This document shows positions 1 through 64,000 of a DNA stretch of 64,000 nt, in pieces. A model generated the notes under the pieces. That model saw only the letters and a list, made by a program, of their open reading frames with translations, was not told the DNA's origin and did not search any database. Source of the DNA: Puniceicoccaceae bacterium. GTDB taxonomy: Bacteria > Verrucomicrobiota > Verrucomicrobiia > Opitutales > Oceanipulchritudinaceae. The first letter of the stretch is position 1. The number at the start of each line of letters is the position of its first letter. The position numbers and the translations under genes are program-made. The stretch lies in the NCBI GenBank assembly GCA_040830765.1, contig JBFOMH010000004.1, positions 32,001 through 96,000 on the forward strand. Direction: 5' to 3'.

Positions 1-1332
1 ACAGGCCACCGGAATGCCTACTTTCCACTCTTCATTCCCAAGAGCTACCTCGAAAAGGAAGCGGAACACGTGGAGGGTTTCGCCAAGGAATGTGCCGTGG
101 TGACCCATTCCCGCCTGGAGGCCGGGGAAGACGGGAAACTGCATCCCGCTTCACCCCTTGAGGAACCCCTGATTGTCCGGCCGACCTCGGAGACCATCAT
201 CGGGGAAATGTATTCCAAGTGGGTCCAGAGCTATCGCGACCTGCCCATCCTGATAAATCAATGGGCAAATGTCGTCCGCTGGGAAATGCGGACCCGCCTC
301 TTCCTGCGTACCGCGGAGTTCCTCTGGCAGGAAGGCCATACGGCCCATGCCACGGAGGAGGAAGCCTGGAAGGAAACCCGGCTGATGCTGGATGTCTATG
401 CTGACTTTGCGGAAAACTACATGGCCATGCCCGTCCTCAAGGGCGAAAAGACGGAGGGGGAACGGTTCCCCGGAGCTGTCTCGACACTTTGCATCGAGGC
501 CATGATGCAGGACCGCAAGGCCCTCCAGGCCGGCACTTCCCACTTCCTTGGCCAGAACTTCGCCAAGGCCAGCGATATCAAGTTTCTCAGTGCCGAAGGG
601 GAGCAGGAATTTGCCTGGACCACTTCATGGGGGGTCTCTACCCGCCTCATTGGCGGCCTGGTCATGACCCACAGTGATGATGACGGACTGATCCTTCCGC
701 CCCGGCTGGCCCCTGCCCAAGTGGTCATCCTGCCGGTTATACCCAAGGAAGAGCACCGCGGACCGGTCATGGAAGCCTGCGAGGCCTTGAAGAAGGAGCT
801 CCACGACCTGACCTGGCTCGACGGACAGCGGCTGGAAATCGAACTGGACGACCGGGATATCCGTGGCGGGGAAAAGATGTGGCAATGGATCAAGCGCGGT
901 ATTCCGCTACGGGTGGAAATTGGACCGCGTGACCTTGAGTCCGGTTCGGTCTTTGTCGGCCGCCGGGATACCGGTCAAAAGAGTGGCATGCCGAAGGCGG
1001 AGTTTGTCGATAAGGTGGTCGGCCTGCTGGAGGAAATCCAGTCCGGCCTCCTGGAACGTGCCCGCAACTTCCGTGAGGAGCACTCGCGGACGATTGATTC
1101 GGAGAGCGAATTCCGGGAATTTTTCACCCCGGCCAACGCCAACAAGCCGGAAATCCATGGCGGATTCGCCTGGGCCCATTTCTGCGGGGACCCGGAGCTG
1201 GAAGACAAGCTGCAGAAGGAACTCAAGGTGACCGTCCGCTGCATTCCGTACATGGAGAACGCTGAGTCCGGAACCTGTATTTTCACCGGCAAGCCCAGCC
1301 CCCAGCGGGTGGTCTTCGCCAAAGCCTATTGA
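1..1332 (+). CDS. proS: Proline--tRNA ligase, archaeal/eukaryal type (5' end outside window)
   Basis: Frame open from base 1 (TGHRNAYFPLFIPKSYLEKEAEHVEGF); motifs VRPTSET, QWANVVRWE, LQAGTSHFLGQNF, TSWGVSTR; C-terminal FAKAY. Confidence 0.97.
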   Translation, partial: TGHRNAYFPLFIPKSYLEKEAEHVEGFAKECAVVTHSRLEAGEDGKLHPASPLEEPLIVRPTSETIIGEMYSKWVQSYRDLPILINQWANVVRWEMRTRLFLRTAEFLWQEGHTAHATEEEAWKETRLMLDVYADFAENYMAMPVLKGEKTEGERFPGAVSTLCIEAMMQDRKALQAGTSHFLGQNFAKASDIKFLSAEGEQEFAWTTSWGVSTRLIGGLVMTHSDDDGLILPPRLAPAQVVILPVIPKEEHRGPVMEACEALKKELHDLTWLDGQRLEIELDDRDIRGGEKMWQWIKRGIPLRVEIGPRDLESGSVFVGRRDTGQKSGMPKAEFVDKVVGLLEEIQSGLLERARNFREEHSRTIDSESEFREFFTPANANKPEIHGGFAWAHFCGDPELEDKLQKELKVTVRCIPYMENAESGTCIFTGKPSPQRVVFAKAY

Positions 1333-1341
1333 GGTGGTTTC

Positions 1342-2355
1342 ATGATTATTGTCCTTAAACCGAATGCCGGTAAGCCGGAAGCCGACGAGATTCTTGCCAA
1401 GATCGAGGGCATGGGCCTGAAGCCCCTGTACATGCCGGGAAGCGAACGAACCGTCATTGGCGCACTGGGCGACGAGCGCAAACTGGGCCTTTTGCACCTG
1501 GAGAGTCATCCGGCCGTCGAGCGGGTCGACCCGATCCTTGCTCCCTACAAGGCCGTCAGCCGGGAAATGCATGCCCAGAACAGTATTGTCAAGGTGGGCA
1601 AGTTGACGATCGGGGGTAGCGGGTTTGCGGTCATAGCCGGACCCTGTGCCGTGGAAAGTCTTCAGCAGATGCGGGCCACTGCCCAGGCAGTCAGCAAGGC
1701 CGGCGCGCATGGGCTTCGCGGTGGCGCCTTCAAGCCAAGGACCAGTCCCTACTCATTCCAGGGACTGGGACTGGAGGGTCTCGAGATCCTGCAGCAAGTA
1801 GGTTCCGAGGAAGGATTACCGGTCATCACCGAGGTGGTGGAAGTGGCGGATGTGGAAGCGGTTGAATCCCATGCCGATGCCTTTCAGGTCGGCGCACGCA
1901 ACATGCAGAATTTCCGACTCCTGAGCGCCCTTGGCCGGGCGGGCAAGCCCGTCTTCCTGAAGCGGGGGATGGCAGCGACCGTCAAGGACGTCCTCATGTC
2001 GGCGGAGTACATCGCCTCTGAAGGCAACCACCAGATTATCCTCTGTGAGCGGGGAATCCGTACCTTCGAGGGCGGTACCCGGAACACTCTCGACCTCTCC
2101 GCGGTCTGCCAGTTCAAGAAGTTGAGTCATCTTCCAGTCGTGGTCGATCCCAGCCATGGAACCGGTGTGCGGGAGTTTGTTGCCCCGATGGCTTATGCCG
2201 CGGCAGCCGCTGGGGCGGACGGGCTTCTCGTTGAAGTGCATGCCAATCCGAAGGAGGCCCTTTCCGATGGTGCGCAATCGCTTTTCCCGGAACAGTTCGC
2301 CGAGTTGATGCAGGGCTTGCGGGGATTTGTGGAAGCCGCCGGCCGGACCCTTTAA
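1342..2355 (+). CDS. aroF: DAHP synthase, type I-beta with N-terminal regulatory domain
   Basis: IAGPCAVES, RGGAFKPRTSPYSFQG, VGARNMQN, LCERGIRTF, DPSHGTG, SDGAQSL. Confidence 0.95.
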   Translation: MIIVLKPNAGKPEADEILAKIEGMGLKPLYMPGSERTVIGALGDERKLGLLHLESHPAVERVDPILAPYKAVSREMHAQNSIVKVGKLTIGGSGFAVIAGPCAVESLQQMRATAQAVSKAGAHGLRGGAFKPRTSPYSFQGLGLEGLEILQQVGSEEGLPVITEVVEVADVEAVESHADAFQVGARNMQNFRLLSALGRAGKPVFLKRGMAATVKDVLMSAEYIASEGNHQIILCERGIRTFEGGTRNTLDLSAVCQFKKLSHLPVVVDPSHGTGVREFVAPMAYAAAAAGADGLLVEVHANPKEALSDGAQSLFPEQFAELMQGLRGFVEAAGRTL

Positions 2356-3215
2356 TCAAAGACAACCGTCTTGTTGCCGTAGACGAGGACCCGGTGTTCC
2401 AGGTGCCAGCGGACGGCCTGGGCCAGCACGCTCTTCTCGAGATCGCGGCCCTTGCGGACCAAATCACGCACGGAGTGGCGATGGTTGACCGGCGAGACGT
2501 CCTGCTGGATGATCGGGCCATCATCAAGGACGGCGGTGGCGTAGTGCGCCGTGGCCCCGATCAGCTTGACCCCGCGAGAATGGGCCTGGTGATAGGGACG
2601 GGCACCGGCGAAGGCCGGCAGGAAGCTGTGATGGATGTTGATCACCGGGCAACCGCAGTTGTTGAGAAAGTGTTCCGACAGGACCTGCATGTAGCGGGCC
2701 ATGACAATCAGGTCGACATTGTAGTTATCCAGCAATGACAACTGCGCGGCTTCGGCCTCCAGTTTCTTCCCCTTGACGACGGGAACATGATGAAAGGGAA
2801 TCCCGTAGTATTCAGTGATTGAGGCCAAATCCGGATGGTTGGAAATGACACAGGCCAACTCGCAGGGAATCTCACCCATTTTCCAGCGGGCCAATAGATC
2901 GACAAAGCAGTGCTCGATGCGGGAGACAAAAAGCGCTACCCTCGCCTTCGTGTCAGAACGGGATACGGAGACATCCATCCCCTGTTCCCGCATAAACTGG
3001 CTGAACTCCTCCTCTTCCGTGTCATGAGCCTCCGCGGGGACCCACTCAATGCGCTGGAAGAAAATTCCCACCTCGTCATCGCGGTGCTGGTCGGCGTGGA
3101 GGATGTTTCCCTGACGGTCATAAATCCAGTTGGCCGAACGGGCCACCAACCCGGGCTGGTCAGGACCGTGCAACAGGGCAACAAGCGTCGATTTGGACTG
3201 TGTGTCGTTTTCCAT
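2352..3215 (-). CDS. purU: Formyltetrahydrofolate deformylase
   Basis: N-terminal ACT (GPDQPGLVA), MARYMQVLS, INIHHSFLPAF, GVKLIGATAHY, LDDGPIIQQ, NKTVVF. Confidence 0.96.
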   Translation of the reverse strand: MENDTQSKSTLVALLHGPDQPGLVARSANWIYDRQGNILHADQHRDDEVGIFFQRIEWVPAEAHDTEEEEFSQFMREQGMDVSVSRSDTKARVALFVSRIEHCFVDLLARWKMGEIPCELACVISNHPDLASITEYYGIPFHHVPVVKGKKLEAEAAQLSLLDNYNVDLIVMARYMQVLSEHFLNNCGCPVINIHHSFLPAFAGARPYHQAHSRGVKLIGATAHYATAVLDDGPIIQQDVSPVNHRHSVRDLVRKGRDLEKSVLAQAVRWHLEHRVLVYGNKTVVFD

Positions 3216-3311
3216 CTATCGAAATAAAGGATAACTTGGACCACAAAGGGACCAGTTAGTCTACATTAAGAAGATCAGACGGTAAGGCAAACTCACCTTG
3301 AGCGGGCCGGA

Positions 3312-6551
<3,240 letters not shown>

Positions 6552-6625
6552 TGAAAAAGGAAATAAGCCCCCACCTGCTACAGCATGCAAGGACAATCGC
6601 CTCTTTGTGGAAAACTTCTTTGTTT

Positions 6626-7657
6626 TTAGGGCAAAGGACGCCCTCTTCCGGCGAGATAGAGCGCATACCACTCCTCCCGGCTGAGTTCCAGTGAGAGGGC
6701 CTCATGGCAACCCTTGAGGCGCCCGGGATCCTGGCTCCCGATAATGGGCTGGATCATTGACGGGTGCTTCAGGAGCCATCCGATGACCACCGCTTCCGGG
6801 CTGACCCCATGCTCCCCGGCGATGCGCTGCACGCACTCGGCTGCCGGCCCCACCCTCTCGGGTTCCCAATCCGGCTCACGGCCGCAGAGATACCCGTAGG
6901 CCATCGGTGCCCAGGCCTGCGTCACCACCCCCTTACGGCGGTGCCATTCAAGGGTGCCGTCCGCCGGATGACCCGCCTCGGGGTCGCGGTCAGCGGTGGC
7001 CACCATGCTGCCATCGATAAGGCTGGTCCGAAGCAGGTTGATCTCCACCTGGTTGGCCACCGGGACAAAGCCCGCCGCCTCGAAGAGGTCCAGCAACGGC
7101 GGAGTGAAGTTGGATACCCCGAAGTGGCGCACTTTTCCGGAGGCCTTCAAAGTCGCCATCGCTTCCAGCATCTCCTCCGGCCGGGCGAGGAAGTCCGGCC
7201 GGTGAAAGAGGAATATATCGAGATAGTCCATGCCCAGACGCTGCAGGCTGGCCTCCGCCGAACAGATGATATGGTCCTTGGAAAAGTCATAGCGATGCGG
7301 GTCGCCGGGCTGGGGATCATCCGGAAAGCGGATCCCGCACTTGCTTTGGACAATGATCGATTCCCGCTCAACCTTGAGTTCCCGGACCAGCTCGCCGAAG
7401 AGGACCTCACTCCGCCCGCGGCAGTAAATGTCCGCATGGTCATAGAAGTCCCAGCCCAGCTCAAGGGCGGTCTCCAGAGCCCCGCGAGCCCGCTTGCGGG
7501 CACTCTCGGGAATGGCGGCGTCGGGCTCCCAGCTGCCGGCAAACTGCATGCAGCCCAGAGCCAGCCTCCCGGACTTCAGGCCCTCGGCGAGTGGAAAATC
7601 TAGGGATAGTCCACTGTCACTGGAAATAACGGGTAACGATGACATACCCTGTCGCAT
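6626..7657 (-). CDS. Aldo/keto reductase (YdhF-like)
   Basis: [44 protein letters not shown]; start uncertain (7657 or 7645). Confidence 0.9.
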
Positions 7658-7683
7658 GTCGCCCGAATCCTCCCGGGTCAAGC

Positions 7684-8838
7684 CTACGCCTCCAGCAGGT
7701 CGACCATGAACTGCCCGGGACGGTAGTTGCCCATCAGGATAGTGGTCTGGCCGCCCTTGTGCATGCGGACTTCCGGAATCCGCACCTCCGGTGTCTTGTG
7801 GGGCGCGTAAAGGACATCATCATGGGAGGAATTCTTGTGCTCCTTGAACATGTCGGGAGTGATATTTCCCCCGAGATGGTCATCGCGCCCGGTAGCCACG
7901 TGAATCGTCCCGAGGATTTTTTCATCCTGGATATCCCGTCCACTGAAAGGCAGGACCTGCGTCCCGAATCCCAGCTCCCCGATGGCGCCGATCATGGGAT
8001 CGTCCTTGAGGCGGTTGTTGTGGTCCTCGATAAAGTCATACTCGCCATAAATCAGGCGGCTGCTGACGATCTTGCCACCCTCGACGGTCAGAAGTCCCAG
8101 GGTTTCCTCATCATACTTGAAGGGGAACTGGCCCTCCGCCCCTTCCGGGACGAAATAGACCTCACCGGCCGGGAGGTTAGCCACATCGGGCTTGCCGGGC
8201 GGGCAGAGACCATGACTCTTCTGGGCTTCCTGCCCGTTGGTAATGAGCCGCAGGGTGGTCTTCACGCCCTCGACCTCAAAGTCGATTTCGAACCAGTCCG
8301 CCTGGGTGAGTCCAAGGCGCAGCTTTTCCGCATCGCTGCTGACCTCGTCGTAATTCACGCTGAGTCCGGTATCGACGATGATCTGGTTAAGGCCATGCAG
8401 GGTGGCTCCACGGAAACCAAACTCCTTGGCCTTGGCGGTCAACGGAGCAGTGGCGGAAAAGGTCGAGACAATCAGGATAATGCCATAGTTGGGATAAATG
8501 TCCTTATCGAGGCTGAGTTTGTTGCCGTGGATGTCGTAGCACTCGTCCTCCATGTCGAGGTTGCTGCCGCCGGTCTCGTGGTAGGCATAAAAGTCGCCAT
8601 CGGTGTAGTTCATTTCCTCAAGGCCCCCGTTCTTGAAGCCCTCATAGAACACCTTGTGCCCGTAGTTCTGAATCGAGAGCCGCGGATTGTTGAGGAAGGC
8701 GAAATCCTTCACCTCCTTGGGATCGGGCAAATCGATCATGATGCAAAGGCGCTCCCCGGAACCCTTGCCAAAACAAGTCTCCATAAGGCGCTTGAGTGAG
8801 AAGGGAGCGAAGTTTCTTCTGCTTGCGTCGAATTCCAT
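7684..8838 (-). CDS. Aminopeptidase, M29 (aminopeptidase T)-like
   Basis: NLPAGEVYFVP, IGELGFGT, DEKILGTIHVATG and a downstream HDD match M29 metal-ligand motifs. Confidence 0.7.
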   Translation of the reverse strand: MEFDASRRNFAPFSLKRLMETCFGKGSGERLCIMIDLPDPKEVKDFAFLNNPRLSIQNYGHKVFYEGFKNGGLEEMNYTDGDFYAYHETGGSNLDMEDECYDIHGNKLSLDKDIYPNYGIILIVSTFSATAPLTAKAKEFGFRGATLHGLNQIIVDTGLSVNYDEVSSDAEKLRLGLTQADWFEIDFEVEGVKTTLRLITNGQEAQKSHGLCPPGKPDVANLPAGEVYFVPEGAEGQFPFKYDEETLGLLTVEGGKIVSSRLIYGEYDFIEDHNNRLKDDPMIGAIGELGFGTQVLPFSGRDIQDEKILGTIHVATGRDDHLGGNITPDMFKEHKNSSHDDVLYAPHKTPEVRIPEVRMHKGGQTTILMGNYRPGQFMVDLLEA

Positions 8839-8901
8839 GGCGGCACTTTAGGGGAAAGTAGCCAAACTGTAAAGGGCCCAAGGAAATTTCCCTGGCACCG
8901 G

Positions 8902-9591
8902 CTATTCAAAGAGGCCGTCGCGCATATGGAAGGTGGCGTCGCAGGCCTTGGCGAGGTCCCGGTTATGGGTCACGACAAGGATAGTCCGGTTCAGCTCATG
9001 GGCGAGACCCTGCAGCTGCCCGAAGAGGGTCAACGAATTTTGGAAGTCCAGATTGCCGGTTGGTTCATCCGCAAGGACAAGGTCCGGATCATTGGCAAGG
9101 GCCCGGGCCACGGCCACGCGCTGGCGCTCGCCACCGGAAAGCTGATTCCCCTTGCGCCCGGTCTTGTCACCCAAGCCAACGATGTCGAGGAGCTTGCAGG
9201 CCTTCTCATGGGCTCCCTCGCGGCTGATGCCTCCCTGCTTGAGCATGGGCAGCATCAGGTTTTCGGCGGCAGAAAATTCCGAAAGGAGAAAGTGGAACTG
9301 GAAGACAAATCCGATCCGGCTGCCGCGGATGCGGGTCCGCTCCGCCTCGTTGGACTGGTCCACGCGTTCCCCACCAAGCCAGATTTCACCGGAATCCGGC
9401 CGGTCCAGTAACCCAAGCAGATAAAGGAGCGTACTTTTGCCGCAGCCACTGGGCCCGACAATGGCATAGGTCCGGCCACGCTGCAGGGTAAGGTCGATTC
9501 CCCGCAGGACGTGCACCTGATCCGCTCCACTTCCCAGTGTCCGGTGGAGCTGGCGGGTTTCCAGAACGGCCTCTGTGGTGGAATTCTCCAT
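8902..9591 (-). CDS. ABC transporter ATP-binding protein (LolD/MacB-type)
   Basis: Walker A GPSGCGKST, signature LSGGERQR, LADEPTGNLD, VTH. Confidence 0.93.
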   Translation of the reverse strand: MENSTTEAVLETRQLHRTLGSGADQVHVLRGIDLTLQRGRTYAIVGPSGCGKSTLLYLLGLLDRPDSGEIWLGGERVDQSNEAERTRIRGSRIGFVFQFHFLLSEFSAAENLMLPMLKQGGISREGAHEKACKLLDIVGLGDKTGRKGNQLSGGERQRVAVARALANDPDLVLADEPTGNLDFQNSLTLFGQLQGLAHELNRTILVVTHNRDLAKACDATFHMRDGLFE

Positions 9592-9594
9592 ACC

Positions 9595-10845
9595 TCAGCC
9601 TCCTGTCCCCCGGATAACTTCGCCTGGCTCGACCCGTGCCGCCCGGCGGGCCGGAATGAGGGCGGCGATGAGGACAACCAGCCCGGCCACCACGGCTGCT
9701 GAAACGTAATGCCAAATCGACCAGGCGACGACAAAGTGGTCTGTGGAAAAGATCCCCCGGATACGGATCGGCAGGCTCTCAATCCCCTTGGTCAACAGGG
9801 CCGCCATGATGAATCCAATGAGGGTGCCCATGACGTAGACGATGATTCCCTGGAAGAGGAAAATGTTAAGGATGTCCCGGCGGCTGTAACCAACTGAACG
9901 GAGGATGGCGATTTCCCGGGAACGTTCCATGACAATGATGGCGAGGGTGTTGAACATCCCCAGTCCAGCGATCAGGATTATCGTCGACATGGAGAGGGCG
10001 GAGGAAATCCGCAGGACCCGGAAGACCTCCAGCCAGGACTTCTCCCGTTCCTGCCAACTGGCAACGTAGTGACCCAGTGCATACTCCATTTGCCGGGCCT
10101 GGGCGGGAGCCTTGTCCGGGTTCTTGGTCATCACCTGGATGTAACTGACCCGCTCCATCTCGTTGAGCAGGCGACGGGCCTCCTGCAAGTGGACAAAGAC
10201 GTGGGTTTTATCGAAAAAATCGATACCGGTCTCGAAGATTCCGGTGACTTTGTAACGACGGGTCTCCCCGACATGGCTCAGGAGCAGGAAACTTCCCGGC
10301 ATGACCTCCATGCGTTCCGCCAGTCGCTTGCCGACCAGTATCCCGTCAGGCGCCTCGGCAAATGCCCGCAGGTCCCCGTATGTGATCTGGTACTCCAGAT
10401 CGGAGACCTCGATGTATTCGTTCGGCAATATCCCGATGGCCCGGCCGGCCTCGGTCCGGAAACCGCTGGAGATTTGGACATCGCCCCGAAGGACCGGGGC
10501 CGCCCCCTCGACATCCTCAAACTGGTTGATGGCCTCCATCAGCTGGTTGGGATTGCGGATTCCGGAAATATAACTCCTTCCCTCACGGAGCGGGATTTCG
10601 AAACGGCCTGCTCCCTGGTCACTGGCCACTACCATGCTGGTGATGGTGTTCTGGAATTCATCCTGGACCCGGATGCTGCCGTTGGTCCCGAGGATCGTCC
10701 GGATGAAGAAGTTTTCAAACCCGCTGGTCTGGGCCTGGGTAAAGATGAAAAACGCCACCCCGAAGACAATGCCGGCGAGGCTCATCAACATGGCCCGCTT
10801 CTTGGCTATGAGAAACCGCCAGGCAATGAGGATGTTTTCCCTCAT
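9595..10845 (-). CDS. ABC transporter permease (LolC/E, FtsX-like)
   Basis: N-terminal TM, large periplasmic domain, three C-terminal TMs, ERSREIAILRSVG, PARRAARVEP. Confidence 0.9.
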   Translation of the reverse strand: MRENILIAWRFLIAKKRAMLMSLAGIVFGVAFFIFTQAQTSGFENFFIRTILGTNGSIRVQDEFQNTITSMVVASDQGAGRFEIPLREGRSYISGIRNPNQLMEAINQFEDVEGAAPVLRGDVQISSGFRTEAGRAIGILPNEYIEVSDLEYQITYGDLRAFAEAPDGILVGKRLAERMEVMPGSFLLLSHVGETRRYKVTGIFETGIDFFDKTHVFVHLQEARRLLNEMERVSYIQVMTKNPDKAPAQARQMEYALGHYVASWQEREKSWLEVFRVLRISSALSMSTIILIAGLGMFNTLAIIVMERSREIAILRSVGYSRRDILNIFLFQGIIVYVMGTLIGFIMAALLTKGIESLPIRIRGIFSTDHFVVAWSIWHYVSAAVVAGLVVLIAALIPARRAARVEPGEVIRGTGG

Positions 10846-10851
10846 GATTCC

Positions 10852-11964
10852 TTAGCCGCGTCCGGGAAGGATGGCCTTAACCCGTTCGCCGGGCTTGAGC
10901 AGGTTCTGGTCCTCAAGGACGACACGGTCGCCCGGCTCGATTCCCTCAAGGATTTCCGCCTTGTTCAGGCCGAGGTAACCCGGCTTGACGCGCCGGACCT
11001 CTACCTTTCCTCCGGATACGACATAGACAAGATTTCCGATCAGGGCCCGGCGGGGAATGAGGACGGCATCGGGACGCTCATCCTTGACCAGATAACCTTC
11101 ACCAGTAAGTCCGGGGACAAGAACGGAATCCGGGGCGTCAACCTTGACGAAGACATTACGCGTCTTGTTCTTGGCGTTGGCGACGTCCTCCATGCGGAGA
11201 ACCGTGCCGGAGAACGTGCGGTCAGGATAACTGGCCAGGCGCAGGGTAACCGGCATCTCATCCGCCACCCCAAAGTAGTCCTCCTCCGTCAATTCCATGA
11301 CTACGTAGCGGCCGTGGGCGACGAGCCGGAGCAAATTCTGGTTGGCATTGACGAGGTCTCCCTTCCAGGCGGTGATCTCAGCCACAATGCCTCCAAACGG
11401 GGCGTGCGTGGACATCTGCTCCCGTTGCAAAAGCAACTGTTCCAGTTGGTTCTGAAGCAGGCTGAGGTTCTCCGTTTCCTGGATCTCTTCCAGCTTCCAA
11501 AGAACTTCACGCTTACGGCGTTCCCGCTGAACATTCTCCAGCTTCGACAAGGGGGCTTGTTTCAAATCAACCGCCAGTTGGACACCTTTCAACTCCTCGT
11601 CGAGTGTCTCCAGATCAATCTTGTGGGTACTCTCGAGTCCGGACCGGGCCTCGGCAGCCTCAAGGCGGATACGAACCTGTTCAATCCGGAGATCCAGTTC
11701 CTCGGAATCCTGCAAGGCCAGCAAGTCCCCTTCCTCAACGACTTCGCCGGGCTTGATTGTGTTTTCCAGGAGCGTACCGCGGCTTTGGGCCTTCACCCGG
11801 ATGTCCATGTAGGCCAGGACTTCCACTGTTCCGGTGACGGCATTGACGGCCGTCCCGGTCTCCGCTTCCGCAACCGGTACCGAAACCGTCAGTTGTCGAT
11901 TAAAGAGGAAAACCGCAACCAGCAGGACGAATGCCGGAATTCCAAACTTGAGCCATGGCTTCAT
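10852..11964 (-). CDS. Efflux periplasmic adaptor subunit (MFP)
   Basis: N-terminal anchor, lipoyl halves (VKAQSRG...GEVVEEGD; APFGGIV), coiled coil, beta-barrel (PDRTFSGTV). Confidence 0.88.
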   Translation of the reverse strand: MKPWLKFGIPAFVLLVAVFLFNRQLTVSVPVAEAETGTAVNAVTGTVEVLAYMDIRVKAQSRGTLLENTIKPGEVVEEGDLLALQDSEELDLRIEQVRIRLEAAEARSGLESTHKIDLETLDEELKGVQLAVDLKQAPLSKLENVQRERRKREVLWKLEEIQETENLSLLQNQLEQLLLQREQMSTHAPFGGIVAEITAWKGDLVNANQNLLRLVAHGRYVVMELTEEDYFGVADEMPVTLRLASYPDRTFSGTVLRMEDVANAKNKTRNVFVKVDAPDSVLVPGLTGEGYLVKDERPDAVLIPRRALIGNLVYVVSGGKVEVRRVKPGYLGLNKAEILEGIEPGDRVVLEDQNLLKPGERVKAILPGRG

Positions 11965-13337
11965 GATTCCATCCGGTAATACGATGCAGCGGGGTCCTCC
12001 CCAAGGAGGAGTCCCAGTTCCATCAGGTTCAAAAGGTAATTGACGCGTGCTTCCATTAGGCGTTGCCGCACCTCGAGGTAATCAATCTCGCCCTCGATAC
12101 GATCGACCCCGGTGATCTGGTTGCGGTCCGCCTGTTCACGGAGGAAGGTTACGCGGCGATCGAGAATGATTTCCCTCTTACTGCGGGCTTCTATCTGTTT
12201 CAGGTTTAACTGCAGATCGGCCAAAAGGGTTTCAATCCTTTGCCGGGTTTCGTCGCGGGCGGCCTCTTCCTGGAGGGCATAGGCCCGCTTGCGGGCCAGT
12301 GAACTGCGCTTCCAGCCATCCGTCTGCCAGCCGTCGAAGATATTCCAGTTAACCTGCAGCCCGGCATAATACTGGATGCGGAAGACAAAGTCCTCCTGGT
12401 TGATGCTATCGAGGTAATCGGAAAAGACGCCGGCGACGAGATCCACATTGGGACGATGGTTGCGATTCAGGATGGCCAGGTTTTCGCTTTCGATTTCCTC
12501 GAGAACAGAAAAGCGCTCCACCGAGGGATCGAACAAGGTCGTGCTGGTCCCGGTGGCGCGGGCCACCAGGCGGTCAAAGCTGGCCCCATCCATTGGCTCG
12601 ATAATCGTCAAGGCCACCGGCTCCAGGCTGTCCCTGCTGAAAGACGGCCCAACGAGACGACGCAGCTGGCTTTCCAGTTCGCTGGAACGCCGGACGACAT
12701 AGGCCAGCGACTCGTGGTTTTCCAGTAAGCGGGCCTCCATTTCCAGCACGTCCTGCTCCGAACTCTGGCCGGCCTCGACCAATTGACGGCGGGCAGAAAC
12801 AAAGGACTCATTGAGATTGATGGACTGCTCGAGAATACGCTGGCGCTCCTGCATCAGGAGCCACTCCAGGTAGGCCTGCCGGATGGCCATAAAATGACGG
12901 GCGCCCTGCCCGGTGGCCATTACCTCCTCAAGGGCAATACGGCTTTCCGCAACGACTTCCCGACGCTCCAGGTTTCCCCAGTGATAGAGCGGCTTCGACA
13001 CGGTCACCCGGGCATCAACATTGCCCCGGAAACGATTGTCGATGTCTTCGCGCATTTCATAGGCCCCGGCAAGGCGGCCGGCGGCCCGGACCTGGAAGTT
13101 GTTTTGTCCCTGCACCGCGGCAAGGTTTCCCTCCTGCTCCTCAAGGCGGAAATCGCTCAGCTGAAGCGTGGTCCCTTCCCGCGCTGCCGTTGCCATGAAG
13201 GAGGCCAGCTGCGGGAACATCTCCTCCGCAAAAACAATTTCCCCTCGCACGGATGACAGTGGCAAGAGCAGCGTTAACACGGCCAGGCAACGCACTGCCC
13301 GGCGATTTTTAGAACTTGGATTGCGGAACAAAACCAC
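11961..13337 (-). CDS. TolC-family outer membrane protein
   Basis: Signal peptide, helical repeats, KPLYHWG and NWNIFDGW strands; upstream of MFP/ABC genes; start may lie slightly downstream. Confidence 0.8.
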   Translation of the reverse strand: MVLFRNPSSKNRRAVRCLAVLTLLLPLSSVRGEIVFAEEMFPQLASFMATAAREGTTLQLSDFRLEEQEGNLAAVQGQNNFQVRAAGRLAGAYEMREDIDNRFRGNVDARVTVSKPLYHWGNLERREVVAESRIALEEVMATGQGARHFMAIRQAYLEWLLMQERQRILEQSINLNESFVSARRQLVEAGQSSEQDVLEMEARLLENHESLAYVVRRSSELESQLRRLVGPSFSRDSLEPVALTIIEPMDGASFDRLVARATGTSTTLFDPSVERFSVLEEIESENLAILNRNHRPNVDLVAGVFSDYLDSINQEDFVFRIQYYAGLQVNWNIFDGWQTDGWKRSSLARKRAYALQEEAARDETRQRIETLLADLQLNLKQIEARSKREIILDRRVTFLREQADRNQITGVDRIEGEIDYLEVRQRLMEARVNYLLNLMELGLLLGEDPAASYYRMES

Positions 13338-14553
13338 GATTGCGCTTTTTCTTTTTTGGTGTGCCCAGCTTGTCGAAGAGCGGGGACCAGTTGTAGGTGA
13401 AGGTTTCCAGCTTCATCTGGGGAATCGGCTGGGAAATGAATCGCTCGATGGCGCGCAGATAGTCGAGCTCCCCGGCGGTCAAGATTGTAACGGCATCGCC
13501 ACTACGCTGGGCCCGGCCCGTCCGGCCGATACGGTGGACATAATCCTCCGGGTGCAGGGGAATGTCATAATTAATGACATGGCTGACCCCGCTGACATCA
13601 ATCCCCCGGGCGACAATATCGGTCGCCACGAGGATTTCGATCTTGCCGGACTTGAAGTCCGCCAGGGAAGCGTCCCGCTCCTTCTGTTTACGATCGGAAT
13701 GCAGCACCCCGATGGGGCCATGGTTGGTCTCGTTGAGCCAGCGGGAAATGGTGTCCGCACCAACCTTGGTCCGGGTAAAGATGAGGACACTGTGGTATTC
13801 CAGCTTTTCCAGGAGGGCGACCAGCAAGTCGAACTTCTGCCGGTCGTCGACTGGATAAATGGTGTGGTTGATGGTCTCGGCCGGCATGCGCCCGCCGCCA
13901 ATCTTGATCTGTACCGGATCCCGGAGCATCGACTTGCTGAGGCGTTCGATCTCCGGCGGAATAGTAGCCGAAAAGAGCAGGCTCTGTCGCTTCTTGGGAC
14001 ACAGGGCCACGATGCGGCGGACATCGGGCATGAAACCCATGTCGAGCATGCGGTCAGCCTCATCGAGGATAAGCACCTCCACCCCTTTCAGGGTGAGGGT
14101 CTTCTGGCCTATATGGTCCAGCAACCGGCCCGGTGTAGCGACAACGATATCAACCCCGTTTTTCAAGGCTTCGCGTTGTTTGCCGTAGCCGACACCGCCG
14201 TGCAGGAGGACCGACTTCAAGGGACGGTACTTGCCGTAAAGTTCAAGTTGCTCGATGACCTGCTGCGCCAATTCCCGGGTAGGCTCGACAATGAGAACCC
14301 TTGGTGTCTTGCGGTTGCCCTCAAGACGGGAAATCAGCGGGAGTGAAAAAGCCGCGGTCTTTCCGGTTCCGGTCTGCGACCCGCCGATCAGGTCCTTGCC
14401 TTCCAGGAGCATCGGGATGGCCTCAGCCTGGATGGGGGTTGGCTTCTCATAGCCTTTTTCCTCGAGGGCCTTCAAGACATCCGGGTGCAGGCCCAATTCT
14501 TCAAAGGAGGGCAGCTCAATCGCAACCGCTTCCGATTCGTGTAATTCTTCCAT
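13309..14553 (-). CDS. DEAD-box RNA helicase (RhlE-like)
   Basis: Q motif (GYEKPTPIQ), QTGTGKT, PTRELA, TPGRLLD, DEAD, SAT, ARGID, HRIGRTGR. Confidence 0.96.
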   Translation of the reverse strand: MEELHESEAVAIELPSFEELGLHPDVLKALEEKGYEKPTPIQAEAIPMLLEGKDLIGGSQTGTGKTAAFSLPLISRLEGNRKTPRVLIVEPTRELAQQVIEQLELYGKYRPLKSVLLHGGVGYGKQREALKNGVDIVVATPGRLLDHIGQKTLTLKGVEVLILDEADRMLDMGFMPDVRRIVALCPKKRQSLLFSATIPPEIERLSKSMLRDPVQIKIGGGRMPAETINHTIYPVDDRQKFDLLVALLEKLEYHSVLIFTRTKVGADTISRWLNETNHGPIGVLHSDRKQKERDASLADFKSGKIEILVATDIVARGIDVSGVSHVINYDIPLHPEDYVHRIGRTGRAQRSGDAVTILTAGELDYLRAIERFISQPIPQMKLETFTYNWSPLFDKLGTPKKKKRNRGFVPQSKF

Positions 14554-14599
14554 AATATTCGTGTGTTGGCTTTCATCTACCGGGACATCCGGGAGCCGC

Positions 14600-14671
14600 T
14601 AACCACGAACCTACAGGGATACCCTTGTGCAAATCCCGCTTAAAAAGGGCATTCGTGTCCATTCGTGGTTA
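14600..14671. repeat. Intergenic inverted repeat (REP-like)
   Basis: TAACCACGAA (14600-14609) and its reverse complement TTCGTGGTTA (14662-14671); tandem ATTCGTGTCC-ATTCGTGGTT. Confidence 0.5.
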
Positions 14672-14749
14672 ACGATTGAAAGTCCGGGCATTATCACGCA
14701 AGTTTCCCTCGATTCAAGAACGAATGCGGATTTCGTGGAATCATGGGAA

Positions 14750-15610
14750 ATGGGAGAAATGCCAAGGGAAACGGATAAATCAGCACAATCGGGACGATAT
14801 CGCGGCCGGATCGCCCCCACACCCTCCGGCTGGCTGCATCCCGGGCACGCCTCGACCTTCCGTACCGCCTGGAAACGGGCCCGCGAGGCGGGAGGAACCC
14901 TTGTTTACCGGCTCGAGGACATCGATCCGGCACGCAACCGGGACGAGTATATCAAGGGAGCGGTGGAGGACTTGCAGTGGTGCGGACTCGACTGGGATGA
15001 GGGCCCGGACTGCGGGGGAGCCCATGGTCCCTACGAGCAGAGCCGCCGCAAAGCCCTCTATCAGTCCGCGTTTGCCAAACTGCGGGACCTTGGCCGGATT
15101 TATCCCTCCCCCCACTCGCGCAAGGATATCCGGGCAGCCAACCCCGTCCCATCGCCGATCGACGGGGACCCTATATTTCCTCCCGCGATGCGCCCCCCCA
15201 ACACGGCCGTTCGCAGCCAGACTCCGGAAACGGGGGTCAATTGGCGCTTCCGGGTCCCGGACGGGCGCATCATTCGCTTTATCGACAACCGGCTGGGTGA
15301 ACAGGCCTTCATGGCCGGTAGGGACTTCGGGGATTTTATCATCTGGAAGCGCGACAACTGGCCGGCCTATGAACTGGCGGTGGTGGTGGACGACGAGGCC
15401 ATGAGAATAACCGAGGTTGTCCGCGGGGAAGACCTGCTGGTCTCAACGGCCCGCCAGCTGCTCCTCTACGAAGCCTTTGGCTGGAGCGCGCCGGAATGGT
15501 ACCATTGTGAACTGGTCATCGATCCCTCGACGGGCCACCGCATGTCGAAGACCAACAAGTCCATCAGCCTCCGGGCCCTGCGGGCAGCCGGGGAAAAGGC
15601 GCCTGTCTAG
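14750..15610 (+). CDS. gluQ: tRNA glutamyl-Q(34) synthetase GluQRS
   Basis: GRIAPTPSGWLHPGH, RLEDID, GDFII, YELAVVVDD, VVRGEDLL, RMSK; no anticodon-binding domain; start 14750 or 14759. Confidence 0.85.
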   Translation: MGEMPRETDKSAQSGRYRGRIAPTPSGWLHPGHASTFRTAWKRAREAGGTLVYRLEDIDPARNRDEYIKGAVEDLQWCGLDWDEGPDCGGAHGPYEQSRRKALYQSAFAKLRDLGRIYPSPHSRKDIRAANPVPSPIDGDPIFPPAMRPPNTAVRSQTPETGVNWRFRVPDGRIIRFIDNRLGEQAFMAGRDFGDFIIWKRDNWPAYELAVVVDDEAMRITEVVRGEDLLVSTARQLLLYEAFGWSAPEWYHCELVIDPSTGHRMSKTNKSISLRALRAAGEKAPV

Positions 15611-16486
15611 TCAGGTGCCTGCGCGGTCGATCCGGTTGCGCAGGGTCTCGGCGCTTTTCTCCATTTCCATCTCCTCGAGGATGGCACAGGCGCGCTGGTG
15701 ATCCGGCTCGGCATGGGCATCCAGGTCCACCGCAATGGTGTGGTCCAGCCGTGTCATCTCCAGGTTCCGGCGCAACTCATCGGCCTCGGCATAGACCATG
15801 CCCTGGAATCGCTTCGGATTAAGCTCACCGGAATGGTTGATGATTTCCTCGAGGTTCCCGTACTGGACAAGCCACTTGGAGGCGGTCTTGGGCCCACATC
15901 CCTTGAGTCCGGGAATATTGTCCGAAGTGTCCCCGACGAGGGCCAGATAATCGGCGATCTGGCTTGGCTTGACCCCGAATTTTTCAACCACGCCATTTGG
16001 ATCCAGCTCCCGCCAGCCAAGGCGCGGGTTGGCGGTCGGCGGCGGGACCAGTTGGTGCACGCCATCCGTGACCAGCTGGGCCAGGTCCTTGTCAGCACTG
16101 ATGATGACAACGGAATGTCCCTGCCGTGAAAGCTCATGGCTGTAGGCGGCGATAAGGTCATCCGCTTCAATGCCATTCTCTTCGACACCGGCATAGCCGG
16201 CTGCGCGCGTCCAATCCTTGATAACCGGGACCTGCTTTTCCAGTTCCTCCGGGGTCTCCCCCCGGTTGGCCTTGTAATCCTCCCGGATGGCCAACTGGCG
16301 GCTGGCTCCCCCGAGATCGAAAAAGACATAAATGGCGTCGGCCTCAACGTTGTCTTCAATCCACCAGAGGGTCCGGACCCAGCCGTGGATGGCCCCGGTC
16401 GGAAAGCCATCTTCCCGGGTCAGGTCAGGCATTCCATAAAAGGCCCGGAAGGCCATGTTAAATCCGTCTACAAGGGCAATCTTCAT
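15611..16486 (-). CDS. Stand-alone 5'-3' exonuclease / flap endonuclease
   Basis: LVDGFNMAFRAFY, YKANR, IEADDLI, SADKDL, GDTSDNIPG, H3TH GCGPKTA; no polymerase domain. Confidence 0.9.
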   Translation of the reverse strand: MKIALVDGFNMAFRAFYGMPDLTREDGFPTGAIHGWVRTLWWIEDNVEADAIYVFFDLGGASRQLAIREDYKANRGETPEELEKQVPVIKDWTRAAGYAGVEENGIEADDLIAAYSHELSRQGHSVVIISADKDLAQLVTDGVHQLVPPPTANPRLGWRELDPNGVVEKFGVKPSQIADYLALVGDTSDNIPGLKGCGPKTASKWLVQYGNLEEIINHSGELNPKRFQGMVYAEADELRRNLEMTRLDHTIAVDLDAHAEPDHQRACAILEEMEMEKSAETLRNRIDRAGT

Positions 16487-16503
16487 CGGTAAAAGGAAAG
16501 GGG

Positions 16504-17355
16504 TTAGAGCCGGCAGGTCCGGATGTCCTGGGCGATGATGCCCTTGCCGCCCAATTCGCTCAGTTCGTCGATGATCCTGTTCAAACCGGCCGACTTGACC
16601 ATGGCGGCAACCGCCATCCAGCCCTCTTCGCTGACCGGGGAAACGGTCGGACTCTTGACCCCCGGGGTGATGCGGCAGGCTGCCTCCAGCGCGTCGCTGG
16701 GAATAACATACTCCAGCAGGACATATTCCCGCGCTACAAGAATGCCCTCGAGACGCTTGATGAGGAGGTCCAGTCCCGCGACCGCCTCTGTCTCCTGGCG
16801 CTGGATGAGGATTGCTTCCGAACGGAGAACTGGTTCCCCGATAATCTCCAGTCCGGCCTCCACCAGCGTTCTTCCGGATTCAACGACATCCGCGATGGCA
16901 TCGGCAACACCCAGCTGGATGGAAATTTCCACCGCCCCGTCCAGGCGAACGGTCTTGGCTTCAATGCCCCTTTCCTGGAGATCCGCCCGGACAATGTTCG
17001 GATAGCTGGTGGCAATCCGCATTCCCGCGAGGCCGGAAGGATCCAGCCCCTGGTCCTTTGGCGCGGCATAGCAAAAGCGGGACTTACCGAAATTCAGGGC
17101 CATGCATTCCGTCACCGGTGCCTTCGAGTCCACAGCGAGGTCCCGTCCGGTAATGCCGGCATGAATGAGGCCGGACCCGACGTAGACAGCAATGTCACGC
17201 GGCCTCAAGAAGATGAACTCCACCTCGTGCTCCGCATCGCGGACAACCAGTTCGCGACTGTGACGGCGACAGGCATACCCAGCCTCACTTAATATCTTCA
17301 CGGCCCCCTCGGAAAGGGCCCCCTTGTTTGGAATAGCCAGTTTCAACATTTCCAT
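16504..17355 (-). CDS. hisG: ATP phosphoribosyltransferase, long form
   Basis: LAIPNKGALS, LRPRDIA, GITGRD, IATSYP, LDGAVE, DVVESGRTL plus C-terminal regulatory domain; start 17355 or 17349. Confidence 0.96.
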   Translation of the reverse strand: MEMLKLAIPNKGALSEGAVKILSEAGYACRRHSRELVVRDAEHEVEFIFLRPRDIAVYVGSGLIHAGITGRDLAVDSKAPVTECMALNFGKSRFCYAAPKDQGLDPSGLAGMRIATSYPNIVRADLQERGIEAKTVRLDGAVEISIQLGVADAIADVVESGRTLVEAGLEIIGEPVLRSEAILIQRQETEAVAGLDLLIKRLEGILVAREYVLLEYVIPSDALEAACRITPGVKSPTVSPVSEEGWMAVAAMVKSAGLNRIIDELSELGGKGIIAQDIRTCRL

Positions 17356-17365
17356 ATCCCTCCCC

Positions 17366-17629
17366 TTAAAGGTATCGGTAGACATCCTCCAGTTTCAATT
17401 CGTTGGCCAGCATCATGACCTGGGCGTAGTACAGGAGCTGGGAGATTTCCTCAGCCGCCTCTTCCTTGCTCTCATAACGCGAGGCCATCCACACTTCCCC
17501 GGCCTCCTCGATCAGCTTTTTGCCAATGGCATGCTTGCCCCGCGCCAGGAGCTTGACCGTCCCGGATTCCGGGTCGCCGCGTTCCGCCTTTTCTGACAAC
17601 TCAGCGAATAAACTTTCAAAATCTTTCAT
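17366..17629 (-). CDS. hisE: Phosphoribosyl-ATP pyrophosphohydrolase (monofunctional)
   Basis: [11 protein letters not shown]...[13 protein letters not shown]...EEISQLLY; directly upstream of hisG. Confidence 0.93.
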
Positions 17630-17682
17630 GAACCGACCAACAAAACGCCTCCTGCCCTTTCCCACAATGGCAAATTTTCCTC

Positions 17683-17709
17683 TTTGACATGATTTTTACA
17701 TTTGTAAAA
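17683..17709. promoter_or_regulatory. Candidate operator/promoter between hisE and the response regulator
   Basis: TTGACA at 17684-17689; direct repeats TTTGACAT/TTTTACAT 11 bp apart; palindrome TTTTACA-tt-TGTAAAA (17694-17709). Confidence 0.45.
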
Positions 17710-17750
17710 CCTGCACATATCCCTCAACCTTGGGACAGGAGAATTAGAAC

Positions 17751-18518
17751 ATGGCGAAACCAAAACCACTCATACTGATCGTCGAGGACGATCCTGAACT
17801 TGCCCAGTTGATTTCCGACCAGCTGGAATCGGCAGGAATGCTGACCCAGGTCCATCACCGGGCCGCCAACGTTACCCGCTACCTGCAGAACAACTTTGCC
17901 AACCTGATGTTGCTGGACGTCAACCTTCCGGACCAGTCGGGATTTGCCCTAGTTGACACCCTCAAGCAGGAGGACATCGACCTTCCGGTCATCTTCCTGA
18001 CGGGTAACGACAGCGAAACGGACCGCGTCAAGGGCCTGGAAATGGGCGGAGACGACTACATTACCAAGCCCTTCAGCTTCAGTGAGCTGGTGGCCCGGAT
18101 CAATGCCGTCCTGCGCCGCGCGGAGACCTCCAAGGATGACAAGGTGACCAAGAACGCCAGTGTCTCGGAGGAACCCTTTGAGTTCCAGGGGGCGATGGTG
18201 AATCCGGAACGGATGGAAATCGGCTTCCCGGATGGGGAGTCGGTCAAGATTGGGCGCAAGGAACTGGGCATCCTGTCCTTCCTCAATTCCAATCCGAACA
18301 CGGTCATCACCCGCCGGACCCTCATCCACGGCGTCTGGGGCATCCATGCCGACGTCCGCAGCCGCAGTCTTGACCAGTACATCGTCAAGGTCCGGGGCCT
18401 CTACCAGAAGCACGGACTCAACCTGGATGCGTTCAAGACCATCCATGGTGTGGGCTACATCTACAACACCGAGGGGGAGGCGGATGAAGCCGAGTCCACG
18501 GAGAGCCCGGTAGAGTAG
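17751..18518 (+). CDS. OmpR/PhoB-family response regulator
   Basis: Receiver IVEDD, LLDVNLPD, FLTG, ITKPF; winged helix VWG...RSLDQYIVKVR...TIHGVGY; AGGAG upstream of ATG. Confidence 0.93.
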   Translation: MAKPKPLILIVEDDPELAQLISDQLESAGMLTQVHHRAANVTRYLQNNFANLMLLDVNLPDQSGFALVDTLKQEDIDLPVIFLTGNDSETDRVKGLEMGGDDYITKPFSFSELVARINAVLRRAETSKDDKVTKNASVSEEPFEFQGAMVNPERMEIGFPDGESVKIGRKELGILSFLNSNPNTVITRRTLIHGVWGIHADVRSRSLDQYIVKVRGLYQKHGLNLDAFKTIHGVGYIYNTEGEADEAESTESPVE

Positions 18519-18529
18519 GCTCCCTGCCC

Positions 18530-19186
18530 ATGGAACTGGAACCGAAAACGATCCGGGTCCTTGGAGCCCTGATGGAGAAGGCCCGTACAACCCCGGAAAG
18601 CTACCCCCTTACCCTCAACGCGCTGGTCCATGCCTGTAACCAGAAGACCAGCCGGGACCCCGTGACGGACTATGACGAGGACGAGGTACTGGACGCGCTG
18701 GACGCGCTGCGGGAAATGGGATTCGTCATGCGGGTCGATCTGGCCGGCTCACGAACCGCCAAATTCCGGGAGAACCTGAGTACCCAATGGGACCTGAGTG
18801 CTGAAGAATATGCCCTCCTGGCCACCCTCTTCCTGCGGGGTGCACAGACCCCCGGGCAGCTCCGCCAGCGTTCCGACCGCATGCACCCGTTTGCTGACTT
18901 GCAGCAGGTGAATGATTGTCTGCACCAGATGCAGGAACGGGAGGAAGAGCCGCATTGCCTCGTCCGGTCGCTGGAACGCGCCGCCGGGACCAAGGAGATC
19001 CGCTGGGAACACACCTTTTTACCGGAATCCGCCCCGGCAGCTGGGATTGTTGAAGAGGAGGAGCAGAAACTTCCACCCCCGCAAAACCAGCAACCCAGCC
19101 GGATTGACCAGCTGGAGGAAAGACTGGCGGCATTTGAAAACCGCCTCAAGGCCATCGAGGAGCTGCTCCATGAGCTCAACGACTGA
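18530..19186 (+). CDS. yceH: YceH family protein (DUF480)
   Basis: RVLGALMEKARTTPESYPLTLNALVHACNQKTSRDPV, LRGAQTPGQLRQR, C-terminal coiled coil. Confidence 0.9.
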   Translation: MELEPKTIRVLGALMEKARTTPESYPLTLNALVHACNQKTSRDPVTDYDEDEVLDALDALREMGFVMRVDLAGSRTAKFRENLSTQWDLSAEEYALLATLFLRGAQTPGQLRQRSDRMHPFADLQQVNDCLHQMQEREEEPHCLVRSLERAAGTKEIRWEHTFLPESAPAAGIVEEEEQKLPPPQNQQPSRIDQLEERLAAFENRLKAIEELLHELND

Positions 19187-20492
19187 ACCCACGGGGAACG
19201 GTCTGGTTCTCCTCGACCACAAGACGGTCATCAAGGGGAAGTTTCCACCACTGGAGGTCTATCCGCTTGATGCCCCGACCGGATCCGCCTGGGTGGGTGA
19301 GTTTGACGGAAAGGTGGCATGGCTGTCACTGGGTGACCTCGACGAAAACGCCATCCGCCGATACTGGAAAGGGGAAGTCCGGATCGCAGATGAAGGCCGC
19401 ATCGGTCCTGGGGACCTGTTTGAGGCTTTCCAGGGACAAGCCCGGCTGGAACTGGTGCCCGTCGGGACTGCGTTCCAGCTGTCGGTCTGGCAGGAGCTGG
19501 TTCGTATTCCTTTTGCCACTACACTGACCTATGGGGAACTGGCCGAACGGCTTGGCTCGCCTTCCAAGGCAAGGGCTGTCGGCACGGCAGTGGGGGCCAA
19601 CCCCATCGCCTGGCTCATTCCCTGCCACCGGATCCTTCCGGCTGGGGGCGGCATTGGCAGCTACCGCTGGGGCAGCGCGATCAAGGAGAGCCTCCTGAAC
19701 TGGGAAAACCAGCCCCATCCCACCGGCGCTCCCGATCAGGATGTCGAGGACATCCGCAAGCTGGAAGCGATGCTGCTCAATGCCCAGCGCTTTGAGGACA
19801 TCGCCAAGCTGGCCGGGCACATTGCCCATGACTTGAACAACCTCCTCGCCCCCATCCGGATGGCGACCGAGTTACTGAAGCGCAAACTGGAAGATGATTC
19901 GGTCGGGCGTTATGTGGAAATCATCGAGACCAGTACCGGCCGGGCCCGGGCGGTGATCCAGGAAATCCTTACCTATGCGAGGGAATCGGAAAGCGCGGAC
20001 GCGGAAGTGATCGACATCAACCAGCTTCTCGAGGAACTGGAAGGTCTGGCAGATGATACTTTCCCGGATACGATTACCCTGTCATTTGACTATGATCCGG
20101 AAACTCCCCTGGTGAGCATTGCCCCGCACCAGCTGCACCGCTCCATCCTCAATCTTCTGGTCAATGCCCGGGACGCCATTTCCGGCAGCGGCGAAATCCG
20201 GGTCAAAGTCAGCACCCATGATTTGGAAATGCGGGTCTGCGTCGGGGACCGGTGCATTGTCCCGGGACGTTATGCCTGTATTTCCGTTTCGGATACGGGT
20301 TGTGGCATCAGTCCGGAAATCCGGGAGGAAATATTTGATCCCTTCTTCACCACCAAGCCGAAGGAGAAAGGTACGGGCCTCGGGCTGGCCTCGGTCTTCG
20401 GGATCATCGCCCGATCGGGTGGATTCATCGACCTCGAATCAATCGAGGGCAAGGGCTCGACATTCCATCTGTTCCTGCCTGAAGCAGGATGA
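19170..20492 (+). CDS. Fusion of methylated-DNA--protein-cysteine methyltransferase (Ogt/AGT) and histidine kinase (HisKA + HATPase_c)
   Basis: 440 aa from ATG 19170. AGT: GTAFQ..VW, TYGELA, RAVG, ANP, IPCHR, YRWG, LLNWE. Kinase: AHDLNNLL, NLLVNARDA, DTGCGI, IFDPFFTTK, GTGLGL. Confidence 0.9.
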   Translation: MSSTTEPTGNGLVLLDHKTVIKGKFPPLEVYPLDAPTGSAWVGEFDGKVAWLSLGDLDENAIRRYWKGEVRIADEGRIGPGDLFEAFQGQARLELVPVGTAFQLSVWQELVRIPFATTLTYGELAERLGSPSKARAVGTAVGANPIAWLIPCHRILPAGGGIGSYRWGSAIKESLLNWENQPHPTGAPDQDVEDIRKLEAMLLNAQRFEDIAKLAGHIAHDLNNLLAPIRMATELLKRKLEDDSVGRYVEIIETSTGRARAVIQEILTYARESESADAEVIDINQLLEELEGLADDTFPDTITLSFDYDPETPLVSIAPHQLHRSILNLLVNARDAISGSGEIRVKVSTHDLEMRVCVGDRCIVPGRYACISVSDTGCGISPEIREEIFDPFFTTKPKEKGTGLGLASVFGIIARSGGFIDLESIEGKGSTFHLFLPEAG

Positions 20493-20500
20493 ATGGCCCG

Positions 20501-20800
20501 TTATTCCTTTTTCTCAGGAGCAGCTTCTGCCTCGGGGGCTTCCGCAGCGGGCGCCGGTGGCGGCACCTCTTTGGCGGCTGGTGGAGCCGGCTTCTTTTCC
20601 GGCTCAACGGAATCCATGGCTTCCTGAAAATCGTCCTGCACTTCCTGGGCGGCCTTCTTGAATTCCTTCATGGACTTGCCCAGCCCCTTGGCCAGTTCCG
20701 GAAGCTTCTTGGCCCCAAACAAAAGCAGAATGATAACAAGGATAATCAGCAGCTCGGGACCACCGAAACCCTGAATAAATGCTGGATGGAGTAAATTCAT
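20501..20800 (-). CDS. tatA: Twin-arginine translocase TatA/TatE
   Basis: [38 protein letters not shown] plus Pro/Ala/Glu tail. Confidence 0.93.
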
Positions 20801-20934
20801 CAACTTCAACCATAAGGTGGGCGGGGCATCTGTAAAGGATAAGAAACAGCTGCCATGGAATGCCGGGAATGTTCTTCGCGCTTGCAAAGTCGCCCGGCCA
20901 TTTGCTTCCTTTGTAGGGGAAGTTTCCCACTGCC

Positions 20935-21387
20935 ATGAAACCGATTAGGCGAGACGAATTAACAACAGCATACATGACCGCCCTGCAAGAGGCAGAAGCC
21001 GCCCTCGAGCAGAGCTATTGCCCGCACTCCGGGCTATCCGTGGCCGCCGGCCTCGTCCTTTCCTCGGGGGAAGTGATCACGGGCATCAACTACGAAAGTG
21101 TCTCCTACGGACTGACCCTGTGCGCCGAGCGCAGCGCCATTACCCGTGCCCAGGTCGAAGGCAAAATCCCGGACGTGGTAGGGCTGGTCCTGTCCGCCTG
21201 CAACCGGGAATCTGAAAAAGACGGTCAGCCCCTCACTCCCTGTGGAGCCTGCCGGCAGTGGTTGCTAGAGCTGAGCAACCGCCTCGGGCGGGACATCCCC
21301 GTCTACAGTTTCTGGAAGGGCACTGATTCCGGATTGGCCGGAACGGTGCGTGAATTATTACCATCGGCCTTTGAATCATTCCAATGA
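20935..21387 (+). CDS. cdd: Cytidine deaminase
   Basis: SYCPHS, GINYES, LCAERSA, PCGACRQ, LLPSAF. Confidence 0.9.
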
Positions 21388-22424
21388 AAAGCACCCAAGC
21401 CGCATCCATCGCCATTATCATCACCTTTGTCTTTGCCATCCTGACACTGGGGAAGGATCTCATCATCCCGATGGTCCTGGCCATCTTCATCTGGTACCTC
21501 ATCAACATCCTGGCAGACTCCATCGCCATGCTGAAGATCGGGAAATTCACCCCACCCCGTTTCCTCTGCTTCCTCCTCGCGATGTTTGTCATCTTCGGAT
21601 CGTTGATTGTCTTCACGAACCTGATCAGCACCAGCATTAACAATGTCATCAAGACCGCTCCCTCCTACCAGGCCAATGTGGAAAGCCTGCTGGAACGTGG
21701 TGCCGACCTGATGGGCCTGGACGAGTCGCCGCAGCTGGCAGAGCTGGTCCGCAAGATTGACTTCACGAAGATCATCCAGGGCCTGGGCCTGACCGTTGCC
21801 GGGTTCATTGGAAGTGCCGGGATTATCCTCATCTACACCCTCTTCATCTTTCTTGAGCAGAAATGCTTCCTGCCAAAAATCGATAACATGGTCGGAGGCG
21901 GGCAGCAGCGGGACAAGGTGCGTTCCATCATGCGCCGCATCTACAGCGACACCAAGACCTATATCGGCATCAAGACCCTGACCAGTCTCCTGACCGGATT
22001 TGTCAGCTACTTCATCATGCGCTCCATCGGCCTGGACTTTGCCGTCTTCTGGGCACTGCTGATTTTCCTCTTCAACTACATTCCGACGATTGGGTCCATC
22101 GTGGCCACGGTCTTCCCTTCCATCCTGGCCCTGGTCCAGTTCCCCACCCTGACCCCGTTCTTCATTGTGGTCATCGGCGTGACCGCCACCCAGATGGTTG
22201 TCGGGAATATCATCGAGCCTCGCCTGATGGGGAATACGCTGAACCTGAGCCCATTGGTCATCCTGCTCGCCCTCGCCTTGTGGGGATCGATATGGGGAAT
22301 CCCCGGGGCCATCCTTTGTGTTCCCATCACGGTCCTGATGATGATCATTTTCAGCAATTTCCAGGCCACCCGGCCAATTGCCATTCTCCTTTCCAAGAAC
22401 GGCGAGATCCGGCCGGATTCCTGA
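21384..22424 (+). CDS. AI-2E family transporter
   Basis: Multi-TM; FNYIPTIGS, GNIIEPRLMG..LNLSP, WGSIWGIPGAILCVP. Confidence 0.9.
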   Translation: MKSTQAASIAIIITFVFAILTLGKDLIIPMVLAIFIWYLINILADSIAMLKIGKFTPPRFLCFLLAMFVIFGSLIVFTNLISTSINNVIKTAPSYQANVESLLERGADLMGLDESPQLAELVRKIDFTKIIQGLGLTVAGFIGSAGIILIYTLFIFLEQKCFLPKIDNMVGGGQQRDKVRSIMRRIYSDTKTYIGIKTLTSLLTGFVSYFIMRSIGLDFAVFWALLIFLFNYIPTIGSIVATVFPSILALVQFPTLTPFFIVVIGVTATQMVVGNIIEPRLMGNTLNLSPLVILLALALWGSIWGIPGAILCVPITVLMMIIFSNFQATRPIAILLSKNGEIRPDS

Positions 22425-22428
22425 TTCG

Positions 22429-24909
22429 ATGTACCGTTCCCTTTTGATTGCCGCACAACTGGCAGCTGTTGTGGCCTCCGCCGGGCTACCGGAAGACTAT
22501 GGCCAAATCATCCTGAGCCGCCAGTCCTCCCCGGACGTCGAAGCATCAGCTGCTGACCTGGCCGGGTTGCTGGAACGCACCTACGGGGAACGGCCGCTTG
22601 TCCGGTTTGAAAACCTCCTCGGCGGCCCGCGGGGTATCCATGTCGGGCCCGTCAGGGAGCATCCCGCCTTTGACGGGGACCCCCTGACGGATGAAGTCGT
22701 GGTGGAGCGGACTAGGCGGGGACTGGAAATCCGGGGAAGCGACAACACAACGACCGCTTTTGCCGTCTATCGCTTTGCTGAGAACATGCTCGGCTGGCGC
22801 TATTTCCAGCCGGGTCCACTGGGAATGGAACGCCTGGATGACCCGCCCAAACCACCATCAGTCGCCGGCCCGGAGGAAATCCTCCTGCTCGAAAAGGCGG
22901 GATTCCTGAGCCGCAATCCCGATATTCGGGTCTCCCCCGGAGCTTCTCCCAATTGGCGTACCTGGCATGGCTTACGGGAACGGTTTGTCTATAACCATTC
23001 CCTGCACAAGGTCCTGCCGCCGGACAAGTTTGCGGATCACCCGGACTGGTTTGCCAAGGATACCGATGGGCGTCCCATCCGTCAGCCGTATCCCCAGCCC
23101 CATGGATACAACCATCATCCTGACCTCGCCAACCCGGAAGTACGCAACTGGGTAGCCCGGCAAACCCTGACGGCCCTGACAGGGGAAACGGCAAGCGACA
23201 GTTCCCTGCCCCAAGTCAGGCAATCGCCCGGATTAGTGTCGACCAGCCTGAGCCTTGGAGACTCCTACATTTTCGGCAGCTTTCCGGATGAATATCCATG
23301 GGATCCAGATGATTACTTCCGAAGATGGCCCGACTGGAGCAACCATGTCTTCGCCTACACCAATGAGGTCGCGAACGCCATATCGGCGTCATGGCGTCCG
23401 CAAGAGCCCGGCCAGCGACTGGCCCTGGGCGCCCTGGCCTACCTACGCTGGGAAAACATCCCTGACTTTCCGGTCCACTCCTCGGTAGTTCCCTACCTGA
23501 CCTTCGACAGGAGCCAATGGCACGATCCGGATGCCAGGCGGGATGACCCGGAACTTGTCAGCCAATGGAGCTTAGCTGGTCCGGAGATCATCGGGACATG
23601 GGACTATATTTTCGGTTATGGATACCTGATTCCGCGTTCCCTGCGGAAGGTGATCTCCGAATCCATTCCAGCCCTCCACGAGCGGGGTGTCCGGGCCTAC
23701 TATTCCCAGGTGTCCGCCATCTGGCCCTATGATGGCGTGACGAACTGGCTCGCTGCCCGGCTCTTGTGGCAGCCCCAGGCGGATGCAGCCGCTCTCGAAG
23801 CGGAGTTTTTCCGGGAGTTCTATGGTCCCGCGGCAGCCCCTATGCGCGCCTTCCACGACAAGGCGGAATCGCTCTGGATGGGCCAGGAGGGCAAGGGCTG
23901 GTGGCTCCGCTACTGGAAGGATCCCTGGCAGGCGGCCTTGTGGGATGCTGCGGACATTGAGGAGATGGAGGAAACGCTCCAGCAAGCACAGGAGCTGGAC
24001 CGCATGGAGGACGTTGCCACTTCGGACGGGCTTTCCGGATCCCGTTTCCTTGCCCGGGTTCAGGAGGTCGGAAATCTCTTCCAGCTGACGAGCCGCTTCG
24101 TGGAGTATATGCGCCTTTCATGGGAGCTCCAGGGGGGCGATTGGGAATCCGCGGATTCCGTCGGAATTGCCCAGGGGCTGAATCTGGCACTGAAGACCCT
24201 GGAGGCACGGGACCGCTTTGTCGGCAAGTCGGCGGAGGTCCGGCAGCAATCTCCCAACTCCCGCCACGCCCATGACCTCACCTGGCCATTTCGGTATGAC
24301 GGGATTGGGGCAGCGATCGCCGCCCTCCGGCAAAGGGCCGGGGAACTCGGTATGTCGCGCACCTACGGCCCACGGCTGGACGTCCTGATGTTGGCATGGT
24401 CACTGGCCCGCAGCCTGGAGGGAAGGCCCGCCTATTCCGGTGTTTCATCGGTCCTCCGGGACCAGACCTTCGCCTCGATTGAGGACCCGGGCGTGTGGCG
24501 GCAACAGTCGCTTGAATCGGAAGGCATGTTCATGGGAAGCGGCGGCCACGCAGCTGGGTACACTGCCAAGGATGTCCGCCGGGGACATATCTTCCAGGTC
24601 TTTGAGGCACAGGAGGGCCATTTTTATCTGGGAAGCCTTGATCTGGAATCCATCCAGAGTCCCTCCGGCGAAATCTACATCCGGCTCGATTTCTTCAATG
24701 GAAAGGAACTCCTGGCCAAGTCGGCCCGGGGCAGGCTGGCGCCGGTTGCTGAACAGGGTGCGAAGCAAAGGATCCGGGTCCTCTGGCAGGCCCCGGAGGG
24801 CACGACCCATGGACGTATCCTGGTTCGCTTTTATGAGATGGACGAGGGCAGCGAGGCGGACCTTTTCAGGATCAATGTCCTTGATCTGGGCTATCTTGGG
24901 AGCCCATGA
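22429..24909 (+). CDS. Secreted DUF4838-domain protein (glycoside hydrolase-like)
   Basis: Signal peptide MYRSLLIAAQLAAVVASA; AVYRFAENMLGWRYFQPG, HPDWFA, PDLANPEV, LAYL, WLAARLLWQP, FYGPAAAPMR. Confidence 0.7.
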   Translation: MYRSLLIAAQLAAVVASAGLPEDYGQIILSRQSSPDVEASAADLAGLLERTYGERPLVRFENLLGGPRGIHVGPVREHPAFDGDPLTDEVVVERTRRGLEIRGSDNTTTAFAVYRFAENMLGWRYFQPGPLGMERLDDPPKPPSVAGPEEILLLEKAGFLSRNPDIRVSPGASPNWRTWHGLRERFVYNHSLHKVLPPDKFADHPDWFAKDTDGRPIRQPYPQPHGYNHHPDLANPEVRNWVARQTLTALTGETASDSSLPQVRQSPGLVSTSLSLGDSYIFGSFPDEYPWDPDDYFRRWPDWSNHVFAYTNEVANAISASWRPQEPGQRLALGALAYLRWENIPDFPVHSSVVPYLTFDRSQWHDPDARRDDPELVSQWSLAGPEIIGTWDYIFGYGYLIPRSLRKVISESIPALHERGVRAYYSQVSAIWPYDGVTNWLAARLLWQPQADAAALEAEFFREFYGPAAAPMRAFHDKAESLWMGQEGKGWWLRYWKDPWQAALWDAADIEEMEETLQQAQELDRMEDVATSDGLSGSRFLARVQEVGNLFQLTSRFVEYMRLSWELQGGDWESADSVGIAQGLNLALKTLEARDRFVGKSAEVRQQSPNSRHAHDLTWPFRYDGIGAAIAALRQRAGELGMSRTYGPRLDVLMLAWSLARSLEGRPAYSGVSSVLRDQTFASIEDPGVWRQQSLESEGMFMGSGGHAAGYTAKDVRRGHIFQVFEAQEGHFYLGSLDLESIQSPSGEIYIRLDFFNGKELLAKSARGRLAPVAEQGAKQRIRVLWQAPEGTTHGRILVRFYEMDEGSEADLFRINVLDLGYLGSP

Positions 24910-25486
24910 ATTCCGTCATCGTGGCGGCATTCTCGGCATTAATCCCCTCCCGCTGCAGAACCGTCAAAACGGTCTTCCAGAGGATTACCAGGTCGAGCTT
25001 TAGCGAGCGGTTGTCGACGTACCAGACATCATGGCGGAAGCGGTCCTCCCAGCTGAGAAGGTTGCGTCCATTCACCTGGGCCCATCCGGTAATTCCCGGA
25101 AGGCAGTCCTGCCGGCGGGCCTGCTCGGGTGTGTAGCGAGGCAGGTACTTTGTCGGCAGCGGCCGGGGTCCCACCAGGCTCATCTGGCCCCTGAGAACAT
25201 TGAGCAGCTCAGGAAGCTCATCCAGCGAAAGGGACCTCAAGAGGCGGCCGCTGCGGGTGAGGCGCTCCTCGTCCGGCAGCAGGTTACCGTTGCTATCCCG
25301 GAGGTCCTTCATGGTGCGGAACTTGATGATATGAAAGGGTTTCCTCCCCAGCCCGGCCCGTTCCTGACGGAAAAAGGCCGGCCGCCCGAAGGAAATGAGG
25401 ACGAATAGCCACGTCGCGAGAAACAGGAGCAGCCAGATGGGCGCACTGATGAGGATAAGAAGAATGTCCAGGATGCGCTTGGTCAT
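24872..25486 (-). CDS. Monotopic phosphoglycosyltransferase (PglC/Bac_transf family)
   Basis: KRILD, KFRTM, SLDELPEL, MSLVGPRP, PGITGWAQVNGRN, DVWYVDN. Confidence 0.93.
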   Translation of the reverse strand: MTKRILDILLILISAPIWLLLFLATWLFVLISFGRPAFFRQERAGLGRKPFHIIKFRTMKDLRDSNGNLLPDEERLTRSGRLLRSLSLDELPELLNVLRGQMSLVGPRPLPTKYLPRYTPEQARRQDCLPGITGWAQVNGRNLLSWEDRFRHDVWYVDNRSLKLDLVILWKTVLTVLQREGINAENAATMTEFMGSQDSPDQGH

Positions 25487-25511
25487 GGGTGCGAGGGTCC
25501 GCTGGCTGGAA

Positions 25512-27401
25512 TCAGGTAATATACGGCTTATATTCGGGGACAAAGTCCTTGATCATCTGCTTCAGGCTCTCCGTGTTGGCCGTGCCGAATTTTGAGGAGA
25601 TATTTTCCAGAAACGCCTCCACGTCAGCCAGCGGATAAGGCTCACCGGTAAACCGGAGAATCTTCGGATGGTGGGTCGGGGTATATTTTTCCCCAACATG
25701 CTGCAGTTCCTCAAAGAGCTTTTCCCCCGGCCGAAGCCCGATGAAGCTGATCTCAATGTCCTTTTCCGGCTCGTACCCGGAAAGCTGAATCATCCGATGG
25801 GCCAAATCGACAATCTTGATCGGATGGCCCATATCGAGGACGAAGATTTCCCCGCCGGAGGCCTGGGTGGCGCACTGAAGCACGAGCCCGGCTGCCTCGG
25901 GAATGGTCATGAAGTAGCGGATGACCTCGGGATGCGTGACCGTCACCGGTCCCCCCTCGGCAATCTGTTTCCGGAAAAGGGGCACCACGCTTCCGGAGGA
26001 GCCCAGGACGTTACCAAAGCGGACGGCCATGAAACGCGTTTTCGAGCCGTTCGACTGGTTGTAGCTTTGCAGGAAAATTTCCGCCATCCGCTTGCTGGCC
26101 CCCATGACGTTGGTCGGGTTGATGGCCTTGTCGGTCGAAATGAAGATAAAACGCTCCACCTCGTACTCCTTGGCCAGGGTTGCGGTCAGGCGAGTGCCGA
26201 GGGTGTTGTTTTTCAACGCTTCCACCGGCTGGTGCTCCATCATCGGAACATGCTTGTGAGCGGCGGCATGGAAGACGATGTCCGGCTTGTAACGGCTGAA
26301 GAGTTCACGCATCCGCGGCTCGTCACAGACATCGGCAATCAAGGGAAGCACGTTCCCGTTCGTCAGGGCCAGTCGACGGATATCCATTTCGATGGCATAG
26401 AGCTGCACCTCGCAACGGTCAACCAGCAGGAGACGCTCAGGAACGTTACTGAAAATCTGGCGGCACAATTCACTGCCAATGCTCCCTCCGGCACCCGTGA
26501 CCATGACCACCTTGCCCTGGATGAGGGCCCGGATGTCATCGGTGTCCAGGTCCACCTGCTCGCGTCCCAGCAAATCCTCGATCTCTACTGGCCGGATGCG
26601 TGATGCCCGGACCTTGCCGGTGGCCAGCTCCGAAACCGACGGCATGATGTCCGTGCTCAGGCCAAGGGCACCGGCTGCCTCGGTTATTTCCAGGATCCGC
26701 TTTGGGGAAGCTGTCGGCATGGCAAGAATAATCCCCTGGATGCCAAACCGCTTTTTCATCTCCTCGAGCTCGTCCGTTCCTCCCGCAACCGGGATGCCAT
26801 GAATCCGATGGCGCCATTTTTTACGATTATCGTCGAGAAAAACGACCGGACGCAGGCCAACGGCGGCCCGGCTCAATAAATCATAGGCCAGATTCGCCCC
26901 GGTCATGCCGGCTCCGAGGATGGCAACCCGTTTTCGCTTCCTGAGAGTGGCTGAATCCTGCATATACCGCTCCCGGTAAACCCGCAGGGACATCCGGAAG
27001 GCGGTCAGGAAAAAGAGGCTGAAAATGTAATCCGCCAGCAGGACACTGCGGGGGGAAATGATGAAATCGGGCATGATATACCATGCCTGGACGAGCAGAA
27101 TCGACGACAAGGTGAGGGCCATCCCGATGCGGTTCAGGTCCGGCAGGCGGAAGTAGCTCAGGAGGATCCCGAATTGCCCGAAGAGCATGAGGAAGAACAA
27201 CTTAATGGCCACCACGAGGGGCAAGGCGAGGACGTATTCCAGCTGGTAGGTTTCCGGAATCACGAAGTCCCACCGGAGCAAATAGCCAATCCACAGGCTG
27301 ACCGCGAAGATGGCACTGTAGATCAGGACCAGGGAAATCGTCCGTCCCAGAAGAAACTGGCCGGCGACCGACTTGATGAGGCTGTTCAGGCGCTTCTGCA
27401 T
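25512..27401 (-). CDS. Membrane-bound UDP-GlcNAc 4,6-dehydratase (PglF/CapD/WbpM)
   Basis: Four N-terminal TMs, VTGAGGSIGSELC, HAAAHKHVP, ISTDKA, MGASKR, VRFGNVLGSSGSV, LRPGEKL. Confidence 0.95.
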   Translation of the reverse strand: MQKRLNSLIKSVAGQFLLGRTISLVLIYSAIFAVSLWIGYLLRWDFVIPETYQLEYVLALPLVVAIKLFFLMLFGQFGILLSYFRLPDLNRIGMALTLSSILLVQAWYIMPDFIISPRSVLLADYIFSLFFLTAFRMSLRVYRERYMQDSATLRKRKRVAILGAGMTGANLAYDLLSRAAVGLRPVVFLDDNRKKWRHRIHGIPVAGGTDELEEMKKRFGIQGIILAMPTASPKRILEITEAAGALGLSTDIMPSVSELATGKVRASRIRPVEIEDLLGREQVDLDTDDIRALIQGKVVMVTGAGGSIGSELCRQIFSNVPERLLLVDRCEVQLYAIEMDIRRLALTNGNVLPLIADVCDEPRMRELFSRYKPDIVFHAAAHKHVPMMEHQPVEALKNNTLGTRLTATLAKEYEVERFIFISTDKAINPTNVMGASKRMAEIFLQSYNQSNGSKTRFMAVRFGNVLGSSGSVVPLFRKQIAEGGPVTVTHPEVIRYFMTIPEAAGLVLQCATQASGGEIFVLDMGHPIKIVDLAHRMIQLSGYEPEKDIEISFIGLRPGEKLFEELQHVGEKYTPTHHPKILRFTGEPYPLADVEAFLENISSKFGTANTESLKQMIKDFVPEYKPYIT

Positions 27402-27604
27402 CTATTGTGAGGACAAACCTTCAACAAGAGTTGTTCAGGTTCTTCTGACAAGCGAAATCTGGATCGTCGCCTATGGCCGATGAAATCCCGCTGGGGAGCT
27501 CAAATCTCTTTTCTAAATTGTTATTGACAAGGAACTGGGAAACTTATGAAACATATATAGGTATAATCCCCTATTTTAGTCGCGAAAACTAAATAAACAG
27601 TCAC

Positions 27605-28714
27605 ATGGTCAATTCTACATACATACAGGTTTTCCTGTTTGTCTCGGGACTCGCTGTCGGGATCACGGCTACAGCCGTGCTCACTGTCCTGGTCAAACGC
27701 CTGGCGCTGCGCTGGAACCTGGTCGACAATCCGAATCACCGGAGTGTCCATTCCAAGCCCATTCCCCGTGTCGGGGGCATCGCCATTGTCGGCGGGTTCA
27801 TTGTTGGACTCACCTATTTTTACATGCTGCAGCTCATCGTCGAGGATTTCGCCTGGATAATCGATTTTCCAAGCAAATGGATTCTCCTGGGAGCGGGCAT
27901 GATGTTCCTTCTCGGGCTGGTGGATGATGTCCTCCACCTGAAGGCACGGGTTAAGCTCTTTTTCCAGGCATTGGCCGCATTTATCGTGGTCGGCGCCGGA
28001 TACCGGTTTGAAATTCCCTTCCTGCAATTCCAGGACATGGGGACCCTCAACACCATCATCTCTGGTGGCATCACCTTCCTCTGGATTATCGGCATCATCA
28101 ATGCCGTCAACCTGATGGATGGCATGGACGGGCTTGCTGCCGGAATGGGCGTGATTGCTGTCAGCAGCCTGAGCATTGCCCTGGCCCTCAACGGTTATGG
28201 CTCGGACATCGTCCTGGTCACTGCCTTTGTTGCCGCACTGGTCGGATTCCTCGTTTATAACACGCATCCGGCAAGCATTTTCATGGGGGATTCCGGGAGC
28301 CTATTCCTTGGGTTCATCCTCGCCACCTTTGCCTTGCCGACCTCCGGCATGCCTGTGGGTGGCCTCTCCTATCTTGTCCCGATCCTCGCGCTCGGCCTGC
28401 CCATCCTTGACACCGCCACGGCCATTTTCCGTCGCGCTTCCCAAGGCAAAGGCGTTTTTACCGCCGACCGGGATCACATCCACCACCGCATCCTGCAAAA
28501 GACCGGCCAGAAGCAGCGTTCCGCTGTTTTCGCGCTCTACGCAGTCAACGTGGTCTTCGGGGTGATGGCCATTCTCATCCTCACCTCCCAGGCCTTCGCC
28601 CAAGTGGCGCTTATCCTTTCACTAACCGCAATTTTCTGTCTTCTGTTCCTTCTCAAGCTGGGATACATTCAGATCAAACAAGAATCTCCACTTAAAGACT
28701 CCCAAGCACATTAA
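27605..28714 (+). CDS. wecA: Undecaprenyl-phosphate GlcNAc-1-phosphate transferase (WecA/TagO, MraY family)
   Basis: PRVGGIA, GLVDD, NAVNLMDGMDGLA, FMGDSGS, DRDHIHH. Confidence 0.9.
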   Translation: MVNSTYIQVFLFVSGLAVGITATAVLTVLVKRLALRWNLVDNPNHRSVHSKPIPRVGGIAIVGGFIVGLTYFYMLQLIVEDFAWIIDFPSKWILLGAGMMFLLGLVDDVLHLKARVKLFFQALAAFIVVGAGYRFEIPFLQFQDMGTLNTIISGGITFLWIIGIINAVNLMDGMDGLAAGMGVIAVSSLSIALALNGYGSDIVLVTAFVAALVGFLVYNTHPASIFMGDSGSLFLGFILATFALPTSGMPVGGLSYLVPILALGLPILDTATAIFRRASQGKGVFTADRDHIHHRILQKTGQKQRSAVFALYAVNVVFGVMAILILTSQAFAQVALILSLTAIFCLLFLLKLGYIQIKQESPLKDSQAH

Positions 28715-28720
28715 TCAAAT

Positions 28721-29809
28721 ATGGGCGCATTCCCCGAAAGTCGTCCAACCACATCCCCCGATACGAAGCAAGCAGCGCTGATATGCCCGGAAGATGTGGA
28801 TTGGATTTTTGACGTTGATACACTCCGTTCCGCCGGAGGGGAAACGTTGATGCGGCTACATGGATTGGAAGAGGCGCCGAAGGACTATCCCCACTATCCC
28901 TTTAACCTGAGCAACAGCTCTGCCGTCATCTGGGACCAGACGGTCCGGAAGCTTTCCATGGCAGCCGGGGAATCCCACCTCATCGTCACCGGGCACAGCC
29001 GCAGCGAGGCCCAGGACATTGTCTTCTATGCCCGCATCGCCGGATACCGTGAGGAAGGCCTGCCGCGGATTGCCGCCACTTTCCAGAAGATTGACCAATC
29101 GAGTTACCAGACGGTAGCCGACTCCACCCGTCAAAACTGGCTCTATCTCCTTCACGAGATCAAGAACCCGATCTCCATCCTCAAGACCGCCGAGGACCTG
29201 GAGTTCCAGAAGGCGACTGGTGGAGTGAGTCCCGAAGAGGCCTCCCAGACCCGGCTCTTTGCCATGGCCTGCCTCGAGGACCACCTGCGCAACGGGGTCT
29301 TCCTGGCCACTGAGGATTCACGGATGATCCCCAGTCACCCTGAGCCGCTTGACCTGAAGATCTTCCTCGACGATGTCCGCGCAACCTTCCAGACCCTCCT
29401 GCGCCTGCAGAATAACACACTGGAAGTGAAGCTGGATATCGACACCCACCAGGTTGCCCGGATCGACCGCACCCTGCTGGCCCAGCTGCTCAATAACCTT
29501 CTCCTGAACAAGATGAACGTCCTCCAGGGAGAGACCGTTGTCCTCGAGTGCTCCCTCGGCAGTTCGAGGCATGACGGAAGCGGGACCCACCTTGTCATCA
29601 CCATCGAGGACGAGGGACCGCCCTTCCCGGAATTTGTCCTCCACGGCGGTGAACAGGAAATCAACCTTGAGGGCCTCCTCCAAGTGCAGCGCAGCTCCGG
29701 TTTAGGCTTGCCGATTTGCCGAAGAATTGCCTCCGTAATGGGAGGAGAAATCAAGTTCTACAACGATGCGCCAAAAACCCGCATCCGTATCTGGTTGCCC
29801 CTTGAATAG
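28721..29809 (+). CDS. Cytoplasmic sensor histidine kinase, atypical ATP-binding boxes
   Basis: H-box LHEIKNPISIL, QLLNNLLLN, IEDEG, SGLGLPIC, MGGEI; no TM segment. Confidence 0.75.
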   Translation: MGAFPESRPTTSPDTKQAALICPEDVDWIFDVDTLRSAGGETLMRLHGLEEAPKDYPHYPFNLSNSSAVIWDQTVRKLSMAAGESHLIVTGHSRSEAQDIVFYARIAGYREEGLPRIAATFQKIDQSSYQTVADSTRQNWLYLLHEIKNPISILKTAEDLEFQKATGGVSPEEASQTRLFAMACLEDHLRNGVFLATEDSRMIPSHPEPLDLKIFLDDVRATFQTLLRLQNNTLEVKLDIDTHQVARIDRTLLAQLLNNLLLNKMNVLQGETVVLECSLGSSRHDGSGTHLVITIEDEGPPFPEFVLHGGEQEINLEGLLQVQRSSGLGLPICRRIASVMGGEIKFYNDAPKTRIRIWLPLE

Positions 29810-29864
29810 ATAACTTTCGCGACAATTCCTACAGACAGCAGCAGAAGTAGGACCATGAAGACAC

Positions 29865-29900
29865 AGCGCGCGGTCGGCAACGGCCGCGCGCTACTTCTTT
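29865..29900 (+). terminator. Probable intrinsic terminator of wecA-kinase
   Basis: 12-bp stem AGCGCGCGGTCG/CGGCCGCGCGCT with GCAA loop, followed by ACTTCTTT. Confidence 0.55.
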
Positions 29901-29976
29901 GAATAGTTTGTCAATATGTCATCTCGACTTGCACGCCGAACCGAATTCCCCTAGGAACATTGGCGAAAACAGGTTC

Positions 29977-32073
29977 ATGAAGATCAGGAAACCCACACCC
30001 CCATTTGCTGTCCTCTCAGGATGCCTCATTCTGGCTATGGCCATGAGTGGATGCGGCAAGCGCCAAGCTGCGGAATTCGAGCCCGACCGCTGGGCCAACA
30101 TGCAGGAAGAGCAGCTGACCCGGAATTTGGAGAACTACTTCTCTTCCGGCAACCTGCCAGCCGGCCAGGAAAAAGCCTTCATTGTCTGGGCCTTTGAGAA
30201 GGATGCAGATACAGCGGAAGCCTATGTCCGCCAATATGCGAACACGGTTCCAAACCTGCCATGGTATCTCAGCGACGGGGCATGGGACTTGGTCAGGGAA
30301 AGAAAGGTGGAAACCAGTGGCCGGATGTTGTCCCTGGCCCGGGAGCTCTATCCCAATAATCCAGATGTTCTGGGCATTACAGGAATCATTGCCTACCTGC
30401 AGGGAAACCAGGAGCTCGCCCGGCGACTTCTTGAGGAGGCCGAGACCTGGCGCCGCAACCGGCCCATCGTCGACTTCTACCTCGGCGGATTACTGGTGCA
30501 GTCCGAATCGGCAGCGGACCGGTCCCGCGGCAAGGCAATCCTGATGAACCTCGTCAATGGTTCGGACACTGAGTTGAGGGAACTCGCCGGATTGACGGTA
30601 TTCAGCAACATCAATGTCCCCTTGATTCCGAAGGATCTCGATACCCTGTATACGACCCTTGAAGCAGATTCGGTTTTCACGCTCGGCAATTCAGACCTTC
30701 CGCCCGAAGCCCTGCGGATCATCATCAACCGCCTGGCCAACATTTATCCGGAGCGGGCCTTCGAGCTCGCGGAATTACTGCTGCAGTATCCGGAAACGAA
30801 TGTTGAAGACATGATGGGCGTTATCCAGATCGCCCAGTTGCTTGGCAGGGCAGAGGATTCAGGCAAATACCTCGACCAATTGCTGGCCAACGATGCCTTT
30901 GTGGAACAATTGGGCGAAGATCCGAGAATCCCACGCATCCAAGCCATACAGGCCTTCAAGGAAGAGGCATATGAAAACGGTCTGGAAGCATTGGCCGCGT
31001 TGGTTCAGGCCCAGGAAGCCGACGCTGCAGGCCTGCAGCAGACTTTCAAGGTTATCCTCATGCACGAGCTTCCCATCAGCACGGAAGAGGCAGTCATGCG
31101 GCTGTATATCCAGCTACCCGTCCAGAACGTGCGGGACTCGGTGGGGATACTGAACCGGCTAATGAACATTGCTCCGCTTGAAAAGGACCAGTGGACCGCG
31201 TACGCTATCGACCAACTCCTTGAGGAAAATCCCATCCTGGTCGGCGGATGGCTTGTTGACATGAAGGCCTCAGAATCTGTCATTAATGCCCTGGAGCCCC
31301 GTTCAACAAATTTGAGCCCGGACGAAGCGGTTGTGCTGGTCAATGCCTACATCGAAAAGGAGTCAACCGAAGAAGCAGAGGCCATCCTGGCGGCAACCAA
31401 AGGATTGATGGACCCGGTCATGGAGGTCTACCTGCGGTCCCGGGTACTCCTGCAAAAGGGTGATTTGGAGGAAGCCCTTGTCTTCTGGGAGGAAGCACAC
31501 CAGGGCGTCCTCGGGAGCAATCGCTTTCCCCTGATGAAAAACCTAGGGATCGTGGCCTTGCAGCTCGAGCAACCGGTCCACGCCATGCAATCCCTGTACA
31601 CCGCCTTTTCCGCCGGCATTCCTTTCAGTCCGGCCCAGGCGACCAAGCTGATTGAGTTAACTTTGGAGTATGGTACTCTCCGGCAAAGCATCCAGATCGC
31701 GGAGTATCTGGCCGCCCGCTTTCCCGATTCGCCAGTGCACAAGAACAACCTGGCTTACTTCAAATTCCTCTCCGAGGAAGGCGTGGATGAAGCGGTGGAA
31801 GTCATGCGCAAGGTGACAGAGGACTACCCTGATGTCCCGCAGTTCAAGCTCACGCTGGCACTCGGGCTGGTCAAGGCGGGGCGGACCAACGAGGCCAACC
31901 GCTTGCTCAAGGGAACGGACATCGACTGGGGAAAGACCTCCACCCGGGGGCTCTTGATTTACGCGGTGGTCCTGGCAGCTTCTGACCAGCGAACGGTTGC
32001 AGAGGGACTTCTGCAAAACCTGGATATGGATATTCTCATCCCAGAGGAAAAGGCCTTGCTGGAAGCCTTTTAG
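29977..32073 (+). CDS. TPR-like lipoprotein next to exosortase
   Basis: Lipobox-like AMSGC after hydrophobic stretch; helical repeats (YPNNPDVL, FPDSPVHKNNLAY, YPDVPQFK). Confidence 0.7.
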   Translation: MKIRKPTPPFAVLSGCLILAMAMSGCGKRQAAEFEPDRWANMQEEQLTRNLENYFSSGNLPAGQEKAFIVWAFEKDADTAEAYVRQYANTVPNLPWYLSDGAWDLVRERKVETSGRMLSLARELYPNNPDVLGITGIIAYLQGNQELARRLLEEAETWRRNRPIVDFYLGGLLVQSESAADRSRGKAILMNLVNGSDTELRELAGLTVFSNINVPLIPKDLDTLYTTLEADSVFTLGNSDLPPEALRIIINRLANIYPERAFELAELLLQYPETNVEDMMGVIQIAQLLGRAEDSGKYLDQLLANDAFVEQLGEDPRIPRIQAIQAFKEEAYENGLEALAALVQAQEADAAGLQQTFKVILMHELPISTEEAVMRLYIQLPVQNVRDSVGILNRLMNIAPLEKDQWTAYAIDQLLEENPILVGGWLVDMKASESVINALEPRSTNLSPDEAVVLVNAYIEKESTEEAEAILAATKGLMDPVMEVYLRSRVLLQKGDLEEALVFWEEAHQGVLGSNRFPLMKNLGIVALQLEQPVHAMQSLYTAFSAGIPFSPAQATKLIELTLEYGTLRQSIQIAEYLAARFPDSPVHKNNLAYFKFLSEEGVDEAVEVMRKVTEDYPDVPQFKLTLALGLVKAGRTNEANRLLKGTDIDWGKTSTRGLLIYAVVLAASDQRTVAEGLLQNLDMDILIPEEKALLEAF

Positions 32074-32130
32074 GATGAGCGAGTAGCTACCACTCACCTG
32101 TCATCCCCCCCCGACTGCGATAATTAAGCC

Positions 32131-33732
32131 ATGTCTGAGAAGCGCATAAGCATACCTGAACCCATGTGGGCGGTGGCCGGCCTACTCATCGGATGGGTCG
32201 GGCTGATAAGCCAGGTCCGCCACCACTGGGGTGGTGAGTCCTACTACAATTTTGGTTGGTTTGTCCCCCCGCTGGCCATCTGGCTTCTGCTGAGGAACTT
32301 GGGCAAGTTGGATGCAGCTGCAGCCCGCTCTGGAAACGCTGATGGTAATGGGACATCTGGACCTGACAGGATCGCCCTTGGGCTGGCCATGGCCATCCTG
32401 CTGCCCGTCCTGCTCTTTCACGCTTTTTCCGAAGTGAATCCATTCTGGCGGGTTCCGCTTTGGGCTCAAGGCGCCTGTTTGTCAGGCTTTACCCTGGTGC
32501 TGCTATTCCGCTACTATGGATGGAGAGGCATCGGGGCGGGCTTGTTTCCGCTCCTCTTCCTGAGCACGATGATCCCGTGGCCATTCCGACTTGAGACCGC
32601 GATTGTCCACTGGCTGACGAACATAGTGATCGGATTTTCCGTCCACGGCCTGCACTTTCTCAGTTATCCCGTCGAGATGTCCGGTAACTCGCTGCGACTG
32701 GGAGAAATCCGGATTGGCGTAGACGATGCCTGCAGCGGGATCCGTTCCCTGCAAGCCCTCTTTATGGTGACGCTTTTCCTCGGCAGCCTCTTCGGGCAGT
32801 CGACGCTTCGCCGTACCTTTGCGGTACTTTTGCTTCCGGTGGTTGTCATTATTGTCAACACCGGCCGGGCCATTTTCCTCTCGACGCAGGTAATTGTAAA
32901 TGGGCAGGAAGCCTATGATAAGTGGCATGACCCGGCGGGCTACATCGCCTTTGGCGTCAGCATGGTCTTGATTTATGCGGTTATCGAACTGCTCAACATC
33001 GGTGGTTCCGGCTCGGCCCAGTCACAGTCCATCGAATTCAACAAACTCCAGGACCATTGGGCGGGAAGCGCTCCCGGCAGACTGGCAGTCGGATTTGTTC
33101 TGCTCCCGACAGTCATCCTGGTGGCTGTGGAAGGTTGGTTCCGGTTCCATGAGATGGGAAATGAACCGCAAAAATTCTGGGAATTATCCCTTCCCGCGGA
33201 AGAAACAGATAGCGTTACATACCTTGAAATTGGCCCCCGCATTGAGGCTGCCCTGGGTTACAGTTATGGCCATCGTTTCAACTACAGCTTGCCGGGGCAT
33301 GGCAATCTTGTGGACGTCTATTATTATGGCTACACGGGGGATAACAAAATTTCCAGCGTCTCCTCCTACGGTCATGCCCCGACCATCTGCATGGAGTCGA
33401 CGGGCGCTGTCCTTGAGAGGGAATTTGATTCACTGCTGGTTGATGCCGGGGAGTTGCGCATCCCCTTCAAGCATTACCTCTTCCGGCTACCGGACAGCGA
33501 TTTGCCGATCCAGATCTTCTGGACAGTCTGGGAAGCGAGAAACATGGACATCGATCCGGAGCAGCTACAATCATTGAATTACAAGACCCAGTGGGTCCAA
33601 CTGGTCAACGGGCGGCGTGATTTTCGCCGCCAGGTCCTCCTTCTCAGTTTTATAGGGATGGAGAATGAGGGAACGGTCCGGGAGGAATTCCAGCACCTGA
33701 TGCATGAATGGATTACTGTTCCCGGATACTGA
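32131..33732 (+). CDS. Exosortase with C-terminal EpsI-like domain
   Basis: Multi-TM; YYNFGWFVP; catalytic Cys (DACSGIRSL), Arg (NTGR), His (WHD); C-terminal HAPTICM resembles the EpsI HxPxxC motif. Confidence 0.88.
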   Translation: MSEKRISIPEPMWAVAGLLIGWVGLISQVRHHWGGESYYNFGWFVPPLAIWLLLRNLGKLDAAAARSGNADGNGTSGPDRIALGLAMAILLPVLLFHAFSEVNPFWRVPLWAQGACLSGFTLVLLFRYYGWRGIGAGLFPLLFLSTMIPWPFRLETAIVHWLTNIVIGFSVHGLHFLSYPVEMSGNSLRLGEIRIGVDDACSGIRSLQALFMVTLFLGSLFGQSTLRRTFAVLLLPVVVIIVNTGRAIFLSTQVIVNGQEAYDKWHDPAGYIAFGVSMVLIYAVIELLNIGGSGSAQSQSIEFNKLQDHWAGSAPGRLAVGFVLLPTVILVAVEGWFRFHEMGNEPQKFWELSLPAEETDSVTYLEIGPRIEAALGYSYGHRFNYSLPGHGNLVDVYYYGYTGDNKISSVSSYGHAPTICMESTGAVLEREFDSLLVDAGELRIPFKHYLFRLPDSDLPIQIFWTVWEARNMDIDPEQLQSLNYKTQWVQLVNGRRDFRRQVLLLSFIGMENEGTVREEFQHLMHEWITVPGY

Positions 33733-35377
33733 TCAGGAACTTTTCCCGCGGCAACAGAACTTCCCGCTCGGTCATTCTGAGCAAGTCATCGGCTGGATTA
33801 CCCAGAATGACGGCTGCCACGCGAATATAGCGGGGGGCGTTCATCCCCAATGGAGGCATGTCCGCAATTAACTCACGCCCTTGGGCCCGCTGTCCCTGAA
33901 GGGTGTAAGACACCCCGAGGATGAGACGAAAGTCATAAACATTGGGAAACGCTGCCATCAAACCTTCGATCGCGTTATGGATTTCCGGCGTTGAGCCCTC
34001 TTGGAGGAGTTTCAGGTATAGGATAAAGCCCTTGGCATCGGGTTGGGCCTGGTATGCTTCCATATCCGCCTGCTGCAGTAGAGGGGGAAGTGCGTCGTGG
34101 TCACCGGAATAATATCGCGAGGAAAGGGCCTTCACGATATACACAGGCTCCTCCGGATTATTTTCCAGCAGGATATCATAAAGGTCGGAGAGCAACTGCC
34201 ACTGGCCATCGCGAGCAAGATAGCGCTCCAGAATCCGGTAATGCTCGGGATCAACCGTCTGCACAGCCAGATTGAGAATTGACCGTGCTTCCTCTGTCTC
34301 GCCCGTTTCCTGCAAGACGATGCTCCGGTAATAGAGGAAGGCGGTCATTTGATCCCCACCTTCAGATGCAGCCGCTTCTGTCAGCTCAAGGAGTTGGGCA
34401 TTCATCCCTTCCGCAAGAAGAAGGCCGAGGAAGGGATCGGGTGTTCCGCCAAATTCCTGATGCGTTTGCCAGTCAATTTTATCGAGGATCCAAGAACCGG
34501 CACCCATCCATTTGGCCCAGTTGAAAACCTTGTCCAAATCACCGGGCTGCGGATCATCCAGAATCCGGTTGAGATAGGGCAAGGCACTGTCGAGGGAACC
34601 GCCGGTCTCCTTTATCTCAACCCCACTGGCTAATAACTGATCAACAGGGTTCTCCGATTGGGTCTTGAGGTAATTGGCAGCATCCAGCAGGTGCGCAGAG
34701 GACACTCCCGGGAGGAAGATCATTTCCCGGGCTGCCGGCAAGGCCAGGCTTCCAGCCTCCGCAATCAGCTGGTCGAGGTGGGTCACCACGGACTCCAGCC
34801 CCGCGTCGGCATCCATGCTTCGCTGCATCCGGATGTAAGCACTGTGGATGTTCCAGTCCTCACTACCGCCTTGGGCAAACGTCCCCGCAAGCGCTCTCAC
34901 CTTGTCATACCGGTGCTGCAACTGCAGGGAGGCCAGCCAGAGTTGCTGCGTTTCGGGATTGTCCCCATCCAGCTCCACCAGCCGGCTGAGGAAAGGCAGT
35001 GCCTCATCGACATCCCTGGCCGCCAGGAGGGCCTTGGTCAGTTCGCGCAATTCATCTACCGGGAGTTCCGGTTCATCGAGTACAAGTTTCCACCAGGCGA
35101 CGGTGGCTGCATTGCGCTGCTGTAGCAGGGAGCGGGCAACAAGAAGATCAATTTGGGTATTGGCGGGGTCCAAATGGTGGGCAGCGATCCCCAACCGGGA
35201 AGCCTCAGCCCACTTCTCTGCGGCAAACGCCTCCTGGGCCCGGGTAAAGATCCGTTCGGCCCGGTATTCATTAACAGTAGCCTTGATTGGGGCCCGAAAT
35301 ACATAGACCCCTGCCATCCCGGCGATTACGGCCACCAACAATCCCAACAAGACAACCCGAAATTTACTCAGTTTCAT
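33713..35377 (-). CDS. Membrane-anchored TPR-like protein
   Basis: N-terminal TM, helical repeats (LDPANT, LDGDNPE, NPEEP); C-terminus LLPREKFL resembles that of 29977..32073. Confidence 0.65.
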   Translation of the reverse strand: MKLSKFRVVLLGLLVAVIAGMAGVYVFRAPIKATVNEYRAERIFTRAQEAFAAEKWAEASRLGIAAHHLDPANTQIDLLVARSLLQQRNAATVAWWKLVLDEPELPVDELRELTKALLAARDVDEALPFLSRLVELDGDNPETQQLWLASLQLQHRYDKVRALAGTFAQGGSEDWNIHSAYIRMQRSMDADAGLESVVTHLDQLIAEAGSLALPAAREMIFLPGVSSAHLLDAANYLKTQSENPVDQLLASGVEIKETGGSLDSALPYLNRILDDPQPGDLDKVFNWAKWMGAGSWILDKIDWQTHQEFGGTPDPFLGLLLAEGMNAQLLELTEAAASEGGDQMTAFLYYRSIVLQETGETEEARSILNLAVQTVDPEHYRILERYLARDGQWQLLSDLYDILLENNPEEPVYIVKALSSRYYSGDHDALPPLLQQADMEAYQAQPDAKGFILYLKLLQEGSTPEIHNAIEGLMAAFPNVYDFRLILGVSYTLQGQRAQGRELIADMPPLGMNAPRYIRVAAVILGNPADDLLRMTEREVLLPREKFLISIREQ

Positions 35378-35479
35378 GCGATGACCATAGGTAGAGCAAT
35401 CCACCTTCCTTGACAACTAAATGCGGTAAAGAATTGCTGCCGCCGGTTGCCCTCTGTGCGGGCATGTCACAAGGTCCTG

Positions 35480-35519
35480 AAAAGAAAGCGCCCCCCTGCG
35501 GTTTGACCGACAGGAGGGC
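35480..35519 (-). terminator. Intrinsic terminator
   Basis: Minus strand GCCCUCCUG-U-CGGU-CAA-ACCG-CAGGGGGGC then GCUUUCUUUU. Confidence 0.7.
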
Positions 35520-35527
35520 TTATTCTT

Positions 35528-35704
35528 TCTTGATCGAAGCAGCAGCGCATTACCAAGAAAACACAGCGAATTTACCGCGACTGCTCACCATCTCCCCATG
35601 AGACACCGTAGGAAACGAAACAAAGACAGGGCCCAGGCTGGATGCCTGCACCGGTAAGGGGAGAATTGCGGATAACCCGCTTCTGGATACGCTGCTGTTC
35701 AAGA
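35528..35704 (-). ncRNA. Candidate structured RNA (long irregular fold-back)
   Basis: Nested complementary blocks 35528-33/35699-704, 35540-47/35690-97, 35575-78/35668-71, 35591-97/35658-64, 35605-08/35652-55, 35634-38/35644-48; G-U pairs favour the minus strand; terminator follows. Confidence 0.6.
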
Positions 35705-35937
35705 TGGGCCTATCCTGCAGGAATTGTTTGTGCTTTGTAAGGCACACAATGTTTTGAGGCCCAATTTCACAGTCCTTTTACAGGCAGATAATGGCTTGGC
35801 CTTTTCCAGAAATCCCCGCCTGCCGACTCTGGTAAATTTGTTGTTAACCTATAGTCAAGATGGCCGGAAAGCTGCTTTTTGGATTGTCCCGCCTGTCCGT
35901 GTGGATAATTGTTGGTGGCGTATTATTGTGGCAGCGT

Positions 35938-36558
35938 ATGAGGATTTCCTTTATCAGGACAGTCTACTTTTTGGCATTCAGCCTGTTTCCCTTTGTCGGC
36001 GGCATGGCGAATGAGGAGGCCTCCGATCCCGGGGCGTTCTATCGCATGCAGCCGGGAGACACAGTCCAGGTAACGGTTTTCAATGAACCAGATCTGGCCG
36101 TGAGCCAGAAACTCGATCCGGGCGGCGTGATCATTGTGCCGCTGCTGGGAAGGACCACACTGGCCGGGCTGAATCTGCGGGAAGCGGAACAGAAGCTGGA
36201 GGAATTGTTCATCAGCGAGGAATACCTGATCAGCCCGCAGGTTACAGTAGCGATAGTCAATTACGCGGACCAGGTCTTCTATATTTTTGGGGAGGTCAAC
36301 CAACCGGGGGCCAAGACTTTTCCCGAGGGCAAGCAATCCCTTGATATTCTTGAGGCCATTACCATGGCGGGGGACCTTTCCCAGTATGCGAAGCGGTCCG
36401 AGATTGTCATTCGGCGGCCTGTGCCCGATGAAAACCGGGAAGAAAAAATCATCGTCGACCTTGAGGATGTCCTGCGCGGCAATAACTCCCTGCAAACCAC
36501 GGAACTGATGAAGATTTATCCCGAGGATATCATCTTTGTCCCCGAACGACTCTTTTAA
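35938..36558 (+). CDS. Polysaccharide export protein (short Wza/OPX: Poly_export + SLBB)
   Basis: YRMQPGDTVQVTVFNEPDL, PLLG...GLNL, YIFGEVNQPG, EAITMAG, PEDIIFVPE. Confidence 0.9.
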   Translation: MRISFIRTVYFLAFSLFPFVGGMANEEASDPGAFYRMQPGDTVQVTVFNEPDLAVSQKLDPGGVIIVPLLGRTTLAGLNLREAEQKLEELFISEEYLISPQVTVAIVNYADQVFYIFGEVNQPGAKTFPEGKQSLDILEAITMAGDLSQYAKRSEIVIRRPVPDENREEKIIVDLEDVLRGNNSLQTTELMKIYPEDIIFVPERLF

Positions 36559-36589
36559 GGACCCGCTGTAACTGATCAAACCGGCCCGC

Positions 36590-38710
36590 ATGGAAACCAA
36601 TCCCAACCAACCAACCGAAAAAAAGTCCGGCAGTGCCCTGGTGCATCAGCGGACCTGGCTGGACCACATATTTGTTATCCGGGAACACTGGATCCTCGGA
36701 TTGCTGGTGGCGATCTCCCTGTCCGGCTTTTTTGCCTACAAGAAGCTGCAGGAGATTCCCCTTTACCGGTCGGTATCGATCATCTTGTTTGAGCCGCAGA
36801 AGGACCGGGTCATCAACATCCAGAGTGTCGTTGACACCCCAATGGGCAACTCCATCGAATTTGTCCTCCGCAACCACCTGACGGATTTGAGAAGCAATGC
36901 CTTCCGCAACCGGGTGGTCGAATCCCTGACCCCGAGCGAACAGGAACTGATCACCAAGGATTACGGGGATCCGGAAAGTGAAGAAGAGCCGAATGTTGGG
37001 CAGATTGTTGCGGGTTCGAACAAAATCGCCCTGATTGGGGGAAATATCTTCAAGTTTGAATTTGAGCACCGTAATCCCCAGGCGGCCGCCCTGCTGGCCA
37101 ACCGGTTCAGCGAGGAATTCATTGACTTTCTCCTGGAGCGCTCCCGCAAGACCAACGACTCTGCCCTGCGTTTCCTGCGCAGCCAGCGGGAGGAATTGAA
37201 ATTGAAGGTTGAGCGGGCCGAGCTCGCTGTCCAGCGCTACCGCCAGGAGCGTAACCTGGTCTCCCTTGAGGAGAGCCAGAACCTGATTGTTGAGGATATG
37301 AAAAACCTCAACAGCAGCCTCAATGCGGCCAAGCTGGAGTTGCTCAACCTGGAGACAACCCTGGACCAGATCACTGCCGCTGAAGGAAATTTCGAGGAGC
37401 TGTCTTCGCTGCCCTCGATCAACCAGATGGGCACATTACCGCAAAAGCTGGAACAGCGGACGCAACTGATGGCCCAGCGCAGTACCCTGTCCCTGCGCTA
37501 TGGCCGACGCCACCCGCGAATGATTGAAAATGCTTCCGCCCAGGAGACCATAGAGGCGGACATCCAGGAGTCGCTGGCCAAGAACATTTCCGACTTTCGT
37601 CAGCAGTACAACAACGTCAAGGCCCGGGTCGCCAGCTTGGAGGCAGCTCTCGAAAAGGCCGAAACAGATTCCCTCAACCTTGACCAGATCGCGATTGAAT
37701 ATAATGTCCTCCGCCAGGAGATGGAGACCGCCAAAAGTCTCTTCACCCAGGTGAATCAGCGGCTCAATGAAGCCATCCTGGCCAGCCAGCTGAGTGATAC
37801 CGATCTGCGCATCGTCGACCGGGCCTGGCCATCGCCAAAGCCCTTCACGCCGGACAAGCCGAAGATCTATGGAATGGCGGCCTTTCTCTTCCTGGCATCA
37901 TTCATCGGGGTGCCATATGGAATCCACTACCTGAACCTGAAACTTAAGACGGCAGCAGACATTGAGCAGCAATTGCAAATCCCCTTCCTCGGGGAGATTC
38001 GCAAGTTCCCGAAAAAACTCGGCGACCTGCATCGTCTGGTCCTCGACCAGAAGCACCAGGACGGGGTTGAGCTGTTTCGCCAAATCCACAGCCAGATCCT
38101 TCTCAAGGCGCAGGACCTGAAGAAGGGGCATACCTTTGTGATCACCAGTGCCATTCCCAAGGAAGGGAAGTCCTTCGCCGCCATCAACCTAGCCGCTTCC
38201 TTTTCACGGCACCACTACAATACCCTCTTGATTGACTGCGATTTCCGGCGCCCTTCGATTGGCCCCAGAATGGCCGAACAACTGGAGCAACAGACGGGTG
38301 AAATGGTCCAGGAAGGGCAGGTCATCGAAGTGAAGGAGAAGTTCGATGTCCTGCCGATCAGTACCAGTACCGTGCAGGCAACGGAACTGATTGAGTCATC
38401 CCAGTTCCGGGAAGCCATGAAACAGTTCAAAGAGATGTATGATATCATCATCATCGATACCCCCCCGGCAGGGATATTTCCCGATGCCGGCCTCATCGGC
38501 AACATGGCCGACCACTTCATTTTCCTGACCCAGCTGAACAAGCACCGGAAGGCCGCTCTGAGGGCCATCCTCGACCGGCTCGACCAAAGCAAGGCGGAGG
38601 TACTGGGAATCATCGTCAACAAGGTCAGCCGCTCCAAGTCTCGCAACCTGGGCGCCTACCGCTACGCCGACTACAAGAAGTACAAGAACTATTATCCACA
38701 AAAGGGGTAA
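36590..38710 (+). CDS. wzc: Polysaccharide co-polymerase / tyrosine autokinase
   Basis: Two TMs around coiled coils (YGRRHP); Walker A PKEGKS, IDCDFRRP, IIDTPP; Tyr-rich tail YRYADYKKYKNYY. Confidence 0.9.
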   Translation: METNPNQPTEKKSGSALVHQRTWLDHIFVIREHWILGLLVAISLSGFFAYKKLQEIPLYRSVSIILFEPQKDRVINIQSVVDTPMGNSIEFVLRNHLTDLRSNAFRNRVVESLTPSEQELITKDYGDPESEEEPNVGQIVAGSNKIALIGGNIFKFEFEHRNPQAAALLANRFSEEFIDFLLERSRKTNDSALRFLRSQREELKLKVERAELAVQRYRQERNLVSLEESQNLIVEDMKNLNSSLNAAKLELLNLETTLDQITAAEGNFEELSSLPSINQMGTLPQKLEQRTQLMAQRSTLSLRYGRRHPRMIENASAQETIEADIQESLAKNISDFRQQYNNVKARVASLEAALEKAETDSLNLDQIAIEYNVLRQEMETAKSLFTQVNQRLNEAILASQLSDTDLRIVDRAWPSPKPFTPDKPKIYGMAAFLFLASFIGVPYGIHYLNLKLKTAADIEQQLQIPFLGEIRKFPKKLGDLHRLVLDQKHQDGVELFRQIHSQILLKAQDLKKGHTFVITSAIPKEGKSFAAINLAASFSRHHYNTLLIDCDFRRPSIGPRMAEQLEQQTGEMVQEGQVIEVKEKFDVLPISTSTVQATELIESSQFREAMKQFKEMYDIIIIDTPPAGIFPDAGLIGNMADHFIFLTQLNKHRKAALRAILDRLDQSKAEVLGIIVNKVSRSKSRNLGAYRYADYKKYKNYYPQKG

Positions 38711-38713
38711 TCC

Positions 38714-39835
38714 ATGAAGAAACGACTGATTGCATTGTTGCTCGGAAGCATCGGCTCCGGGTCGGCCTTCGGGCTGGTTAATTTAGGGGAAGGCCAGATA
38801 GACCTGAACCTCCAGGTAAGGACCTTTTATGACACGGAAATTAGGGCACGAAATTTAGGCCAGGAGGACTTTGTTTTCTCTGTCCGACCGTCCCTGCAGT
38901 ACAAGCGCAGCAGCAAGAACCTGGATTTTTCGGCTTCCATCGGTCTCGAGGGCAGGGCTTACCTGGACTATGACGAGTATAATGACACGGACGTCTTTTT
39001 TGATCTCAACATCTCTCCCAAGGCGGAAATGCAGACTTCCCGCTTCCGTTTCTCCGGGGATGTCATCCTCAGTACGGAAACCCGGTCCGAGCAGTCCGTC
39101 GGGGAGATTGTTACCATTAATAATTACGGCGCTTCAGCTGAGCTGATCTATGACCCGAACCGACGGTTTACAATCATTGGTTCTGCCGAATACCGGCAGC
39201 GGGATCCGGACTCGGATGTTTACTTCAAGACGACGACCAAGCAGGCCGGCGTGCGTATCGCCGTCCCCATGAATGAGTCGCTCGATGTCCTCGGCGGTAT
39301 CACCTACCTGGATACGAAGACAGACCGCCCCACCCTCGAGACCGATGTCAGCAGCGAGACTTTTACATACTTTATCGGGCTCGACGGGCAATTATCAGCC
39401 AAGTTAAGCGGTTCTCTAAGTGCCGGGATCCAGGAACGCTCCTTTGACGATGCCACCCTCGGTGACACCTCCAATCCCTATGTTTCTGCAGAGCTTGACT
39501 GGCGTGTGGATGACACCACCAGCTACCGTCTGTCCGCCTCACAGGGACTGGGAACTACCATCAACAACCGATCCTCTGATGAACTGGAAATTCGCCTGCG
39601 GGCCAACCGCTCCCTTTCCCGTGACCTGAGTGCTTCCGCTTTTATCGGCTATGAACGCTTTGATTATGGCGACCGTGAGGACAAGGGCCCCATCGCCGGC
39701 GCTTCCCTCACCTATCAATTGGTCCGCTATGGCTCCGTCGCCTTTGAGTGCGATTACCTGAACCAATCCTCAACCGAGAACGAGTTCGATTATGACCGCT
39801 TCCGTATCGGGGTGCGGTTTAACGGGACTTGGTAA
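38714..39835 (+). CDS. Outer-membrane beta-barrel protein associated with EPS export
   Basis: Signal peptide, amphipathic strands, terminal aromatic residue (GVRFNGTW); 3 nt after wzc. Confidence 0.8.
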   Translation: MKKRLIALLLGSIGSGSAFGLVNLGEGQIDLNLQVRTFYDTEIRARNLGQEDFVFSVRPSLQYKRSSKNLDFSASIGLEGRAYLDYDEYNDTDVFFDLNISPKAEMQTSRFRFSGDVILSTETRSEQSVGEIVTINNYGASAELIYDPNRRFTIIGSAEYRQRDPDSDVYFKTTTKQAGVRIAVPMNESLDVLGGITYLDTKTDRPTLETDVSSETFTYFIGLDGQLSAKLSGSLSAGIQERSFDDATLGDTSNPYVSAELDWRVDDTTSYRLSASQGLGTTINNRSSDELEIRLRANRSLSRDLSASAFIGYERFDYGDREDKGPIAGASLTYQLVRYGSVAFECDYLNQSSTENEFDYDRFRIGVRFNGTW

Positions 39836-39876
39836 GACAAGCACCATTCAGCAGGCACCAAGCCAAATTTGCAGAC

Positions 39877-39914
39877 AAAAAACCCGCGGGGTCGTCACCC
39901 CGCGGGTTTGCTTT
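39877..39914. terminator. Bidirectional intrinsic terminator
   Basis: 13-bp stem AAACCCGCGGGGT/ACCCCGCGGGTTT, loop CGTC, A-run on left and T-rich on right, between convergent genes. Confidence 0.85.
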
Positions 39915-39933
39915 AAATATATTTCCGTCTGCT

Positions 39934-40716
39934 TTACTTGCGCTTGGCCAAATGGCGGCGGATGAACAGGACACCCATCAGGCCGGCCGCACCAAGGATT
40001 CCGATGGTGGACGGCTCAGGAACCGGGGTCGTTTCAATCACGTCATTGCCGCAGGTCATCGTCCAGTGGATGGAGAGCTCGTTGGCATCATCCACACCAA
40101 AAACATTCTTGTAGTCAAAAATGGTGATGCTGAGGAAGTCGTCGTTGGCGACATTACCGGCGGTATCAATAAACCATGAGGCAGTACCGACCTCAGTCCG
40201 ATCGCCAGGATTGAATTGCCATTCCTGGAATTCACGCCAAGTGCCACTTGCTGTTGACTGGATAATATCTGATGGATCCGAGTGGACGGTAGCCGCTACA
40301 GGGCTGGTAATATCCGTACCGGACTGGTTGTCATAAACGCCAAGTTTGACGCCGAAATCCCATATCGTTTGCGTTGTACCACCAATATAATCCAAGGTAG
40401 TGTCATCGCCAGGGCCCCAGTCTAAGCCGTTTGTGCTGATAAACAGGTCACCTAACGTAGTCCCGTTCAAACCTGTTCCTGAGACAATGTTATCAAAGTA
40501 GTTCCCGTGGATGTTGATGGTGATGTTCCCGGCGCTAAGAAATGTTTCCGTGTGCGTGAGATCGAAGACAGCTCCAATGGAATCCGTGTTGGTATAACTG
40601 GGATTGGTAGCAACCCCACCAATGTAATTATCATCAGCAATATACTGGCCAAATCCTAAATGGGCACAGACCAGCAGAGACCCGGAGAAGACAAGAAGTT
40701 TTTTGTTAATTTTCAT
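39934..40716 (-). CDS. PEP-CTERM sorting domain protein
   Basis: Signal peptide; Thr/Asp/Gly-rich body; VPEPST + TM helix + RRHLAKRK. Confidence 0.95.
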   Translation of the reverse strand: MKINKKLLVFSGSLLVCAHLGFGQYIADDNYIGGVATNPSYTNTDSIGAVFDLTHTETFLSAGNITINIHGNYFDNIVSGTGLNGTTLGDLFISTNGLDWGPGDDTTLDYIGGTTQTIWDFGVKLGVYDNQSGTDITSPVAATVHSDPSDIIQSTASGTWREFQEWQFNPGDRTEVGTASWFIDTAGNVANDDFLSITIFDYKNVFGVDDANELSIHWTMTCGNDVIETTPVPEPSTIGILGAAGLMGVLFIRRHLAKRK

Positions 40717-40760
40717 AATGTATTAAGTTCAAGTAATTAGAAGCAGACTAATCAGTGTAA

Positions 40761-40790
40761 AGACTAGGGTGTTTTCCCCAGCAGTGTCAA
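40761..40790 (-). promoter_or_regulatory. Sigma70-type promoter of the PEP-CTERM gene
   Basis: Minus strand TTGACA-18 nt-TAGTCT, about 45 nt upstream of the ATG. Confidence 0.55.
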
Positions 40791-40827
40791 TAATTAACCT
40801 TATTTTACGCTTTTTTTACTTAACTTA

Positions 40828-40840
40828 TAACCCATTGATT
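40828..40840 (-). promoter_or_regulatory. IHF-consensus site
   Basis: Minus strand AATCAATGGGTTA matches WATCAANNNNTTR, next to an AT-rich tract. Confidence 0.4.
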
Positions 40841-41044
40841 ATCAGCGATTAAAATATCCAGCAAGGGGATTCATCTACTTAAGTAAGGGCGACTTGCCTG
40901 ACAGGAGAGCGCAACGGTCAGCAAATTTGGCCACCGCTTCCAACTCAGTCAGGTTTTGATTAGTCATAAAAAACTTTTGAACTTCGCCCAGCGGGCGAAA
41001 AGGAATTGAGTCAACAATTCAAAGAGGCATTCTGCTTAGTAGAG

Positions 41045-44000
41045 ATGGAGGAGCCCCATGAGAAGGCAACGGATGCTCGTGAAGATGCGTTGGGAGATTC
41101 GGATCAAGCGAAATTCCCCAGCCTGCTTGATTACAGTATTCATGAGCTCTTTCTACAACAGGTTACCCTTCATCCCGGTGCTATCGCCATTGAGGATGGG
41201 GAAGAAATACTAACCTACCAGGAGCTGGATGTGCGCGTCCATGCCCTTGCGAGCATCCTCATACAAGAAGGTGTAGGATACCGACAAAGAGTTGGCGTAC
41301 ATTTGCACCGATCCAGTACATATGTCGTCAGCTTGTTGGCTATTTTGAGGGTTGGAGCGACCTACGTTCCCCTACCAGAGGACTATCCCAAAGAACGCAT
41401 ATCCTACATTATCCAGGATGCAGACATAGGTGCCGTGCTTTCCAGTGGAGCCCTGCCTGCATTCTTGAGGCAATCCGGCTTGGTTGTCATTGACCCCGGT
41501 CAAGTGGTCACCTTGGACGATTCCAGGCATGATAAGGAAATCGCTACCGAAGTCACCGGGAAAGATCCTGCCTACATTATGTATACCTCCGGTTCAACGG
41601 GAACACCCAAAGGCGTTATAATTCCTCACAAAGGTGTTATCCGGCTCGTAAAGGAACAAAGTTATGCCCGATTCACTCCGGAGGCCAAGTTCCTCTTTCT
41701 GTCCTCCCCTGCCTTTGATGCATCCACATTCGAAATATGGGGTGCCCTCCTGAATGGTGGGACCTGCGTGATTCATTCCGCCCGGTATCTAGATCTCGAT
41801 GAGCTAAAAAAAACTATCCGCCAGCACAAAGTCACGACGACCTGGCTGACCTCCGGGCTCTTCAATACAATAATCGATACGGACCCTTCGATGATTCAAA
41901 CCGTCGAACATGTCCTCACCGGAGGGGAGGCCCTATCTCCAGGTCATGTTGCCAAAGCCCTCCAGATCTTCCCAAAGCTGCGTTTAACCAATGGTTATGG
42001 TCCAACAGAATCCACCACCTTCGCATTGACACACGAAATTTGTAGCGAAGATATCGAACGGGCTTCCATACCCATTGGCAGACCCATTAACAACACGAAT
42101 GCTTACATCCTGGATAGGGAGGGGCAGCCTGTAGGGCCTGGTTGCGCAGGGGAGCTTTATCTTGGCGGAGCCGGCCTTGCCATAGGTTATCTTAACCAAC
42201 CAGAGTTAACTGCAGACAAGTTCATTCTGGATCCCTCTTCTGCTACACAGACGACAAGGCTTTATAAGACGGGTGACCGTGTTCGTTTTATCGATGATAG
42301 TGTTATTGAGTTTCTCGGAAGAGAAGATGCCTTGATCAAGATCCGAGGATTCAGGATCGAATTGGGGGAAATTGAAACGGCGTTAAGCAAGCATTCAAAA
42401 ATCCTACAGGCCGCGGCTAATCCGGTTAAAAACGATGAAGGGACAGTCATCAGCATTAGGGCCTATTTTGTTTCGAAGCAGAATTCCTCGATTCCATCCG
42501 AGGAAGAGTTGAGGGAATTCCTACGGACTCAACTTCCCAAATATGCGATTCCGGATCGGCTGGTTTGCATTCCAGAAATTCCCCTTACTGCTAATGGAAA
42601 GGTCAACCGGGACGCTCTTGCAGGCTTCCATACCGAACGGATGATTCATCCACCTGCAATCGAACCTCCGCGTACGCCTGAGGAAGAAGCTCTGGCAGGA
42701 ATCTGGAAGGACCTGCTCGGGTTGGAAGCCATCGGGCCCGATGATGACTTTTTTTCCCTTGGTGGTGAATCCCTGCTCGCAACCCAGCTTGTTTCCCGCA
42801 TCCGATCGCAGTTCAAGAGGAAGTTCACGGTAGCTGATCTGTTTCATAATCCAACAATCAATGAAATTTCCTCACACCTTTCCACCGCCGAGAAGCTACA
42901 GGAATCCCGGAAGGTCCTCCAAGAGACGAATCCCGGGTTGAATCGCTTTCCCCTTTCCTATTCCCAGGAAGGTCTGTGGTTTACAAATGCGATGGAGGAA
43001 GGCCTGCTCAGGAACAATATCGCGGACGGCCTTTCGCTGGAAGGAGCTCTTGACAAGGCAAGCCTTATGCAGGCAATTGAATTTCTTGTCGCACGCCACG
43101 AGTCCTTCCGGCTCCGATTCGACGTGGAGAATGGATTGCCGGTACAGTACCTGACAGATGATCCAGGGAAAATTTTTGAATTTGACGACTTTAGTGAACT
43201 CGAGGTGCGCAACAGTGAGCAGCGGGTAGAGAAACACTTGCGAAATGCCCAGGAGCAGGCCTTCGACATGAAGAACGGACCACTCTTCAAATTTCACTTG
43301 ATCAAGCTCTCAGAGGACCGCCATCTGCTTTTCTGGGTCTGCCATCACATAGTCGCGGATGGCTGGTCATTCAGTTTGCTGAAGCACGAGATCGGGGCCT
43401 GTTACGACGCATACTCACAAGGACGGAAACCAGCGTTATCCGAATTGAAAGTCCAGTATTCGGACTTCTGTCTTTGGCAGCGGGAAACTTTGAAGGGGAA
43501 CGAACTGGAGCGCCAGGCCAACTACTGGACCAAGCAACTGCAAGACGCCCCCCAGTTGGCACTGCCCACGGATCAGCCAGCAACGGCGCGGTCTTCATTC
43601 GCCGGGAAGGAACATAGGTTCAAGATTCCCACGGAACTATCCGGGCAAATTGCAAAATACAACATGGCTGAAGGGATTACGCCTTATATCAGCCTTATGG
43701 CTGCCTTTCAGGTTCTGCTTTTCCGTTACACGGCCCAAACGGATATTGTCACCGGCACACCTGTTGCTAACCGGCAACAAGAAGAATTTGAGCGCGTCAT
43801 GGGCCTTTTCGTCAATACGCTTGTGATGCGACTGGACCTGTCCGGGTCACCGAACTTCACAGAAGTCATTCGACGTTTCAAAGAGGTGACAATTGCCGCC
43901 CACAGTCATCAGGACCTTGCCTTCAGCAAACTGGTTGAGCACTTGAATCCACCTAGACAGGTCAATCGCCATCCCATCTTTCAGGTGGCCATGGCGGTTC

Positions 44001-46906
44001 AAGATATGCCATTTCCGGCCCCGGCGTTCAAGGCACTTACCGTATCGGATTACCCGGTGAGCGAAGTGATGACCCAGTTTGACCTGGAGCTGCATTTACG
44101 CAATGAGGGAGGTAGCTGGCAGGGGAAGTTCATTTACCGGAAAGACCTGTTCAAAGCGGGAACCATTGAGCGCATGGCGAGCCACTTCTGTAACTTACTC
44201 GAAAATCTTCTCGATAACCCCCAGCAGCCTGTCTCAGAAATAAATCTGTTGTGCGATGAGGAGCGAGAGGTAATCCTCAAGGAGTGGAGCAATGCCAGTC
44301 CACTTGTCCCCATCAAGGACTCCGTTCACTCGATGTTTGAACATCAGGTTTCGGTCTCAAAGGATGCTCCGGCATTGATTGAGAATTCCAGGACATTGAC
44401 TTATGTGCAACTGAACCACCATGCAAACCTGCTGGCTGCAAGGCTCCAGGAATCAGGAGTTGAATCCGGACAAATGGTCGGAATTTACCTGGACCGCTCA
44501 ATAGAATTTATTGTCAGCCTTCTGGCAGTCATGAAAGTCGGGGGTATTTATGTCCCCCTGGCAACGGATTATCCTGAGAGTCGATTAAGGTTCATGGTGG
44601 AGGATGCTGGAATCCGTGTGATTCTGGCTAGGAATGCACTCCCAGCGTGGATGCAGGAAGACCGGTTTACGCACTTGGATCCAGCTGATTCTGGGAATGA
44701 CCCTCTGTTCGGAACTGAATTCGAATCCATACCGGGTGAAGGGGACACTCCTGCTTATCTCATGTACACTTCCGGTTCTACGGGGAATCCCAAGGGTGTC
44801 CTTATACCCCATCACGGAATCATCCGGCTGGTCAAGGACCAGGCATATGCGGAATTTGGACAGGATAGACGATTCCTATTTCACTCTTCTCCGTCCTTTG
44901 ATGCCTCCACATTCGAAATTTGGGGGCCCTTGTTGAATGGGGGTGCCTGTGTGGTTTCCGAGAAAAGGCACAACAGCCTGCACGACTTGAAGGAGACCAT
45001 TTGCCGACATAAGGTTAGCACGATTTTTTTAACTACGGGTTTGTTTAATCTGCTCGTAGATACCCTTCCAGAGGCGCTGGCAACGGTTGACCATGTCCTC
45101 ACCGGAGGTGAGGCGCTGTCACCTTCCCATACCCGGAAACTGCTGGAAAAATTTCCCGGCCTTAGGCTAACAAACTGCTATGGCCCCACGGAGTGCACAA
45201 CGTTCGCACTAACCCATGATATATCAGCAGAAGACCCATCCACCTACTCCGCTCCTCTTGGAATACCTATTGGGAACACTGAGACCTATATCCTGGATTC
45301 ATCAGGAAATCCCGTCCCCGCAGGGATTCCGGGAGAACTGTGCCTTGGCGGGCAGGGTTTGGCACTGGAGTATCACAATAACGCGGAAACCACTTCTGAG
45401 AAATTTGTCGCTCATCCCTTTTCAGAAGATCCCAGTGTACACCTCTATCGGACAGGAGACCTGTGCCGCTACCGGGAAAACGGATTTCTTGAATTTATTG
45501 GGCGGATGGATCGTCAGGTTAAAATCCGGGGATTCCGGGTGGAAATGGGGGAAATAGAATCCGCCATAAAGGCCTATCCGGGTATTTCTCAGACTATTGC
45601 TGTGTCCAACCGACCCACCGGCGAATCGATCTCCATCGTCATTTATTATACTGTTATGGATAGTACGAAAGTTCCCCCGGTAGAGGAACTGAGAGATTTC
45701 ATGGCTCAACGAGTCCCGGATTATGCCATCCCGTCAGCTTTTGTCCAACTGGATGCGTTGCCCTTGACTCCGAATGGAAAGATAGACCTGGAAGCATTAC
45801 CTGAAGCAGACTATTTGTCAGCGGACAAGAATGAATCCCTGGACATCCCGGGCTCAAAGGAGGAAGAGGAATTACTCCAGATTTGGAAAAAAATCCTAGG
45901 AACCGAAAATATTGGTCTTCATGACAATTTCTTCGCCCTCGGCGGGCACTCCCTTCTGGCCACAAAAATGATTGCAGCGATTGAACAAGAGCTGGGTGCC
46001 AGGCTCTCCATAGCCTCTCTTTTTGAGGCTCCCACGGTCAAAGGTCTCGCGAAAAGTGTTGCTGCAAAAAGTGCTAGCAACAAAGACAAATCTCTTGTCA
46101 AACTACAAGCTGAGGGGAGCCTTTCTCCCCTATTTTGCCTCCATGGCATGCGTGGCGATCTTTACGCCTTTGTTGACCTGGCAAAACACCTTGGTCCTGA
46201 GCGCCCAGTCTACGGACTACAAGCCCTTGGCTGGGAAGAAGGTGCCCCAAGGCACACCAGCGTTGAAGAAATGGCAGGTCATTATGCCAGTGAGATATTG
46301 GCGATTCAGCCCTCGGGACCATATAATCTCCTTGGATTTTCCGCCGGCGGATGGGTTGCCTTTGCAGTCGCACAGAGACTGCACCAGCAGGGGCATGATA
46401 TTAACTTGTACATGTATGATACCCACTTCCTGACCGCACAGGTTCCCTACTTAGCCTATGCGGTGGGTCGATGCCTGGACTTGTTGGAATGGATACCGCA
46501 TCACGTTACGCGGTTCCTGCAGCAGCCACGGGGCAAAAAACTGGCCTACATAAGAAACCGGCTCGATTGGTTCAGCAAAATGCTACCTTCTAAACAATCT
46601 GAGACATTCGCTGGCAGAACGCGCAAGAGTCCCAAGGAAGAGGATTTGTCGAATGACTATTTCATTCGGGTGATTTCCCAATTCAAACCTGCCATCTACA
46701 GCGGTGGACTGACACTCCTGAGCGACTCAAAGGTAAAAACATACAAACTCAACCTATGGAGATTCCTGATACGCGGAAAACTTGAGGTGCACTATGTCGG
46801 AGGGGGTCACACGGGGATTTTTGACCCGAATTATGTTCGTATCATCGCCGATCTTTTCAGGAAATTGTTAAGCAGGCACGACGAACCATCAGTAGTAAGA
46901 AAATGA
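41045..46906 (+). CDS. Bimodular non-ribosomal peptide synthetase A-T-C-A-T-TE
   Basis: Two sets of YTSGSTGxPKG / YGPTE / YxTGD / NGK; carriers LGGESL and LGGHSL; C domain HHIVADGWS; TE GFSAGG; start 41045 or TTG 41006. Confidence 0.95.
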   Translation: MEEPHEKATDAREDALGDSDQAKFPSLLDYSIHELFLQQVTLHPGAIAIEDGEEILTYQELDVRVHALASILIQEGVGYRQRVGVHLHRSSTYVVSLLAILRVGATYVPLPEDYPKERISYIIQDADIGAVLSSGALPAFLRQSGLVVIDPGQVVTLDDSRHDKEIATEVTGKDPAYIMYTSGSTGTPKGVIIPHKGVIRLVKEQSYARFTPEAKFLFLSSPAFDASTFEIWGALLNGGTCVIHSARYLDLDELKKTIRQHKVTTTWLTSGLFNTIIDTDPSMIQTVEHVLTGGEALSPGHVAKALQIFPKLRLTNGYGPTESTTFALTHEICSEDIERASIPIGRPINNTNAYILDREGQPVGPGCAGELYLGGAGLAIGYLNQPELTADKFILDPSSATQTTRLYKTGDRVRFIDDSVIEFLGREDALIKIRGFRIELGEIETALSKHSKILQAAANPVKNDEGTVISIRAYFVSKQNSSIPSEEELREFLRTQLPKYAIPDRLVCIPEIPLTANGKVNRDALAGFHTERMIHPPAIEPPRTPEEEALAGIWKDLLGLEAIGPDDDFFSLGGESLLATQLVSRIRSQFKRKFTVADLFHNPTINEISSHLSTAEKLQESRKVLQETNPGLNRFPLSYSQEGLWFTNAMEEGLLRNNIADGLSLEGALDKASLMQAIEFLVARHESFRLRFDVENGLPVQYLTDDPGKIFEFDDFSELEVRNSEQRVEKHLRNAQEQAFDMKNGPLFKFHLIKLSEDRHLLFWVCHHIVADGWSFSLLKHEIGACYDAYSQGRKPALSELKVQYSDFCLWQRETLKGNELERQANYWTKQLQDAPQLALPTDQPATARSSFAGKEHRFKIPTELSGQIAKYNMAEGITPYISLMAAFQVLLFRYTAQTDIVTGTPVANRQQEEFERVMGLFVNTLVMRLDLSGSPNFTEVIRRFKEVTIAAHSHQDLAFSKLVEHLNPPRQVNRHPIFQVAMAVQDMPFPAPAFKALTVSDYPVSEVMTQFDLELHLRNEGGSWQGKFIYRKDLFKAGTIERMASHFCNLLENLLDNPQQPVSEINLLCDEEREVILKEWSNASPLVPIKDSVHSMFEHQVSVSKDAPALIENSRTLTYVQLNHHANLLAARLQESGVESGQMVGIYLDRSIEFIVSLLAVMKVGGIYVPLATDYPESRLRFMVEDAGIRVILARNALPAWMQEDRFTHLDPADSGNDPLFGTEFESIPGEGDTPAYLMYTSGSTGNPKGVLIPHHGIIRLVKDQAYAEFGQDRRFLFHSSPSFDASTFEIWGPLLNGGACVVSEKRHNSLHDLKETICRHKVSTIFLTTGLFNLLVDTLPEALATVDHVLTGGEALSPSHTRKLLEKFPGLRLTNCYGPTECTTFALTHDISAEDPSTYSAPLGIPIGNTETYILDSSGNPVPAGIPGELCLGGQGLALEYHNNAETTSEKFVAHPFSEDPSVHLYRTGDLCRYRENGFLEFIGRMDRQVKIRGFRVEMGEIESAIKAYPGISQTIAVSNRPTGESISIVIYYTVMDSTKVPPVEELRDFMAQRVPDYAIPSAFVQLDALPLTPNGKIDLEALPEADYLSADKNESLDIPGSKEEEELLQIWKKILGTENIGLHDNFFALGGHSLLATKMIAAIEQELGARLSIASLFEAPTVKGLAKSVAAKSASNKDKSLVKLQAEGSLSPLFCLHGMRGDLYAFVDLAKHLGPERPVYGLQALGWEEGAPRHTSVEEMAGHYASEILAIQPSGPYNLLGFSAGGWVAFAVAQRLHQQGHDINLYMYDTHFLTAQVPYLAYAVGRCLDLLEWIPHHVTRFLQQPRGKKLAYIRNRLDWFSKMLPSKQSETFAGRTRKSPKEEDLSNDYFIRVISQFKPAIYSGGLTLLSDSKVKTYKLNLWRFLIRGKLEVHYVGGGHTGIFDPNYVRIIADLFRKLLSRHDEPSVVRK

Positions 46907-46909
46907 ACA

Positions 46910-46938
46910 AGCCTGTCTCTCATGGCGTGAGGCAGGCT
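46910..46938. terminator. Hairpin between convergent NRPS and beta-helix genes
   Basis: AGCCTGTCTC/GAGGCAGGCT 10-bp stem; weak U-tracts. Confidence 0.4.
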
Positions 46939-46978
46939 CAAGATTTTGGAAGCTCTCAAAGCTTCCTCAAGTAGTCAG

Positions 46979-49966
46979 TCAGTTCGGCTGGCTTTCCAGG
47001 GTCTGGAGGATGAGGTCGTTCAGTTCCTCCCCGCTCAACGCAGCATCCCAAATCGACAAGTCATCAATCTCAGCCTGAAGTGGATGCAGGGAACGTACCT
47101 GCCGCCCAAGGTATACGGTCGTCCCACGAACCTGGCCAATGCCATTCGAATCATGCTGGGCCCAAATCCGAGCGCCGTTACCGGATGCCACATGAACCCC
47201 GTTGAGATAAAGATGCAGGGAGTCCGAAGCAAGAGCATCATTGCCGTCAAGGACGAGGGCGATGTGGTTCCACTCGTCAACCAGGAGGCGTCCAGCATTG
47301 AGTGTTGTTCCAGACCAGTTCGATTCACCAGATGGCCGGTTCCACCCGTTGGCCTGCAGGAATCCCCGATCAAGGATGAGGTTTAGCCCCCGCCAGTAGC
47401 CACCCTGCTCATAAATGATGGAGGTGTTGGACAAAGTAGCAGCTACCGGGCGTATCCAGAGGGAAATGGTGTAGGTAGCCTGATCCCCCATGTTAATGGT
47501 CTCGGAGTCCGGGATTTGCAGCCCCTGGTGTGCCCCTGAAAAACTGATCCCCCGGCTGGCAGGGCCAATACCCATTGTCTCAACTGCTGATTCCGAGGCA
47601 ATCGGAAGAGGGCTTTGTCCAAGATCAGGAAAGTATCCTCCCTCAGCCGTGTCAAAACTCCACATGTGCAAGGGCTCCAGAAGGGTTCCGGTTGTGGAGT
47701 CATTCCCCGCATCAACAAAGGTCAGGATGCCGTTCGCGTCCTTAATAACAGTCAGGGGCGATGATTCATCAGGATCATAGGTTCCACCATTGGGTGTTTT
47801 AATCGTCGCACTGTTGGCAAAACGAACGTGCTTATTGACATGCAGGGTGACTGGCACGTTGATCGCGATTCCGGAAAAGGTTTCGTAGACGGTCAATGCA
47901 TTTGGTGCAAGGGTCAGTTCTTCGTAACCTCTAGCCAGCAATTCGGTACCCTTGTTAACAACGTATTCTTCTGTTGTCGAAGGCGGTTTGTAATCGGCAA
48001 CAAACATTTTGCCATCTGCTCCCTTCTCGAGGATAATGGAAGCCCCTTTGTACAGGGTGTATCCTCGGGAGAAATTGTTCCAATCGCTTGGAATGAGTTC
48101 CGGACTTCTAATGCCGCTACCTTCAATCAATATTCTATGACCTGTGGGATAGCGTCCGACTTCGTTTAGGTTCAGGATATAACCATCATATTTAACATCC
48201 GTTATCCTGCAGTGGATTTCTGGGATAAAAATGTTATGAGGCTCGGCTTTGTAGTGCCAAATCGACATTGGTTTATAATCAATCCGTTGGTTGTTCATAA
48301 ACCAAGGAAGAATTCCCGATCCACTGAAAAGCTTAGACTGGTAAATAACATTATTCTCAACTGAAACATTGTGTACTTCCCGCGAGCCTGAATAAGCATC
48401 TGAGATGACATACTTTACTCGATTACCATCAAAGCCCTGAAAGGTATTTTCGCGTACAGTCCAATCCCTGCCTTCCCCTTTGCTCACGTAACTTAAAACA
48501 CCATATTCCATATTCCGGGAATGCGCCTCAAAGCTATTGTTATGAATGCTAACATTGTTGTATACTGGCGGAAGCTTGTATTGGTTTAAATGAGTGAAGT
48601 ATATTCCAACTTTTGTGTCCTTAACGATATTGTTTCTGATGGTTACGTTACTGGCAAAATCGCTTAGGAATACTCCTGCTTGTGAAGCATTTGAAAGCTC
48701 GCAGTTTTCAACCAGCAAATGCGCCTTTTCCGTTCCAAGATATACAATGCCAAACGGTCCAATATTGTTACTGATGGAAGTCCCGTAAATTTCGGAGAAG
48801 TGGCCGTCCATGGAAAAGTTCTCAATACCGTTGACCACGTTCCATATCTTACAGTTCCGCATCGTCATATTGGCTCCCATACTGACTGCACTCGCATTGG
48901 ACTCAAAGATGTCGCAATTCTCTATTAGGATTTCCGCATACTTTTCCCCGCCCTTGTAAAGGATTTCACCTCGCCAGCCATTAACGGAGCAATCCCGCAC
49001 TGAGATGTTGTACAATTCAGCGTGAGCAAAAGTGAATACGATGCACTTGTTTGAAATGTCCCATTCCTCCAAGTCCTGGTAAGGATTGTACCATCCATGC
49101 TTTCCATTAGCCGTGGTATTGCCACGCATCTCCAATCCTATCCAGTGAATATTACTGTACGGGCCCTTGCCAATTGGCGGATCCAACACAAAAAGGCTTC
49201 CGCGAAAATGCCTCCCGGTTACGCTTTTTGGTATGGCCGAATAAAGAATCGATTTTGAATCAACATCTACGGAGTAGTTCATGGGATCCTGTCCGGACCA
49301 AGCTTTAAAGGAAATACTGCTTAAGACCTTTCCTTCACCTTTGAAAGTTATGTTGTTGTGTTCCTGGGTAAGCAAAAATACCGCACCATTCAGGTTGTCA
49401 AAGCTGACGCGATACTCCAAATAGTATATTCCATCAATGCCATCTGAATCGGCAGGAGTACCCGAGGCAGAAATCCAGCCTTCACCCTTACCCTTGGCCA
49501 ACTCACCTTGAGTTACCCAGTTGGCAGCAATCTTTCTTGAGACTTTTCCATTACGCAGGTTGAGGTAGTAATGATTGTCTTCCCCAGCAGTGTTTTCCGG
49601 ATCATCCAAACCAAAATGCCATTGCTCTACGCTGTATTTGTATTTAACCCCATCCTTGAGTAGTTTCCAAGCTCCATCTTGCTTATGGTACAAGGAGACA
49701 ACTGCAGTTCCAGGCGGGGAAACATTGTAGATTCCCGCTGGGAAGTAGACAGTTCCACCCCCGTTCAATCGCGCTGCATCAATGGCTTCTGCTATTGCCC
49801 TGGTATCATCCGTCTCATCCTGCCCGTTGGCACCAAAAGTGGTTACGTCGAATAAATCCGGTGGCGTGCTCTCGGCATTTCCTGACAAGGCCAATGGAAT
49901 CAACGACAGAAGGAACGCAAGAGTTCGTTTGCACTGCAAAGGAAAGGGAGTGCTGCTTATGATCAT
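46979..49966 (-). CDS. Secreted right-handed beta-helix protein (pectate lyase 3-like N-terminus) with C-terminal LamG domain
   Basis: Signal peptide; FDVTTFGA..DDTRAI..AIDAA...GTVYFPAGIY; repeated IxNN/VENC strands; LamG (TISLWIRP, WNHIALV, LYLNG, IDDLSIWDAALS). Confidence 0.82.
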   Translation of the reverse strand: MIISSTPFPLQCKRTLAFLLSLIPLALSGNAESTPPDLFDVTTFGANGQDETDDTRAIAEAIDAARLNGGGTVYFPAGIYNVSPPGTAVVSLYHKQDGAWKLLKDGVKYKYSVEQWHFGLDDPENTAGEDNHYYLNLRNGKVSRKIAANWVTQGELAKGKGEGWISASGTPADSDGIDGIYYLEYRVSFDNLNGAVFLLTQEHNNITFKGEGKVLSSISFKAWSGQDPMNYSVDVDSKSILYSAIPKSVTGRHFRGSLFVLDPPIGKGPYSNIHWIGLEMRGNTTANGKHGWYNPYQDLEEWDISNKCIVFTFAHAELYNISVRDCSVNGWRGEILYKGGEKYAEILIENCDIFESNASAVSMGANMTMRNCKIWNVVNGIENFSMDGHFSEIYGTSISNNIGPFGIVYLGTEKAHLLVENCELSNASQAGVFLSDFASNVTIRNNIVKDTKVGIYFTHLNQYKLPPVYNNVSIHNNSFEAHSRNMEYGVLSYVSKGEGRDWTVRENTFQGFDGNRVKYVISDAYSGSREVHNVSVENNVIYQSKLFSGSGILPWFMNNQRIDYKPMSIWHYKAEPHNIFIPEIHCRITDVKYDGYILNLNEVGRYPTGHRILIEGSGIRSPELIPSDWNNFSRGYTLYKGASIILEKGADGKMFVADYKPPSTTEEYVVNKGTELLARGYEELTLAPNALTVYETFSGIAINVPVTLHVNKHVRFANSATIKTPNGGTYDPDESSPLTVIKDANGILTFVDAGNDSTTGTLLEPLHMWSFDTAEGGYFPDLGQSPLPIASESAVETMGIGPASRGISFSGAHQGLQIPDSETINMGDQATYTISLWIRPVAATLSNTSIIYEQGGYWRGLNLILDRGFLQANGWNRPSGESNWSGTTLNAGRLLVDEWNHIALVLDGNDALASDSLHLYLNGVHVASGNGARIWAQHDSNGIGQVRGTTVYLGRQVRSLHPLQAEIDDLSIWDAALSGEELNDLILQTLESQPN

Positions 49967-50075
49967 GCCATAAACAATACACCCCCTTTTGAGAATTCTA
50001 AGCGAACCTTACAAGAGCTTTAAATATTCATAACAATTTGACAAATTCCAGAAAACGAAGAATTCGGTCAATCCC

Positions 50076-51269
50076 CTACACCAATGATTGGTCAAAATCC
50101 TGTGATATGAGGGTATCCATCACAATTCGGGCATTTTTTTGCCAGGAAAACTCCTGCCTGTAGGACTCCCAGCCCCATTCAAGTTTCCTAGTTTTGATTT
50201 CTCTAAGTCCCCGTCTTATTTCCTCAACAGAATCCGGTGAGATCCAAATCCCAATGCCAAATTTCTCGATGATCAACTTCAGGAGTATGGATCCACTAGA
50301 ACCAATCACGGGAATCTGAAAGTGGGTTGCCGTGTTTAGGACACCGCTGGCGGAATTGAACCGCTGGCTGTATGTCAGCAACAAGACATCGCTTATCCTG
50401 AAATATTTCCACACTTCACTGTCAGGAATATACTCGTGAAACCAATGACATCTGTCCGCAATTCCAAGCTCATTTGCAATGGCCTTGTAATAGGCAATCG
50501 GTTTTTGTGATGAGGATTGCTCGCGTCCGGCAACAATCAAGTGATATTGCGGGAAATCCCTTAAGGCATTAAGGACCAGATCGAGATTCTTATCATCTCG
50601 AATGTGCCCGAAACACAATAGGTACTTTGCCTGAGGATCCAAGTTCCATTCGCCAAGGATTACTTCCCGATTAACATCTCCTGATGGATATTCATAGATT
50701 CCATGAGGAACAACGCAGTAGTTTAAATTCACCTTAGAGGAAGATGGAAAATGCTTCACGGGATCGTGGACAAAGGCGACATCAACTAAGTTAAACGCTA
50801 GGCGGAGACACCAGTTATGAAAGATAACCGGACCAATAACAAAGTCCCGGATGGGATCATGAAGCATTATCCCGATTTTTAGCCCTCGCTTTTTCAGCTG
50901 TTTGAATGGTTCATACCAAAATGGAGACCAATATTCCTCGAAGCTTCCAATCAGGAGGCGTCTTGCTCCCCTACCCTCAAGTTGACTTGCCAACCAACGC
51001 CATCGCCTGACACTTCGTATGGCTCTAGAATACCGGGACCCAGCAAAAGACTTGGAATCCACTCTTTGGATGAGACTGTCTGGAAATGGACAATAGTCCT
51101 CACCTAAACGTCTACGCAGGTTAGAGTTTTCCTTCAATTGTCCAAGGACCTTAACGCAGCATCCAGCATCAAGTAACGCTGCTATCTGGCGTTCGGAGTA
51201 CTCCGCCAATCCTCCCTGTGGAGTACTGGTATAATAATATATTATTGTCGATTCCGAAGACTGGTTCAT
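50076..51269 (-). CDS. Glycosyltransferase family 4
   Basis: VVPHG, FGHIRDDKNLD, YIPDSEV, SASGVL. Confidence 0.85.
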   Translation of the reverse strand: MNQSSESTIIYYYTSTPQGGLAEYSERQIAALLDAGCCVKVLGQLKENSNLRRRLGEDYCPFPDSLIQRVDSKSFAGSRYSRAIRSVRRWRWLASQLEGRGARRLLIGSFEEYWSPFWYEPFKQLKKRGLKIGIMLHDPIRDFVIGPVIFHNWCLRLAFNLVDVAFVHDPVKHFPSSSKVNLNYCVVPHGIYEYPSGDVNREVILGEWNLDPQAKYLLCFGHIRDDKNLDLVLNALRDFPQYHLIVAGREQSSSQKPIAYYKAIANELGIADRCHWFHEYIPDSEVWKYFRISDVLLLTYSQRFNSASGVLNTATHFQIPVIGSSGSILLKLIIEKFGIGIWISPDSVEEIRRGLREIKTRKLEWGWESYRQEFSWQKNARIVMDTLISQDFDQSLV

Positions 51270-51808
51270 ATTAGAAAGGGTCGGTAATCCAGCTCATAGT
51301 GAAGATCATTGGGCCTCTGGCCGATACATCGAGCAGGATTCCCAGCCATGATATTGTACGGTTCAACATCCTTGCTTACAACGGTCCCTGCGGCAACAAT
51401 CGCGCCTTCCCCAATCGTTGTTCCCGGAAGGACAATTGACCCGTAGGCTAACCAGGCATGGTCTTTGATTACCACAGCTCCCCCTTTGTCAGAAAAGTCT
51501 GCCGATGCGGGATCGTGTCCTAAGGTCAATACTGTGGCCTTGGGTCCTATCGATACATTGCTTCCAATTGTAATTTCATGGCGACGGCCATCCAGCAGAG
51601 TTCCGAAATTGACCACAACCCGGTTTCCTAAGTGGACATTCCTGCCATGTAGAAAGCGGCAATGCATCTGCACGTTTGTATTATTGCCCAAAGATCCCAA
51701 ATACCAGCCAAGGAAAATACGCCGAAGCGTACGCGAGGGAATATGCCCGAGGACCTCGTTGTAGCACCAGGCGCTAATTGAACCTCCGATTAGGTTAAGG
51801 CTTCTCAT
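51266..51808 (-). CDS. Hexapeptide-repeat acyltransferase (WcaF-like)
   Basis: Left-handed beta-helix repeats, TLGHD, IGEGAIVAAG, AGNPAR; ATGA overlap with upstream gene. Confidence 0.88.
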   Translation of the reverse strand: MRSLNLIGGSISAWCYNEVLGHIPSRTLRRIFLGWYLGSLGNNTNVQMHCRFLHGRNVHLGNRVVVNFGTLLDGRRHEITIGSNVSIGPKATVLTLGHDPASADFSDKGGAVVIKDHAWLAYGSIVLPGTTIGEGAIVAAGTVVSKDVEPYNIMAGNPARCIGQRPNDLHYELDYRPFLI

Positions 51809-52764
51809 GCTATCACGCCTTCCCTGGAAAGGGATTTGAATTTTCCTTTCCAAAGGGTCACCATGGAAACAGCCAGACTTCCTAGAACGAATTTGAAGTG
51901 ACCCAAAAATATTTCTGTGCGCAGGATCCCCAACCAGTATCTCAGGAAAATCCCTCTACTTCCCGTTCGAGCCAAGTCCACCAAAACAGGCCTCAGGTAA
52001 CGGCTGGCAACATAGCTTTGTTGACGCGCTGAGCGAGAAGTGCTTGCGTAAAACCCGCTTCGAGCCCTGTTGTAGACCGTCATACAATCATCGAGTTGTC
52101 CTTTCCTTAACTTCGAAACGGAATCTTCTCTCTGGCGATAACCAAGAAGAACAGGGCGTTCGATCAAGACCATCGGGCCAACCTCCGATAATTTAAGATA
52201 AATGTCTCCATCCTCGAGATTACCCAAATGCTCATCATAACCGCCGCATTGTGTAAATACATCCCGCCGAATGGCATGTGTTCCAGTATGAATTTCCATA
52301 TATTTCCTGTAAGTACTGAGGAAGTTGGAATAAACAAAAGTGACAGGATGCTCTGCCGCATGCAGGGTTAACCGAGTTGGATTATCCAACTCGATATCCG
52401 CGGTAAATGGGATGCTTTTTCCAATGACCCATGGTGGGTTTTCGTTTGATTCAATGCATTTGGCGAAGTTGCTCAACACCCATGGGAACCAAATGTCGTC
52501 CGCGTCCAGAAAGCACAAGTAATCTCCCCTGGCGATTGAAGCACCATGATTTCTGGCTGCCCCTACCCCCTTTCCAGGGTTCGTGAGTATTTGTTTCGGA
52601 TGCCCTGAAAGTCTAACCAGTTCAAGTGTGTCATCAGTTGAATGGTCATCAACGATAATCACTTCAAAGGATTTGTAATCCTGGCTGTGAATGGATTCCA
52701 ACGTCCGCCGAACAAAGGCTCCGGCGTTAAAAGTGGGAATCACTACACTGAATTGGATTCCCAT
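51805..52764 (-). CDS. Glycosyltransferase family 2
   Basis: SVVIPTFN, VDDHSTD, ARNHGA, FLDADD, ED motif. Confidence 0.92.
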   Translation of the reverse strand: MGIQFSVVIPTFNAGAFVRRTLESIHSQDYKSFEVIIVDDHSTDDTLELVRLSGHPKQILTNPGKGVGAARNHGASIARGDYLCFLDADDIWFPWVLSNFAKCIESNENPPWVIGKSIPFTADIELDNPTRLTLHAAEHPVTFVYSNFLSTYRKYMEIHTGTHAIRRDVFTQCGGYDEHLGNLEDGDIYLKLSEVGPMVLIERPVLLGYRQREDSVSKLRKGQLDDCMTVYNRARSGFYASTSRSARQQSYVASRYLRPVLVDLARTGSRGIFLRYWLGILRTEIFLGHFKFVLGSLAVSMVTLWKGKFKSLSREGVIA

Positions 52765-53685
52765 TTATAAACACTTATTCTCAGCTTTAAGCACATCTTG
52801 AGCCTCGCTCAAAGGCATAGGTCCATGCCTCTTCAGACGATTATATAGCTTGTAGGAACAATTCGATACTGGTTTCCGCTCATTTTTTAAGGTGCCGGCA
52901 AGCGAGCTGAATCCCAGATAATAACCATGTAGGGTCCGCAAAAGACGACCATTCCTTGCCCCAAACACTAGACCCTTGTACATGGTGCCAAGCAAGTTTA
53001 GGAGAACTTGGTGCCCTGGCGCATTGTAGGCATGGAAAAGGATGTCGTTGCGCCTTCCAAAGATGTCCGCAAACCGGGTATTTCTGGCTGCCGACTGCAT
53101 GTGCTGGACAATATCTGTCTTGACCATTCCGGTGAAAATTCCGTTGTCCAAAAAGCGAAGGGTCAAATCATCCTCCTCATTCATAAACCGAATGATCGTC
53201 CGGAAAGGACCGTATTTTTCAAAGCATGAACGGCGCAGGGCATAGGCAGCAGCGACAAAAGAAAACGTCACCCAGTTTTCCTTGTCGTCCGGTGCCATGC
53301 AATGAACCTCCGGGGATTGCAGCACATTGGCAAATGGCAAGGCTAGTGCACCGATACTTTCATTTTTCAGGGAATCAAAGACGGACAGCACGGTCTCATC
53401 ACTTTGAACAATTGTGTCGTCATCCAAGCCGATGACAATATCATTCCTGGCAGCCTGAATACCAAGGTTTCGGATGGCTGCAGGACCTATGTTCTTTTCC
53501 GGGCAAATGTGGCGGACACCCGGGTATGCCTCCCTGAGCAGTTCACCAGTTCCATCACTGGAAGCATCATCTGCGACAATTACTTCGTCCGGTTCCCACT
53601 TTTCCATGACGGCATCCAAGGCATGGGCGAGCATGTCCTTCCGGTTGCAGGTGGAGAAAATGACGGTGTAAGGAGTTTTTTTCAT
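52765..53685 (-). CDS. Glycosyltransferase family 2
   Basis: STCNR, ADDASSD, RNLGI, GLDDD, EEDDL. Confidence 0.9.
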   Translation of the reverse strand: MKKTPYTVIFSTCNRKDMLAHALDAVMEKWEPDEVIVADDASSDGTGELLREAYPGVRHICPEKNIGPAAIRNLGIQAARNDIVIGLDDDTIVQSDETVLSVFDSLKNESIGALALPFANVLQSPEVHCMAPDDKENWVTFSFVAAAYALRRSCFEKYGPFRTIIRFMNEEDDLTLRFLDNGIFTGMVKTDIVQHMQSAARNTRFADIFGRRNDILFHAYNAPGHQVLLNLLGTMYKGLVFGARNGRLLRTLHGYYLGFSSLAGTLKNERKPVSNCSYKLYNRLKRHGPMPLSEAQDVLKAENKCL

Positions 53686-54632
53686 TCAGGTATTCCCTTA
53701 ACCCTCTTGACTATACTTGCACTGTAGAGACCAAATAGAAGGGCATCCTTGGCACTTTTTTGGTAGGATTTGAACAATCTTTTATTCAATTGAGGCTTCC
53801 TCATATCCCGGATTTCTCTTGCTTGACTTGTTCCGTACAAAGCGGTTTTGCGGAAGTATCGATGCCAAAGTGTTCCCATTGGGTGAAAGAAACGGGAGGC
53901 CGGGTCCCACGGCTTGGGATAATCGACAAAATGTAAATGGCAACCTTTCCCTCGGGTTGGAGCCTTCAAACATGGCCACCATCTGCGCCCATTGGTGTGC
54001 ACGTTGTATTGTTCCGGAAGCGGTTTGATTCGGTTTCTTAAGATGTAATTCATGGCTGACTGGTCATGAAATTGTGGTTGGTGCTCCGAGACGAAAGTAA
54101 GGCATTTTTCAGTAAGGCCTTCCTCTTTCCACTTTATAGCATCCACAAGCAGGACACCGGCATTGAAATATGGGTGATCTTCGGGGACTTCATTGAGCAA
54201 ATTACGGACCGTCGAGTCGATGCAGTTCCCAACTAGAGCCTCGGGAACCATTCCGACTGGGCAATCGCCTAGGTCTTCCTCAAAAAGAGGGGCCAAGTTT
54301 GTCCGGCAGAGCATGTCTACATCGAGATAGAGAAACCTCTCCAAATCCAGCAAATGGGGTACCAGTAGCCGATAGTACGTCGCCAGACTTTCGTTCAGGG
54401 AAGGAAAAGTATTAAAGCGTTCAGAATCTATCCTGTATAGTTGTACCTCAAAGCCCTTGTTCAGTGGGCAGAGCGTCTCTTGGAGCATTTCCAAGTCCTC
54501 TTCTGTCAAGTCATCGCTGAAGATATGGAACTGGACGTCATCAGCGCTTGCACATGAATTCTCCAACAATGAGTAAGCGACAACGTGCAGTCCATCCAGC
54601 ATTCTACGATCAAGACAGAATACAATGTCCAT
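53682..54632 (-). CDS. Glycosyltransferase family 8
   Basis: TYYRL, LYLDVD, YFNAGVLL, DQSAMN, HFVDYPKPW. Confidence 0.92.
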   Translation of the reverse strand: MDIVFCLDRRMLDGLHVVAYSLLENSCASADDVQFHIFSDDLTEEDLEMLQETLCPLNKGFEVQLYRIDSERFNTFPSLNESLATYYRLLVPHLLDLERFLYLDVDMLCRTNLAPLFEEDLGDCPVGMVPEALVGNCIDSTVRNLLNEVPEDHPYFNAGVLLVDAIKWKEEGLTEKCLTFVSEHQPQFHDQSAMNYILRNRIKPLPEQYNVHTNGRRWWPCLKAPTRGKGCHLHFVDYPKPWDPASRFFHPMGTLWHRYFRKTALYGTSQAREIRDMRKPQLNKRLFKSYQKSAKDALLFGLYSASIVKRVKGIPE

Positions 54633-54669
54633 AAAGAGCCTCTTTTCCTCGATTCTACCGCCCCACGGA

Positions 54670-55794
54670 TTATTTGGCGGCTTCGGTCAGTACAGTTGTA
54701 ATCTCTCCTGCCCAGTTGGGGTTCAGTAATCCCTTTATCTGCCGATGTGCATTGAGGCCAAAAGCCTTCCAGTCGGCCCGATGTGACCAGGCCCGCTCAA
54801 GCGCTTCACGGAGCACCTCCGGATGCATTCCGGGGCAGACAAAACCCGACTTGCCGTCCTCAACAATTTCCGGACTGCCACCGGCCCGGGTTACGAGAGC
54901 CGGACGCCCGCATGCCATTGACTCAATGATGGACAATGGCATACCTTCGCGACGGGAAGGAAGAATATGCAAATGATGATTCCTCCATATGTCCCGGAAG
55001 TCGGAGACGTAGCCGCCCAATTGTGCCTTTCCTGTAAGCCCGTAGTGACGAATTAATGCTTCTATGTGGGCCTTGTCGTCACCCGAACCATAGAAAGTAA
55101 GATTCCAGGGCCGGTCTTTCCACGCTTCCCCTGACAAGGCCTCCAGCAGGTGATCCTGCTGTTTGTCGGCCACCTCCAGCCTCCCCACCTCTGCAAAATG
55201 GAAGACCTCTTCAGGCGGCCAATCAAGGGGGTTATCAACCGGATCCCGGAGGGGATTCATGATGATTCTGGCATTTGGAAACTTCCAGGCCATCTGGCGT
55301 TCAGCCAGTCCGTAATTGTGCCGGGAGAGGAATATGACCGTTTTAAATCCGCTATAATACTTCCTGAGTGCCTGACGCTCCCATTCCAAGGTAACCAGTC
55401 CCTCAGCATTAGCCTGCACAAAGGCCACTTTGGGGATGTTCGTCTCTTCCAGGGAACGGAGTAAATCAGGAATCCAAATTGTATCAGCAATCCCCCCTTG
55501 GGAAACGAAAACCACATCCAATGGTTGATTGAGAAAGCGCTTGAAGCGGGATTGGAGTCCTTTACCGGCCAACCGTCTGGTCAGTCCGGTTAAGTCCTTC
55601 CTGGTCATGAATTCTGCTTTCTTTGCCCGCAGCGCCTCCGCCTGGTGAGATCCGGCAATACGTTCCGAGCAGCAGATCGATACTGCGTGACCGGAATCCA
55701 GGGCATGGTCGGCCAGTATCCGCCAGGTTTCCTCACTCCCGGCCCAGTCGCAGTGGTTGCCCAACGTTGAAATAATACCAATCTTCATTGTCAT
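54670..55794 (-). CDS. Glycosyltransferase family 4
   Basis: VGRL...KQQD, LPSRREGMPLSIIESMACGRP. Confidence 0.92.
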   Translation of the reverse strand: MTMKIGIISTLGNHCDWAGSEETWRILADHALDSGHAVSICCSERIAGSHQAEALRAKKAEFMTRKDLTGLTRRLAGKGLQSRFKRFLNQPLDVVFVSQGGIADTIWIPDLLRSLEETNIPKVAFVQANAEGLVTLEWERQALRKYYSGFKTVIFLSRHNYGLAERQMAWKFPNARIIMNPLRDPVDNPLDWPPEEVFHFAEVGRLEVADKQQDHLLEALSGEAWKDRPWNLTFYGSGDDKAHIEALIRHYGLTGKAQLGGYVSDFRDIWRNHHLHILPSRREGMPLSIIESMACGRPALVTRAGGSPEIVEDGKSGFVCPGMHPEVLREALERAWSHRADWKAFGLNAHRQIKGLLNPNWAGEITTVLTEAAK

Positions 55795-56813
55795 TCAAAT
55801 TCGTTCACTGGAGCCAGACCCGCCCCAATTGCCAAGGTTTGCTCATTCTTACCATGCGGACGTGGTTTCAAGGCTTTCTCAAGTGGTAGGAGGGGATCCA
55901 TTCTTAACACCTTCCGTTTCACCCTATCCTTCAAATCGAGTATATTATGATAATAATCGGGATATAGTTCCAGCATTCCATTGACCGGGTTTGATGGCGA
56001 AGGCACCGGCCAATCGTTCTGGTTGCAATAACGGACATGCCGCCAAAGCCTGCGGCTGAGGGCCCTCCGCGTATCCGTGTGTAAGTCATTTAGTTGTCCA
56101 TTGAGCGATTCACCCAGTAACTCTAGGAAGCGTGTCTGATCCCTTGCTTGTTTTTCGCGGGCCCTCCCGCCTGTTGTCAACTGATCGGGGGCATTGGTCC
56201 TGTAAAATACAAGGCTCTCAGGTGTGTAAACCGAGCGCGCCCCAGCGCGCAAAATGCGAATGAAGTATTCAGTGTCTTCACTATTCCAGATTTCCGTGAT
56301 GAAGCGGCCCGCCCTTTCGAGGGCACTTTTTCGAATCAGGCAGGTCTGCAAGATAATACACCAGTTCCCCAATGCCCATTCCCACAATGGTTTCCAACGG
56401 GGTGCAGGTTCCGCCTGCAATACGGGGCCGGCAAAACGGATGGTCCGATCCTTGAACTCAGTCCGGACCCACGGGCCATAAGCCAAGTCCGCACCGGTTG
56501 TTTCCAGGGCAGCCGCTTGTACCTCAAGTTTGTTCATGCTGGAAAGGTCATCGCTGTCCATAAACTGGACATAGTCACCCGTTGCGGCTTCCAAGCCAAG
56601 ATTGCGGGCTGCGCCAGGGCCTTCATTCGCTGCTTCAATTAATTGTACCTTATTTCCATAGGAGCGGATAACGCTCAAGGAAGCATCAGTCGATCCGCTG
56701 TCCACGACAATCACCTCATCCGGAGGACGGCTTTGGTGGAGCATGTTCTCAACGGTCAATCCGAGGCAGTGGGCCCGGTTATAGTTGGGAATGATGACAC
56801 TGATTGTTGGCAC
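55791..56813 (-). CDS. Glycosyltransferase family 2
   Basis: ISVIIPNYN, VDSGSTD, ARNLGL, FMDSDD, SED; start GTG 56813 or TTG 56819. Confidence 0.9.
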   Translation of the reverse strand: MPTISVIIPNYNRAHCLGLTVENMLHQSRPPDEVIVVDSGSTDASLSVIRSYGNKVQLIEAANEGPGAARNLGLEAATGDYVQFMDSDDLSSMNKLEVQAAALETTGADLAYGPWVRTEFKDRTIRFAGPVLQAEPAPRWKPLWEWALGNWCIILQTCLIRKSALERAGRFITEIWNSEDTEYFIRILRAGARSVYTPESLVFYRTNAPDQLTTGGRAREKQARDQTRFLELLGESLNGQLNDLHTDTRRALSRRLWRHVRYCNQNDWPVPSPSNPVNGMLELYPDYYHNILDLKDRVKRKVLRMDPLLPLEKALKPRPHGKNEQTLAIGAGLAPVNEFE

Positions 56814-56823
56814 GGGCAAATTA

Positions 56824-57429
56824 TTAACCTTTACTGAGAGGCTTTGCCGGGACGCCTCCCCATCTCTCACCGGCCGGGATGCTCCGGTTGACAACGGCTC
56901 CGGCTCCTATGACGGCGTTATCTCCTATCTCGACTCCAGGAAGGACAACAACATGGCTGCCCAGCCAAACGTTTCTCCCAATGACAATATCCCCTCCCCG
57001 GTAGCCCTGCTCAGCATACGGTACATCCTCCTTATCAATCCGGTGATTAACTGTGATGAGGTAACAATGGGCACCGATCATGCTGTAGTCCCCCACTACT
57101 AGATTATGGCAGGAACCAAGGAAAGAATACGGACCCACATAAGACTTGTATCCTAAACTGATTCTCCCGATGGACCCTTGAGACTCCCCAAGCCAAATGA
57201 TGACCTCCTTATCCATTTGTGCCCTTTCGGCCAGGAGCAGTCTCTCCGGAAATGCCTTTCCGCACCGGATTCTCACAGATGGTTCAATTAACCGTCCCCC
57301 GCGACGCATACGCCAAAGCCAGCGCCACTTCCGGTAGCCCCCGACAACATCCGGATGTGGTGATGCCAAACAAGACAGTGGTGCAAATCCCCTGTATTTC
57401 GCATGAAGGTATCGACTCAATCGGCTCAT
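56824..57429 (-). CDS. Hexapeptide-repeat acyltransferase
   Basis: IVIGRNVWLG..VVVLPGVEIGDNAVIGAGAVV, GGVPAK. Confidence 0.9.
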   Translation of the reverse strand: MSRLSRYLHAKYRGFAPLSCLASPHPDVVGGYRKWRWLWRMRRGGRLIEPSVRIRCGKAFPERLLLAERAQMDKEVIIWLGESQGSIGRISLGYKSYVGPYSFLGSCHNLVVGDYSMIGAHCYLITVNHRIDKEDVPYAEQGYRGGDIVIGRNVWLGSHVVVLPGVEIGDNAVIGAGAVVNRSIPAGERWGGVPAKPLSKG

Positions 57430-58625
57430 CCGTTTTGTTTGACTGGCCAGGTTTCCACAAGCTCACTTATCTTCCGTACCAATCCGGCATGGATTTTGTC
57501 GGGATGAAAGCGATCGTTGTACATGCCCATGGCATTGGCTATTAATCTTTTACGCCTGTCCGGTTGCTCCGCCAAGCCCTTAATCGCCAATGAACAAGCT
57601 GTGGGATCGGGATTCGTGACACACTCAGCCGAGTCAAATTCCCGGGCAACCCTTACGGCACTGCAGTATTCCGGGCCCCATACAAGGATGGGGCGGCGAA
57701 AGGAAAGGTAATCGAGGAACTTGGTCTTGAAACTTGTCCGCTCGACAATTTCCACCGAGGGATCAAATCCCATCGGAAGGAGTAACAGGTCGGCCTTTCC
57801 TGCTTCTTCAGAGAGGCGATCAAAACTGACCTGGCCCCCGTAGACCCCGTTGTCTTTTGCCCAATTATCGAAATCAGAGCTCCAGGATGCCATGGAGCCG
57901 AAAATTCGGAACTCCACCTGTGGGTGATGCTCCCGGCATTTAACCACAACATCCTCGACCATTTTACCGTACCACTCACCAAGGCTGCCTCCAAAGAAAA
58001 CCCGAAACGGCCGTTCCTTCTCCGGCATGCGTGGTTCGTAGTTATCAGGTGCCTCCGGCATTGGCGCACCTGTCGGATACCAAATGTGGGCATTCGGATG
58101 CTCCCCCAATGCTTCCCGCATTCCCTCAGATGTACACAGGGCTAGATCGCATTCCCGGTAAAAACGCCGAAATCGTCTTTCAATCGCTTTATGAAAGAAT
58201 TTATGCGGAGGAAACCAACCGAAATCATACCAGTCGTTGAAGCTCGCTACCAAAGGTACTCGTAACGATTGTGAAAGTTTTTGGGCAACTAATGCCGTCC
58301 ATGACCAACTACCAGCAACAGTAAATATTATTTGTGCTTGAAAGTTAGAGGCGGCCTGAACGAGATCACCACAAATCATGCCATTCCGCCAGAGGTACTC
58401 GAATCCTCCGACCCAAGGAAGTAACCTAGTTCGATGAACTCTCTGAAGCCATTCTGGGTCTTTAAACTGCTCCAGTTGATAACCCATTTGGAAATTCTCC
58501 ATTTCTGGAAAATTAGTTGCTACCAAAATTTCAAACTCCGTGGCTTCGACAAAGTGTCGATAAAAGGTCATGGCCCCACCCCACGTTGGTAACGGGGGGC
58601 AATAACTCAAAAATAATACCCTCAT
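57426..58625 (-). CDS. Glycosyltransferase (GT4-like, GT-B fold)
   Basis: RVLFLSYCPP..WGG, FGGSL, ADLLLLP, KTKFLDYLSFRRPIL. Confidence 0.8.
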   Translation of the reverse strand: MRVLFLSYCPPLPTWGGAMTFYRHFVEATEFEILVATNFPEMENFQMGYQLEQFKDPEWLQRVHRTRLLPWVGGFEYLWRNGMICGDLVQAASNFQAQIIFTVAGSWSWTALVAQKLSQSLRVPLVASFNDWYDFGWFPPHKFFHKAIERRFRRFYRECDLALCTSEGMREALGEHPNAHIWYPTGAPMPEAPDNYEPRMPEKERPFRVFFGGSLGEWYGKMVEDVVVKCREHHPQVEFRIFGSMASWSSDFDNWAKDNGVYGGQVSFDRLSEEAGKADLLLLPMGFDPSVEIVERTSFKTKFLDYLSFRRPILVWGPEYCSAVRVAREFDSAECVTNPDPTACSLAIKGLAEQPDRRKRLIANAMGMYNDRFHPDKIHAGLVRKISELVETWPVKQNG

Positions 58626-59521
58626 GTGTGGTATGGTCTATGTCTAAATAGTTGTCTTACCCTTGTAATAAAATTTGAATTTCTCAGCCAAAGCACAAAA
58701 TAAACAACATATCTTTTCAGAGTAGTTTTCCATCTAGCAACATGGAACTCGGGTATGCTGAATCCCTCTTTAACCAAAATGTTAAATTGCTCTTCCCAGC
58801 CTTCGATTTTATTACTATTTGAAATAGCATTAAGTTCACTGACCCATGATAAAAATTGGGGGTCTTTCACTGCACTCTTCCATCTTGAATTTAATTGTTC
58901 TAATGAAGGGGCCTGTTTATCGCCCGGCCGAAAGCTGCTCCCGCCTCCATAACGGACATCAACACAATTCAACTTCACCGGGACATAGTTTAAATTGGTT
59001 TGGTCGCAGATTAGAGATTTTTCAGATTCACTTGAAATAAACTTTTCAAATTCAACAACTATTAGTTCAGTTCCAAATTTCTTTTTCCAGAATTTCCTAG
59101 ATTCACTGTAACAAATATACTGCCAGTAAAGCTCGGGAATAGACATCCCTGAAAAAAACAGTGGTTTAGTCATATTCGATTTTACCCTTGAGGCGAAAAC
59201 ATTCATTGCGCTTCGATGTACTAGAAAATCGACCACATTAATAGTTTCACTTTTAGAGTAATAACGAATCCACTTTTGAGGGCCAACTAGATCTAAATTC
59301 CGATCTTCAAATGAAAGTACAATATACTTATTGAGCTTACTTTTTCCAAACTCTTTATCAGGAGGATTGAGCTCAGGGTCATTAGGATAGACATTATTGA
59401 AGAATCTAACATGCCCATCTATTTGAGATAAGAGCCAGTTGATAAAGACATGGTTTCCTGAACGGCGTAATCCAAACACCCGGAATATTGTTATTGTTTC
59501 CACAGTGTTAGATAATCTCAA
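58622..59521 (-). CDS. Sulfotransferase-like hypothetical protein
   Basis: FGLRRSGNH resembles a 5'-PSB loop; HRSAMNVFASR resembles a 3'-PB; next to two clear sulfotransferases. Confidence 0.5.
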   Translation of the reverse strand: MRLSNTVETITIFRVFGLRRSGNHVFINWLLSQIDGHVRFFNNVYPNDPELNPPDKEFGKSKLNKYIVLSFEDRNLDLVGPQKWIRYYSKSETINVVDFLVHRSAMNVFASRVKSNMTKPLFFSGMSIPELYWQYICYSESRKFWKKKFGTELIVVEFEKFISSESEKSLICDQTNLNYVPVKLNCVDVRYGGGSSFRPGDKQAPSLEQLNSRWKSAVKDPQFLSWVSELNAISNSNKIEGWEEQFNILVKEGFSIPEFHVARWKTTLKRYVVYFVLWLRNSNFITRVRQLFRHRPYHT

Positions 59522-59554
59522 TAAACTGGATTAATGACTCAATGCCTAAACTGT

Positions 59555-60403
59555 TCACTCGAAGTAGCTTAACCTGCTCGATGGAAAAATTTTCTGGGAT
59601 AATCGTTTTCTTAGTTTATAGGTCAGCCGATTAGATAACTCTATTAGATTACTACACCTGTAGTCAAATTGTTCAATCAGGTATGGATATTCAGAGATCC
59701 ATGGCGAATCATCGAAACGAACATTAAAGGACTCTCTAGCAAGTTGATACAATTCCTTATCTTTTTCCATAGATGAGAGTATTTTTTGATTCAACTTTTG
59801 GTTATCAGTATGCCTTAAATTCCTCCTTGTTGTGTTCATTTTTACAAAGGAGCAATCCTTGAAGTATTCAGGATATTGTTTTTCTAGGAGAATACATGCA
59901 TCCTTAAATCTTTCCAATGGAATGAGCATCAGCAGGTTCTGTTCAATCAATCTTTTCAGAAATCCAAAATCAAACTCACCTTCTCGACCAAACAAATGGT
60001 AACATTGACCATTTTTTAGGTCTTGCTTTGGATTTCTGAAAAGAACCTCTTCAGTATATTGCTCTAAGTCTAGTTGCTTCGCTTCCAGATCGAAGCATGT
60101 TTCGCTTTGTTTACGACAATAGTAATAATGTGACAAAAACCGTTCAACTGGATTTCTAACAAATGCAATGACCTTTAAATTTTGACTATCCCAAGGTAAT
60201 CTAAGGCTCAGTTTGTGATCAGATAGACACTGGCAGTTTGGAAATTGTGACAGAATCTCGCTAACTTGACTTGCTGAATACTTGAATGTGCGATCGCTCA
60301 ACACTGACCGACCATCTAGGAACGATTCTTTAAAATTTGCCCTCAAAATCGACGTAAATGTCGTACCCGCGCACTTTGGAATATGAATATTTATAAACTT
60401 CAT
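59555..60403 (-). CDS. Sulfotransferase family 2 protein
   Basis: IHIPKCAGTT (5'-PSB), FVRNPVERFLSHY (3'-PB). Confidence 0.85.
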   Translation of the reverse strand: MKFINIHIPKCAGTTFTSILRANFKESFLDGRSVLSDRTFKYSASQVSEILSQFPNCQCLSDHKLSLRLPWDSQNLKVIAFVRNPVERFLSHYYYCRKQSETCFDLEAKQLDLEQYTEEVLFRNPKQDLKNGQCYHLFGREGEFDFGFLKRLIEQNLLMLIPLERFKDACILLEKQYPEYFKDCSFVKMNTTRRNLRHTDNQKLNQKILSSMEKDKELYQLARESFNVRFDDSPWISEYPYLIEQFDYRCSNLIELSNRLTYKLRKRLSQKIFPSSRLSYFE

Positions 60404-60404
60404 T

Positions 60405-61313
60405 TTATCGCTGCTTTTGCCAAAAGTCATCAGATTTCCCGCAGAGTCTATGAAGCTTTATTGAATCATCATGAACATAGTCCAAAAATTCCTTCACATC
60501 ATCTGCTTGAATGTCCGGCGGTGGTATTTTGACTGATCTATGGGCAAGTTGCTTTCGAAGTCTCACTCGAACACTATTGGGAAGAAGAGAACTTAAACGC
60601 TTTGCATATCTATTTTGGAGAACTAATTTTACTGAACTTCTTGGTACCTTTCGTTCGGTTGAACTATTACGCTGCTCCCGGATACCTTGGTCCCACTTCG
60701 AAAAATTTAGCCCAAGAAAGCTCATTATCCTGCGTACCTCAGATTCCTTATTAATTCTCCAATCTTCCAAATAGGAAACAATCGTTTGGCCCTGTGGAAA
60801 GTAATCAAAATAAGACTCTAATTGCCAATAGAATCGCGTAGTATCCCATTGATTCACCTGCTTTTGCTTATTCAACCAGTTACTAAAACCATCCAATGCC
60901 CAGGCCTCCTCGGTTTTCGGTGTCCGGGTCTGATCCTTGCCGAAAGCATACTGCATCTTCCAGGCTGAAACCTGTCTCTGCAGTGGATTGCGAACCATGT
61001 ATATCAGGCGCATTTCAGGATTAAATTTGTATATCCTCTTTGCCGTGTTCGGGGACCTGCTTCTATCAGAGTAAGATGGGGTACCCTCTCCTATCGAAGC
61101 CTCTCCATTATAATGACTGAACGCCTTTTTATACCAATCCCAACCTTTTTCGTAATTCAGGTTTGGTTGAAAATCAATCGTGTCCTGGAAGTAGGAAATT
61201 TCCTTTGGCCGGCTAAAACAGCAATCAGGATGTGAATCCAAAATCGACGCTAAGGCTGTTGTCCCACACTTCGCTGATCCTATTATTAAAAAATTTGGGA
61301 TTGATGCTTCCAT
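60405..61313 (-). CDS. Sulfotransferase (heparan 3-O-/N-sulfotransferase-like)
   Basis: PNFLIIGSAKCGTTAL, KEISYF, GEGTPSY, VRNPLQRQVSAW. Confidence 0.9.
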   Translation of the reverse strand: MEASIPNFLIIGSAKCGTTALASILDSHPDCCFSRPKEISYFQDTIDFQPNLNYEKGWDWYKKAFSHYNGEASIGEGTPSYSDRSRSPNTAKRIYKFNPEMRLIYMVRNPLQRQVSAWKMQYAFGKDQTRTPKTEEAWALDGFSNWLNKQKQVNQWDTTRFYWQLESYFDYFPQGQTIVSYLEDWRINKESEVRRIMSFLGLNFSKWDQGIREQRNSSTERKVPRSSVKLVLQNRYAKRLSSLLPNSVRVRLRKQLAHRSVKIPPPDIQADDVKEFLDYVHDDSIKLHRLCGKSDDFWQKQR

Positions 61314-61331
61314 TTTGAGCAGACTGCTTAA

Positions 61332-62279
61332 TTAGCCTTTAGATTTGGATGGAGGTAATCTTGATTCCAATATAGCGTGAAGCTTGTCCAGAACGTAACG
61401 GTCATCGGTTCGTGTTTGAACATTTGACTTTAACCAGTGATCATTAACCTCACGGTATTCTTCTTGGTCCTGCCTTAGCGCGTAGCGAATTGTTTTATTT
61501 GCCGAAAAGTTAAAGTCCTTTGGATCAACCCATTTGGCACCTTGCAGGAATGTATTTCGGACTGATTCGTGCGCATGATAAACCGGTATACATCCTGCCT
61601 GTGCAGCATTCACAAATTTTTCGGTAAAATACAGGAATTCTGTACTGTTCTCCAAGCAGACATTCACTTTATAGGAGGAGAGTAATCGAAGGTGAGCAGA
61701 TGCGTAGTGATCTTCACCGGGTGACCGTCTACCCTTATAATTGATCGGTGGGCCTTTTCGCCATAAAAATGGAAACTGCCTGAAGTTTGCCCATGCCTGG
61801 GGACTGCCATACAAGTCGACAAGGGGATGGAAGACAAACTTGTTCCTCAATCTAATGTAGCGCTTCAGAAACCATGCCCTCCCGCCGAAATTGTTTATGC
61901 AGGCAACGGCTGCCTTTTTCGAATACTTTTCCCTGGTGAAGTCAAATAGTTGCCTATGGGTTGGGTGCGGAACTCTGTAATCTGGATCTGGATTCCCATA
62001 CCATGCGCGCTCAGAGAGATTTAGCCTCTTGACGAGCCGCTTTCCAATTGGATGACGTTTAAAGTGATAATGCCAGCTAGGTTCAATTGTGAACCACAAC
62101 TTTGGTCCCTCAAACCGCAAAAGCTCTTCACTCGGATCGTAGAGCACCAGAAGGGCATCCGCCCTATCCAGTGTAACCCTGGGTGTATAACAAATACTTC
62201 CCTTGATAATATCAGGCCAGCTTTCAGCATTAAATTGACCAGAAACTACTCTACAGAAATATCGAGGCTGATCGTTCAT
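61332..62279 (-). CDS. GT10 alpha-1,3/4-fucosyltransferase-like protein
   Basis: YKVNVCLENS...YFTEKFVNA..AGCIPVY matches the GT10 FucT signature. Confidence 0.75.
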   Translation of the reverse strand: MNDQPRYFCRVVSGQFNAESWPDIIKGSICYTPRVTLDRADALLVLYDPSEELLRFEGPKLWFTIEPSWHYHFKRHPIGKRLVKRLNLSERAWYGNPDPDYRVPHPTHRQLFDFTREKYSKKAAVACINNFGGRAWFLKRYIRLRNKFVFHPLVDLYGSPQAWANFRQFPFLWRKGPPINYKGRRSPGEDHYASAHLRLLSSYKVNVCLENSTEFLYFTEKFVNAAQAGCIPVYHAHESVRNTFLQGAKWVDPKDFNFSANKTIRYALRQDQEEYREVNDHWLKSNVQTRTDDRYVLDKLHAILESRLPPSKSKG

Positions 62280-62287
62280 AGATCAAA

Positions 62288-63382
62288 CTAGGAAATAGTC
62301 AGCTTTAACCAATTCGGATTATTATCCGCCCAATCGGCAATTTCACGACAAACGGAATCAATTGTTGTTTGAGGTTGCCAAGCCCAATCACATTTAACCT
62401 TGGTAGATTCTAAGACCATCCAGGGAATGTCGAATGGCCGCTTTGTCGAATCGCTGGTGATAACGGTACGTGTATCTGGATAGCGCTTAACACACCAATT
62501 GGTCAATTGGGCCAGGGACATGGAATTTTCCAAACCCCCAGCCGTGTTAACGATCCGGGACTTGTCTGTTTGCGCTGGTTCCCTTGTTTGCAGTTCAAGC
62601 AGTCTCACCAAGTCCGCCGGGTGCAGGCAGTCCCGCACCTGGTGACCGTTGCCGCCAAAGCCGATATACTTTAATGGACGGCCTTCCCGAAAGGAGTGAA
62701 TCCAGTAAGCGAAGATGCCTTGGGCGGGATGGCCAAATTGCCCAGCCCCCGCCATGACTCCACAACGGTTTATCCAAACTGGAAAGCCATAGGTTTCCCC
62801 ATATTCAAGGGCGAGGTGTTCACTAGCTACTTTAGTTGATCCGTATAAAGAAACAGGCGGCGCGGTCGTATATTCTTCCGACACGCCGCGGGGGGAGATT
62901 CCGTAGGGAAACCGCTGGGTTTGGGTTGGAGCAAACCGACCCACTCCATTATCGTCCTTTTCAATTTCCATCTCCAACCCGGCCAGACCCATGATCGAAT
63001 AGACCCGGCTCGTGGAGAGGAGAATGAATCCAGCCTCATTCCTTTTGCAATATTCCAGCAGATTGATAGTGCCGTAAAGATTATGCTCGATGAGTTCCCT
63101 ACTGGTGGTCTTTCCATCGACACCGGCCAGGACACTGGGAATGGCGGCCGCATCGATGACCCAGTCGCACTTCGGCAAGGCGTCTATATCCTTCTCAAAA
63201 CGTATATCCCCGGTAACCAACTGTATACCAAGCTCCCCTTCAATTACCGGCTGATTAAGCCGGGATCCGGCACGGGAAAAGTTGTCAATGCCGGCCAGTT
63301 CCCATTCCGGGAAGGCGCGCCGGATCTCCCGGGCGATGGATGACCCGACGAAACCACATATGCCTGTAATGAGTACTTTCAT
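62288..63382 (-). CDS. NAD-dependent epimerase (CDP-paratose 2-epimerase/RfbE-like)
   Basis: ITGICGFVG, YGSTK, QVRDCLH. Confidence 0.85.
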   Translation of the reverse strand: MKVLITGICGFVGSSIAREIRRAFPEWELAGIDNFSRAGSRLNQPVIEGELGIQLVTGDIRFEKDIDALPKCDWVIDAAAIPSVLAGVDGKTTSRELIEHNLYGTINLLEYCKRNEAGFILLSTSRVYSIMGLAGLEMEIEKDDNGVGRFAPTQTQRFPYGISPRGVSEEYTTAPPVSLYGSTKVASEHLALEYGETYGFPVWINRCGVMAGAGQFGHPAQGIFAYWIHSFREGRPLKYIGFGGNGHQVRDCLHPADLVRLLELQTREPAQTDKSRIVNTAGGLENSMSLAQLTNWCVKRYPDTRTVITSDSTKRPFDIPWMVLESTKVKCDWAWQPQTTIDSVCREIADWADNNPNWLKLTIS

Positions 63383-64000
63383 TATGCCTCGTTTCGCTTC
63401 TTCCAGCTCTCGACGATTTGCCGGATAGTTTCCTCAAGGTTGATGGAAATATCCCACTCCGGATAGTGTTCCCGCATCTTCGTGAGGTCAGAGTAATAAC
63501 AGATATGGTCCCCAATGCGGTTATCATCCACGTAGGAGCTGACCATTGGTTTGCCTGAATACTTCTCCACGAGGGCAAAAGCTTCCAAGATGGAGCAGGT
63601 GTTATTCTTTCCACCACCGATGTTGTAGACCTCGCCACACCGGGGTTCCTCAATGAAGGCATGAATAAAGCGGGCCACATCAAGGCTGTGGATGTTGTCA
63701 CGGACCTGCTTTCCCTTATACCCAAAAATCTTGAACTCTCGTTCCTCAAGATTGCACTTGGCGAGGTAACTGAGGAAGCCGTGGAGCTCGACCCCGCTAT
63801 GGTTGGGTCCGGTCAGGCAACCTCCGCGCAAGGCACAGGATGGAAGCCCGAAGTACCTGCCATATTCCTGTACCATGACATCAGCCGCCACCTTGGAAGC
63901 TCCGAAGAGCGAATGCTTTGACTGATCGATGGAAAAGTCCTCCGCAATACCGTTCTCGTAGGCGGGATCGTCATAATCCCACCGGGTTTCCAGTTCTTTC
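63382..64000 (-). CDS. NAD-dependent epimerase (RfbE-like), 5' part outside window
   Basis: [47 protein letters not shown]; frame open to the window end. Confidence 0.85.

What the first reader, a model, noticed from the sequence alone, without database searches (positions are those of the whole stretch)
17751..20492. Tightly coupled operon: OmpR regulator, YceH (DUF480), Ogt-kinase
Seen: three co-oriented genes with an 11-nt gap and a 17-nt overlap, bounded by divergent hisE and convergent tatA. The kinase has no receiver domain, so it needs a partner, and a regulator with intact Asp/Lys is in the same unit. YceH is uncharacterised. Inference: a three-gene alkylation-response module that might give YceH a function. 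Caveat: AHDxNN-type kinases usually pair with non-OmpR receivers, so cognate pairing is unproven.
Basis: partly seen in the sequence, partly recalled or inferred. Interest (0 to 1): 0.7.

Follow-up and report, generated by a model that had tools for sequence, protein, structure and literature searches.

The report
DNA-repair domain fused to sensor kinase
A marine Verrucomicrobia genus has a signalling kinase whose input end is an intact DNA-alkylation repair enzyme, encoded between a conserved regulator, the mystery protein YceH and nothing else, which suggests an untested way for bacteria to sense DNA alkylation.

Summary
Three co-oriented genes lie at 17751-20492: an OmpR-type regulator, YceH/DUF480, and a 440-aa soluble kinase made of an Ogt domain, a flexible linker, HisKA and HATPase_c. 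The gap is 11 nt and the overlap 17 nt; hisE is divergent and tatA convergent.

The fusion has 52 protein clusters, all keeping PCHR. Names that sources give place them in Oceanipulchritudo/Puniceicoccaceae. It was not found in 399 other Verrucomicrobiota genomes sampled.

Twelve genus genomes keep the locus in three forms:
- RR-YceH-Ogt::HK in 7, the likely ancestral form.
- RR-YceH-short HK without Ogt in 3.
- RR-standalone Ogt-X::HK without YceH in 2.

Outside the genus the regulator is an orphan next to hisE (0 of 20 loci with a kinase beside it), and YceH never sits beside a kinase or regulator (0 of 40).

So the regulator-kinase pairing and the Ogt-kinase link are well supported by synteny. 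An obligatory three-gene alkylation module is not.

My best reading, at about 0.4, is that the tethered, catalytically intact Ogt reports DNA alkylation to the kinase, with YceH as a co-produced accessory. The main rival is that Ogt is cargo or output, as in Ada and as with NarL-controlled ogt.

Contigs from RNA libraries span both gene junctions. I rate this a new variant of a known kind; nothing on it turned up in my literature searches.

The parts
17695..17708 (.). Perfect palindrome TTTACA-TT-TGTAAA, 43 nt upstream of the regulator's ATG; candidate operator
   Evidence: Present upstream of the regulator in 12 of 12 genus loci, and as a full palindrome within 130 nt in 3 of 8 out-of-genus loci inspected. 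It is the only exact copy in the 3.99-Mb genome. One further site appears at 1 mismatch, against 3 for the reversed control.
17751..18518 (+). OmpR/PhoB-family response regulator (255 aa): receiver with D56, T84 and K106, plus a winged-helix output domain
   Evidence: Pfam. Orthologue in 34 of 37 family genomes, 76-96% identical within the genus and 56-73% outside it.
18530..19186 (+). YceH/UPF0502/DUF480 (218 aa): tandem winged helix (aa 1-165), disordered linker, C-terminal helix 191-217
   Evidence: Pfam 3.5e-55. PDB 5u8j 2.4e-37 and 5vyv 4.4e-36. Model pLDDT 91. Foldseek TM 0.86-0.89 to 5u8j, 5vyv and 3bz6. Single copy in the genome.
19170..20492 (+). Ogt::histidine kinase fusion (440 aa), soluble, no receiver domain
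   Evidence: Pfam. Model pLDDT 86.5. 52 related fused protein clusters.
19200..19709 (+). Alkyltransferase (Ogt/Ada-C-like) domain, aa 11-180; acceptor Cys152 at 19623-19625 in the PCHR motif
   Evidence: pLDDT 90-98. Aligns to M. tuberculosis OGT 4bhb (7e-21) and E. coli Ada-C 1sfe (6e-19). Y121, R135, N144, P151, C152, H153, R154 and E179 are invariant in 42 of 42 aligned fusions.
19710..19736 (+). Flexible Pro-rich linker (aa 181-189)
   Evidence: pLDDT below 50 at 184-188. Variable in sequence and length among the fusions.
19737..20489 (+). Kinase core: DHp helices aa 190-272 with H220 (19827-19829, H-box IAHDLNN), and CA domain aa 279-440
   Evidence: H220, N328, N332, D375-G377-G379 and G401-G403-G405 are invariant in 50 aligned sequences. 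Helices 190-239 and 243-272 in the model.

Best explanation
The three genes form one operon encoding a cytoplasmic two-component system. The kinase has no conventional sensor domain. Its N-terminus is a catalytically competent O6-alkylguanine-DNA alkyltransferase, tethered to the phospho-acceptor helices by a short flexible linker.

Proposed mechanism. The Ogt domain scans DNA and takes an alkyl group irreversibly onto Cys152. Either the alkylated (destabilised) domain or its engagement with damaged DNA shifts the kinase/phosphatase balance of the dimeric core. That changes phosphorylation of the adjacent OmpR-type regulator at D56, and so changes transcription, probably including the operon itself through the conserved upstream palindrome. 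YceH is made in fixed ratio with the kinase through the conserved 17-nt overlap and acts as an accessory or co-sensor of the kinase core.

What is shown:
- Gene order, domain make-up and an intact catalytic motif set.
- Conservation of the regulator-kinase adjacency.
- Association of Ogt with this kinase in two architectures, fused and separate.
- Contigs from RNA libraries across both junctions.

What is inferred:
- Phosphotransfer to this regulator.
- Alkylation as the signal.
- Any YceH-kinase contact.
- Autoregulation.
For: - Operon anatomy: see the observation check.
- The regulator and kinase are adjacent at the same syntenic site in 12 of 12 genus genomes with data. A thirteenth, G003 (84% complete), gave no match.
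- Ogt is tied to this kinase in two ways. It is fused in 7 genomes. In 2 genomes it is a separate 190-aa gene lying between the regulator and the kinase. That standalone Ogt is closest to the fused domains (104-127 bits) rather than to the genome's Ada (62-64 bits).
- All 52 fused clusters keep PCHR. Nine catalytic or DNA-binding positions are invariant in 42 of 42 aligned fusions, with one Y-to-F at position 165. Selection therefore acts on alkyl transfer, not only on fold.
- The domain occupies the N-terminal position where kinases carry input domains.
- The genome has a separate canonical Ada, so this Ogt is not simply the cell's only repair copy.
- The YceH/kinase overlap is conserved in 8 of 10 loci, including the three without Ogt.
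- Contigs from RNA libraries bridge RR/YceH (X2, X6, X3) and YceH/kinase (X2, X4, X6, X3). One is a 3,162-nt contig covering 17765-20926 with no differences.
- Helix alpha-1 of the genus regulators carries genus-specific changes (DDPEL versus DDKQI or DEKEL outside the genus). This fits a new kinase partner but does not prove one.
Against: - The Ogt-DHp link is a variable, disordered, Pro-rich stretch rather than a continuous signalling helix. Classical allosteric transmission is therefore unlikely.
- The Ogt domain has been lost while the regulator, YceH and kinase stayed (3 genomes, 19 protein clusters). These losses are nested among fused forms on both trees. Ogt is thus dispensable for the system.
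- There is precedent for Ogt as cargo or output. The closest non-kinase relatives are AraC-Ogt (Ada-like) fusions. By recalled knowledge, the main switch in Ada is the N-terminal Zn-Cys domain, not the Ogt part. E. coli ogt is a NarL target (PMC7419079, abstract start only).
- The H-box type (IAHDLNN) and the nearest paralogues (hybrid CckA-like kinases) are not those typical of OmpR partners (recalled knowledge).
- YceH is beside no kinase or regulator in 0 of 40 loci outside the genus. It is fused to no signalling domain among 63 longer homologues.
- The RNA-library data are assembled contigs from oligo-dT libraries. DNA carry-over is not excluded, and a contig does not prove a single transcript.
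Confidence: 0.4

Rival explanations
1. Ogt is cargo or output, not input. The two-component system is driven by some other cue, possibly read by YceH acting on a sensor-less kinase in the way PII acts on NtrB. Ogt is simply co-expressed with an autoregulated operon, so that repair capacity rises with the response. The fusion arose because the genes were neighbours.
For: - Kinases without Ogt keep YceH and the coupled start.
- The linker is flexible.
- The nearest non-kinase relatives of the Ogt domain are regulator-Ogt fusions of the Ada type.
- A two-component system is known to control ogt in E. coli (PMC7419079, abstract start).
- B. subtilis adaA-adaB co-transcribes the regulator and the transferase (recalled).
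- A palindrome upstream of the operon is compatible with autoregulation.
Against: - The domain sits exactly at the kinase's input position.
- Fusing a single-use suicide enzyme to a catalytic kinase is an odd way to deliver repair capacity.
- No evidence shows YceH binding the kinase, and YceH is unlinked to signalling genes elsewhere.
- The palindrome is also present where the regulator is an orphan, so it says nothing about Ogt.
Confidence: 0.3
2. The Ogt domain is a DNA-localisation or damage-recognition module, working like alkyltransferase-like (ATL) proteins. It places the kinase on the nucleoid or at lesions. Signalling depends on DNA binding, not on the alkyl transfer itself. YceH, a tandem winged helix, may share this DNA-proximal role.
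For: - The helix-turn-helix, arginine-finger and Tyr positions are invariant.
- A flexible tether suits localisation.
- The YceH fold is tandem winged helix. Its distant structural neighbours are DNA- or protein-binding winged-helix proteins such as RPC62, ScpB and MarR (weak, high rmsd).
Against: - The acceptor Cys and the His/Glu network are invariant in 42 of 42. True ATLs have lost the Cys (recalled; 3gva matches only weakly, 1e-5).
- DNA binding by YceH has not been shown anywhere (PMC13246756, passage read, still lists it as of unknown function).
Confidence: 0.12
3. The adjacency is a genus-specific accident of rearrangement. The kinase signals to another receiver, and the conserved orphan regulator keeps an unlinked partner kinase, as it must in other genera.
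For: - The regulator is an orphan next to hisE in 20 of 20 loci outside the genus, with no kinase beside it.
- The H-box type and the hybrid-kinase ancestry of the core.
- Related X-HK-REC hybrids exist.
Against: - The adjacency survived in 12 of 12 genus genomes through three architectural changes, including apparent replacement of the kinase's N-terminal half.
- The genes are tightly packed and co-oriented.
- Contigs from RNA libraries bridge the junctions.
Confidence: 0.1

Closest known systems
E. coli Ada (adaptive response regulator) and the AraC-Ogt fusions of about 285 aa
   Same: An Ogt-type suicide alkyltransferase is covalently joined to a regulatory protein. Irreversible Cys alkylation can serve as a damage signal. 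The AraC-Ogt proteins are the closest non-kinase relatives of this Ogt domain among proteins of 242-770 aa.
   Different: Ada is a one-component transcription factor. Its switch is the N-terminal Zn-Cys methylphosphotriester acceptor (recalled). The fusion here has neither that domain nor an AraC HTH. It would signal by phosphotransfer through a separate regulator. The genome carries a canonical Ada as well.
Stand-alone Ogt/MGMT (M. tuberculosis OGT 4bhb, E. coli Ada-C 1sfe, human MGMT 1eh6)
   Same: The same domain with all hallmark residues present.
   Different: Those proteins are free repair enzymes. Here the domain is the N-terminal module of a histidine kinase, or a separate gene inside the kinase operon in 2 genomes.
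NarX/NarL control of the E. coli ogt promoter
   Same: A two-component system linked to O6-alkylguanine alkyltransferase (PMC7419079, abstract start seen).
   Different: There Ogt is a transcriptional target of the regulator. There is no physical fusion and the genes are not in one operon.
NtrB-PII, and kinase inhibitors such as Sda or KipI acting on KinA (accessory-protein control of a kinase core)
   Same: A small soluble protein encoded with, or acting on, a kinase that has little or no sensor domain. One source names the Ogt-less form 'NtrB'.
   Different: This is an analogy only. YceH is unrelated to PII, and no binding is shown.
YceH/UPF0502/DUF480 (PDB 5vyv, 5u8j, 3bz6)
   Same: A clear member: 42-44% identity to the E. 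coli and Enterobacter structures, TM 0.86-0.89.
   Different: Only in this genus does it sit inside a two-component operon. There its C-terminal helix ends in L-x-E-L-x-x instead of the F-x-x-F-(R/K)-x-Q-F-(E/D) ending seen in most of the 38 out-of-genus sequences.

Membership tests
O6-alkylguanine-DNA alkyltransferase (Ogt/Ada-C/MGMT, PF01035) | PCHR active-site motif with the acceptor cysteine | tested here: met
   P151-C152-H153-R154. Present in 52 of 52 fused clusters and invariant in 42 of 42 aligned.
O6-alkylguanine-DNA alkyltransferase (Ogt/Ada-C/MGMT, PF01035) | Helix-turn-helix DNA-binding region with the Tyr and the arginine finger, the Asn hinge, and the Glu of the His-Glu network (residue roles recalled) | tested here: met
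   Y121, R135, N144 and E179 are invariant in 42 of 42. They align with 4bhb and 1sfe. Pfam 2.8e-28 over profile positions 1-80 of 81.
O6-alkylguanine-DNA alkyltransferase (Ogt/Ada-C/MGMT, PF01035) | N-terminal alpha/beta subdomain | tested here: inconclusive
   The model has a confident beta-rich region at 11-95 (pLDDT 95-98). There was no Pfam PF02870 hit, and I ran no fold search on this model.
O6-alkylguanine-DNA alkyltransferase (Ogt/Ada-C/MGMT, PF01035) | Stoichiometric alkyl transfer from DNA | not testable with these tools
   Needs biochemistry.
Class I histidine kinase (HisKA + HATPase_c) | H-box histidine in a two-helix DHp; N, G1, F and G2 boxes in the ATP-binding domain | tested here: met
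   H220, N328/N332, D375-G377-G379, F389-F392 and G401-G403-G405 are invariant in 50 sequences. Pfam hits. Helices 190-239 and 243-272.
Class I histidine kinase (HisKA + HATPase_c) | Phosphotransfer to a cognate receiver | not testable with these tools
   Only synteny speaks for it: 12 of 12 genus genomes.
OmpR/PhoB-family response regulator | Receiver with acidic pocket, phospho-Asp, Thr and Lys, plus a C-terminal winged-helix Trans_reg_C domain | tested here: met
   E12/D13, D56, T84 and K106 read from the translation. Pfam 1.4e-26 and 4.4e-13.
YceH/UPF0502 (DUF480, PF04337) | Sequence and fold match to the tandem winged-helix family | tested here: met
   Pfam 3.5e-55. PDB 5u8j 2.4e-37. Foldseek TM 0.86-0.89. 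17 columns are invariant across 48 sequences.
Ada adaptive-response regulator | N-terminal Zn(Cys)4 methylphosphotriester acceptor plus AraC-type HTH | tested here: not met
   No such Pfam domains in the fusion. They are present instead in a separate 394-aa gene on another contig.
Alkyltransferase-like (ATL) damage sensors | Ogt fold lacking the acceptor cysteine | tested here: not met
   The Cys is present and invariant. ATL 3gva matches only at 1e-5.

The most novel reading that the evidence does not exclude
This is a two-component DNA-alkylation sensor. Each kinase subunit carries a single-use alkyl acceptor, so the fraction of alkylated kinase gives an irreversible, stoichiometric count of O6-alkylguanine lesions, passed on as regulator phosphorylation. 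YceH, a conserved protein with solved structures but no known function, is the kinase's co-sensor or adaptor. The natural Ogt-less and YceH-less variants within one genus provide ready-made controls.
Probability: 0.25. Interest if true: 0.8.

Novelty: new variant of a known kind. Interest (0 to 1): 0.6.

Why it matters
Histidine kinases are known to sense ligands, light, redox state and membrane state. A suicide DNA-repair enzyme as the input module would add covalent, irreversible damage counting to that list. It would be a phosphorelay counterpart of the one-component Ada switch.

The locus also offers one of the few genomic handles on YceH/DUF480, which has three crystal structures and no function. 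Closely related genomes carry all three natural versions: with Ogt, without Ogt, and without YceH. Comparative experiments are therefore straightforward. The source name on P0023 points to a named strain that carries the fusion.

If Ogt proves to be mere cargo, the locus remains a neat example of modular turnover at a two-component operon, but of modest interest.

Tried and rejected
- Complex prediction of the full kinase with YceH returned no verdict. It says nothing either way about binding.
- Metagenome scan with the X-HK-REC hybrid P0072: 15 loci, all only 25-34% identical. I obtained no genomic context for that form.
- The same hybrid searched in 37 family genomes: outside the genus only 32-37% full-length paralogues turned up, plus one 260-aa frame at 47% that I did not follow. 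Its place in the history stays open.
- Clustering of ORFs around YceH in 40 out-of-genus loci: the commonest real neighbour occurs in only 6 of 40. Context gives no functional hint.
- Palindrome regulon search: one exact site only, and one more at 1 mismatch against 3 for the control. No regulon could be derived.
- Promoter and terminator scan of 17300-21000: counts were no higher than in shuffles, so it is uninformative.
- RNA-library contigs of X2 and X4 leave 17636-17764 uncovered. Both runs are from one study and are contigs only, so I draw no transcript boundary from this.
- Earlier-findings look-ups by place and by fusion words gave nothing relevant.
- Literature searches (listings only) found no report of an Ogt-kinase fusion. 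The YceH/DUF480 search found no functional study. One passage (PMC13246756) still lists YceH as of unknown function.
- My first idea, that the separate-Ogt form was ancestral and the fusion derived, is not favoured by the flank tree. The fused form lies on both basal branches of the genus.
Full report
**Observation**

The third lies in a longer open frame that starts at 18912. The ATG at 19170 follows a GAGGAG 7-12 nt upstream and gives the 17-nt overlap with the YceH stop. The gap between genes 1 and 2 is 11 nt.

Pfam gives the following:
- Gene 1: Response_reg plus Trans_reg_C.
- Gene 2: DUF480.
- Gene 3: DNA_binding_1 (Ogt) plus HisKA plus HATPase_c, with no receiver and no membrane segment.
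- Flanks: hisE (divergent) and tatA (convergent).

The window is G000:C4:32001-96000 of a 3.99-Mb, 40-contig genome. Names that sources give to close homologues place it in Oceanipulchritudo/Puniceicoccaceae, Verrucomicrobiota.

**Anatomy of the kinase**

An AlphaFold model built on 50 homologues has mean pLDDT 86.5. It shows four parts:
- A very confident Ogt domain (aa 11-180, pLDDT 90-98).
- A disordered linker (184-188 below 50).
- Two long DHp helices (190-239 and 243-272).
- A CA domain (279-438).

The Ogt part aligns with M. tuberculosis OGT (4bhb, 7e-21) and E. coli Ada-C (1sfe, 6e-19).

All 52 fused protein clusters I recovered keep PCHR (49, 3 more). I aligned 42 of those 52, leaving out ten truncated or partial ones. 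In these, Y121, R135, N144, P151, C152, H153, R154 and E179 are invariant, and Y165 is Y in 41 and F in 1. The roles of these residues are recalled from the MGMT/Ada literature.

The linker between Ogt and the kinase core varies in length and sequence. In the kinase core, the H-box (IAHDLNN, H220) and the N, G1, F and G2 boxes are invariant in all 50 aligned sequences.

**Variation inside the genus**

A search of 41 related genomes found full-length matches only in the window's genus. I fetched the locus from 11 other genus genomes and mapped the genes by tblastn and ORF listing.

The frame polA-5'exo, hisG, hisE | regulator ... kinase | tatA, cdd, AI-2E transporter is the same in all. Between regulator and tatA there are three architectures:
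- Type A, RR-YceH-Ogt::HK: G000, G010, G007, G004, G006, G001 (cut by a contig end) and G012 (gene split over two contig ends).
- Type B, RR-YceH-HK of 263-277 aa with no Ogt: G009, G008, G005.
- Type C, RR-standalone Ogt (190 aa)-HK of 405-406 aa with an unassigned N-terminal domain of about 155 aa, and no YceH: G011, G002.

A thirteenth genome, G003 (84% complete), gave no match for regulator or kinase.

The ATG inside the YceH coding end, giving a 17-nt overlap, is kept in 8 of 10 loci with YceH, including all three type B loci. G010 has an 8-nt overlap and G001 has none.

The type C standalone Ogt is closest to the fused Ogt domains (104-127 bits). It is further from an AraC-Ogt protein (87-92 bits) and from the genome's Ada (62-64 bits). 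Ogt therefore stays with this kinase in two different architectures.

**Order of events**

I built a tree of polA-exo, hisG, hisE and the regulator from 12 genus loci and 5 outgroup loci. These were the five of 20 outgroup loci that carry all four genes. The genus is monophyletic (100/100). Type A lies on both basal branches. Type C is nested beside G001 (97/95). Type B is nested among type A in two places.

A quick tree of the kinase core used 52 chosen rows: 19 of 52 type A, 12 of 19 type B, 6 of 7 type C, 8 of 9 hybrids and 7 outgroup paralogues. It puts A and B together (SH-aLRT 97) with B scattered inside A. Type C and the X-HK-REC hybrids fall outside in an unresolved position.

The simplest reading is this:
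- The fused form is ancestral for the genus.
- The Ogt domain was deleted in frame more than once.
- In one lineage the YceH-plus-fusion stretch was remodelled with a kinase of the X-domain type, while Ogt was kept as its own gene.

This reading is inference. The core tree is a quick tree with some long branches.

**Outside the genus**

The regulator has one clear orthologue in 34 of 37 family genomes, 56-73% identical outside the genus. In 20 such loci it usually lies divergent to hisE. In 0 of 20 is it next to a kinase, YceH or Ogt.

DUF480 occurs in 75 of 201 genomes of the order, nearly always as a single copy. In 40 loci from other genera it is adjacent to no kinase or regulator; 3 loci have one 3-5 kb away. 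It has no recurrent neighbour; the best is 6 of 40.

A phylum sample of 401 genomes in 184 genera gave matches at E below 1e-70 only in the two genus genomes it contained. I found no independent Ogt-kinase fusion in those searched. Other phyla were not searched by architecture.

**Other alkylation genes**

G000 has exactly two PF01035 matches. One is this fusion. The other is a 394-aa protein with a Cys-rich N-terminus, an AraC-like middle and PCHRV, which I read as a canonical Ada. I did not run Pfam on it.

Among proteins of 242-770 aa, the nearest relatives of the Ogt domain after the kinase fusions are AraC-Ogt regulators of about 285 aa (top 120 of 3,980 hits).

**YceH**

It is a clear member of UPF0502:
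- PDB 5u8j 2.4e-37, 5vyv 4.4e-36, 3bz6 6.4e-27.
- Model pLDDT 91.
- Foldseek TM 0.86-0.89 to those entries. Everything else (RPC62, ESCRT-II, ScpB, MarR-type) is a weak tandem-winged-helix resemblance with high rmsd.

I aligned 48 sequences, leaving out two of 50: one with an in-frame stop and one with an uncertain start. The family's invariant residues are kept. The genus proteins end in L-x-E-L-x-x, where most of the 38 outside sequences end in F-x-x-F-(R/K)-x-Q-F-(E/D). That stretch is also the one overlapped by the kinase start.

Among 63 longer homologues, most are DUF480 fused to SAM-dependent methyltransferase domains. Six are fused to a PEP-mutase-like domain and one to an MscS channel. 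None is fused to a kinase or receiver.

The literature search found no functional study. One 2026 paper still lists YceH among proteins of unknown function (PMC13246756, passage read).

**Expression**

The stretch is held by three oligo-dT metatranscriptome runs of one study and by runs of a second study whose RNA label is a guess. All data are assembled contigs.

- Run X2 has one 3,162-nt contig covering 17765-20926 without differences.
- The RR/YceH junction is bridged in X2, X6 and X3.
- The YceH/kinase junction is bridged in X2, X4, X6 and X3.

This is compatible with co-transcription in nature. It proves neither a single transcript nor freedom from DNA carry-over.

**A conserved upstream palindrome**

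TTTACA-TT-TGTAAA (17695-17708) lies 43 nt before the regulator's ATG. It is the one block kept in all 12 genus loci. A full copy also lies within 130 nt of the orphan regulator in 3 of 8 outgroup loci inspected. It is unique in the genome. It is a candidate operator for the regulator gene. Whose operator it is remains unknown.

**Mechanism**

What is solid:
- A soluble kinase without a conventional sensor.
- An adjacent, conserved OmpR-type regulator.
- A catalytically intact Ogt that stays with the kinase whether fused or separate.
- A YceH gene whose end is interlocked with the kinase start.

My preferred reading, at about 0.4, is that Ogt reports alkylation damage to the kinase through its irreversible alkylated state or its engagement with damaged DNA, with YceH as accessory.

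The strongest counter-arguments are three:
- The floppy linker.
- The repeated loss of Ogt with the rest of the system intact.
- The Ada and NarL-ogt precedents, in which Ogt is cargo or target rather than switch (PMC7419079, abstract start; Ada mechanism recalled).

The rivals are:
- Ogt as cargo or output, with YceH or something else as sensor (0.3).
- Ogt as a DNA or lesion tether (0.12).
- No cognate pairing at all (0.1).

Genus-specific substitutions in helix alpha-1 of the regulator fit rewiring to a new kinase but are only suggestive.

**Comparison and novelty**

The system works most like Ada in concept, with a covalent alkyl mark on a regulator. It is not an Ada: it has no Zn-Cys domain and no AraC HTH. 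It is not an ATL either, because the Cys is present. Each part is an ordinary member of its family (Ogt, class I kinase, OmpR regulator, UPF0502).

What is new is the combination of an Ogt domain at the input end of a histidine kinase with YceH inside a two-component operon. NCBI and JGI name these proteins only as 'methylated-DNA--protein-cysteine methyltransferase'. My four searches found no paper on the fusion. Subscription journals are not covered by that library.

I rate it a new variant of a known kind, interest 0.6.

Noticed in passing
window 17695-17708: A perfect 14-bp palindrome, TTTACATTTGTAAA, lies upstream of the regulator. It is conserved in all 12 genus loci and in some other genera where the regulator is an orphan. 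It is the only exact copy in the genome.
   Followed up: partly
L025 601-1785 (G000 contig C8): A 394-aa ORF that reads as a canonical Ada: a Cys-rich N-terminus, an AraC-like middle, and a C-terminal Ogt with PCHRV. The genome therefore has a conventional adaptive-response regulator as well as the kinase fusion.
   Followed up: partly
P0201-P0263: Most longer YceH/DUF480 homologues are fusions to class I SAM-dependent methyltransferase domains; sources name some Nocardioides or Actinomycetia. A few are fused to a PEP-mutase-like domain or an MscS channel. None is fused to a signalling domain.
   Followed up: no
L021 and L022 (type C kinases); P0068-P0084: An N-terminal domain of about 155 aa begins ARLLDLP(Y/F)C-W-W. 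It is shared by the type C kinases and a set of X-HK-REC hybrid kinases and has no Pfam match at E below 0.1. Its genomic context outside the genus could not be obtained.
   Followed up: partly
A1 alignment, C-terminal 12 residues: Most of the 38 out-of-genus Opitutales YceH proteins aligned end in the conserved motif F-x-x-F-(R/K)-x-Q-F-(E/D). The genus proteins, whose gene end overlaps the kinase start, have lost it.
   Followed up: partly
window 20935-22424: The cytidine deaminase gene (20935-21387) and the AI-2E family transporter gene (21384-22424) overlap by 4 nt. They are syntenic with the locus in all genus genomes examined.
   Followed up: no
window 20501-20887 (minus strand): The listed tatA ORF (128 aa, TTG start) is probably too long at its 5' end. 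The Pfam TatA match starts at residue 42, and relatives align only from about residue 29.
   Followed up: no

Follow-up and report, generated by a model that had tools for sequence, protein, structure and literature searches.

An alkyltransferase fused to a histidine kinase

We analysed a stretch of 64,000 nucleotides from the marine-type Verrucomicrobial genome of a Puniceicoccaceae bacterium (hereafter the window) and found that one of its genes encodes a complete two-domain O6-alkylguanine-DNA alkyltransferase (AGT) joined to a histidine kinase. This gene is the last of a three-gene operon, behind the genes of an OmpR-type regulator and a YceH/DUF480 protein. The domains of both halves are intact, their catalytic residues are conserved jointly, and the protein holds no other candidate sensor domain. 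These observations favour the reading that we prefer, with slightly less than even confidence, namely that alkyl transfer to Cys152 of the AGT half switches the kinase. The fusion gene and the parts of its product are as follows.

19170..20492, + strand: AGT-histidine kinase fusion gene (Pfam domains, family alignment, dN/dS)
19248..19454, + strand: AGT N-terminal domain, residues 27-95 (AF2 fold and Foldseek; without a Pfam match)
19455..19709, + strand: AGT C-terminal catalytic and DNA-binding domain, residues 96-180 (Pfam DNA_binding_1)
19710..19757, + strand: variable Pro/acidic linker, residues 181-196 (AF2 pLDDT, family identity)
19758..19985, + strand: stalk helix and DHp, residues 197-272, with H220 and the HDLNN motif (HisKA)
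19986..20489, + strand: catalytic ATP-binding (CA) domain, residues 273-440, with the N, G1, F and G2 boxes (HATPase_c)

The initial annotation had described an uninterrupted reading frame of 440 aa, and translation of 19170..20492 indeed gave 440 residues and a single terminal stop. The same frame runs on upstream without a stop as far as an ATG at 18912 (526 aa), and this upstream part overlaps the DUF480 gene. We placed the start at 19170 because the N-termini of the homologues align there and a GAGGAG motif lies 8-13 nt upstream. In Pfam searches, the protein matched DNA_binding_1 at residues 101-180 (E = 2.8e-28, model positions 1-80 of 81), HisKA at 213-272 (E = 1.5e-11), and HATPase_c at 319-439 (E = 3.9e-22). 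The absence of transmembrane (TM), PAS and receiver regions, which had been claimed earlier, was borne out: Pfam found no PAS or receiver domain in the protein, and the Kyte-Doolittle profile gave no TM segment, its highest 19-residue mean (1.43) lying in the G2 region. The fusion kinase is soluble, and the AGT is its only N-terminal or extra domain.

The alkyltransferase half

The results of motif and fold comparisons showed that the first half is a complete two-domain AGT. The (I/V)PCHR(V/I) motif with its nucleophilic cysteine is given as the defining motif of AGTs in a review (PMC10779285). The fusion protein has IPCHRI at residues 150-155, and the codon of Cys152 is at 19623-19625. Furthermore, it contains T120-Y121, R135-A-V-G, A143-N144-P145 and E179. 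Residues 105-179 could be matched without gaps to residues 98-172 of human AGT (1qnt), so that C152, H153, R135, Y121, N144 and E179 correspond to C145, H146, R128, Y114, N137 and E172, respectively. The score against the NCBIfam model TIGR00589 ("ogt") was 92.4, with a cutoff of 46.4. The first ~100 residues had no Pfam match even at E up to 5. By fold, they are the AGT N-terminal domain, a beta-sheet/helix unit with pLDDT >90 in the AF2 model; the same confidence (pLDDT >90) extends over residues 11-180 and both AGT domains. In addition, Foldseek matched the whole AGT part to M. tuberculosis OGT (4wxd; TM 0.79 by target, 163 columns). Many SNAP-tag fusion structures also occurred among the PDB matches of the fusion protein.

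Thus, the protein has the features of the AGT/Ogt family (PF01035, TIGR00589), including the PCHR motif, the Cys-activating His and Glu, the helix-turn-helix (HTH) with Arg finger, base-flipping Tyr and Asn hinge, and the two-domain fold. With all catalytic residues present, the half is predicted to be active in alkyl transfer. It does not fall in the Ada family: in Pfam, the protein (P0001) lacks PF02805 and PF12833/PF00165, and its score against the NCBIfam Ada equivalog was 80.3 (cutoff 345), spanning the AGT part only. Nor is it an alkyltransferase-like (ATL) protein. In ATL proteins, the active-site Cys is replaced, usually by Trp, and transfer is lost (PMC10779285), whereas the Cys is kept in 49/49 fused sequences.

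The kinase half and the linker

The second half resembles the kinase CckA. Its best PDB relative was the CckA DHp-CA structure 5idj (E = 7.5e-42; Foldseek 1.7e-19), and Foldseek aligned its CA domain to that of CckA (5idm) with TM 0.82 by target. In the AF2 model, helices span residues 189-239 and 243-271. The phospho-acceptor H220 is encoded at 19827-19829, and the CA boxes read NLLVNARDA (N), DTGCGI (G1), FDPFFTTK (F) and GTGLGL (G2). Complete AGT and CckA-like kinase motifs had been listed in the initial annotation, and each of them was found where it had been placed. The H-box in a DHp hairpin, the CA boxes and a nearby regulator with an intact receiver are all those of a HisKA sensor kinase, for which autophosphorylation and phosphotransfer are predicted. 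In addition, an H-D-x-x-N motif beside the HisKA phospho-acceptor His marks bifunctional kinase/phosphatases.

A short linker and a signalling helix had been proposed to connect the two halves. The sequence named for the helix, RKLEAMLLNAQRFEDIAKLAG, is present as residues 196-216. However, the linker before it varies from 11 to 19 residues across the family, with a mean pairwise identity of 0.16 (16%), and the helix is not continuous, pLDDT falling below 50 at residues 183-190 of the AF2 model. Rigid-body transmission from the AGT to the kinase is therefore unlikely. The PAS-type relative that was modelled (its kind is described below) has a short low-confidence break there as well, at residues 120-123, and this softens the argument that the linker provides against a sensor role of the AGT.

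Conservation and selection in the fusion family

The fusion recurs in 50 other protein clusters at 90% identity, from NCBI, JGI, ENA and Logan sources, so the recurrence check proposed with the initial annotation was positive. The fused homologues are 46-87% identical to the protein of the window. Two independent contigs, L001 and L003, also carry the junction. Conservation was scored over 49 aligned fused sequences. In the AGT half, R135, N144, P151, C152, H153, R154 and E179 were invariant in 49/49; in the kinase half, H220, D221, N223 and N224 were likewise invariant in 49/49, and H-D-x-x-N is thus present throughout the alignment. Y121 and the CA boxes were kept in at least 90% of the 49 sequences. 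The mean pairwise identity in the family was 0.43 for the AGT N-domain, 0.64 for the AGT C-domain, 0.74 for the stalk and DHp, and 0.58 for the CA domain. The AGT C-domain is conserved to the same degree as the CA domain (0.64 vs 0.58). The AGT N-domain has its own family-specific conserved residues (W51, S53, G55, Y65, W66 and G68).

Comparison with the L001 orthologue gave dN/dS of 0.098 for the whole gene, 0.11 for AGT residues 27-180 and 0.07 for the CA domain, and there were zero non-synonymous changes in the stalk and DHp. By these values, both halves are evidently under purifying selection. A fusion unique to one genome, or free of selection, would have spoken against the original proposal; the 50 clusters and the dN/dS of about 0.1 in both halves are the opposite. 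A misassembly or frameshift joining two genes is effectively refuted by the same junction in the 50 other clusters and on the independent contigs L001 and L003, and by dN/dS of about 0.1 or lower through the linker and both halves.

Protein Atlas held generic kinase clusters only and no AGT-plus-kinase cluster of at least 50 members, a result that is uninformative for a small family. P0407 (sigma70_r2 and AGT) was considered as a second fusion of an AGT to a regulator and rejected; its Arg-rich middle resembles a frameshifted gene call.

The operon and its palindrome

Three features precede the fusion gene.

17695..17708, no strand: perfect palindrome TTTACATTTGTAAA, with the regulator ATG 43 nt downstream
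17751..18518, + strand: response regulator of the OmpR/PhoB type, 255 aa, opening the operon (Pfam)
18530..19186, + strand: YceH/UPF0502 (DUF480) protein, 218 aa, winged-helix repeats and a C-terminal helix (Pfam)

The regulator matched Response_reg (1.4e-26) and Trans_reg_C (4.4e-13) in Pfam. Aligned to RegX3 (2oqr), it has the acidic pair, the LLD with the phospho-acceptor Asp and the KPF intact. No NCBIfam equivalog reached its cutoff for this protein, and the nearest were PhoB/CreB. The second protein belongs to the DUF480 family (PF04337, E = 3.5e-55, model positions 1-148 of 149), and its PDB relatives are 5u8j, 5vyv (YceH) and 3bz6. Its score against NCBIfam PRK11239 was 160.6, below the cutoff of 321, and a weak WH_MCM3_C match (1.2e-4) was below the Pfam cutoff. 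The final 17 nt of the DUF480 gene overlap the start of the AGT-kinase gene, and from this arrangement the two genes are evidently translationally coupled. The DUF480 protein may be an accessory of the kinase, an alternative input or the real modulator. A 101-aa ORF (20489..20794, + strand) was rejected as a fourth gene of the operon; it is missing in L001, and TatA lies on the opposite strand.

The palindrome TTTACATTTGTAAA occurs once in the 64-kb window, where 0.03 copies are expected, and it is invariant in 5/5 orthologous loci. Among 78 loci, exactly L001, L002, L003 and L008 have it, 43-48 nt before the regulator ATG. We regard it as a candidate for an operator, for the -35 element of the promoter that drives the operon, or for both. 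None of alkA, alkB, ada and aidB was found in the 64-kb window, and neither the gene content of the window nor the single palindrome copy links the output to alkylation defence.

Related loci and the origin of the fusion

Gene context was compared for the window, L001, L002, L003 and L008 (the last four being the relevant ones of the 78 loci). Fused and PAS-type loci share the same syntenic position, between hisG/hisE and cdd/AI-2E. In L002 and L008, the kinases (P0121 and P0068) have a PAS-like domain where the fusion has its AGT, in agreement with the earlier statement that the AGT occupies the sensor position. These kinases are 56-57% identical to the kinase of the fusion. Their PAS-like domain was identified by fold and had no Pfam match at E up to 5. 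We also considered this domain as a diverged DUF480 and rejected the idea, as it had no Pfam match, its topology is PAS-like, and its best full-length folds were LOV/PAS kinases.

Both loci with an unfused kinase (2/2) encode a separate 190-aa AGT with an intact PCHR motif between the regulator and kinase genes, and in L002 the AGT start overlaps the regulator stop by 4 nt. In the AGT tree, the L002/L008 AGT is sister to 43 of the 44 fused AGT domains (SH-like support 93). A separate sister AGT inside these operons means that the partnership of the AGT with the system is old and that the AGT took the PAS position. On this comparison, the association of AGT and kinase evidently predates the fusion. 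A DUF480 gene separates the regulator gene from the kinase gene in 3/3 fused loci (the window, L001 and L003) and in 0/2 PAS-type loci (L002 and L008).

In addition, we found 19 clusters of close orthologues that have the same MxSxPE N-terminus and the kinase, without the AGT domain; this set includes P0050 and P0067, which are possibly truncated gene calls. They are 67-76% identical in the kinase half, and their existence means that the kinase survives without the AGT. In a quick IQ-TREE kinase tree (SH-aLRT only, midpoint root), the short forms nest among the fused forms; the starred branches need at least two changes, with a parsimony count of 6. A search for stand-alone AGTs near the fused domain gave only the fragments P0125 (on a 1,051-bp contig) and P0074. 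This search missed P0122 and P0123, which are 44% identical, so it supports only weakly the absence of a separate AGT alongside the short forms.

A possible sensing mechanism and its alternatives

If the kinase is switched when Cys152 takes up an alkyl group, the AGT domain would be the input module, scanning DNA and flipping O6-alkylguanine into its pocket, and the alkyl group would pass irreversibly to Cys152. The alkylated fold would be destabilised, so that the tethered domain would bear differently on the DHp/CA core; the kinase/phosphatase balance would then move, and phosphorylation of the regulator would be altered. The regulator would act at the promoter marked by the palindrome, at least that of its own operon, with DUF480 as a possible co-regulator. 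Like methylated Ada, the alkylated protein would signal once only, and protein turnover together with new synthesis would reset the system. We infer all the steps from alkyl transfer to altered phosphotransfer, and also the direction of the response and its regulon. Alkylation is described as destabilising AGT and breaking the contacts between its N- and C-domains, and in Ada, irreversible alkylation already acts as a signal for transcription (PMC10779285). By analogy with these cases, an alkylation-driven mechanism seems plausible. However, it is weakened by the variable linker, the 19 AGT-less clusters and DUF480 as a rival input.

A fuller version of the proposal, which we put forward tentatively, is a phosphorelay adaptive response in which the suicide AGT would be a covalent, one-shot input of the kinase and YceH/DUF480 its signalling partner. 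Each repaired O6-alkylguanine would irreversibly switch one kinase subunit, and direct attack of an electrophile (e.g., a methyl halide) on a hyper-reactive Cys152 would count likewise.

The three points that weaken the sensor reading lend themselves to another explanation, which we consider rather unlikely but the strongest of the alternatives. The AGT may be a passenger, a repair enzyme that has long been co-transcribed and that became fused when a deletion took out the PAS-like domain as well, gaining co-expression only; the kinase would then be controlled elsewhere, most likely by YceH/DUF480, and the AGT would be an output and not an input. Besides the disordered linker, the kinase retained in the AGT-less orthologues, and the restriction of DUF480 to the fused loci, where its gene overlaps the kinase start, the AGT is already an ordinary gene of the operon in the unfused relatives. 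Furthermore, fusions of AGTs to partners of related function that do not signal are common, as 12 of the 54 long AGT proteins carry HhH-GPD, and EndoV fusions of AGT have been described (PMC10779285). Against all this, the fusion has been retained at 46-87% identity with the catalytic residues of both halves intact, and the fused kinase would lack a sensor domain of its own. A suicide enzyme made 1:1 with a kinase would probably also be a poor supply for bulk repair. Moreover, a gene between regulator and kinase genes is more often an accessory signalling protein than cargo.

Alternatively, the AGT could serve as a DNA tether that places or clusters the kinase on the nucleoid, with signalling by DNA binding or DNA state instead of alkyl transfer. 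The conserved HTH, Arg finger and Tyr would suit this role, as would the flexible linker for localisation and the winged-helix repeats of DUF480 (through the sub-cutoff WH_MCM3_C match), and AGTs are described as binding DNA cooperatively and without sequence specificity (PMC10779285). Yet a mere tether would put no constraint on the nucleophilic Cys and its His and Glu, which could change as the Cys does in ATLs (to Trp), and their invariance in 49/49 sequences makes this explanation improbable.

Control in the reverse direction, in which the AGT would be made more or less active in repair, or more or less stable, by the kinase module or the ATP state of this module, for instance through occlusion of the active site, is more improbable still. 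The domain order permits intramolecular contacts, and human AGT is reported to be inhibited by phosphorylation (PMC10779285). However, ordinary phosphotransfer is indicated by the intact H-box, the phosphatase motif and the cognate regulator encoded next to the kinase, and none of the features found suggests Ser/Thr/Tyr kinase activity.

Comparison with known systems

Bacterial alkylation damage is sensed by Ada-type one-component regulators, and we know of no two-component system that reads DNA lesions directly. E. coli Ada and the fusion are alike in that a single polypeptide combines an AGT domain with a module of transcription control, and the C-domain of the fused AGT resembles that of Ada (1sfe, E = 5.9e-19, including the YRWG motif). 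The irreversible self-alkylation signal of Ada, reset by turnover, is also the mode that we propose for the fusion. Unlike Ada, the fusion lacks both the Ada_Zn_binding domain and the AraC HTH, and it would pass its signal on by phosphorylating a regulator of the OmpR type that is a separate protein. Furthermore, the signal of E. coli Ada is methylation at its N-terminal Zn-Cys site, not at the AGT cysteine. AGT itself is described as not having been turned into a transcription factor (PMC10779285).

With the cytoplasmic PAS-HisKA kinases of the CckA/NtrB type, the fusion shares the DHp-CA core and the stalk helix. The PAS-type orthologues P0121 and P0068 share in addition the syntenic locus and the upstream palindrome, whereas the fusion has exchanged the PAS-like input for a DNA-repair enzyme and gained the DUF480 gene. 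Stand-alone AGT/Ogt proteins (MtOGT 4bhb/4wxd, human AGT 1eh6) have the same two-domain fold and all the catalytic and DNA-binding residues; the fused AGT differs from them in its covalent bond to a kinase and in the family-specific residues of its N-domain. Other fusions (AGT-EndoV, ATL-EndoV, C. elegans AGT-2 and HhH-GPD-AGT) also use the AGT or ATL as a module, but their partners are repair or chromatin domains and never a signalling kinase. The first three of these are covered in the review (PMC10779285), in whose text the term "two-component" is absent and the four mentions of "kinase" all concern eukaryotic kinases. The view that the architecture was uncharacterised has stood, since our literature search gave no paper on an AGT-histidine kinase fusion; it also gave no histidine kinase with an enzyme-suicide input.

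If the AGT gates the kinase, it would represent a new class of covalent, irreversible phosphorelay input and a second, Ada-independent evolutionary route to an adaptive response, and the protein would set a precedent among histidine kinases, none of which is known to respond directly to DNA damage. It would also give the widespread YceH/DUF480 protein its first functional context. In addition, the fusion would then be a natural scaffold for alkylation biosensors, because AGT is the parent of the SNAP-tag. If the AGT is only cargo, the fusion would still tie one AGT lineage to a two-component system, as a Rosetta-stone link that has been conserved. Finally, the kinase at a single locus occurs in a series of forms, first PAS-like beside a separate AGT, then fused to the AGT beside DUF480, and last short and AGT-less, and this series is an unusually clean comparison for the contribution of an input domain.

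Architecture of the AGT-kinase

The gene at 19170..20492 (+) encodes 440 residues with no internal stop, as the initial annotation had claimed, and all the motifs which that annotation named were found at the positions it gave. In this fused protein (the AGT-kinase, with an O6-alkylguanine-DNA alkyltransferase, AGT), Pfam found the following domains and no others:

Residues 101-180: DNA_binding_1, the AGT catalytic/DNA-binding domain (2.8e-28, model positions 1-80 of 81)
Residues 213-272: HisKA (1.5e-11)
Residues 319-439: HATPase_c (3.9e-22)

The highest 19-residue hydropathy mean was 1.43, located in the G2 region. Thus, the AGT-kinase is predicted to be soluble. These results agree with the earlier view that it has no TM segment, PAS domain or receiver.

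The NCBIfam 'ogt' model scored above its cutoff (92.4 vs 46.4), and no kinase or Ada equivalog of NCBIfam reached cutoff. In addition, human AGT was aligned without gaps (1qnt 98-172 to residues 105-179), and in this alignment C152, H153, E179, R135, Y121 and N144 are equivalent to C145, H146, E172, R128, Y114 and N137. These matched residues are the family-defining ones in the available part of a 2023 review (PMC10779285). The first ~100 residues had no Pfam match; they were modeled with pLDDT above 90 by AlphaFold2 (built on 49 homologues), and the AGT part superposed on M. tuberculosis OGT 4wxd (TM 0.79 by target, 163 columns). Thus, as modeled, the AGT is complete and more than a C-terminal half, as first proposed. 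The nearest relative of the kinase half was the CckA DHp-CA structure 5idj (7.5e-42; Foldseek 1.7e-19), which bears out the suggested CckA-like kinase. The reading frame is open upstream as far as 18912, a stretch overlapping the preceding gene, and the ATG at 19170 is backed by the N-termini of homologues and by GAGGAG 8-13 nt upstream. By all the sequence and fold criteria applied, the AGT-kinase fits both the AGT family and the HisKA kinases.

The AGT-kinase is like Ada in principle. However, it has neither the Zn-Cys domain nor the AraC HTH and thus is not an Ada member. It is also not an ATL, because it keeps the Cys that is replaced in ATLs. The AGT fusions given in the available part of PMC10779285 are Ada, AGT-EndoV, ATL-EndoV and C. 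elegans AGT-2, with no kinase fusion among them. Full-text searches of the literature outside subscription journals returned, in listings and abstracts, nothing on an AGT + histidine kinase architecture and 0 papers for PF01035 together with a histidine kinase; the initial annotation likewise knew of no characterization. We rate the AGT-kinase as a sensor-type kinase whose putative input domain is undescribed, and as an undescribed regulatory context for an AGT.

Gene neighborhood

The AGT-kinase gene comes third and last in a set of tightly spaced, co-directional genes:

17366-17665 (-): HisE-like phosphoribosyl-ATP pyrophosphatase ORF, upstream of hisG
17695-17708: perfect palindrome TTTACATTTGTAAA, 43 nt before the regulator ATG
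17751..18518 (+): OmpR/PhoB-type response regulator, first gene, receiver intact
18530..19186 (+): YceH/UPF0502 (DUF480) protein, second gene
19170..20492 (+): AGT-kinase, third gene, start overlapping the DUF480 stop by 17 nt
20501..20887 (-): TatA/B/E homologue (TatA, Pfam 1.9e-21), convergent, closing the operon downstream

A 101-aa ORF overlapping the kinase stop (20489..20794, +) was rejected as spurious; the real gene is the opposite-strand TatA. The hisE-like and hisG genes lie upstream of the operon on the opposite strand. Cross-locus conservation of the HisE-like ORF stops at a CAT near 17626-17628, and thus its true start is probably that ATG, not the listed GTG at 17665. A scan of ORFs from the whole 64-kb window detected none of alkA, alkB, ada and aidB.

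The DUF480 relatives with solved structures (5vyv, 5u8j and 3bz6) all lack a known function, and a literature listing held no relevant paper on YceH/DUF480. The placement of the DUF480 gene inside a two-component operon may offer this family its first functional context.

Distribution, conservation and selection

Of the 120 matches listed by a word-indexed search across 5.8 billion proteins, 49 (the window's protein and 48 others) had both AGT and kinase domains. The fused homologues were 46-87% identical to the window's protein over aligned columns, and the named carriers were Puniceicoccaceae, Oceanipulchritudo and Puniceicoccales bacterium CK1056. Two further fusions (P0244 and P0385) came from querying longer proteins with the AGT half. 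The fusion is thus recurrent, not unique.

Twelve AGT residues (R135, A140, N144, P151, C152, H153, R154, G163, R166, K172, L175 and E179) and four H-box residues (H220, D221, N223 and N224) were invariant in the 49 aligned sequences, and Y121 and the N/G1/F/G2 residues were at least 90% conserved. Conservation varied among regions:

Regional mean pairwise identities (47 sequences, each 390 residues or longer)
AGT N-domain: 0.43
AGT C-domain: 0.64
Linker 181-196: 0.16 (length 11-19)
Stalk + DHp: 0.74
CA: 0.58

The short linker of the initial annotation proved variable and disordered (11-19 residues, identity 0.16), and it does not form part of a continuous signaling helix. Against the orthologue at locus L001, a single pair with dS about 0.74, dN/dS was 0.11 for the AGT, 0.07 for CA and 0.098 overall, and it was 0 for DHp, with zero non-synonymous changes. 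These values point to purifying selection in both halves. The fusion is not an artefact and is under selection.

The AGT-kinase family is narrow. In a 50%-identity library, 3 of the best 150 matches spanned both halves (P0029, P0244 and the fragment P0074), and the architecture was absent from the Atlas clusters with at least 50 members. The 54 long AGT proteins from the AGT-half search comprised 26 AGT-kinases, 14 Ada-type proteins, 12 HhH-GPD+AGT proteins and 2 oddities.

Orthologous loci and origin of the fusion

A kinase-motif scan of genome contigs fetched 78 loci, four of them orthologous (L001, L002, L003 and L008) and all four with hisG upstream. L001 (87% identical) and L003 (46% identical and truncated where its contig ends) encode the regulator, DUF480 and a fused AGT-kinase. 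L002 (2355-4919) and L008 (5895-8461) encode the regulator, then an AGT of 190 aa as a gene of its own (IPCHRV intact), and then a kinase of 405-406 aa; they have no DUF480 gene, and downstream of both lie cdd and an AI-2E transporter. The AGT start and the regulator stop of L002 overlap by 4 nt. The first ~120 residues of the L002/L008 kinases matched no Pfam model and are assigned as PAS-like by predicted fold (beta2-alpha-beta3 topology and Foldseek), the best full-length Foldseek matches being the LOV/PAS-kinase chimeras 8a6x and 4gcz. This domain stands where the AGT does in the fused protein, in keeping with the sensor position first suggested.

The palindrome TTTACATTTGTAAA was invariant in all five orthologous loci (the window's own included), whether fused or not, and stands 43-48 nt ahead of the regulator start (L001 5523-5536, L002 2295-2308, L003 5534-5547 and L008 5834-5847). 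Among the 78 fetched loci it occurred only in the four orthologous ones and in none of the 74 unrelated kinase loci; in the window it was observed once vs 0.03 expected. A simple sigma-70 scan called no promoter there, and the palindrome may serve as an operator or a -35 element.

In a FastTree analysis of 154 AGT regions, the stand-alone AGTs of L002/L008 formed the sister group of 43 of the 44 fused AGT domains (SH-like support 93), the sole exception being P0042, a long-branch partial sequence. Regions under 140 residues or without P[CSW]HR were excluded, a filter that removed 4 of 48 fused sequences. By this tree and the L002/L008 operons, the AGT lineage resided in the two-component operon before the fusion, which put the AGT at the former PAS-like position.

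Among the matches listed, 19 clusters without an AGT domain (P0045-P0058, P0060, P0061, P0064, P0066 and P0067; 253-283 aa) were 67-76% identical to the kinase half. These short kinases open with an MxSxPE peptide, as fused proteins do, joined directly to the stalk helix by a short Pro/Ser/Glu-rich stretch. In the window, this peptide is the gene portion overlapping the DUF480 C-terminus (...HELND*), and L003 has neither the overlap nor the peptide. We infer that the short kinases likewise lie downstream of a DUF480 gene. A quick IQ-TREE analysis of 98 kinase domains (midpoint root) united fused and short forms in one clade (SH-aLRT 95), with PAS-like and PAS-like+receiver kinases outside it; short forms were scattered among fused ones, with 6 changes by parsimony and at least 2 forced by the starred branches. 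Taken together, the two trees are most simply explained by a single fusion, after which the AGT domain was lost repeatedly. When close stand-alone AGTs were sought, only fragments were returned; the search also missed the known P0122 and P0123, and thus its silence is weak evidence.

Proposed mechanism

The AGT is the only non-kinase domain of the AGT-kinase, its catalytic and DNA-binding residues are all under selection, and H-D-x-x-N, a motif linked to phosphatase activity, is retained. According to the available part of PMC10779285, AGTs flip the damaged base and move the alkyl group irreversibly to Cys, which destabilizes the protein; the N- and C-domains lose contact with each other on alkylation, such alkylation can act as a transcriptional signal in Ada, and thiophilic agents and NO inactivate AGT. 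We tentatively propose, at a little short of an even chance, that alkyl transfer to Cys152, or lesion engagement, alters AGT-kinase signaling and shifts regulator phosphorylation. Once its Cys152 was alkylated or a lesion engaged, the tethered AGT would bear differently on the DHp/CA core, and the changed core would shift phosphorylation of the regulator. Because the linker is variable and disordered, we expect the signal to pass by docking/undocking, by unfolding or by DNA sequestration, and not through a helical piston. In the structure model of a PAS-type relative, a short low-confidence break lies at the position matching this linker. Electrophiles could also attack the reactive Cys directly, and marine methyl halides would be, speculatively, a natural stimulus.

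It seems rather unlikely that the AGT is a passenger, long co-transcribed and then fused by deletion, with DUF480 as the true modulator: orthologous kinases without AGT, the finding of DUF480 exactly where PAS is missing, and the loose linker would suit this history, but a suicide enzyme tied 1:1 to a kinase makes odd economics and the fusion was retained for long. Service of the AGT in DNA attachment is improbable, since Cys, His and Glu are invariant although ATL proteins show them to be dispensable for DNA binding (PMC10779285, available part). Control of the AGT by the kinase is more doubtful still, and an artefactual fusion has a negligible chance.

Other observations

Among AGT homologues, the 194-aa P0126 carries PSHR (Cys replaced by Ser), and P0409 (641 aa; a cluster of 78 member sequences) is a poly(A)-polymerase/CCA-type + HD + AGT fusion. 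P0407 (sigma70_r2 + AGT) was set aside, its Arg-rich middle resembling a frameshifted gene call. A large surface-polysaccharide region (24872-63891) encodes a sugar transferase, Polysacc_synt_2, Wza-like export, a chain-length-type ATPase, numerous glycosyltransferases and two sulfotransferases, and it also contains:

28721..29809: second HATPase_c protein
32131..33732: EpsH-type exosortase
41006..46906: NRPS of 1,966 aa (A-PCP-C-A-PCP-TE)

Follow-up and report, generated by a model that had tools for sequence, protein, structure and literature searches.

In a bacterium of the family Puniceicoccaceae an O6-alkylguanine alkyltransferase (AGT) and a histidine kinase are encoded as one protein, a real and apparently undescribed architecture with a clear history. 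The gene lies in the 64,000-nucleotide stretch that was analysed (contig JBFOMH010000004.1 of assembly GCA_040830765.1, positions 32,001 to 96,000; "the window" below), and the features of its locus are collected in Table 1. By sequence the protein is an AGT plus a class I histidine kinase, with the corresponding activities presumed, and our best reading, which we hold at about an even chance, is that of a repair domain in working order, carried by a kinase that has no need of it.

Table 1. Features of the fusion locus, in window coordinates
Feature	Position	Strand	Basis or remark
hisE-hisG, divergent left flank	16504..17665	-	context
Inverted repeat TTTACA-NN-TGTAAA upstream of regulator	17695..17708	.	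conservation
OmpR-family response regulator, first gene of run	17751..18518	+	Pfam, synteny
DUF480 (YceH-like) gene	18530..19186	+	17 nt overlap with fusion start
AGT-histidine kinase fusion gene, 440 aa	19170..20492	+	stop-free translation
AGT domain, aa about 10-180, N-terminal subdomain and HTH	19197..19709	+	Pfam, alignment, AlphaFold
Pro/Gly-rich linker, aa 181-194, modal length conserved	19710..19751	+	alignment, model
Helix leading into DHp, aa 195-212	19752..19805	+	alignment, model
HisKA/DHp domain, His220 at 19827, H-box HDLNN	19806..19985	+	Pfam, alignment
HATPase_c with N, G1, F and G2 boxes	20124..20486	+	Pfam, alignment
tatA, convergent right flank	20501..20803	-	context

The original prediction, made from the sequence alone, had described an uninterrupted frame, a complete set of AGT motifs, a kinase with all its boxes and no transmembrane, PAS or receiver element, and in these respects it was borne out. 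The AGT residues Y121, R135, N144 and E179 are present, as are K172 and a PCHR motif with Cys152 (codon starting at 19623), and the kinase has its phosphoacceptor histidine and four intact boxes at the expected places. Pfam matches DNA_binding_1 (aa 101-180), HisKA (213-272) and HATPase_c (319-439), and over the full chain it finds no PAS, receiver, Ada zinc finger or AraC HTH; inspection of the sequence and the model revealed no evident membrane segment. The AGT half scores 92.4 bits with TIGR00589 against a cut-off of 46.4, and the HisKA half matches PF00512 above its cut-off. In the AlphaFold model aa 10-180 form an AGT of two subdomains (pLDDT by block mostly 82-94), followed by a stretch with pLDDT below 50 (aa 183-191) and a single long helix (190-239). 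The pTM of the monomer model is 0.49, and the AGT and kinase domains are therefore not fixed relative to each other in the monomer; prediction of a complex between the AGT domain and the kinase dimer gave 0.06, 0.35 and 0.01 in its runs, against a mark of 0.32, and weighs on neither side. A start at the ATG at 18912, from which the frame is also open, was rejected, as homologues begin at the ATG at 19170, which overlaps the DUF480 stop.

All three domains are found in 48 of the 120 homologue clusters listed (query included), with a 49th truncated, giving a family of about 50 sequence clusters, and the fusion is thus not unique to this genome. Those fused members that bear a name are from Puniceicoccaceae or Oceanipulchritudo, and one of them (P0023, WP_163964149.1) belongs to a cultured species, O. 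coccoides. The junction is bridged, with neither indel nor joint, by contigs from three of the four runs compared (those with a word share of at least 0.5). Two of the bridging runs come from one study, one of them possibly the window's source, and the third from a second study, whose contig differs by a single base within the kinase part; the fourth run covers the junction only piecewise. Contigs from RNA libraries span the locus as well, though such contigs cannot show transcription. An assembly artefact or a recent neutral read-through has virtually no chance of being the explanation and is already refuted by the family, with its several sources including a cultured species, and by the bridging contigs, with purifying selection adding to the case. 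The one circumstance that speaks for an artefact is a relative, P0042 of genome G023, whose N-terminus lies at a chimeric contig edge and was discarded as such. In the same genome, L117 1-320 (G023:C60) is a chimeric-looking contig start, made of foreign sequence and the C-terminal half of an AGT, and the matching N-terminal half was found at the end of C120.

Residue conservation was read from an alignment of 45 fused sequences, 46-87% identical to the query, from which P0008 and P0044 (N-terminus short), P0042 and P0074 were left out. Cys152, H153, Y121, R135, N144, K172 and E179 are invariant in all 45, as are H220, D221 and N224 (the phospho-His, the acidic residue at H+1 and the T/N at H+4) and N332, D375, G377, G379, G403 and G405 of the HATPase_c boxes. 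One sub-clade of fused proteins (P0059, P0062, P0063, P0065, P0121; L123) stands on a long branch in the kinase tree and differs in the helix that precedes the histidine; its catalytic residues are intact, and its function may have changed. Two further AGT sequences deserve mention: P0263, an AGT of the fused clade on a 1-kb contig, ends just past the linker and represents a secondary split or a frameshift, and in P0264, an AGT-like protein outside the fused clade, the catalytic Cys is replaced by Ser (PSHR).

The kinase orthologue is restricted, among 37 family genomes, to the window's marine, Oceanipulchritudo-like genus of Opitutales, and no further case was seen in a 301-genome sample of the order. 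Among 1.84 billion representatives, three of the best 150 match both domains, in a search that reaches kinase types scoring at least 257 bits, and all three belong to the fused family. The AGT region in proteins of 771-2200 aa yielded no AGT-kinase fusion among 436 candidates, which is weak evidence. From these searches the fusion has one origin and, as far as searched, a narrow range. A scan of contigs that took up generic kinase motifs drew in 80 unrelated kinases.

Within the genus the locus exists in three states. In 12 of the 13 genomes the gene stands between divergent hisEG and convergent tatA, downstream of the OmpR-family regulator; the remaining genome (G016, 84% complete) gave no match. 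Seven genomes have the regulator, a DUF480 gene and the AGT-kinase, counting G023, in which the fusion is split over two contigs, one piece with a chimeric edge. Three have the regulator, DUF480 and a kinase of 263-277 aa with no sensor at all, and two (G015 and G025) have the regulator, a separate ogt and a kinase whose N-terminal domain resembles PAS_3 (look-alike scores 0.95-0.96). Six loci from metagenomes, one of them probably from the same organism as G024, divide into four fused and two sensorless. The PAS-kinase and PAS-kinase-receiver proteins of the same lineage (P0068-P0084), which share with the fusion the helix before the DHp domain and the kinase, are its direct, uncharacterised ancestral form, and those of the P0068 and P0071 types sit at the very locus of the fusion, with a PAS_3-like sensor instead of the AGT. 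The forms with a receiver (P0072, P0077-P0084, P0122 and P0125) are likewise uncharacterised and ancestral to the fused kinase, with a PAS domain that Pfam misses; order-wide, no PAS-kinase-receiver form was found in 301 genomes, with four candidates scored per genome.

The trees of the two domains tell how the change took place. The kinase tree sets the fused and sensorless forms apart from the PAS forms as a single clade (100/97, and 95/97 with a subset of 42 rows). The AGT tree places the separate ogt of G015 and G025 beside the fused AGTs, as the sister of them all (98/91), and the two together have as their own sister a group made up mainly of AraC-AGT proteins (99/96). Both trees therefore show that the fusion arose by deletion of the PAS domain and joining of the kinase to the ogt upstream, which puts the AGT in the sensor slot; the original prediction, in placing it in the sensor position, was literally correct, the AGT having taken the place of the ancestral PAS. 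The helix before the DHp domain (aa 195-212) is a heritage of the PAS-kinase ancestor and is retained in the sensorless forms. The latter are nested among the fused ones: a tree that unites all fused forms in one clade is rejected (p-AU 0.014), whereas one that so unites the sensorless forms is compatible with the data (p-AU 0.31), which fits a single loss of the AGT, both tests leaving out P0050 and P0067 as possible fragments. The AGT was therefore lost at least once and perhaps up to three times; repeated loss, our first reading, is weakened, as one loss is unrejected. The start seen in many fused proteins, which stems from the overlap with the DUF480 stop, is of the kind that also opens 17 of the 19 sensorless ones, and the sensorless form is thus the product of an internal in-frame deletion.

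Both halves of the fusion are under purifying selection. Between the window and G017, dN/dS is 0.08-0.12 for the AGT, 0 for the DHp domain and 0.06 for the CA domain; in other fused pairs the AGT value is 0.21-0.46, mostly exceeding that of the kinase. The sensorless kinases are constrained as strongly as the fused ones, with 0.07 and 0.09 for CA and 0 and 0.01 for DHp in two pairs, the second near saturation. In four of the seven fused genomes (68, 97, 98 and 99% complete) the fusion is the sole PF01035 gene found, two of the others having an Ada and one an AraC-AGT, while all three sensorless genomes have another AGT gene (an intact AraC-AGT in two, a fragment in one); these counts are low and come from related genomes. 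As the fusion is often the only AGT, a role in repair is enough to account for an AGT that stays intact.

Put together as a mechanism, the preferred reading runs as follows. The ancestor had the regulator, a separate ogt and the PAS-kinase in a row, and a deletion took out the stop codon of ogt together with the PAS sensor, so that two neighbours in one operon became a single gene. The product would be a suicide alkyltransferase in working order, held by a short and flexible linker to a kinase/phosphatase core that is soluble and dimeric. The AGT would be maintained for DNA repair, often as the cell's only one, and the kinase for its own signalling, with an output that depends on how abundant it is or on a partner in trans. 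Alkylation would reach the kinase only indirectly, with repaired molecules destabilised and turned over. This account draws on sequence, family, synteny, order of events and selection, and it takes the domains to be active enzymes, allosteric coupling to be absent and the signalling partner to be a presumed one. Two observations sit less well with it, namely that the fusion persists across sequences only 46-47% identical and that the spacing between Cys152 and His220 is exactly 68 residues in 32 of 48 cases; in addition, the sensorless kinase could have changed its role.

The original prediction had gone further and proposed that repair or lesion binding switches the kinase in an Ada-like response. 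An alkylation-gated kinase, with the AGT co-opted as its input after the loss of PAS, is a plausible reading, if not the one that we favour. Lesion binding might draw both AGT domains of the dimer to DNA, or methylation of Cys152 might open the AGT and release or remove the kinase core; either would change how kinase and phosphatase activity toward a regulator are balanced, a regulator that may be the OmpR-family protein encoded two genes upstream. Such gating would suit an AGT standing exactly in the slot of the deleted PAS, the invariance of Cys152 and Arg135 alongside that of His220, Asp221 and Asn224, the modal spacing, the position of ogt between regulator and kinase already before the fusion, and the sister relation of the domain to the AraC-AGT regulator subfamily. 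Alkylation is also described as destabilising and opening AGTs (PMC10779285, available text of section 3.3), and the Ada zinc-finger domain is not seen in five of the seven fused genomes, so a substitute sensor would have room there. Against gating, derived lineages deleted the AGT and went on constraining the kinase, no other repair gene is found among the recognised neighbours of the locus, and the source genome already has a canonical Ada, which comprises a zinc finger, an AraC part and an AGT (L111 7431-8615, G000:C8) and was found in only two of the 13 genus genomes. The neighbouring regulator is widespread in genomes that lack this kinase. A kinase switched by repair, and the Ada-like response that it would drive, are unsupported so far.

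The linker bears on the same question. Its mean identity across the family is 15%, against 65% for the catalytic part of the AGT and 76% for the DHp domain, and proline occurs in 42 of 48 linkers. Cys-His spacings of 63, 65, 66, 67, 68, 69 and 71 were seen, with no seven-residue steps, whereas coiled-coil-coupled sensors are described, in the available text of PMC6798134, as varying in length by steps of seven; the fusion has neither their continuous helical linker nor their heptad pattern, which tells against gating of that kind. The linker thus excludes a rigid helical relay, yet allows coupling by unfolding, tethering or turnover. The ancestral PAS spacer is likewise variable in sequence and nearly fixed in length (51 in 14 of 18 usable rows), and since the PAS, presumably a real sensor, was similarly attached, a loose linker is compatible with coupling. 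That a spacing of 68 prevails despite such low linker identity suggests a geometric constraint.

The choice of ligand for experiments is affected by the pocket, which is of the Ada type: Ala147 (44 of 45 sequences) and Trp167 (43 of 45) align with residues of E. coli Ada-C, and the residues of Ada-C at these positions are tied to O6-benzylguanine resistance (PMC10779285, in the text available). Because of these two residues O6-benzylguanine, which had been put forward as a probe, may fail and is probably unsuitable for the fusion.

The OmpR-family regulator, the most obvious candidate for a partner, is 77-97% identical within the genus, and it is matched in 221 of 401 order genomes, being single-copy in much of the order and usually without an adjoining kinase. 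It is retained even in genomes of 0.7-1 Mb, among them five of 0.8-0.9 Mb with only two or three receivers, whose kinases match best to genes on contigs C24 and C31 of the source genome rather than to the fusion; the source genome itself has 35 receiver matches. Of 40 loci that hold the regulator in genomes outside the genus, some of them ending at contig edges, none has an AGT, PAS domain, DUF480 or fused-type kinase nearby; four of the 40 have weak kinase matches, on the opposite strand. Regulator and kinase are co-directional at the same locus in the 12 genomes, but they are not distributed alike across the order, the kinase orthologue having been found only in the genus. From this distribution the regulator is a core orphan that was joined by the kinase within the genus, which speaks against gating through it, and it is a candidate essential master regulator of Opitutales. 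Cognate pairing of the regulator with the fused kinase is possible; that a suicide repair enzyme was recruited as kinase sensor and feeds alkylation status into this order-wide regulator seems to us less likely than not. Upstream of the regulator is a possible operator, TTTACA-NN-TGTAAA, present at 11 of 11 genus loci and exact at 7 of 17 other family loci; in the genome it occurs exactly just once, where about 0.08 copies would be expected. No copy lies near ada in the source genome, a further point against an alkylation response, and scans of the locus for promoters and terminators gave chance level only.

The DUF480 gene raises another alternative, which we consider quite unlikely: that its protein, acting in trans, is the real input of the kinase, with the AGT a passenger. 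The gene reached the locus on the same branch as the loss of PAS, is found on other contigs in both PAS-kinase genomes, and stands directly upstream of the kinase in all ten fused or sensorless genomes and all six metagenome loci. At 10 of the 11 loci listed it runs into the start of the kinase gene; on this view the two are translationally coupled, and the DUF480 product has a coiled-coil-like C-terminal segment that might engage the helix in front of the DHp domain. DUF480 is, on the other hand, present in 26 of 37 family genomes, and none of 15 copies outside the fused and sensorless group has an AGT or this kinase within 1.5 kb; occurring without the kinase, it therefore has a kinase-independent function, and the adjacency, being of single origin, may be an accident. 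Nothing relevant on DUF480 or yceH was seen among the literature matches listed.

Among the known systems that come close, E. coli Ada likewise unites an AGT with a signalling output in one chain. The best cellular matches of the fusion's AGT include Ada-C (1SFE), with pocket residues common to both. Ada, however, has a zinc finger and an AraC HTH, whereas the fusion has neither, its AGT being N-terminal and its partner a kinase, and the Ada signal is methylation of Cys38 in the N-terminal zinc site, not of the AGT cysteine (PMC10779285, available text). AraC-AGT proteins (PF12833 and PF01035, 270-320 aa) are the nearest non-fused relatives of the AGT over most of the domain; their AraC domains are absent from the fusion, whose immediate parent is a stand-alone ogt. 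The AGT fusions named in the available text of PMC10779285 are Ada, AGT-EndoV of Ferroplasma, ATL-EndoV and C. elegans AGT-2, none with a kinase; the partners in the last three are nucleases or histone-like, and the fusion described here keeps a full two-subdomain AGT. On the kinase side, the DHp-CA core is that of the CckA/VirA/NtrB-type kinases, the best match to a solved fold being CckA (5IDJ, E 5.9e-19, 36% identity). Unlike CckA, with its PAS sensors and C-terminal receiver, the fusion is without PAS, receiver or evident membrane anchor, and it scores 188 bits against a CckA family cut-off of 1000. No publication on an AGT-kinase fusion was found in the full-text literature searched, which covers few subscription journals, in keeping with the earlier impression of an uncharacterised architecture, and the accessible part of a two-component review (PMC12471899) yielded no mention of 'DNA damage'.

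The fusion thus adds to the natural AGT fusions one for which that literature gave no earlier description. It also represents an unusually complete exchange of sensors, in which the ancestor (PAS), the swap (AGT) and the loss (sensorless) survive at one locus in one genus; with three surviving states and a protein from a cultured species, the gain and loss of kinase inputs are directly testable. Should the AGT gate the kinase after all, a DNA lesion would be tied directly to two-component signalling, the protein would offer a natural model on which to build a covalent biosensor that counts lesions, and the corresponding phosphorelay-based alkylation response would have both its precursor (ogt and PAS-kinase) and its sensorless derivatives extant. 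Elsewhere in the window, positions 28721-29809 encode a HATPase_c protein with no HisKA match, possibly a divergent kinase, and between 40000 and 62000 the G+C content drops from about 0.58 to 0.40-0.53, which suggests an acquired region.
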